Part shown: in pieces, positions 1-28,589 of the stretch
How the letters are laid out: every line of letters begins with the position of its first letter
Position numbering within the stretch: the stretch's first letter is position 1
From: a virus
Taxonomy: Duplodnaviria > Caudoviricetes
Strand: one strand, 5' to 3'
Length of the DNA: 28,589 nt
Virus record (IMG/VR): IMGVR_UViG_3300037422_000398
Coordinates: 1-28,589 of that record
Program-made: the position numbers and the translations under genes
The notes under the pieces: generated by a model
Database searches by the model: none
The model's input: only the letters and a program-made list of their open reading frames with translations
Told to the model about the DNA's origin: nothing

Positions 1-50
1 CAGGTTTCAATGGCACACATGATGTATCCATCAGCGGACACGACGAATGA
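1..50 (+). CDS. 3' end of an upstream gene truncated by the window edge
   Basis: Open frame from position 3 (GFNGTHDVSISGHDE*) ends in TGA 48-50, overlapping the next ATG (ATGA coupling). Confidence 0.55.
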   Translation, partial: GFNGTHDVSISGHDE

Positions 51-346
51 TCTTCCCACCGCAAGGCACCATCGAAAAATTCGCTAAAGAAGTGTGGAAG
101 GACGACTACGACCGCTACACCAGGCCCACGATCGAAGTCGAAGTGAGGGAGCCGGAGTGGGTTCGCATCAAACTGTCGCGAATGTACGATGCGCCCGGGC
201 TCACGTTCCAACATCTCACGAAGCTCTCCGAATTCTTCGGCACCATCCACATCAACGACCCGGACTACTTCTCCAACGGCGGCTGCGATACGTGCGACTA
301 CGGATCCAGCTACGGCTTCACACTTGAAATCCGCCCCGACAAATGA
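47..346 (+). CDS. Phage hypothetical protein (99 aa) with C-terminal GCDTCDYGS (CxxC) motif
   Basis: ATGA overlaps at both ends; C/G-ending codon bias; CxxC motif. Confidence 0.8.
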   Translation: MIFPPQGTIEKFAKEVWKDDYDRYTRPTIEVEVREPEWVRIKLSRMYDAPGLTFQHLTKLSEFFGTIHINDPDYFSNGGCDTCDYGSSYGFTLEIRPDK

Positions 347-726
347 CTCACACCGTCTTCCACGCAAAGTCCTCAGTAAAACGATGGGGCGGCTGCGAAG
401 CTGACTACCTCCCCATCCACGATTGGTTTGACGCCACAAAGGAAATGATGGCTGACTTTCGCCATCGCGCTCTGCGGCACCATAGCCAAGGTATCTTCGA
501 AGCCGAACGCGTGTTCGGCCATTCAATCACCAATTCCGACGGGAAGGTAATCCCCGTGCGGTACATAGGCGAACAACACGTAATGGAGGACTGCGGTGGA
601 CGAATCCCAACAGTCGCGGATTGGCTCGGTGAGATCACTCCTCGAGGCTGGATGTCTCGAGGTTACGGTAAAGATCAATCCGACGCAGCTGCCCCAAGAC
701 CCGAACTACGCAATCAGGACACTTGA
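343..726 (+). CDS. DUF6915-like protein (His-rich, unknown function)
   Basis: Motifs HAKSSVKRWGG, IHDWFDATK, RHRALRHHSQGIFEAERVFG and IGEQHVMEDCGGRIPTVADWL are recognisable as DUF6915. Confidence 0.8.
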   Translation: MTHTVFHAKSSVKRWGGCEADYLPIHDWFDATKEMMADFRHRALRHHSQGIFEAERVFGHSITNSDGKVIPVRYIGEQHVMEDCGGRIPTVADWLGEITPRGWMSRGYGKDQSDAAAPRPELRNQDT

Positions 727-727
727 C

Positions 728-1270
728 ATGGACATCCGCAACATGGTGCACAAACCCTTCGTCGAGAGCGAGTGTTCCCTCCATCTCGATCGCCTCTCAA
801 AACAGATGCGCGGTAAAGTCAAACGCGCGATCCTCAACGGCTTCATCGACGTGTATCGTGGCGACTCACACGCAGTCTTCACGGCGATCTGTCAACTCCA
901 TAACCTACCGGAGATTTCAGTACCTACGCGCGGCTATTCCGCCGAGGACATCTCCGTTCACTGGCACAACAGCGACAAGCCGCAGCTGCTGCTCGACAAG
1001 CTCGAAGAGATCTTCACTGCGGAACAAGTAGCGGCGAAGATGATCCACGGGCACAATAATAAGAGCCACGACTACCGTGTTTCGGGAAGGCAGGAGCCGC
1101 GACGGAACCTCTACCAGTATTCGGCCAACTACAACTTCAAGAACACCAAGCCCGACTGGGGCGAGATCATCAGAGAGTGCATCGCAGCGACCCCCTGGTG
1201 GCAGGAACGCATCAACGCTGCGATGGCAACGTTCAACTCTGGAAAGGTGTCATTCAGATACAATGGATAA
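728..1270 (+). CDS. Hypothetical protein (about 180 aa)
   Basis: Part of ORF 596..1270. ATG 728 lies 2 nt after the previous stop with AGGA upstream and is preferred as start. Confidence 0.7.
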   Translation: MDIRNMVHKPFVESECSLHLDRLSKQMRGKVKRAILNGFIDVYRGDSHAVFTAICQLHNLPEISVPTRGYSAEDISVHWHNSDKPQLLLDKLEEIFTAEQVAAKMIHGHNNKSHDYRVSGRQEPRRNLYQYSANYNFKNTKPDWGEIIRECIAATPWWQERINAAMATFNSGKVSFRYNG

Positions 1271-1904
1271 AGCGACCGCCGTGGATATCACCGGCGGCCT
1301 TTCGAACCCATCGAAGATGCCTGGCTACGCTTACGGCATCCCGGCCGTCCGGTGTAAGGTAGGATCCAAACTCCACGAAGTCCCGAATTCCGTTTGCTCC
1401 AGCTGCTACGCACTCAAGGGCATGTACGTGATGCCGAACGTGAAGGTCGCTCAGGAACGTCGGTTCCAAGCCCTGAGTGATCCGCTCTGGGTCGATGCCA
1501 TGGTCTATCTCATCCTGACGGTTCCGCAGAAGCACCGTGGACACTTCCGCTGGCACGACTCAGGCGACCTGCAAGACATGGATCATCTACTGAAGATCGT
1601 CGAGGTCTGCGAGATGACTCCTGAAGTTCAGCACTACCTGCCTACCCGAGAGCGCGGTCTCGTGCTCTCCTACGTCCGCCAGTTCGGAGGGTTTCCTCCG
1701 AACCTGGCGCTACGCCTGTCGGACCCGATGGTTGATGGTACGCACCACGAACATAGTGAGCACGTACTATCGTCGACTGTCTTTCGGCATAAGCCCCCCG
1801 TGGGGTACAAGTGCCCCGCAAAGGAGAAGTTCGGCAACACCTGCGGCCCGTGCCGCGCCTGCTGGGATACGTCGGTCCCCGTGATCGCGTACCCTTGGCA
1901 TTGA
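1263..1904 (+). CDS. GP88-like protein (Cys-rich, radical-SAM/Fe-S-like)
   Basis: LSNPSKMPG, C-x13-CxxCYA, FRWHDSGD and C-terminal CPA...CGPCRACW match the phage gene product 88 family. ATG 1263 overlaps the preceding ORF end. Confidence 0.8.
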   Translation: MDKATAVDITGGLSNPSKMPGYAYGIPAVRCKVGSKLHEVPNSVCSSCYALKGMYVMPNVKVAQERRFQALSDPLWVDAMVYLILTVPQKHRGHFRWHDSGDLQDMDHLLKIVEVCEMTPEVQHYLPTRERGLVLSYVRQFGGFPPNLALRLSDPMVDGTHHEHSEHVLSSTVFRHKPPVGYKCPAKEKFGNTCGPCRACWDTSVPVIAYPWH

Positions 1905-1923
1905 CCACCGCTTGAGTTATACT
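1895..1923 (+). promoter_or_regulatory. Sigma70-type promoter
   Basis: TTGGCA (1895-1900), 17-nt spacer, TATACT (1918-1923): 5/6 match at both hexamers, at the only sizeable intergenic gap of the + strand block. Confidence 0.7.
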
Positions 1924-1965
1924 AGGAGCCTTGCACATGACGTATAACCGCTCCAAGGTGAATCA

Positions 1966-2367
1966 ATGACCGAATCCACTGACGTCCGCAAGCTCACGCT
2001 CGGCGAGGAGATCGACGAACTCTGGGAGAAGCGCGAAGAGATTCGTGCCCTGGAGGACGAGGCTGCTCGCAAACAGAAGGCCTACAACATCGCCGAAGCT
2101 CACCTTCGTGAGCGCATGCTCAAAGAGAACCTTCCGAAGGCTGCTGGCCGCAAAGGAATCGTTACCGTCACCACGTCCGTTGTTCCGACAGTCAAGGACT
2201 GGGATGTGTTCTACGAGTTCATCCATCGCCACCGCTACTATCATCTGCTCGAACGTCGCCCGTCGGTCTCTGGCTGTCGGGAACTGTTCGAATCGAAGGG
2301 TCTGGTCCCAGGCGTCGAGCCCTTCGTGAAAGAGAAACTTCGCCTGGTCACAGGAGATGATCAATGA
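1966..2367 (+). CDS. Conserved phage protein (coiled-coil N-terminus, VxDWD-F motif), partner of the downstream SSB-like gene
   Basis: AAGGTG RBS; PTVKDWDVFYEFI...HLLERR...VPGV pattern typical of phage replication-region proteins. Confidence 0.8.
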   Translation: MTESTDVRKLTLGEEIDELWEKREEIRALEDEAARKQKAYNIAEAHLRERMLKENLPKAAGRKGIVTVTTSVVPTVKDWDVFYEFIHRHRYYHLLERRPSVSGCRELFESKGLVPGVEPFVKEKLRLVTGDDQ

Positions 2368-3110
2368 CCGATATCGACCAGAATGCTGAAGGTACCGTGG
2401 TCCACGGACTCCCCGTCGACTTCAAAGCCCTCATGGAGAAGCAGTTACAGTCGCTGACCAAGCGCGTCGCACCGGCCAGTGGCGACAAGATCCGCGTCGG
2501 CCAGAACAAGATGTTCACGTTCCCCGACGGGTCGACTACCCCCGACCCCTTCCAGGCAGTCATCGTCGACTTCATCGCGTCGAACGACTTCTACGAGACC
2601 GGGTTCGACAAGAACGACATCACCCCTCCTGATTGCTTCGCCCGCGGCATCGAGCCGCAGCTGCTGGTGCCCAGCGCCAACAGCCCGAGCAAGCAGGCGG
2701 ACTCGTGCGCGGTATGCCCGAACAACCAGTGGGGCTCCGGCCCCAACGGTAAGGGTAAGGCGTGCAAGAACTCGAGGCTGATGGCGCTCTTGCCGGTGGA
2801 TATGACTCTCGAGTCGCCCATCTGGCTGCTCCAAGCGTCGCCGACCGCGATCCAGTACTTCGACAAGTACGTGACCGCGCTGGGTACGCAGCTGGGGCTC
2901 ATGCCGTGGGCGGTGGTCACCACCATCGGCTTCGACCCGAGTCAGGAATACCCGAGTATCCGGTTCGCCAAACCGGAACGGCTCGATCCGTCCCGCGCGC
3001 TGGAGTTCTTCGCGCGCCAGGAGGAAGCGCGCAAGCGGCTGCTCCAGGAGCCGGACGTCAGCCAGGTTGGGGCCGCCAAGCCGGCCACCAAGTCGCTTCG
3101 CCGTCGGTGA
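2364..3110 (+). CDS. Putative ssDNA-binding/annealing protein with Zn-binding Cys cluster
   Basis: AGGAG RBS; PDC...CAVCPNNQWGSG...GKACKNSR motif. Function is inferred from family resemblance and context. Confidence 0.65.
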   Translation: MTDIDQNAEGTVVHGLPVDFKALMEKQLQSLTKRVAPASGDKIRVGQNKMFTFPDGSTTPDPFQAVIVDFIASNDFYETGFDKNDITPPDCFARGIEPQLLVPSANSPSKQADSCAVCPNNQWGSGPNGKGKACKNSRLMALLPVDMTLESPIWLLQASPTAIQYFDKYVTALGTQLGLMPWAVVTTIGFDPSQEYPSIRFAKPERLDPSRALEFFARQEEARKRLLQEPDVSQVGAAKPATKSLRRR

Positions 3111-3352
3111 AGCTGAAAGCTCTACCAGGTGCCAACATAGCGGGACTGGGACCCCAAGGGGAACCAGTCCCGTTCCCCTGCGCAGCGTGTCAGGCACCAG
3201 CAACGCGCTACTGCTTCAACGACCGGTGGCTCTGCAGCCCCTGCTATCAGACGGAGTTCTATGCCGCACAAGCCAAGCGCGATCACGAAGTACGTCGAGG
3301 AGCACCCGGAAGCCCTGAAACCCAAGGAGAATCAGAGTGGCAAAGCAAGTAA
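3107..3352 (+). CDS. Small zinc-finger protein (81 aa, B-box-like)
   Basis: GTG 3107 overlaps the upstream TGA (GTGA); CAACQAPATRYCFNDRWLCSPC. Confidence 0.65.
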   Translation: MKLKALPGANIAGLGPQGEPVPFPCAACQAPATRYCFNDRWLCSPCYQTEFYAAQAKRDHEVRRGAPGSPETQGESEWQSK

Positions 3353-3873
3353 GCGTAGACATCGAAACACTGGGAACCGCCGAAAACGCAGTGATCCTGT
3401 CGATCGGAGCGGTGAAGTTCGACGAGACGAACCTGTATGAGGAGTTCTACACCACGTGCGAGATCGACCAGCAGCTGAAAGACGGCCGCACCGTGACCGG
3501 TGACACCATCAAGTTCTGGCTCAAGCAGAACGAAGCCGCTAAGAGCGCGGCATTCCCGAAGGAAGCGGAGCACAGCCTATACAGTGCGACGCACGCATTC
3601 GCGGAGTGGTACGGCACCGACAATACTCAGTTGATTTGGGCCAAGCCGGCGACGTTCGACATCACCATCCTCAACAACGCCTACAAGCAGTTCGGCTGGT
3701 TCACTCCTCCGTGGCACTACCGCAGCATCAGGTGCTTGAGCACCTTAATGCGGACGTTCCCGCGGGTCAAGCCGCAGGCGCAAGCGGCCATCGAGCACCA
3801 CGCGCTCGACGACGCGAAAGAGCAGGCCCTTTTCATCCAGCTGCTGCTGGACTACATCAAGGAGAAGCAGTAA
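3337..3873 (+). CDS. 3'-5' exonuclease, DEDDh (Rv2179c/DUF5051-like)
   Basis: VDIETLG (ExoI), FDITIL (ExoII), HHALDDAKEQA (ExoIII); AAGGAG RBS before GTG. Confidence 0.9.
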   Translation: MAKQVSVDIETLGTAENAVILSIGAVKFDETNLYEEFYTTCEIDQQLKDGRTVTGDTIKFWLKQNEAAKSAAFPKEAEHSLYSATHAFAEWYGTDNTQLIWAKPATFDITILNNAYKQFGWFTPPWHYRSIRCLSTLMRTFPRVKPQAQAAIEHHALDDAKEQALFIQLLLDYIKEKQ

Positions 3874-4058
3874 TGGCTACCAAAAAAGCGCTTTACATCG
3901 CAATCGACTCGGATGATATGATCGGTATCGGCAACTCGGAATCTGAAGCAATCACCGATCTGCAAAACAACTCTGATATGGATCCCGTCGCCGTTCTAAT
4001 GGTGCCTAGGGCTCTCCTGGTTCCGGCGAAGCACAACGTATACGTCGTGGGAGACTAA
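3873..4058 (+). CDS. Small acidic hypothetical protein (61 aa)
   Basis: TAATG coupling, AAGGAG RBS; MATKKALYIAIDSDD... Confidence 0.7.
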   Translation: MATKKALYIAIDSDDMIGIGNSESEAITDLQNNSDMDPVAVLMVPRALLVPAKHNVYVVGD

Positions 4059-4061
4059 CGC

Positions 4062-4592
4062 ATGAGCCGGCCAGCAGTTATTGGCATCGCCGGCCCGGCC
4101 CGGGCAGGCAAAGACACGATCTGCCGCCTGATCATCGCCCACATCGGCGGGTATCGCTACTCGTTCGCGGACCCGATTCGGGCGATGCTCAAGGCTGGCT
4201 TCGGCATCGACATGAGCGATCCGTACTGGATCGAGAACAAGGAGAACGTCATTCCTGCCTTGGGCAAGTCGCCGCGGCAGCTGATGCAGACCCTCGGGAC
4301 CGAGTGGGGTCGGGAGATGGTGAACAAGGACTTGTGGCTGATCCTGGGCCTGAACCAGATCGCCTCTACCGGCCCTGGGATGATCATCCCCGACGTACGA
4401 TTCCAGAACGAAGCGGACTGGGTGCGCAAGCACGGCGCCCTGATCCACGTCCGGCGTGACGCGGCGCCAGTCGTCGCCGCGCATGAGAGCGAAGCGGGCA
4501 TCACTCCGCTCGAACACGAACCGGTGTTCATCAACAACAGCACGATCGAAGGCCTTGACCTTCTCGTGCGAGACTGGCTCCATGTCGCGTAA
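4062..4592 (+). CDS. Deoxynucleoside monophosphate kinase
   Basis: P-loop GIAGPARAGKDT, SFADPIR, SPRQLMQTLGTEWGR, IIPDVRFQNEA, HESE: T4 gp1/T5 dNK-type family. Confidence 0.92.
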   Translation: MSRPAVIGIAGPARAGKDTICRLIIAHIGGYRYSFADPIRAMLKAGFGIDMSDPYWIENKENVIPALGKSPRQLMQTLGTEWGREMVNKDLWLILGLNQIASTGPGMIIPDVRFQNEADWVRKHGALIHVRRDAAPVVAAHESEAGITPLEHEPVFINNSTIEGLDLLVRDWLHVA

Positions 4593-5178
4593 GCCTGAAA
4601 CGACTTTCATCAATGCGGTCCACAAGAAGGTCAAAGCAAGTGGACCGCGACCTCACTTCGAGAAGATGCACAACCCGTACCGCGGTGGCACTGCGGACGT
4701 ATGGTACTCGGGCGAGAAGAGCGATCTGTGGGTGGAGTACAAGTGGATCACAGATCTGCCAGCCAGCGGGTACGTAGTACCCGACCTTTCCACACTGCAG
4801 CGCGACTGGTTAGATTCGCGATGGGCAGAGGGACGCCGTGTCTGGGTGGCCGTAGGCCACCCAGACGGAGTGCTTGTCGCCACAACTCCTACTGATTGGG
4901 GGAATGGGATGCATACGCACTGGTCCATCAGCCGCGAGGACTATGCGCGTTCACTCCAGGAGTTCGTAGGCCCATGCAAATCGTCAAAGGAATCCTCCAT
5001 ACCTCTCTCGCATTCAACGGCATCTACCGCTCCATCACAACAGCGGTCCTCATCGCGATCACGGTCTACTCGATCTACGACGGTGTCAGGGCCTTCAATA
5101 GGAGAAAAGATCATTGATCTGCTGGGAAACCAAAAACCATTTATCGTTGAAGTTCAACATCACCGTCGACGAAAATGA
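4582..5178 (+). CDS. PD-(D/E)xK nuclease (VRR-NUC/Holliday-junction-resolvase-like) with Ser-rich C-terminal extension
   Basis: PETTF...GGTADVWYSG...WVEYK...LSTLQRDWL...GRRVWVAVG; ATG 4582 overlaps the kinase end. Confidence 0.8.
   Translation: MSRKPETTFINAVHKKVKASGPRPHFEKMHNPYRGGTADVWYSGEKSDLWVEYKWITDLPASGYVVPDLSTLQRDWLDSRWAEGRRVWVAVGHPDGVLVATTPTDWGNGMHTHWSISREDYARSLQEFVGPCKSSKESSIPLSHSTASTAPSQQRSSSRSRSTRSTTVSGPSIGEKIIDLLGNQKPFIVEVQHHRRRK
4974..5117 (+). CDS. Small single-TM membrane protein (47 aa) nested in the nuclease ORF tail
   Basis: MQIVKGILHTSLAFNGIYRSITTAVLIAITVYSIYDGVRAFNRRKDH; AGGAG upstream; ATC/GTC/TAC-type codons; TTGA-coupled to the next ORF. Confidence 0.55.
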   Translation: MQIVKGILHTSLAFNGIYRSITTAVLIAITVYSIYDGVRAFNRRKDH

Positions 5179-5443
5179 GCTCTACTTCCCGAAAGGATTC
5201 CCGATCGAAGTTTTCCTCGCGCGTGGCGTTGAAACGCAGGATCCGCTCGTCATCGAGCTCGGAGTCCACATCGCAAGTTACCTTCTATCGGGACGAGGTT
5301 TCAGCTTCAACGGGTACGAAATACGAGACACCGTGGACTATCTGCCGTGGTTGGCGGAACTACGAAGTCTTCTACTTGGGGGAACCACAATTCCAACTCG
5401 ACGATTCCCTCGTCGTGCGCCCCGAGACCGCGACGGTACCTGA
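5114..5443 (+). CDS. Hypothetical protein (109 aa)
   Basis: TTG start with AGGAG at 5100-5104; typical codon usage over the first ~75 codons. Confidence 0.55.
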   Translation: MICWETKNHLSLKFNITVDENELYFPKGFPIEVFLARGVETQDPLVIELGVHIASYLLSGRGFSFNGYEIRDTVDYLPWLAELRSLLLGGTTIPTRRFPRRAPRDRDGT

Positions 5444-5648
5444 CTTCATTAAGGAATTGATCGTCGGCGACCTCGTACGCCGCAAGATGCTCGGCGTACA
5501 TGACCCGGGCATAAAAGAGATCATGAAACAAGAGATGGTAAAGTTGTGGGCAGACCGATTTGACGAGACCCTCTTCGAGTCTCTAACCAAACCCATGGAG
5601 CAACTGCTTCAAGCACAAGGAGGGCTTCCACTTGTGGATCCTGACTAA
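5175..5648 (+). CDS. Hypothetical protein (up to 157 aa; true start uncertain)
   Basis: ATGA-coupled to the nuclease stop. The C-terminal ~100 codons look coding and are the only + strand ORF covering 5444-5631. Confidence 0.55.
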   Translation: MSSTSRKDSRSKFSSRVALKRRIRSSSSSESTSQVTFYRDEVSASTGTKYETPWTICRGWRNYEVFYLGEPQFQLDDSLVVRPETATVPDFIKELIVGDLVRRKMLGVHDPGIKEIMKQEMVKLWADRFDETLFESLTKPMEQLLQAQGGLPLVDPD

Positions 5649-6228
5649 CACCAACCGGCTATTCTCATACGAAAACATGGAGAGCGCGGATATCGACATA
5701 GTCGACATCGCCCATGCCCTCGGTAATCAATGCCGCTTCGCCGGACACACCAACAAGTTCTACTCCGTCGCCGAGCACTCAGTGCTAGTCTCATCGCTCG
5801 TACCGCCCAAGTTCGCCCTGCAGGGTCTGCTGCACGACGCGCACGAGGCCTACATGACCGATGTGCCGACGCCGATGAAGCAGTGCTTGCCCGACTACGC
5901 GGCACTCGAACTCAAGGTCGAAGCGCGTTTGCGCTGGGCTCTCGGCGTTCCCGCGGAGTTCGATCCATGCGTCAAAGACGCTGACAGAGAAGCACTGTGG
6001 ATCGAGCGCGAGCAACTGCTTCCGCCGAACCCCGCTTGGGAGCGCCCGGAGTGGGAACGTCCGCCGCCGCGCATGTTGCCCGTCTATCTCAACTGCTTTC
6101 CTCCACACATCGCGAAGGCGGTTTTCCTGCAACGATACTACGACCTGACCATGGCGGCGAAGGGAGCTCCAAACTCCAAGGACGGGGTTCGATTCCCTGG
6201 CAGGTTGCCCGACACGGAGGCGGCATGA
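5632..6228 (+). CDS. HD-domain phosphohydrolase (YfbR/5'-deoxynucleotidase-like)
   Basis: DIAHALGNQCRFAGH, YSVAEHS, LLHDAHEAYMTD, VKDAD; GGAGG RBS before TTG. Confidence 0.9.
   Translation: MWILTNTNRLFSYENMESADIDIVDIAHALGNQCRFAGHTNKFYSVAEHSVLVSSLVPPKFALQGLLHDAHEAYMTDVPTPMKQCLPDYAALELKVEARLRWALGVPAEFDPCVKDADREALWIEREQLLPPNPAWERPEWERPPPRMLPVYLNCFPPHIAKAVFLQRYYDLTMAAKGAPNSKDGVRFPGRLPDTEAA
6142..6210 (+). tRNA. Degenerate, D-arm-reduced tRNA-Trp(CCA)-like element
   Basis: Acceptor GACCTG/CAGGTT; anticodon arm GGAG-CTCCAAA-CTCC; T arm CGGGG-TTCGATT-CCCTG; discriminator G, then CCC. Only 13 nt lie between the acceptor and anticodon stems. Confidence 0.6.
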
Positions 6229-6890
6229 ACATTCTCGATCACGGACACGTGCGTCTGTTCGAGCACATGGGCTCGGACCTGAGTGTCGTGCGCAATGCAC
6301 GTGTCAGCTACGACGCTGAATGGCGCGAGAGCGACGAGAAGAAGGACGAGAAGCTGATTCACTACCTCATGAAGAACCGACACACTAGTCCGTTCGAGGC
6401 GGTGACCTTCACCTTCGACATCAAGTGCCCGATCTTCGTCGCTCGTCAGTGGCACCGGCATCGCACCTGGAGCTACAACGAAGTAAGCGCCAGGTACGCC
6501 GAACTGCCGGAGGAGTTCTACGTACCGAATGCCTCGCAGATCACCACCCAGTCCCCGAGCAATAAGCAGATGCGGACCGATGTGCAGCATCCAGACGCGG
6601 AGCGTTTTAAGGCGTGCATCCAAGAGCAGTGCGCGGATTCGTTCTGGTTGTACAAGAACCTGATCAAGCACGGATGCCCGAGGGAACTTGCCCGCGGCGT
6701 GTTGCCGTTGAATACCTACACGCACTTCTTCGGCACCGTGGATCTCCACAATCTCTTCCATTTCCTCAAGCTCCGTCTTCATCCCCACGCACAGTACGAG
6801 ATTCGCGTGTACGCGGAAGCGATGCTCGATCTCATCGAGCCAATCGTACCTGTGTGCGTCGCAGCCTTCAAGGAGCACCAACTCGCATGA
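6225..6890 (+). CDS. thyX: FAD-dependent thymidylate synthase
   Basis: ARVSY, HTSPFE, RQWHRHRTWSYNEVSARY (RHRx7S motif), ELARGVLP, LRLHPHAQYEIR; GGAGG RBS, ATG 6225. Confidence 0.97.
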   Translation: MNILDHGHVRLFEHMGSDLSVVRNARVSYDAEWRESDEKKDEKLIHYLMKNRHTSPFEAVTFTFDIKCPIFVARQWHRHRTWSYNEVSARYAELPEEFYVPNASQITTQSPSNKQMRTDVQHPDAERFKACIQEQCADSFWLYKNLIKHGCPRELARGVLPLNTYTHFFGTVDLHNLFHFLKLRLHPHAQYEIRVYAEAMLDLIEPIVPVCVAAFKEHQLA

Positions 6891-7276
6891 AACTCTATGC
6901 GATGAAATAAAACGGGCTTTGGGTCAGGTGGAACTGGGGTTCGAATTCGATCTACGAGCAACTAAAAACGGAGCTCCGCTTGAGCCCAAGTAAGATGGAC
7001 ATGATCCAAGGGATCACGAAGGTCAAGTTCCAGAACCGACAGCTGGAGAACTACGGCGTGATTACGATCGACGGACTGAAGCCCTTCCATGGTCCGTGGA
7101 CGACGTTCTTTGCATGGAAGCCGGTGCAGTACAACGGTGGCGGTTGGGCGTGGCTCTGCCGCGTCGCGGTGCGAGAGATCTCGGTCCCGACTCCGGATCA
7201 CGTATCTCACACCGTGTTGATCGAGTACCGTCGCGTCGGGGACGTCGTGAAGGAGAAGATGCTTGGCAACGTATGA
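6887..7276 (+). pseudogene. Hypothetical gene interrupted by one in-frame TAA (6908-6910); the downstream part 6980..7276 is open
   Basis: AAGGAG RBS and ATGA coupling to thyX. MKLYAMK*NGLWVRWNWGSNSIYEQLKTELRLSPSKMDM... continues without another stop to 7276. Confidence 0.55.
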
Positions 7277-7484
7277 TCTGACCCGGTACAAACTGTTCCG
7301 CGGCAGCTGGAAAGTTGCCGAGCGGAAAGAGAACCTTGGGATCTCCGACGTCGAACTTACCGTCGCGACCTGGAAGAAAGAACACGGCTGCACCAAGGAC
7401 CACAAACATACCTTCCCGTTCGAAGACTGCAACGGCGGGCTTAGCTATACGAAGGAGATCCATGAAGATCGTCTGCGTAAGTGA
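7263..7484 (+). CDS. Hypothetical protein (73 aa)
   Basis: TTG start with AAGGAG upstream; fills the gap between neighbours; typical codon usage. Confidence 0.65.
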   Translation: MATYDLTRYKLFRGSWKVAERKENLGISDVELTVATWKKEHGCTKDHKHTFPFEDCNGGLSYTKEIHEDRLRK

Positions 7485-8094
7485 CACTCATCTTCAGGTC
7501 GGGAACAAGTTCAAGATCCCCGATGGCGATGTGCTAATCCACGCTGGTGACGCCACGCCGAACGGCCGGCTCGAGCACACGGCGCAGTTCGCCGACTGGC
7601 TGTCTCGCCAGCCCCACAAGCACAAGCTCTTCGTCGCTGGAAACCACGACTACGCGTTTCAAGTCCAGCGCGGATACGCCGTGCAGCTGATCGAAGCCGC
7701 TGGTGCCCGCTACCTGGAAGACAGCGGCGTGATAATCGACGGCCGGCTGTTCTGGGGCTCCCCGTGGCAGCCGGAGTTCATGAACTGGGCGTTCAACTTA
7801 CCGCGCGGCCCGGAGCTCAAGCGGCACTGGGACCTGATTCCCGAAGGGACTGACGTCCTGATCACGCACTCTCCACCGCTGGGCATACTGGACATGACCG
7901 ACCGGGGCGAGTACGTCGGCTGTGAAGATCTACGTGACGCAGTTCAGCGTGTGCGCCCCAAGCTGCATGTCTTCGGCCATATCCACGAGTCTCACGGGCA
8001 GGAGCGGCGTGACGATACGCTCTTCGTCAACGCCGCGATCTGTGACTCGCGGTATCGTCCCGGCAACAAGCCCCAGGTGATCGAGCTCAACTGA
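7462..8094 (+). CDS. Calcineurin-like metallophosphoesterase (239FB/MPPED-like)
   Basis: SDTH, HAGD, AGNHD, LITHSPP, HVFGHIHE motifs; AAGGAG RBS, ATG 7462. Confidence 0.93.
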   Translation: MKIVCVSDTHLQVGNKFKIPDGDVLIHAGDATPNGRLEHTAQFADWLSRQPHKHKLFVAGNHDYAFQVQRGYAVQLIEAAGARYLEDSGVIIDGRLFWGSPWQPEFMNWAFNLPRGPELKRHWDLIPEGTDVLITHSPPLGILDMTDRGEYVGCEDLRDAVQRVRPKLHVFGHIHESHGQERRDDTLFVNAAICDSRYRPGNKPQVIELN

Positions 8095-11000
8095 CCGCTT
8101 TCACCAACGGGCTCAACGGCGCGCTGCGCTCCAGGAGTCGCCCGATATCCTGGCCCGGCGCGCCGGCTACCGTCTGCGCCACGTCTATACCGTGGCCGAT
8201 CGTGGGGCCGGCAAAGCTCTGACCCGGCACGCCACCAGCAGCCGCGTCCATGAACGCTTCGTGCCCGAAGACGCCCGTACCCATCACTCCGGACTGCGCC
8301 ATACCTTTCATCAGCATGTCGATCGGGCCACCCAGAGGCTTACCAAGCAGGCTCGCCTTCATTGCGCCCATAGCCATCGCGATCGGGATGTACGTAGCGA
8401 TCATGGTCGTGGGAAGCGTGTTCCCATGCTCCAGTTCGTGGATGCCTCGCCGCAGAATCGTGTTCTGGAAGCTGAACGCGAACTGCTTCAGGTGGAAGAT
8501 CAGCTGCCACATCGGATCCGAACCCCACGTGGGGCGATGCGCAGCGTTCGGGCGCAGCACAGCGCCGTCCACGAACTTGTAGAGCGCGTCCTTTACCTTC
8601 GGGTCGCTTGTGTCGACGTGGTCGCCCGTCGGCTTGTAGCCCTCGAGCCCGAGCTCCTTCATGTACCGCTGGCTGAGCTCGCTGTCACTATTCGCGTGGC
8701 GGATGATGAACCGCTCGCCAGCTGCCACGGCCGCGATGCGCATACGGTCGTTCCAGATGCTCATCCCGTTCCAGCGGAAGAAGCGCTCGTTCACCTGCTT
8801 GAGCCACTTGCTCATGTACGGCCCAGAGTACACGTCGCCGAGCACGGCCAGCTGGAGCGTGTTGTCGATGATGCCCAGGTCTTCGGCCAGCTTGCGGCGC
8901 TCGTCGCTCTTCTCCTTACCGACCATCGCCATGCCCAGCCCGCGGAACCCTTCCGACAGCCCGGCCCAGGCTTCTTTCCAGTCACCGGAGCGGACCGCGA
9001 TCCCCATCGGGTCGACGATAGAGTTCATCAGCGCGAACGGCAGAAGCACGATGTTCTGGTAGGTCGTGAGCGCGTTGAACAACTGCCGTGCCTCACGGCT
9101 GAAGTTGTGGTTCAAAGTGCCCTCGAGTCCGCGCACGATCTTCGCCGCCCGGTCGATCTCGGCGCTGGTGGCACCCTCATCCCGGGCAGCCTTCATCGCG
9201 TTCCGGATCACCTGGCCCTGATTGCCGAAGCGCTGCGCGTACTCAGCCCGGTGCGCGGCCTGAATGATGTAGGTCGAGAGCGTATTCACCATGTCAGTGT
9301 CCATGAACTTCTCGAAGTCACGCACGTTGGTCTGGTTGATGAAGTCCAGCGTACGGCGCTGGATGTTCTTCAGGTACGGCGTGTAGCCGACATGGTGGTC
9401 GTTCTCAGCCAGGTTGATCTGGCCGTCCTTGTCGGTCAAGGCATGAAACACCTCGTTCGCCTCGCTCACGGTCATGTTGCCGTGCTGAAGCAACAGCGCA
9501 AGGAACTCCCGGCGCCCGGTCCGGAGCTTCGCCGGATCCCACGCGCGGGGGTAGTAGTCCTTGATGAACCCGAGCTCGACCTCGGTGATCTTGCCGGACT
9601 GGTCCTTGTCCAGGCGCTTCACACCCTTGGATTTCATGTACGCGTGCATGTCGTCCAGCAGCGTGCGCACACCGGACGCGATAGCTTGGGCCTCGGGCGT
9701 GTCCGCCGGCTCGTTCCGGATCAGGCTCTGCCACGCCTTAGCAATGGTCTCCCGCGAGGCGTTGCCGGTCAGCCGCGCAACCCGGTTCATGTAGATGGCG
9801 CGCTGCTTGTTCACGGCCTGAATGAACGGCAGATCGCCGCCCTGTTCCCGCTCTGCCTCACGGTAGAAGAGATCGGCGATGTCGGTCAGGGACTTGAACC
9901 CGATGCCACGCAGCTGATCGGTGCCGCTGGTGAGGATCTTGTCGCCCACGTCTGCCAACGGCTTAGCGACACGGTTGATCTTGTCCTTGAGGGTCTCGAG
10001 TTGCAGATCACGCAGCACCGCGCCCGCGGTGCTGGGCGTGTTGAACTTACCCTGGTCGAACGCCACGAGCAGCTGCTCGACCTTGTCCTCTTGGGACAGG
10101 ATACCCATCATGTTGCGGAAGAACTGCGCAATGCGCGTGAAGAAGTTGTTGGTCGCGGGCCCGAGCGTGAGCTTGCCCTCAGCCCAGAACTGATACGCGT
10201 AGGCCGCAGCCTCTTCGGGATCCTTCATCGCGTCTTCGATCGCCGTCGGGTGGTCCTTGAGCAGCCGCTTCAGCTGGTTCATCACGTACGGCTTCGATAA
10301 AGCTGACTTGATTTCTTCCCAGGTTTTCCGTTGCAGTTCATCAGCTTTGTTGAGGGTCGCGAATAGATCATGAATAGATTCGTGGCGAACCACGTTCATC
10401 AGGTTGCTGCCCACGCCGAGCCCGATGCTGATCAGGCGCTCCGTCGGGTTGTACAGCCCCGACCCACCGATCATGCGCACGAACTCCACCTTGATGTCCT
10501 TGCCGCGGCGCTTCACGATCTCCGCAATGGCTTTGTCCTTCTCCTCTTGAGTAAGCGTCGTCTGCGGGCCCCAGGCGAACTCAGCATTGCGGAAGCCCTT
10601 CTTGCGCGCGTCGAGCCACGCCGCAGATACCTGCTCCTTCAATTCCTTGACGGCCGCGATGAACTTCTCCTGTTCCGCTTCCGATAGTTTGTCCCAGCCC
10701 GGGGTCTCCGTCATGAACATGTCTTCATCGGCCGTGTTGCCGAAGACAGCGTCTTGGAGGCGGTACAGAACCTCCCGGCGCATTTCCCATTCCGTGTACG
10801 CCTTGTCGTCGTCCGAGCTCGGCTCGGGGTCCTTCATCAAATCGATAGCGCGCCGAGCCGCGGCGCGCACGAACGCGAACGACTTTTCAGGGGTGTTCAG
10901 CACGGAATAGTCGTCGTTGAGCACGACCTCATCGACGCGCTTGGCCCAAGCATCCGGCAGCTTGTCCGGCAGCACGTCGCCACTGGGCAGCTGCAGGCCC

Positions 11001-14000
11001 TTGCGCGGCTTCAGCTGCTCCATGTGCAGGACATCCAGCGTGCTCGCGAGAGCGTCTTGCTCGCTCATTCCCGCCTTCACGTTGTAGTTGTACTGAGTAG
11101 CGGCCATCAGGACGTGCTCGCCAGATACCGGGGCATAGCTGCTCATAGCCTTGGCCAGCGCCGGGTACTCTTCCCCGATGGCTTTCTGGATCTGCTCCGG
11201 GCTCATCTCTTCGACGGTGTACAGCGCGAAGTCAGGATCGCTGGCGCGCTCGACCATAGACTTTGCGATATCGCTCGGATACATCAGGGACAACTTCGCC
11301 ATCTGCCCCTTGTCGATCGCTTGGAACACCTGGTTCAAGACCTGGTCGCCAGTCATCTGCGCCAACAGATCCTTGATGATCGAGAACACACGCTCGAGCA
11401 CGCTGTCCTTGGCTTCCAGCTTCAGCTTGCCGGAGCGCCAGAACGAGTAGGCCTGCGCGAACATCTCCTCCGGGTTGAGCGTGAAGTACTCGGTGGCGAT
11501 GCCCTGATCTTTCAGGATCTGCAGCACTTGTTTCTTGATGTGCGGCTTGTTGGCCAGCTGCACCACTTGCTTGGCCACGTCTTTACCGTGGCGCACGGAC
11601 AGCGCCGACACAGCGACGTGCGCGATCTCGTGATCCGCCACTTCGTCTGCGTTCATGCCGGACGCCAGGATAGCGTCGAGCGTGCCGAGCCAGATAGTGG
11701 CCTCACCACCGATGATCTCGTTCGCGCCGCTCACATCCTTCTCAGCCCCCGGGGACCCCAAGACGTTGGCCAGCTTGCCGACGGTCTTGTCGATGCGGTC
11801 GATCAAGTTCTTGCGGAGCGTGTCGCTGAGCTCGTCCAGGCTGATCTTCTTGTTGCTGCCTTTCAGGTAACGGCCGAAGATGCTCTTGAACAGTTCGTTG
11901 GTCTCCGCACTGAGTCCAGACTGATCTTTCGGCGCGCCGCCCGGGTTACGTCGTTCGTCCCGGGCCCGGTCAGCACGCATCTCTTCGCGCACGACGCTCG
12001 GGATCAGCGGCTCGCCGGCTTCGAGCATGGCTTTCTCGGTGGCCTCGAGAGCGTCCGCGTCCATCTCCTCGATTTCCGCCACACCCGAGTCGCGCTTGCG
12101 CTTGATCGGACGGAACTTCGGACCGGGTTTGCGTGTAGTTACCGACGACGGTCCGGCAACCCGACGAAGAATTTCATCAACTTTTTGCGCGTCAGACATA
12201 CTCTTCAGCATTTTGGCCGTTCGCGCTTCGTCGGGCGAAAGCTGATATTGCCGCTGTTCGATCGCCTCGTAGTCGTACCAGGTGCCGGTCTCGGCGTCAT
12301 ACTCGACGCCCGGCGCGTAATCGTCGCTGACATCACCAATGCCCTCGACGTTCACGGGCGGGTTCTCCAGCGGCTGGCGCGGCATCTTCACACCCGGGAT
12401 CCCAGTGCTGCGCGCCTTGACGTCACCCCAAGTGAGTCCAGTAGCGCGGTCGATCAGCAGATCGTCACGCAGACCCGGGATCGACGTAACGTCGTCCCGG
12501 AGCCGCAGCCCGCCGAGACCCTCCATGAACATGCGCGCGATGAAGGCGCGCTTACTTTCCCCTCGATACGTCTCACCCAGCTTCTGCATCTTCTTGGCCC
12601 AGGTCTTCCAGATGCTCTCGGCCGACACGTTCACGGTCTTGCCCTGGTCGCCGACCTCGATAGAGAACAAGGTGGCCTTGCGCTTGGCGTCAGCCTCTTT
12701 GTCTCGGGTCTGGCCCTTGTCCTGAAGGGTTCGCATCTGAGCGAACTCGCTATCGGTGACGTCGAACTCGTTAGCCGGGATCCCGGTGTCCTCCATCACG
12801 AAGAACTGCTCGAGCACGTCGTCGTCAGACAAACGGTTGAGCAACTCCACGCGCTCGGCTAGCCGGCGGGTCTCAGCCAGGGCATTCGGCGTGACCAGCT
12901 GCCGGGCATAGTCGTACCGTGCCTGGGCCTTCGTCCTCTCCTCGGGCGTCTTCGCCGCCTCTACCGCAGCCTTGCGCTTAGCGACCTCCTCAACCGAGCC
13001 CTGCTGCCGGCGGTTGCTCAGGCGCGATGCAGCTTTGGCGCGCAGCCGCGCCGCCGTCGGACCAGCACTGTGGCCGGTCTGGCGCAGCATGTGGCCGACG
13101 CTCACGACCTTGCCGGTACGCTTGCCCTCTTGCCGGAGCTTGCGTGCTTCTTCCTTGCTCTCGAACGGCTCGTTCTCCTCACCAACGCGCCGGAAATGGT
13201 AACGGGCTTCCGGCGTCTCGTGCGTGGTCATCTGCGCTTCAGGCGCGTCGGGGTCGACGTCCGCATCGTCGTCGGACAACAGTACGCGCTCAGCGACCGG
13301 GACGGTCTTGTCCTTCCCGAGCTCTTTGCCATGCGCCTCCATGTAGTAGTTGAGCACGTCGTTCAGCTGCTCTTCGCCGCCGAACACCTGGGACAGCGCA
13401 CCGATCGCGGCCGCAGTCTGCGCCTTATCCTTCCCCAAGCCTTGGGTGATCAAGCGGTCGATCAGCCGACCGAGCTCCTCGGCGGCCTCGGGGTCGTTGT
13501 CCAGGTGCTCCGCGGCCTCGGGCACGACGCTCCGGCGCAGGACGCTGTTTACGTCGCTGGCGTCGAAGCTGGCGCGCGCCACGCGGCCCAGGCTGGACGA
13601 CAGGTTCGGCGAACCGATGGCGTTGGCCACTTGCTGGAACGTGGCGACCGGGTTGTCGAACATGCGGGTGAGGTTCGCGACGGCCTTGATGCGCTCGTCG
13701 CTTAGTTCCTGCTCCGCGCCGCCGGCGAGCGCCCGCGCGATCTGCCGCACGTAGGCGATCACTTGCTGGTTGCCCTGGTAGCCCTCTTTCAGGTTGGCGT
13801 TGAGTACCTGTAGCACGTTCTGGAACGTGGCTTCGGGCGTCTCGGCGCTGCGCTTCACGCCCTCCTGCGCGCCTGCGGCGACGCCTTTGGCCAGCGCTTT
13901 CCCTTTTGCCCACGCCTTCTCGAACTTCGAGACCACATCTGCAGCCACTTTCCCGGCGCGTGAAGCAAAGTGTGCGTTTGCCACCGCTTCTTGCGCCTCC

Positions 14001-15166
14001 GGGGAATCGAACGCGCCCTTAAACTTAGCGAGCGCCCTCTTTACTTCGGCGGTGGTCTCCGGATCCCTGATCATGGCCGCCGCCATATCGGCAGCGCGCT
14101 TGGCACGCGACACGCCGGCCGCGGTCAGCTTGCGGCCGAACTCGTAGGGGTCGTCGTCATAAAGCAACGGGTTGGCATCGCCAAGCTTCAGATCGACGGC
14201 TGAGTGGTCCGCGTCGTCCCTGACCTGGCCCGGGAAGGCACGCCTCACGAACTCGGCGGTGTTGCCACCCGTCTCGCGCGCGGCGTCGATCAGCCCCTTG
14301 GCGGCGCCGATCGGGCGCGTCGCCACTTGCATGCCGCCGCCAACGATGGCGCCGGATGCCGCCGCGTTCAGCATGCGGCTGGTGTCGTCCAACTTGTCGC
14401 GATTCGGATTCAGGTAGTCCTCGGCGGTGATCCCCGTGAACTCCTGCGCCCCCTCGGTCGCGGCCTCACTTAGCGCAGCGCGCGTGACGCCCTTGGTCAG
14501 CTGGCGGACACCAGGCACGCGGGCGAGGCCGGCGGGCACGAGACCCTCAAGCGCGCCGGCCACCACGCCCTTGGTGGTCGCCACTTTATCGCGGAGATCC
14601 ACGGGCTGAGCGGCCTGGGCCGGGTCTTGGTACTGCGCCAAGATCTGGTCGGCGCGCTCCATCGCGATGGCCGGAGCCGTGGCGCCAGCGTAGCCCCCGG
14701 CGAGCGCACCGGGCGGACCAGCAAGCAGCCCGCCGGCCACGCCGCCGGCCAGACCACCGGCGACCGAGGGCAACATGGTCGGTGCGCCTTGAGCGAAGGC
14801 ACCCTGGGCCCAGTCGATCGCGTCACCTACGCCGCCGATATCTTCGAGCTTCGAGACGCGCGGACCGAGCGCGTTGGCGTCCTCCATCGCTATCTGGGCA
14901 CGGCGCAGCTTCGAGCGGAACCGCTCCTGGTCGCCGGCCTTCTCAGCGGCGAGCGCCTCCGACGCCGACGACGCGGCTGACTGCCCCAGCAGGCCGGTCC
15001 GGAGCCCGCGGAGGACATCTGCAGACTTCGGGAACAGCGATTCCTGGAACGTCTTGTCGTCTACCGGCCTCGCTGGGGCACGCAGATCGATCGGCGCGCC
15101 CCCAGTGTTCGAACCGCTGACATCGAACGGATCCTTACTCGCGCGGTCGCGAAGGTCGATCGGCAT
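8087..15166 (-). CDS. Giant internal virion/ejection protein (2359 aa), polyvalent-protein-like, with two zincin-like HExxH modules
   Basis: Last gene of the late operon; AAGGA RBS; N-terminal glycine zipper; HEIAH...EEMFA and HESIH...EEAAA; helical C-terminal region with hydrophobic segments resembling podoviral ejectosome proteins. Confidence 0.8.
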   Translation of the reverse strand: MPIDLRDRASKDPFDVSGSNTGGAPIDLRAPARPVDDKTFQESLFPKSADVLRGLRTGLLGQSAASSASEALAAEKAGDQERFRSKLRRAQIAMEDANALGPRVSKLEDIGGVGDAIDWAQGAFAQGAPTMLPSVAGGLAGGVAGGLLAGPPGALAGGYAGATAPAIAMERADQILAQYQDPAQAAQPVDLRDKVATTKGVVAGALEGLVPAGLARVPGVRQLTKGVTRAALSEAATEGAQEFTGITAEDYLNPNRDKLDDTSRMLNAAASGAIVGGGMQVATRPIGAAKGLIDAARETGGNTAEFVRRAFPGQVRDDADHSAVDLKLGDANPLLYDDDPYEFGRKLTAAGVSRAKRAADMAAAMIRDPETTAEVKRALAKFKGAFDSPEAQEAVANAHFASRAGKVAADVVSKFEKAWAKGKALAKGVAAGAQEGVKRSAETPEATFQNVLQVLNANLKEGYQGNQQVIAYVRQIARALAGGAEQELSDERIKAVANLTRMFDNPVATFQQVANAIGSPNLSSSLGRVARASFDASDVNSVLRRSVVPEAAEHLDNDPEAAEELGRLIDRLITQGLGKDKAQTAAAIGALSQVFGGEEQLNDVLNYYMEAHGKELGKDKTVPVAERVLLSDDDADVDPDAPEAQMTTHETPEARYHFRRVGEENEPFESKEEARKLRQEGKRTGKVVSVGHMLRQTGHSAGPTAARLRAKAASRLSNRRQQGSVEEVAKRKAAVEAAKTPEERTKAQARYDYARQLVTPNALAETRRLAERVELLNRLSDDDVLEQFFVMEDTGIPANEFDVTDSEFAQMRTLQDKGQTRDKEADAKRKATLFSIEVGDQGKTVNVSAESIWKTWAKKMQKLGETYRGESKRAFIARMFMEGLGGLRLRDDVTSIPGLRDDLLIDRATGLTWGDVKARSTGIPGVKMPRQPLENPPVNVEGIGDVSDDYAPGVEYDAETGTWYDYEAIEQRQYQLSPDEARTAKMLKSMSDAQKVDEILRRVAGPSSVTTRKPGPKFRPIKRKRDSGVAEIEEMDADALEATEKAMLEAGEPLIPSVVREEMRADRARDERRNPGGAPKDQSGLSAETNELFKSIFGRYLKGSNKKISLDELSDTLRKNLIDRIDKTVGKLANVLGSPGAEKDVSGANEIIGGEATIWLGTLDAILASGMNADEVADHEIAHVAVSALSVRHGKDVAKQVVQLANKPHIKKQVLQILKDQGIATEYFTLNPEEMFAQAYSFWRSGKLKLEAKDSVLERVFSIIKDLLAQMTGDQVLNQVFQAIDKGQMAKLSLMYPSDIAKSMVERASDPDFALYTVEEMSPEQIQKAIGEEYPALAKAMSSYAPVSGEHVLMAATQYNYNVKAGMSEQDALASTLDVLHMEQLKPRKGLQLPSGDVLPDKLPDAWAKRVDEVVLNDDYSVLNTPEKSFAFVRAAARRAIDLMKDPEPSSDDDKAYTEWEMRREVLYRLQDAVFGNTADEDMFMTETPGWDKLSEAEQEKFIAAVKELKEQVSAAWLDARKKGFRNAEFAWGPQTTLTQEEKDKAIAEIVKRRGKDIKVEFVRMIGGSGLYNPTERLISIGLGVGSNLMNVVRHESIHDLFATLNKADELQRKTWEEIKSALSKPYVMNQLKRLLKDHPTAIEDAMKDPEEAAAYAYQFWAEGKLTLGPATNNFFTRIAQFFRNMMGILSQEDKVEQLLVAFDQGKFNTPSTAGAVLRDLQLETLKDKINRVAKPLADVGDKILTSGTDQLRGIGFKSLTDIADLFYREAEREQGGDLPFIQAVNKQRAIYMNRVARLTGNASRETIAKAWQSLIRNEPADTPEAQAIASGVRTLLDDMHAYMKSKGVKRLDKDQSGKITEVELGFIKDYYPRAWDPAKLRTGRREFLALLLQHGNMTVSEANEVFHALTDKDGQINLAENDHHVGYTPYLKNIQRRTLDFINQTNVRDFEKFMDTDMVNTLSTYIIQAAHRAEYAQRFGNQGQVIRNAMKAARDEGATSAEIDRAAKIVRGLEGTLNHNFSREARQLFNALTTYQNIVLLPFALMNSIVDPMGIAVRSGDWKEAWAGLSEGFRGLGMAMVGKEKSDERRKLAEDLGIIDNTLQLAVLGDVYSGPYMSKWLKQVNERFFRWNGMSIWNDRMRIAAVAAGERFIIRHANSDSELSQRYMKELGLEGYKPTGDHVDTSDPKVKDALYKFVDGAVLRPNAAHRPTWGSDPMWQLIFHLKQFAFSFQNTILRRGIHELEHGNTLPTTMIATYIPIAMAMGAMKASLLGKPLGGPIDMLMKGMAQSGVMGTGVFGHEAFMDAAAGGVPGQSFAGPTIGHGIDVAQTVAGAPGQDIGRLLERSAPLSPLVKAVS

Positions 15167-15175
15167 CGTGCTTCC

Positions 15176-17539
15176 TTATTGGTTGCGCAGCTTGCTGCGT
15201 TTGATCTGTGCTTCGATTACCGCCCGACGGTCGGCGTCGGTCCGGCTGAAGATCGGGTCCCCTTCCACGGCAATCTCGCGAACGACGCGACCGCTCTCGG
15301 TCGGCAGCACTTGCCCGCCGGGTAGCCCGACACCACTGCGGATCTTCGCCCGGGCATACTCGTTGACCGGCAGACCGCGGAAAATGTCGCCGATCTCGGG
15401 GTCGCGGCGGTTAACAAACGGATCATACCGGTTAGACACACGCCCGGTGAACGAGCCGGCCTGCGCTTGGTTCACCGCTTCGCCGCTTTCAAACATGCGC
15501 TGCATGACCTCGAGCGCGCGCTCTTGCGCTGGGGCCGACAGATCGAAGATGCTCTGCTTGACCGTGCCATCCAAATCTGTCCAACCGCGGGGAAGCCCGG
15601 TGGCCGGATCGAGCCCACCAGCGGCGGCGTCAGCCGTTGCCATCCACTGCTTGAAGCGATCGACACGCGCCGGATCCGGCTTCTGCGTGACCGGGTCCAC
15701 CAGGCGCGTGTTGATCTGAGCGTCCAGGCGCTTGTTGGCTTCCGCCTTCTGCTCGGCGGTGGCTTTCGACAACGCGGTCGAACGCTTGGACTCGAGCTCG
15801 GCGATGTCCACGCCCACCTTGGCCCGATCGATGTCCCGGCGCGCGGCGCGATCCTCAGCCTCGCTCTGGGCGATCCCGGTGTCCAGCCGCAGACGGCTCT
15901 GGGCGATGTCGTCGGCGCTCTTCCGGCGCGCGGCGGCTTCCTGGCCTTGGATGGTCAGGGCTCGGTCCTCGGTGAGCGACTGGCGCAGGCTCTTAGGCGC
16001 CGTGCGCAGCACGCGCTCGCGCTCGGCTTCGGCGTAGGCCGCATTCACCCGGGCGCGTTGCTCCGGGGTGACCGCCAGCTGATACGCCAGGTTCCGATCG
16101 TTCGGGTCGTTACTCGCCAGCCGGGCGCTGATGGCCGCGTCGAGGTCGGCGGCTTCCTTGGCGGCGAGCTCCGGCCCGCCGATGCCGCTAGGCCCTTGGT
16201 TCCAGGCCACGTCCTTCCCGGTGAACTCGATGACCCCGTTGTCCTGCACGTCGGCCCGGATGTTGTTACCCCGGTTGGCCTGGAGCATGTTGTAGTCGGC
16301 CAGGTTGCCGGCGTTCGGGTTCTCGATGCCACGCAGCCCGCGGCCACGGCCGGCAGCAGCCAGGCGCTCCTCGAGAGTCTTCGTGGGCACCCCGCTGGGG
16401 CTCACAGGCAGGACGCCAGGCGCCTGTCGAAGCGCGACCGGCGTCTGATGAGCCGAGGGCATGGCAGCCGCCTCCATAGCGCGGTGGCCAGCCGGCGCGG
16501 CCGGCCCGGGCGAGGCAGCCATCGGGCCTTTGCCGTCCGGCCATAGATGGGCAGTGCGCGCGGCCGCGGCCTCCGGGCTGGCGTACGCACCGGGGTTGGC
16601 CGTCAGGCTACCGTCGCCTTGAGGCGACAACAGCGGGTTCGGCCGCAGCGTGCGCGGGCGGTTGTACGGGTTGGCCGGGTCGAACTCGTCGTCACCACCG
16701 GTCGCCATGCGCAGCGAGCCGCGCTGCTTTGCGCCATGTGGCGCAATCCCGTCGTTGGTTTGCGCCACAATCTTGTCCAGGCGCTCGGGGCCACCCAGGG
16801 CGTCGACCGTCTTGGCGGGGAGCACGTACTCGCCGTCCGAGTACATGGCCGGGATCTTGTCCTCGCGCGGGCCACCAGGCCCTTCGACCCGGCCCGGGCC
16901 AGCATGCACGCCGCCGTGCGCCATCTCGCCCGGGGTCACCGCGTCTGCGGACACGTCGGTGTCGTCGCGCAGGGACGCGGGGCGCGGGCGGAACACGGGT
17001 GGGACGCCCGTGGGACGATGCGGGGGCTTGTCGAGCGGCCCGCCGCCGTCCGCCGCGCGTACCCCAACGGTCATCATGGGGTTTCGCCGCTCAGCGAAGA
17101 CCTGGTGCTCGTAACCGCCGGCCGGCTCACCGCGCAGAGTGCGCATCCAGCTGTCGTTGATGATCGGGACGGTCGGCTGACGCACCGGGGTGCCCAGGCT
17201 TCCGTCGGGGTTGCGCTGCAGGAGAGGATTCGGCCGGCTGCCGCCCATGGCGAAGCCCCAGTCGGCCATCTTCATAGAGATGGCGTCATTCATCCCCTGC
17301 CAACCGCGATAGACCGCGTCGATACCCCGCGAAACGGGATTCTGCGGGGTATCCACCGGCATCTGCGTCGGAGCATCTTCGCCGGGCAGCGGCGACACGG
17401 TCTTGGGTTGGGCGGTTCCGACCGCCTCTTCCATGTCGTCCAGCTGGCGCTGGCGGTCGAAGGGGCTCGCGCCCCCGTCGGCCATGCGCAGCGCGCTCTT
17501 GGCCTTGAAGCTCTTACTCATCTTGCTCTTGACGGTCAT
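15176..17539 (-). CDS. Internal virion/ejection protein (about 787 aa) with repeated AxGG motifs
   Basis: AAGGAGA RBS supports ATG 17539. Contains GPGGPREDKIPAMYSDGEYVLPAKTVDALG, a motif seen in tape-measure/ejection proteins; Pro/Ala-rich N-half, coiled-coil C-half. Confidence 0.75.
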   Translation of the reverse strand: MTVKSKMSKSFKAKSALRMADGGASPFDRQRQLDDMEEAVGTAQPKTVSPLPGEDAPTQMPVDTPQNPVSRGIDAVYRGWQGMNDAISMKMADWGFAMGGSRPNPLLQRNPDGSLGTPVRQPTVPIINDSWMRTLRGEPAGGYEHQVFAERRNPMMTVGVRAADGGGPLDKPPHRPTGVPPVFRPRPASLRDDTDVSADAVTPGEMAHGGVHAGPGRVEGPGGPREDKIPAMYSDGEYVLPAKTVDALGGPERLDKIVAQTNDGIAPHGAKQRGSLRMATGGDDEFDPANPYNRPRTLRPNPLLSPQGDGSLTANPGAYASPEAAAARTAHLWPDGKGPMAASPGPAAPAGHRAMEAAAMPSAHQTPVALRQAPGVLPVSPSGVPTKTLEERLAAAGRGRGLRGIENPNAGNLADYNMLQANRGNNIRADVQDNGVIEFTGKDVAWNQGPSGIGGPELAAKEAADLDAAISARLASNDPNDRNLAYQLAVTPEQRARVNAAYAEAERERVLRTAPKSLRQSLTEDRALTIQGQEAAARRKSADDIAQSRLRLDTGIAQSEAEDRAARRDIDRAKVGVDIAELESKRSTALSKATAEQKAEANKRLDAQINTRLVDPVTQKPDPARVDRFKQWMATADAAAGGLDPATGLPRGWTDLDGTVKQSIFDLSAPAQERALEVMQRMFESGEAVNQAQAGSFTGRVSNRYDPFVNRRDPEIGDIFRGLPVNEYARAKIRSGVGLPGGQVLPTESGRVVREIAVEGDPIFSRTDADRRAVIEAQIKRSKLRNQ

Positions 17540-17549
17540 GTCACTCTCC

Positions 17550-18530
17550 TTACGCTTCCACGTTCTCAATGCTGGTGAGCGTGGCCTGGCTGTGCAGGGC
17601 GTTCAGTGCCGCCGCGGCCATGGCGCCGGCCGCTTCAGCAGCGGCCGACGCGGCAGCGGATGCGTTACCCGCGCGCTGCATGAACGCCAGCACGTCGGTC
17701 TTTTGCGCCTCGAGATCGAACTTCGCGTTGGCCTCTTTCACATTATACTTGATCTCCTCGACGCGCACCCGGGCATTGTAGTAGTTCGTCGCAGCGTTGA
17801 TCAGTTCCGCCTGAGCGTTGGCCGACTGCTGGGAGAACTGCACCCCAACGTCAGCGGCTTTTGCCAGGGCGTTGATATACGCGCTCGCCGCCTGGACCGC
17901 GCTCACCCGCAGGCTGATCGCTTGACCCACTGCGAACTTGATCGTTTCCACCTTGATCTCGGCCTGCTTGATTGCGACGTCGCGTGACGCCTGGCTGATT
18001 TTGTTCTGCGCGTCGGCGTTCACACGGTACGCAGCCCAGACCAAAGCCCCGGGCGGCATCGCGTATCCCTTGGCGGACCATCCTTCCAATAGCTCCTGCT
18101 CGACGCGCGATGCGTCCTGGAGCACGCGGCTTCGGTCGCGCTCCCAGATCTGGTTCTCCACTGCCGCCGGCATCCCGGTCGTTCCGTTCGTGATCACGTC
18201 GCATAGCCACGCCTCCGCTGCGCCAAGATAGTCGCACTCGTTGGGGAAGTAGGTGGCGAAGAACGTCGCGAACTGCGCCACCAGGTCGTTCTTGATCTGA
18301 TCGTACAACGATTGGAACGTCGGCTCGAGGTTCACCTGAGCCACGTTCGGAATGTACACACCGAGGTCTCCGGGGTTCGGCGTGAAGCTGAAACCAGGCG
18401 AACCCATGGTCGCTGCGCTGTTCGCAGCCGTGATTGCCGTCGCGGCGTAGCTCGCCGCGGCGTCGGACTGATCGTTCGCGACTTCGATCGCGTTGTCGAT
18501 GATGCTTTGTACGGTTTCGGCTACAGTCAT
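17550..18530 (-). CDS. Ala-rich helical virion protein (326 aa), probable ejected/internal protein
   Basis: TAATG coupling, GGAGG RBS; Ala/Gln-rich helical composition; position before the two larger internal proteins. Confidence 0.7.
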   Translation of the reverse strand: MTVAETVQSIIDNAIEVANDQSDAAASYAATAITAANSAATMGSPGFSFTPNPGDLGVYIPNVAQVNLEPTFQSLYDQIKNDLVAQFATFFATYFPNECDYLGAAEAWLCDVITNGTTGMPAAVENQIWERDRSRVLQDASRVEQELLEGWSAKGYAMPPGALVWAAYRVNADAQNKISQASRDVAIKQAEIKVETIKFAVGQAISLRVSAVQAASAYINALAKAADVGVQFSQQSANAQAELINAATNYYNARVRVEEIKYNVKEANAKFDLEAQKTDVLAFMQRAGNASAAASAAAEAAGAMAAAALNALHSQATLTSIENVEA

Positions 18531-20443
18531 TAGATCCTCCGTTCAATCACCGCCGGAACGAACTCGACCGTGTCGAGCTCGAAGTCAGCGCCGTTCTCAT
18601 TATACAGTTCCAACTCGAAGTAGTTGGCTCGCAAGCCTTTTCCGAGATCAGCGCGCTGCACCTTCAGTTCCTCGGACGACGTGCGCGTCGCATAGACGTA
18701 GGATTCACCGTCCGCAGTAACGCGCACGAACATCCGGCCGGTGGACGAGATGCCGAAGTAGGCGTTCGCCAGCCGCTTCTTCTTCGGCGTGTGGAAGTCT
18801 CGCTTACCGAAGCTGACGCTCGCACGGATTGGACCGCCCTCGTCGTCGTCTCCCTCCAGCAGGTACAGACCGTCGGAGCGCATGCCGTAGTACTGCCCAC
18901 CGATGATCCCGAAGCTGTTGTAGTCGAAGCCCTCGTACATCGTGCTGCCGCCGCGGTCCGCGTTTACCACCCAGACCTCGGACGCTGCGTCGCCGATCGG
19001 TACAGAGAAACCGATCTGCACCATCGTATTCATGAGAGCGGTAAGAATCTCCGACGTGGTCATTCCCGCGGTGACTTCGACCTCGCTAGTCATGTCCACG
19101 TTCTCGAGCAGCACGACGGCGATTGTGCTGGCGACTGTGATGTTCGTGTCCATCACCACGAACAGAGTGTACGTGGCCTCTGGATCGGACAGCACCAACA
19201 GGTATTCGAACATCGACGCGTTGAACGGCCCTTCGTACGCGGAGCCGCCACCGAACAGGGGCTCGAACGACACTTCGCCTTGTCCGTAGTTATCAATGTC
19301 CGTACCCATCACTTCTAGAGGCTCGAACTCCAGGTCTGCGCCAACCGCTGTATGTCCATACGCTGACAGCTGCATAGGCTCGAAGTGCGGGTAAGCGATC
19401 GAGTAGTCTAGCAACTCGAGCCCGTACCCGTCGCCGTCCGCCGTCAGAGCCTCGAACGACACAACCCCTTGGCCGCGGCCTGCCCGGATGCCTAGACATT
19501 CAAGCGGTCGGAACGACACGGCGCCGCGAGAAGCGACAGACCCCTCGCAGGTCATCTCGAGAAAAGAAACAAGGCCTTGTGCGCCAGAGCCCTCACCGCC
19601 GAAGCAACTCAATTCCTCGAACGACAACGCGCCGCTACCGCCGAGCTCTGAAAACACCGGGTCGTATACGTAGTCGCTTCCAGAGTAGAGCGAAACATCG
19701 ACGAAGATCAGTCCGTAGCTAGGAAGGGCGCTGGTATACTCCAGCACGCTGTCGATGTAGTACTCGACCACATTGTCTCGCCGCACAAGTTCGAACGTCT
19801 CGTCCCCGGTGTACGCCCCCGCGGTATGTACAAGGGTACCGCGCTCGTAAATTTTCGCGTTGCCACCAGCGAAGTACCACGCATGGTCAATCTCGACGTA
19901 TCCGTAGTTGTTGTCCTCGCCATTGAATCCGATAGCCACACCCGTAGCGTTGGGGCGAACACGGAACGTAAAGCTGATGTTGCCTGTCTCAGACCGGGCG
20001 GACCGCGCGCCTGAGTTCCACCCAAGATTCAAGTCCTGGATGATCTGATCTGGAGCCGCCGGGATAGCCGGCGACGGCGGAATGTACGGAACGGCGGGAA
20101 TAGTCTCAGAGACTGTGATGTCGCGGCAGCCGCCGGTGCGCGCGCCACCGAAGCCACTGGTACCACCGGTGGTGCCGGGGCTGACAACCCAACCAGTTGC
20201 TCCACTGCCGCGCGGATTAGTAGGAACCCAGTACTGGCGCCCAGTTGCGGGGTCGGTGACGACCCGCCCGGGCGGAATCTGCGGCATTTCCGGATCCGGA
20301 GAGCCAGATACACCTCCGCAGCTGTTTACAACATGCGTGACGGTGCGCGGCGGCTGGTATTGCTGTCCAGGATACGCCGGCGTCCCGGGGGACCCCGGGA
20401 TGTAGCTGACACGGATCGTTTTCTCTAGCCTGTTCGCCATCAT
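18530..20443 (-). CDS. Tail/virion structural protein (about 637 aa), multidomain with internal repeats
   Basis: ATG 20443 overlaps the upstream TGA (ATGA). Beta-rich lectin-like segment, SFEPL-type repeats, C-terminal tail-protein-like domain. Confidence 0.75.
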   Translation of the reverse strand: MMANRLEKTIRVSYIPGSPGTPAYPGQQYQPPRTVTHVVNSCGGVSGSPDPEMPQIPPGRVVTDPATGRQYWVPTNPRGSGATGWVVSPGTTGGTSGFGGARTGGCRDITVSETIPAVPYIPPSPAIPAAPDQIIQDLNLGWNSGARSARSETGNISFTFRVRPNATGVAIGFNGEDNNYGYVEIDHAWYFAGGNAKIYERGTLVHTAGAYTGDETFELVRRDNVVEYYIDSVLEYTSALPSYGLIFVDVSLYSGSDYVYDPVFSELGGSGALSFEELSCFGGEGSGAQGLVSFLEMTCEGSVASRGAVSFRPLECLGIRAGRGQGVVSFEALTADGDGYGLELLDYSIAYPHFEPMQLSAYGHTAVGADLEFEPLEVMGTDIDNYGQGEVSFEPLFGGGSAYEGPFNASMFEYLLVLSDPEATYTLFVVMDTNITVASTIAVVLLENVDMTSEVEVTAGMTTSEILTALMNTMVQIGFSVPIGDAASEVWVVNADRGGSTMYEGFDYNSFGIIGGQYYGMRSDGLYLLEGDDDEGGPIRASVSFGKRDFHTPKKKRLANAYFGISSTGRMFVRVTADGESYVYATRTSSEELKVQRADLGKGLRANYFELELYNENGADFELDTVEFVPAVIERRI

Positions 20444-21978
20444 GGCTCCGGAAGGCCGTCGTACCACCACGACGGAATAGTAACTCGAGTGTCCGTGCGC
20501 CACGGTACGCAGGGGTCGCACGGCGCCGGGCTGCCTGGCATACCAACCCAAGTGACGGTATTGTAGTCGTAATTGTACGTGATCGCACTAGCTGGGGCAA
20601 TCTGGGTGGACTCCTCCGTCGTGTCGAAGTTGTCCTCCGAGAACCAAAACTCGCGCCGTCCGCCCGCCCGAACGGTGTAGTACACTTTCGCCCATATCGG
20701 GGTCATTTCGTACGGCCGGTGCGCACCAACGATCGGGCCGACCCAGCGGGCCTCGGACTGAAGGGAGATGGGCGTGAACGTAGCTCCGGCGTCGATCGTC
20801 ACCTGGTTATCAGAATCGCCGTCGAAGTCCTGATCGGGAACCGCCGGAGGACCGGCGTACTCTATGTACCGGCGCATCCATGAGTCCTCCCCCAGAATAT
20901 GGATCTGGTAGAAGTCTGTGCCGTCGCCATCTTGAGGCAACTGCGCACTCTGCCACTCGATGTTGCCGCTGGTCAGATCCAAGATCGTTTCGACCGCAAC
21001 GTAGTCCCCCATAGCGTAGTCGATCGGATACACAGTCTGGATCAAGACACGGCGGAGTGACAGAACATTGACGGACATATGCGCCATCTTTGCGATGTCC
21101 TGGATCTCCTGCTGACCTAGGAAGTTCGCGCGCTTGATGTCGGTCGTAGCCCCGGGTGCCGCAGCCTCAGTAGCCCAACCGGGCACGGGGAGGTCAACGC
21201 CAACGAACACGGTCGTGTCGTCGAGAACATACCCACCCCAATTGACGCCGTAGTCATATGTCACCCACAGCGTAGGGTAGTCATTCGGCAGCGCCGTGGT
21301 GAACACAAACGCACCCGGGGCGGGCATTGACACCTGAGAGAAGGTGTAGTCCTTGTTCGTGGTGAACGTCGGCATGGGAATGTCGGTGAAGAACCAGTCC
21401 CCCTCATCGAGGAAGAAGATCCGAATGCACGGCTTCTGCCGATCGACGTCCTCTTCGAAATAGAGCGGCATGCCGGTAACGAAGGAAGGCGCGCCAAGGT
21501 ACGCGGACTCGAAGTACGCAGACACTCCGATGCTCTCCCACGGCTGCGCGTACAGCCAGTCGAAAAGGAACGAAGCGCTTCGACCACCGTCGGTGGTCTT
21601 GAACAACGAGTAGTCGTAGACGTTACCAGCGAAACTATTGAACTGCGCGACGTACGCCCAGCCGTTACCGGACGGCGCGAGCCCGGTGCTGAAACGCGTT
21701 AGCTGCTGATCGCCTGGCATCGTCCCGCGCTTGTTGAACTTCTGCCGCGGGCGTGGCGTACCGCGGATCCTAGTGGGGGGATCCTCTACGGTGCTCACGC
21801 TAAACCAACCGTCGCCGCCCTCCGGCGTTAGGATGATCTCGGAGAACGCGCCCTTGTTGCGCGCGATGGCGCTTGGCGACGCGTGCGCTTGGAACGGCCG
21901 GCCTTGGTGGCGCTGGGTTCCGCGGGCAACTCCTGGGTTGCCCGTGCCCCAGATCTTCGGATACGGGCAGACTTTCAT
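20440..21978 (-). CDS. Putative receptor-binding/tail protein with Asp-box (BNR) beta-propeller repeats (512 aa)
   Basis: KTTDGGRSA, VTYDYGVNW, VTIDAGATF, FSEDNFDTT resemble S/T-x-D-x-G-x-T-W/F Asp boxes; aromatic/acidic composition. Confidence 0.65.
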   Translation of the reverse strand: MKVCPYPKIWGTGNPGVARGTQRHQGRPFQAHASPSAIARNKGAFSEIILTPEGGDGWFSVSTVEDPPTRIRGTPRPRQKFNKRGTMPGDQQLTRFSTGLAPSGNGWAYVAQFNSFAGNVYDYSLFKTTDGGRSASFLFDWLYAQPWESIGVSAYFESAYLGAPSFVTGMPLYFEEDVDRQKPCIRIFFLDEGDWFFTDIPMPTFTTNKDYTFSQVSMPAPGAFVFTTALPNDYPTLWVTYDYGVNWGGYVLDDTTVFVGVDLPVPGWATEAAAPGATTDIKRANFLGQQEIQDIAKMAHMSVNVLSLRRVLIQTVYPIDYAMGDYVAVETILDLTSGNIEWQSAQLPQDGDGTDFYQIHILGEDSWMRRYIEYAGPPAVPDQDFDGDSDNQVTIDAGATFTPISLQSEARWVGPIVGAHRPYEMTPIWAKVYYTVRAGGRREFWFSEDNFDTTEESTQIAPASAITYNYDYNTVTWVGMPGSPAPCDPCVPWRTDTRVTIPSWWYDGLPEP

Positions 21979-22553
21979 TACGGGATCTCTCGGGTTCCGC
22001 TCTTATTTATCCAGAACAAAACAGGTTCGCCTTCGAAGACACCAACGAAGAGCGAATCCAAAACGAAGGTCAAATCAACATCATCCAGTGATGCACCGGA
22101 GCTTCCGATCCGGATCTGTATGTAGTTGATCGGCGGCGTAAGCGTGGTCATGATCGCGGTCATATCAACCACAGCCGTGCGGGGCTCGCCCGAATCCGGC
22201 GGATCGAACGGGTCTGTCGCACCGAACACCTCTTGGTCACCCTCAGCCGTTGTGTTGATAATCACGCTAGGCAGAAGAGCAAGACCTCCCGCTGGATCCC
22301 ACTGAGTCAGCCCGCCGGTGTACGTCGGGGTGAAATCAAAAATCCACTCATAACCAGGCGCGGGGTCGATGCGCGTAGGATCATCAAGCTCCAAAATCAC
22401 GTTGGAGCCGCAATTGTGGTTGTAAGGCTCAGAAAACGGCGTAGAGTCCGCCGAGGTTACTTCCGCAACCCCGGGCGGACCCGCGTCAACAGTACCCTCG
22501 ATTTCTGAGATCTCCGTCCAAAAAGACGGATCGCTCAAATCAACGTTGGCCAT
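21978..22553 (-). CDS. Acidic beta-rich virion protein (191 aa)
   Basis: Tightly packed in the tail module; TAATG coupling to the next gene. Confidence 0.7.
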   Translation of the reverse strand: MANVDLSDPSFWTEISEIEGTVDAGPPGVAEVTSADSTPFSEPYNHNCGSNVILELDDPTRIDPAPGYEWIFDFTPTYTGGLTQWDPAGGLALLPSVIINTTAEGDQEVFGATDPFDPPDSGEPRTAVVDMTAIMTTLTPPINYIQIRIGSSGASLDDVDLTFVLDSLFVGVFEGEPVLFWINKSGTREIP

Positions 22554-22556
22554 GAT

Positions 22557-23006
22557 TTACAGCGTCGGCATTGCAACCGAGAAGTAGTCGATCGTCTGCA
22601 GCGCGGCACTGACCAGCGAGGTACTCGCGAGGTTCAGATCCGCGCCGGAGGTGGCAACCGTTCCCTGGATGCGCTGCAGCGAAGTCGAGCTCGAGCCGTC
22701 GTCTGCTTGGGTTTCGATACGGAAGAACGATGCAGTGCCGGTCGCGGCGTTGGTGCCAGACCAGATCTGAGTCGTTTCCTTGCTCAGCACGCCGTCAACA
22801 GCGGCGGCTTCGAAGTCGATACCCTGACCCGCACCGAGTCCCTGGTCGTTGTCGGTGATCTCGCACAGCAGCGTTGCACCACCGATCGCGGCATCCGCGG
22901 TCGCAGGCACGGTGCCGGCGTAGATGCGCATGACGCCGTCGTCCAAGACGCTCTTGAGCGAGCCGGTGTCAAGCATGTCGTTACGCAGTCCGGTGGAAGC
23001 TTTCAT
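22557..23006 (-). CDS. Virion structural protein (149 aa), small tail component
   Basis: AAGGAGA RBS; STGLRNDML...RIYAGTVPATADAA...GTASFFR...RIQG pattern common in phage tail modules. Confidence 0.8.
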   Translation of the reverse strand: MKASTGLRNDMLDTGSLKSVLDDGVMRIYAGTVPATADAAIGGATLLCEITDNDQGLGAGQGIDFEAAAVDGVLSKETTQIWSGTNAATGTASFFRIETQADDGSSSTSLQRIQGTVATSGADLNLASTSLVSAALQTIDYFSVAMPTL

Positions 23007-23018
23007 TGGTGTTTCTCC

Positions 23019-23531
23019 TTACGCTGAGATTACGGTGAAACCGCCCGAGACGCGAAGCACGCCGTCAGCGGTCATGTTCTTGGGTGACGCGAACTTCACG
23101 GCCGAGATCAGGAAGCCAGAGGTGCCGCCCTTGGTGGAAACAGAACTCATGAACCCACCACGGACAGTTTGGTTCGCGTTGAAGGTGAACTCCGCGGGCG
23201 AAGCGGTGTTGTCAACGGCGCCGCCAGCGATCGCTCCCTCAACCCACTCGACGCGGGTGGCCTCGTCGTACGTACCAGTAATTTCCCCGGCGGTACCTGG
23301 GAACGTCGCCATCGTGTCCCCAGCAATCGGGGTGTAGTTGTTCGCGTACAGCCCGATGTACCACGTCGGCACGTTCACGCCGTTCTTCAACAGCACGTCG
23401 AGCATGTGGTTGATGCCTTCAGTGGGCATCAAGTTCTTTACGATCTCGCGCTGTGCGGGATCCTCCGTGCCGTCGGGGTTGAATACCTGGATGAGGTAGA
23501 CGAAGCCCGCCTTGATTTTCTGGTCCATCAT
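23019..23531 (-). CDS. Virion structural protein (about 170 aa), small tail component
   Basis: ATGA coupling at 23531; NLMPTEG...WYIGLY...YDEATR...N.ASPAEFTF...TVRGGF pattern. Confidence 0.8.
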   Translation of the reverse strand: MMDQKIKAGFVYLIQVFNPDGTEDPAQREIVKNLMPTEGINHMLDVLLKNGVNVPTWYIGLYANNYTPIAGDTMATFPGTAGEITGTYDEATRVEWVEGAIAGGAVDNTASPAEFTFNANQTVRGGFMSSVSTKGGTSGFLISAVKFASPKNMTADGVLRVSGGFTVISA

Positions 23532-24760
23532 AGTGTCACCCCCTTGCGGACGATTTCCGCCTCCATCCACGTGCTCGCGGCCGCTACACTCTGTCCGGGG
23601 TTCTCCCCGAACACGGTGGCGATCAGCTGACGCACCCCATCTTGCTCACGGAAAAGCGCCGCACCTGACGTGCCGCGCTTAACCACCACGTCCTTCTCCT
23701 GCACGTTCTGGACTTTCCCGTTCTCGTCGCCCATCACGATGCCTCGCTCACTCATCCACCAGATGCTCGTGTTGTTGTTCACCCCCGTCGCGGCGTACGG
23801 CAAGGCCTTGTACGGCAGCACCGGAGTCATCTCGGCCGTTGCGATGTCGCCACCGAACCAGTAGGTCTGATCCGCGGAGACGTAGAGCCCATCCCCACAC
23901 GGTTCGACCATAGTGATATCGGCCGGGAACGAGATAAAGCCCTTGAGGGGATTGTACAGGCCCTCAGCAAACGGCTCCGAGTAGTATAGCACGGACCCGC
24001 TGGCCGTAAACAGCCGTCCGTTGTTGATCCGGACGATGTTTCCCGGAGGTAGCGGGGCCAGGAGCAGTGTCTGGCAGCGCCGACCGAACGGGGGCAGGAC
24101 GCTGACGTCCGCGGAATCCCCGGCAGCGAGTCCCGGGACGTGGAAGAACTGGTCGCCGTTGTCCGACGTCATGTAGACTCGAGTCTCGTAGCCAGCCAGG
24201 CTCGGAACAGTGAACAAGACGCGTCCGCCAGCGGCAACCTCGACGGCCACCGGGACCGTGGTGCCGCCCTCGACGCCTTCAGCGTTCACGTGGGTGCAGA
24301 CTACCTGGTACGTACCGGCGGGCAAACTGCCGGTGGCGACGGTAGTCACCAGCGGCTGGTTGGGCAACGGGACGGTGAACGGAGTGGCAACAGCGCCGAC
24401 CAGCTTGTAGAAGTCAAGGCCATCGGAGGCCACGATCGGTCCGGACGGCAGAGTAGCGTACGAGCGCCGGCGCCCGAAGGTCAGATCGTCCAGAACTTCG
24501 TCGGTGGCCATAGTGTCGGTGTCGATATAAATCAACGACTTATAGTCGACGTAGTAGGCTGCGCCCGGGGTGGTGAACAGCGAGTGGCAGTCGTCGCCGG
24601 GGATGACCTGGGCCGAGCCCTTCCGGCGCCGGATAGTGCCGACCTGGGTCAGGTCGACGTTTACCGCGGCGCGCAGGAAGTGCTCCTTGTCGGTCCGGTT
24701 CGCGAAGTCAGGGAATCGGTTGTTCATCCCGTCGAACGCGGGGATCTTGACCGGCTTCAT
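23528..24760 (-). CDS. Tail nozzle/tubular-protein-B-like virion protein (about 410 aa)
   Basis: TGATG coupling at 24760; FDGMNN...AVNVDL...G.IRRRKG N-terminus and GRLF...LYYSEP motifs resemble podoviral stabilization/nozzle propeller proteins. Confidence 0.7.
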   Translation of the reverse strand: MKPVKIPAFDGMNNRFPDFANRTDKEHFLRAAVNVDLTQVGTIRRRKGSAQVIPGDDCHSLFTTPGAAYYVDYKSLIYIDTDTMATDEVLDDLTFGRRRSYATLPSGPIVASDGLDFYKLVGAVATPFTVPLPNQPLVTTVATGSLPAGTYQVVCTHVNAEGVEGGTTVPVAVEVAAGGRVLFTVPSLAGYETRVYMTSDNGDQFFHVPGLAAGDSADVSVLPPFGRRCQTLLLAPLPPGNIVRINNGRLFTASGSVLYYSEPFAEGLYNPLKGFISFPADITMVEPCGDGLYVSADQTYWFGGDIATAEMTPVLPYKALPYAATGVNNNTSIWWMSERGIVMGDENGKVQNVQEKDVVVKRGTSGAALFREQDGVRQLIATVFGENPGQSVAAASTWMEAEIVRKGVTL

Positions 24761-25013
24761 CAATGGGTGCTCCGGATCCAGTCTTGGAGGTATCGGAGTT
24801 GCTCGGCGGTCGTGACGCATCCAGCAAGCTCCGCAAGTAGGGCATCTCGGCGGGCGGTACCATCAAGATCGGAGGCGGCTGCGGGGGCTCCGGGCACCGC
24901 GGGGGCGCTACGGGCGGCAAGCGCGTCGCGCAGCCGCTCAGCAATAGCATCCCGATCAGCGGCAGTAGCAGCCACAGAGGTGGTGAGACGGGCCAGTTTC
25001 GCTTTGTATCCAT
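24708..25013 (-). CDS. o-spanin (Rz1-like lipoprotein) embedded in Rz
   Basis: Hydrophobic signal with lipobox LLSG-C followed by a Pro-rich mature segment; alternate frame within the i-spanin. Confidence 0.85.
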   Translation of the reverse strand: MDTKRNWPVSPPLWLLLPLIGMLLLSGCATRLPPVAPPRCPEPPQPPPILMVPPAEMPYLRSLLDASRPPSNSDTSKTGSGAPIDEAGQDPRVRRDEQPIP

Positions 25014-25215
25014 TCACAATCTCCTCAGTTTTGCGGCGATTCCGTTCTTTCTCCGCAGCCTCTGCGGAGATACGTTCCGCAATCACCGCAGACGCACTGG
25101 CCTCATGGGCAGCAAGCGACTGCAGCGCTTCGTCACGAGCGCTGAGGGCCCACCACGTGGTGAGCCCCATGACCAGCATGACGGCGCCGATCGCGCCGTA
25201 CACGTACGCCATCAT
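24760..25215 (-). CDS. i-spanin (Rz-like)
   Basis: N-terminal TM (YVYGAIGAVMLVMGLTTWWAL), Ala-rich coiled coil, C-terminal C...QLRYLQDWIR; GAGGA RBS. Confidence 0.85.
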   Translation of the reverse strand: MMAYVYGAIGAVMLVMGLTTWWALSARDEALQSLAAHEASASAVIAERISAEAAEKERNRRKTEEIVNGYKAKLARLTTSVAATAADRDAIAERLRDALAARSAPAVPGAPAAASDLDGTARRDALLAELAGCVTTAEQLRYLQDWIRSTH

Positions 25216-25613
25216 CACACATCCTCGCTGGCCATGCACGCAGTGAAGAAAACGCCGAAGGCCTCCTGCGCCGACGCCGGCAGCTGATCCGGCGGCGTTC
25301 GTTTCACGAAGTCGTAGCCGTAACGCATGCTCTCAGTAACGAACGCGGCGTCGCGCGGGTTCTCCATGGAGTCCTTGAAGACGACCATGCCGTCCACCTG
25401 ATTGATGTGCTCGAGGATAGCGCCGAGGTCCCCACGGTCGATCTGGAACAGGACGAAGGGCTTACCGCGCAGCGCGCCCGAGCCGCCAGCGACGGCGTTG
25501 CTGGCCCAAGTGCCGCAGTACTCTTCCTTCGTGGCGGTGTCGGCGTAGTCGGCGTAGCCCGCGTAGGCGAGCGACGTCAAAATGAGCAGTACGAGCGTCA
25601 GGATCATCTTCAT
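25215..25613 (-). CDS. Secreted/periplasmic protein (132 aa) within the lysis cassette
   Basis: Signal peptide MKMILTLVLLILTSLAYA with AxA site; two Cys; AAGGAGA RBS. Confidence 0.75.
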   Translation of the reverse strand: MKMILTLVLLILTSLAYAGYADYADTATKEEYCGTWASNAVAGGSGALRGKPFVLFQIDRGDLGAILEHINQVDGMVVFKDSMENPRDAAFVTESMRYGYDFVKRTPPDQLPASAQEAFGVFFTACMASEDV

Positions 25614-25616
25614 GTG

Positions 25617-25838
25617 TCACTCTCCTTTGCGGGCCATGAGCTCCGTCTTCGTCTCGCTGCCGCGGCTCGTCCCATAATGGAACGATACCACCGCGCCTGC
25701 GAAACCGATCCACGCACCGATGAGCAGGTTGCGGTTATCGCCTTTCGAAACGATCTCGTAGATCGTGATCAGCACGAAGCCGGCCACGATCACGAAACCT
25801 AGAATCGCCCGCGCCTCCACGGCGGTCAGCTTTTGCAC
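25617..25838 (-). CDS. Holin (2 TM, 73 aa)
   Basis: Two hydrophobic helices, then FHYGTSRGS and a charged tail; directly after the endolysin. Confidence 0.75.
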   Translation of the reverse strand: MQKLTAVEARAILGFVIVAGFVLITIYEIVSKGDNRNLLIGAWIGFAGAVVSFHYGTSRGSETKTELMARKGE

Positions 25839-26233
25839 GGATGAATTTCCAGCACGACGCCGTCCGGATCATCGTCGGCGAGCATCAGCTGAGTGAACAG
25901 CGCGTCGAAAGCTTTCCGGGAGTTGAGGATCATCCCCTCGGCGCGCACCGTGCCGGTGAGGATACAACCCTCGGTGTCCTCGGGCTTATTGCCCGGGTGG
26001 AAGCGCACGCCCTCGAAGCCCGGCACGCGCTCGACGAGCGGCAGCACGCGGCCGAACCGCGGGCTGTGCGTGAGCACCACGGAGTACTTGCCGGCGGGAA
26101 TTGCCGTCACGTTCTTGATCTTCTCAGCGCGGACCGGGTCTTCCAGCGTCTCACACTGGTAGATCCCGTTGACGAACAGCTTGCCGTACGTCAGTTTCTC
26201 GGTTGAGGGCTCACGGTAGAGGTCGAGTTTCAT
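25826..26233 (-). CDS. DUF5675-family putative endolysin (L,D-peptidase-like)
   Basis: TYGKLFVNG...CETLED...TAIPAGKY...SPRF...VPGFEGVRFHPGNKPEDTEGCIL...NSRKAF; flanked by holin-like and spanin genes. Confidence 0.88.
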   Translation of the reverse strand: MKLDLYREPSTEKLTYGKLFVNGIYQCETLEDPVRAEKIKNVTAIPAGKYSVVLTHSPRFGRVLPLVERVPGFEGVRFHPGNKPEDTEGCILTGTVRAEGMILNSRKAFDALFTQLMLADDDPDGVVLEIHPCKS

Positions 26234-26463
26234 CGGGCAGCCTTGATTTCAGCCTTCAGGTCGCGGAAACCGGCAATCATCTCCTCGCGGAGTGCGCGGA
26301 TATCCTCGCGCGACTCCTGCTCGAGCTTGCTCAAGCGCCGGTCGTGGTCCTCGATTTTCTGCGTGCCGGTGCCCCACGCCACACCAGCAGCGAGCAACAT
26401 ACCGCAGAGCACTGCAACCAAGTGCGTCGAGTCGAGCATCTTCTTCAGCTTCGTCCACATCAC
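26230..26463 (-). CDS. Small membrane protein with coiled coil (77 aa), holin/antiholin-like
   Basis: One hydrophobic segment plus charged coiled coil; first gene of the lysis cassette; GGAGG RBS. Confidence 0.65.
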   Translation of the reverse strand: MMWTKLKKMLDSTHLVAVLCGMLLAAGVAWGTGTQKIEDHDRRLSKLEQESREDIRALREEMIAGFRDLKAEIKAAR

Positions 26464-27158
26464 AGGCCTCCGTACGACATGAAGCCCGGGGGTTGTTCGA
26501 GTCGCTCTCGCTCGACGCGCGCATCCGCGCAGTAGCGCAGGAAGCGTTCCTCGAACTCGGCGGCTTTGCCTTTATCGAACGTCTCCGCATCCTGCTTGCT
26601 GTAGGCCAAATGCTTCATCCACAACAGCAATCCGCGGTGGTGCTTCTCCGGGATCTCGAACTGGTAGTCGTCGATTTCAACGGCGTCCTGATCGATGGTG
26701 TCGGAGAGACGATCGAGTACAAGACGAATCGTATCATCTGCGCTGGCGATTGGGTAGAGGCGAACCGCGTCCTGCTCCATACCCAGGATCAAGTGCGACA
26801 CCGGGCCGGTGGTGATGTCGTCGATGGTGATACGGTGCAGCACCCCGTAGTCGTCCTGGCGCGCGGCCGCGTTCTGCAGCTGCTCGAAGGTCATCACGGT
26901 CACGTCGCGGCCGTCGCTGGCGCGCCGCGCGTGCCGGATGTGTAGGATCTGCGGGGAGATCTCGGCCCAGTCGTCGCCTTCCGCGATGGCGAGAGACGTC
27001 AGCGCGCTGCGCGCATCACTGATGCCCCACGCCTTGCGGCAGAACGTCTTCTGAGCGTCGTCCATGTAGCCCCACACTTCATCGTCGGACCACAGGTACG
27101 GCGCCTCCTCGTCTACGACGTCCTTCCGGAAGAGATCGAAGAGGGCCGAGGGAGTCAC
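26460..27158 (-). CDS. Head-tail adaptor/connector protein (232 aa)
   Basis: FRKDVVD...YLWSDDEV...DAQ N-terminus and EIPEKHHRGLLLWMKHLAYSKQDAET C-terminus are typical of podoviral adaptors. Confidence 0.78.
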   Translation of the reverse strand: MTPSALFDLFRKDVVDEEAPYLWSDDEVWGYMDDAQKTFCRKAWGISDARSALTSLAIAEGDDWAEISPQILHIRHARRASDGRDVTVMTFEQLQNAAARQDDYGVLHRITIDDITTGPVSHLILGMEQDAVRLYPIASADDTIRLVLDRLSDTIDQDAVEIDDYQFEIPEKHHRGLLLWMKHLAYSKQDAETFDKGKAAEFEERFLRYCADARVERERLEQPPGFMSYGGL

Positions 27159-27161
27159 GGC

Positions 27162-27542
27162 TTACTCCCCGTTCTGCGTCTTGAACTTGTCCCACGCGCG
27201 GGCGCGCTCACGCGAATCGATCGGCCAACCGAGCTCGCGGTTGACGGCGTACGCGGTGGGAGCACCGGCCGCGGTGAAGTCCTCGCGCACCAGCGTGGTC
27301 GACAGCTTGACGAACGCGGCGAAGATGGCTTTCTCGCGCTCGATGGGGTCGGTAGGGCCGACCGGCTTGACTTTGGGCTCGTCGCCCAGGGCGTCGCTGC
27401 CGTCGGCCATGACAGCACCGATCGCCACGGCGTCTGGCACGATGACGCCGGGGACGAAGGTAGGTTCGCCCTTCTTGAAGAACACGGAATGTCCGCGGGT
27501 GGTCACAAGATGGTGATTCCGCTGGAGAGTCATTTCAGGCAC
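27162..27542 (-). CDS. Hypothetical head-module protein (126 aa)
   Basis: AGGAG RBS before GTG; DFTAAGAP motif; position between capsid genes and adaptor. Confidence 0.75.
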   Translation of the reverse strand: MPEMTLQRNHHLVTTRGHSVFFKKGEPTFVPGVIVPDAVAIGAVMADGSDALGDEPKVKPVGPTDPIEREKAIFAAFVKLSTTLVREDFTAAGAPTAYAVNRELGWPIDSRERARAWDKFKTQNGE

Positions 27543-27562
27543 AGGTAGCTCCTGTCGAGTGG

Positions 27563-27592
27563 AAACCCGGGGGCAACATGCCCCCGGGGTTT
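27563..27592 (-). terminator. Probable weak intrinsic terminator after the capsid genes
   Basis: Perfect 10-bp stem CCCGGGGGCA/TGCCCCCGGG with 3-nt loop, flanked by AAA and TTT. The U-tract is only 3 nt on either strand. Confidence 0.7.
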
Positions 27593-27608
27593 ACTACGAC
27601 CTCACCGC

Positions 27609-28088
27609 TTAGACAGCGGCGTGGTTCACTTCTTCCGCGCGGCCGTTGATGATGTAGTCGACGCGCAGAACGGCTTTGCCGGCGGTACACACATCGTCGT
27701 TGGCGATACCGATGGTGATGGCGGTCTCGTTCGCGCTGTCCAGCGTGATGCCGGTCGGGACCAGCGGCACTTCCACGCCAGCGGTCTTGCGGTCGGCGGT
27801 CGCCAGATACTCGTCCGGATCGTCCAGGTCACCCACGACGATGTCGTAGCCGGCGGTGTCGAACGAGGTCAGCACTTGCAACGCGCCGCCCACAACCACC
27901 GCGTTGGGCGGCAGGTAGATGACGGTGAAGTAGCTGTCCGCGTCCGGAGTACCCGCGACGGCTGCGACGTTCGCCGAACCGAAGTCCTGCGAGTCACCGA
28001 GGGTGTTCTCCATGGTGTCGTTGAAGTTCCACGTGAAGAAGGCCGACATCACCTTCTGGGCCGCGGTGTTGGGTTTCAGTGCGCTCAT
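27609..28088 (-). CDS. Capsid-associated protein (159 aa), probable decoration/cement protein
   Basis: AAGGAGA RBS; LPPNAVVVGGALQV...FD...VGD...GKAVLRVDY jelly-roll-like pattern; immediately follows the MCP. Confidence 0.7.
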   Translation of the reverse strand: MSALKPNTAAQKVMSAFFTWNFNDTMENTLGDSQDFGSANVAAVAGTPDADSYFTVIYLPPNAVVVGGALQVLTSFDTAGYDIVVGDLDDPDEYLATADRKTAGVEVPLVPTGITLDSANETAITIGIANDDVCTAGKAVLRVDYIINGRAEEVNHAAV

Positions 28089-28117
28089 GTGTCTCTCCTT
28101 GTGGGTATCGGTCGGTT

Positions 28118-28135
28118 CGGGGGCCGGAGCCCCCG
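28118..28135 (-). other. GC-rich hairpin with C(UCCG)G tetraloop after the MCP stop
   Basis: Minus strand CGGGGGC-TCCG-GCCCCCG: 7-bp stem, UNCG loop, no U-tract. Confidence 0.65.
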
Positions 28136-28145
28136 TCCCTATTGG

Positions 28146-28589
28146 TTACTGGGCGACGTAGCAGCTGATCACGCCGAAGTCCTGCGTGGTGTTGCCGGCG
28201 TAGATGCTGTTGAAGCGCGGCTTCAGGTAGCCCATGATCTTCTGGGTGCTGATGCCTTGCTGGTTGCCGTAGTCGAAGTCCTTCTCGACCCACTCAGGGT
28301 TGCCCAGATCCGCCATCCCCAGCGCTTGCGCGCCGGCGAAGAGCACCTGACAGCCGTCGACGGCGCCGGCGCCACCCCACTTGCTGCCCGAAGCCAGGCC
28401 CGACGTGTTGAACACGTGGCGGTACTCGTGCAGGTAGATGCCGTCGATCTTCACGACGTCGCCGCCGTAGAGAGGGTTGGCATCACCACGGGGCTGAGCG
28501 TGACGAACGTTCAGCATGTAGGTCGGATCGAGCTTCAGACGGCTCATCGCCTTCGGGGTCAGGAACGCGTGGAAGGTCTCTTCCCCGCC
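28146..28589 (-). CDS. Major capsid protein, N4 gp56/DUF4043-like (3' part, truncated by the window)
   Basis: Frame open to the window edge (GGEETFHAFLTPKAM...); AQPRGDANPLY, DGIYLHE, GAQAL, EKDFDYGNQQGI, DFGVI. Confidence 0.9.
   Translation of the reverse strand, partial: GGEETFHAFLTPKAMSRLKLDPTYMLNVRHAQPRGDANPLYGGDVVKIDGIYLHEYRHVFNTSGLASGSKWGGAGAVDGCQVLFAGAQALGMADLGNPEWVEKDFDYGNQQGISTQKIMGYLKPRFNSIYAGNTTQDFGVISCYVAQ

Follow-up and report, generated by a model that had tools for sequence, protein, structure and literature searches.

Why does the end of a phage gene for a predicted HD-domain phosphohydrolase look like a tRNA-Trp? The gene lies in a window of 28,589 nucleotides, the entire record of a linear virus contig (G000) with an estimated completeness of 39%. 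Around it runs a plus-strand series of nucleotide-metabolism genes assigned with Pfam and PHROG: exonuclease, dNMP kinase, HD phosphohydrolase, thyX and metallophosphoesterase. The HD gene (5632..6228) encodes a YfbR/ATU1052-like protein of 198 residues that belongs to PHROG 318 (E 4.8e-61); its Pfam YfbR-like match is weak and under the cut-off. Its model matches the ATU1052 fold (PDB 2gz4, E 1e-10, TM 0.75–0.77), with weak fold matches to YfbR and the Z-genome enzyme DatZ (E 0.07–0.08). The flavin-dependent thymidylate synthase gene thyX follows (6225..6890, plus strand; Pfam Thy1, E 9.6e-57), its ATG overlapping the HD stop at 6225–28. A Shine-Dalgarno-like motif for thyX (6216..6220, plus strand) sits within the final HD codons, mostly paired in our folding models; as its accessibility varied with the folding window chosen, we left it out of the argument.

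The HD reading frame stays open across a tRNA-shaped sequence at 6142–6210, which we confirm as genuine. An earlier note on this DNA had described a tRNA-Trp cloverleaf with a reduced D arm here, and all of its arm coordinates agree with the sequence, including that of the Shine-Dalgarno motif close behind the terminal CCC. The acceptor-like 5' strand (6141..6148; sequence, alignment and folding) pairs canonically at 6142–47 with 6201–06 through five Watson-Crick pairs and G1-U72, leaving A6148 unpaired. It is followed by a 'D region' (6149..6162) of 13 nt (6149–61) plus G27, with neither U8 nor a D stem according to covariance alignments. The anticodon arm (6163..6177) has 4 bp, the anticodon CCA and a phage-type G31-C39 pair, judged from its sequence and comparison with other tRNAs. 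A43 and a 4-nt variable loop (6178..6182), delimited by a tRNA descriptor and phage tRNA comparison, lead into a T arm (6183..6199) of 5 bp, one of them G-U, with a canonical T loop in sequence, descriptor and covariance model alike. The acceptor 3' strand (6200..6210; sequence and codon frame) ends in the discriminator G73 (6207) and CCC (6208–10) in place of CCA. All of these parts are on the plus strand.

Set against a canonical tRNA, the element is uneven. Its acceptor has 6 of 7 pairs and G73, with CCC at the end; the 7-nt anticodon loop carries U33 and a purine at 37, and the T arm and loop are canonical. The D arm fails on U8, A14, G18G19 and A21: the region is 13 nt long, has C8 and no stem, and retains only a GG. 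In its anticodon loop the element is identical to 31 bacterial tRNA-Trp genes, among which neither that loop nor G73 varies, as expected of tRNA-Trp descent. Several features were absent from the earlier description, among them the stop-start overlap with thyX and the codon details given below. The element is mismatched at 7:66 (A6148/G6200) and 27:43 (G6162/A6178), and an extra pair, C6141-G6207, which also appears in the cmscan alignment, extends the acceptor to 7 contiguous pairs.

The element is also protein-coding throughout. It starts at a codon boundary, at D171, and spans 23 codons, and its terminal CCC is an in-frame proline codon for which CCA would be synonymous. The acceptor 5' strand itself encodes D171-L172, the conserved end motif of HD proteins. 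Reading on through the element beyond this motif adds a tail of 26 residues, close to the estimate of about 25 made when the element was first described.

The tRNA likeness exceeds what chance would readily supply. A generic tRNA descriptor found a single site in the window, the element, whereas among 300 windows simulated with a third-order Markov model 12 held any loose match and one a match as good. Applied to 251 fetched loci (1.64 Mb), a looser descriptor gave 13 matches, all of them full-length tRNA shapes with D regions of 18–25 nt. Our phage-trained covariance model, R1, scored the element at 46.9 bits and the next site at 8.5, figures that are partly circular because its training tRNAs were picked for 13 bases common with the query. 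R2, built as its replacement from 31 bacterial tRNA-Trp genes (the 76-nt ones of 38 distinct) not selected for stem likeness, still lifted the element above background, at 21.1 bits (E about 0.001, a rough value) against 11.1 for the next best site. The best BLAST matches in phages fell on annotated tRNA genes, tRNA-Trp in 29 of the 30 listed, but with E values of 1–4.

A resemblance arising by chance within GC-rich coding sequence would fit the failure of every standard threshold. ARAGORN and RF00005, both named as checks in the earlier note, returned 0 genes in the window and no match at E ≤ 10 (family cut-off 29 bits), respectively. Rfam scanning of the whole window gave no match at the element, and scanning of a 161-nt slice gave tRNA-Sec (18.6 bits, cut-off 47) and mascRNA, all sub-threshold. 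ARAGORN with lowered thresholds was uninformative, giving 15 matches at 85% and a different fold at the element. The fold z-score, -0.75, likewise suits coincidence. Against these stand the single equal among 300 simulated windows, the lead of the R2 score over the next site and, for all their E values, BLAST matches that fall on tRNA genes. The Markov windows and the R2 score largely refute chance likeness, whose probability we put close to negligible, and descent from tRNA-Trp appears real on the sequence evidence.

The likely donor, by sequence comparison, is a tRNA-Trp gene of the phage type. Viral loci with the same anticodon arm numbered 31, of which 23 were tRNA-Trp genes by ARAGORN, one more looks intact and seven were chance matches; the element's 4-nt variable loop recurs in 17 of these 24 tRNA-Trp genes. 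All 38 host tRNA-Trp genes compared, drawn from two phyla, lack G31-C39 and match the element at only 2–3 of the 8 bases at positions 66–73. G1-U72 together with G73 is found in 2 of 15 intact phage tRNA-Trp genes, and many of the phage genes for tRNA-Trp lack an encoded CCA. Intact phage tRNA-Trp genes score 34–67 bits with R2; the element, at 21.1, lies beside the tRNA 3' halves of related phages (21.7 and 22.1). The element's acceptor was found in no tRNA-Trp in viral contigs (0 matches) or in the genome contigs searched, and these searches yielded neither a donor tRNA nor an empty site. Two phage loci met along the way are worth recording. One (L271:673-747) is a tRNA-Trp in a tRNA cluster that ARAGORN missed, with A8, an odd D arm and 34 bits with R2. 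The other, in a 389-kb phage (L011:1338-1548, on the same record as L285), holds two different tandem tRNA-Trp(CCA) genes, one U31-A39-like and one G31-C39, the second of which carries the window's anticodon arm.

The two ends of the element differ in character. All nine codons of 6136–6162 are the preferred ones in this phage, and 6142–6162 has a codon adaptation index (CAI) of 1.0, reached by 317 of 7422 seven-codon windows of this phage's genes. The 48 nt from 6163 to 6210 look foreign: their CAI is 0.39, with values as low in 162 of 7251 sixteen-codon windows, an argument weakened because gene ends in this phage vary widely (0.34–0.84 in 19 genes). In the AlphaFold model of the HD protein the last helix spans residues 158–178, and pLDDT falls from 89 at residues 171–180 to 54–56 at 181–198. 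Codon 178 begins at 6163: where codon usage changes, the anticodon stem starts to pair and the last predicted helix stops, a helix that the preferred codons of the 'D region' complete.

Comparison with other HD proteins divides the tail in the same way. Neither D171 nor L172 varies among the four closest sequences. Among 83 aligned homologues (out of 120 listed, of 6912 found), the tail after the motif has a median of 7 residues against 26 here; it is 12 residues or fewer in 65 of the 83 and at least 26 in one. Minus the 16 codons of 6163–6210, the HD tail would be 10 residues long, and the three closest homologues among the matches listed (57–64% identity) have tails of 11–12 residues, unrelated in sequence. 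These three proteins come from contigs of 8,604 bp (P0002), 5,764 bp (P0004) and 1,011 bp (P0003). Damage to the tRNA is distributed just as unevenly. The structural defects at 7, 8, 9, the D arm and 27 are in the 5' part, and the 3' part, with A76 to C as its only change, shows nearly no decay; every defect except CCA to CCC is located in, or paired with, the 5' 21 nt.

Because the codon break, the helix end, the tail length and the clustering of defects coincide, we place a join near 6162/6163 and infer that the element comprises a native HD 5' part (6142–6162) and a tRNA-Trp 3' part (6163–6210). The last 26 HD codons would then include a phage-type tRNA-Trp gene from which the 5' third is missing, joined in frame by recombination to the native HD end, and U8 and the D stem would be missing because 6142–6162 is HD coding sequence. 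The join could have been a 48-nt insertion into the tail or a deletion fusing HD to a tRNA gene formerly behind it, two routes that the data do not distinguish. The ribosome would read through the remnant, add a predicted disordered tail and end on the thyX ATG, so translational coupling would have been kept and the remnant tolerated. We give this account, in which the end of the HD gene carries an in-frame tRNA-Trp 3' fragment that is likely inert as RNA, an even chance of being correct. The earlier note's suggestion of a phage tRNA absorbed into a coding sequence holds insofar as tRNA-Trp sequence is part of the HD gene; in place of its whole cloverleaf with a reduced D region, we favor a 3' fragment.

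The acceptor helix counts against a fragment, since it is good and the folding model has it form. Pairing of this quality arises with a random 3' strand in 7–9% of trials, and 7 contiguous pairs arise by chance in 0.6%, a test chosen after the extra pair had been seen. Pairing with the D-L codons would be a coincidence, or a short likeness that guided the join; later adaptation of the acceptor 3' strand is also a fair rival. Another point against a fragment is that R1 and R2 both align AUGG to the D-loop GG with a single deletion of 5–6 nt over the 5' D-stem strand. The near-absence of decay in the 3' part fits a recent event, but fits selection as well.

As RNA, the element would perform poorly. 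Its best fold is a long hairpin in which the anticodon arm and the T arm pair with each other; the cloverleaf lies 6.7 kcal/mol higher, whereas 15 intact phage tRNA-Trp cloverleaves lie 0–4.9 kcal/mol above their own best folds. The acceptor helix, with a pair probability of 0.78–0.90 in context, is the sole cloverleaf helix to form in the folding model; the anticodon and T stems have pairing probabilities of about zero. Lacking U8 and a D stem, mismatched at 7:66 and 27:43 and unfavored as a cloverleaf, the element is by these models a poor tRNA, and it is likely inert as RNA. A study of RNase P describes contacts with the acceptor and T stems, the remainder being dispensable for binding; it also describes reduced cleavage when stacking is impaired, and a contact with the 3' RCCA (PMC11221534). 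Both the acceptor/T stacking and the RCCA contact are impaired in the element.

These properties bear directly on any present function. A working D-armless tRNA-Trp, or a decoy offering its anticodon loop to a host tRNA nuclease, would draw on the exact anticodon loop, G73 and T loop, and on the precedent of the many phage tRNA-Trp genes that leave CCA unencoded. We nevertheless rate this as extremely unlikely. U8 and the D stem are missing, and two junctions are mismatched; the D arm holds the tRNA in its L shape and contacts the ribosome, according to PMC10424219. The near-zero probability of the anticodon stem counts against tRNA and decoy alike, and between 3000 and 8200 we found 0 promoter-like sites where 1.6 were expected. 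A decoy whose loop equals the host loop would, moreover, presumably not escape the nuclease. The mimic functions that the earlier note had entertained thus gained no positive support, given the energy of the cloverleaf and the failure of any relative among those searched to keep the element or the tail.

The 6–7 bp of acceptor pairing keep two further rivals in play, a whole decayed tRNA and a processed mimic. A whole phage tRNA-Trp of 74–75 nt may have overlapped or been fused with the HD end at the six bases of the D-L codons, with later loss of 5–6 nt of the D stem and of its CCA, leaving a pseudogene that HD reads through. The acceptor pairing makes this a fair rival, as does the single deletion with which AUGG aligns to the D loop, and subtracting 5 from 74 leaves 69 nt, a length divisible by three like that reported for nested tRNA-Sec (PMC8124441). 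It would, however, require extra changes confined to the 5' part, at 7, 8, 9, 21 and 27, and these would have had to yield only preferred codons and an unbroken helix; no tRNA-Trp with the element's acceptor turned up among the viral contigs scanned. We regard whole-tRNA decay as possible but on the unlikely side.

Selection for a tRNA-like processing signal is unlikely. Host RNase P and a 3' nuclease would cut at the acceptor and T helices, yielding a non-stop HD mRNA that lacks the last helix turns and a free thyX mRNA with its Shine-Dalgarno motif intact, in line with the proposal made for tRNA-Sec inside selB. The layout is that of selB-selC, with a start at a codon boundary, a length that is a multiple of three, a CCN proline end and a stop overlapping the next start. 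The T arm and loop are intact, the stems that RNase P is described as contacting are both present (PMC11221534), and an acceptor 3' strand unlike that of any tRNA-Trp found would fit adaptation to the HD codons. Yet an A-G mismatch sits at the very junction where impaired stacking is reported to lower cleavage, the RCCA bound by RNase P is missing (both PMC11221534), and the T stem has a probability of about zero in the folding model. Nor is there conservation in the loci searched: the T-loop motif is absent from the 110 nt upstream of thyX in all 80 loci examined once one flagged row (L116), an artefact of slicing, was set aside, R1 found no such element at the gene end in 89 HD loci, and a protein search with the tail alone returned only HD itself, a weak result since the method needs common 5-residue words. 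A specific version, in which a D-armless mimic takes conserved HD codons as its 5' strand and a 3' strand adapted to pair with them, is quite unlikely; an RNase P cut inside HD would then switch off the nucleotide phosphatase and release thyX mRNA.

Could the fragment instead be an attachment site, the 3' part of tRNA-Trp retained from an integrating ancestor as a relic attP core? Three relatives carry a tRNA 3' part, likely an attP, at the junction of an integrase-like gene and the large virion gene: G001 (L253:1489-1572), G002 (L254:1498-1563, minus strand) and Acidovorax phage AP1 (L252, about 49098-49160, minus strand). The pieces derive from tRNA-Lys, tRNA-Val and tRNA-Leu, respectively, as read from their loops; the integrase is annotated in AP1 only and predicted from motifs in G001 and G002. 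In these last two the tRNA piece comes directly after thyX, the AP1 piece includes the whole anticodon arm as the window element does, and the element scores as these pieces do with R2. Host sequences speak against it. No genome among 185,579 matches the element's arms exactly, and its anticodon arm is absent from all 401 genomes examined in one class of proteobacteria. Five matches to the 3'-end pattern in genome contigs are not tRNA-like, and positions 66–73 of the 38 host genes diverge as described above. The contig as recovered shows no integrase, including at the corresponding junction (8087–8094), and the element precedes thyX rather than following it. The att-like core proposed in the earlier note thus found no match to host tRNA-Trp in the genomes searched; on sequence grounds a host attP origin is unlikely, and we consider the relic reading very unlikely overall. 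The window phage may be a lytic member of its group, or its integrase may lie elsewhere.

The element stands alone in the material searched. An HD search of viral contigs gave 10 loci, none close, and alignment searches with HD in viral and metagenome contigs (31 of 64 and 17 of 64 parts) gave identities of 36–53% among the best 80 in each; thyX reached at most 73% among the best 80 of 304. Searches for the HD end motif and, as a guide to an orthologous locus, with the large virion gene gave 0 matches each, a plasmid search gave one weak match, and HD is absent from five related phage records. Patterns of the element found 1, 0 and 31 loci in viral contigs, none combining a short D region with intact arms, and 0 and 5 in genome contigs, the five by chance. 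In the parts covered, the HD, thyX, virion-gene and pattern searches thus found no orthologous DNA locus, and they found no second copy of the element. A 90%-cluster variant of the kinase next to HD (P0125) nonetheless indicates the existence of a sister strain. A literature search, poor in subscription journals, found no publication describing a leftover tRNA within an HD gene of a phage. At one locus from these searches (L125:3020-3111), a stretch of about 92 nt that resembles a tRNA, with its loop of TAT type and its variable arm long, lies 1 kb upstream of an HD gene.

The closest known arrangement is that of selC (tRNA-Sec) and its remnants in Alphaproteobacteria, which lie within the 3' end of selB. 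According to Mukai 2021 (PMC8124441), the nested tRNA has a length that is a multiple of three, a processing model is offered as a hypothesis, and some lineages keep tRNA-Sec remnants with shorter selB extensions. As in selB-selC, the element's tRNA sequence lies in the sense strand of an ORF 3' end and is translated as a C-terminal extension, with the same length rule, proline end and overlapping stop. Unlike it, the selB-nested tRNA is described as whole, conserved in many species and functionally tied to its host gene (PMC8124441). The element is a single phage case, concerns Trp and has no D arm; its first codons belong to a conserved protein end, and no functional link joins a tRNA to the HD phosphatase. 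It thus shares with a nested functional tRNA the in-frame position at an ORF end and the stop coupling, without being a whole tRNA. At most it works like a selB-type remnant, and it falls outside both RF00005 and the attP cores.

Other comparisons delimit it further. With phage tRNA-Trp(CCA) genes, members of RF00005 (L260-L289), the element shares the anticodon arm, short variable loop, T arm and G73, and with some of them G1-U72. In contrast, all 15 distinct intact phage tRNA-Trp genes have a D region of 18–20 nt, none of those compared has its acceptor, and they score 34–67 bits to its 21. Like the attP pieces of the tyrosine-integrase phages AP1, G001 and G002, which belong to the same phage group by head-closure protein (26–37% identity), it runs from the anticodon arm or loop toward the CCA end. 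Those pieces adjoin an integrase-like gene and end in CCA, whereas the element lies inside a coding sequence in a contig with no integrase found and no host tRNA-Trp match. Animal mitochondrial tRNA-Ser(AGY) is D-armless yet conserved and charged, and is served by adapted mitochondrial factors. A short loop replaces its D arm and the other three arms are present, as in the element, which differs in bearing no sign of conservation or use.

As the likely remnant that we favor, the element would be a small, clean example of tRNA sequence turned protein-coding: it keeps the reading frame, has no stop, is coupled to the gene that follows and escapes both ARAGORN and Rfam. Its main interest would lie in annotation and in assessing other 'D-armless' tRNAs of phages, whose foreign part codon usage and a protein model can reveal. 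Processing of the element, if it occurs, would bring phages under the proposed selB-selC model of nested-tRNA control and supply a short construct for testing that model. A D-armless mimic, if true, would act as a switch of tRNA shape within a phage operon for nucleotide metabolism.

By head-closure protein, G000 is 37% identical to AP1, and its identity with the F116/H66 group is 28%. Its relative G001, complete at 66 kb, shows a different arrangement around thyX: HD is absent, a gene resembling ORF 4896–5117 by eye directly precedes thyX, and the slot corresponding to 5114–5648 is empty. Because G001 lacks HD and its 4896–5117-like gene adjoins thyX, the sequence from 5114 to 6224 looks like accessory DNA. 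The G000 sequence is present in one freshwater metagenome DNA run, possibly its source, and in no RNA run among the sequencing runs searched; a Logan contig of run X1 shows 0 differences from the window over 5400–7000 and may come from the same sample.

Other features of the window deserve mention. Between the membrane-like ORF 4896–5117 and HD, 5114–5648 holds two short ORFs that match neither Pfam nor PHROG. Upstream of its ATG, the thyX frame stays open for 76 codons, back through the tRNA remnant as far as 5997 (5997–6224); we considered an HD-thyX frameshift fusion from this open frame and dropped it, as nothing else supported it. On the minus strand, 8087–15166 encodes a virion protein of 2359 residues, with PHROG family matches in its C-terminal third only.
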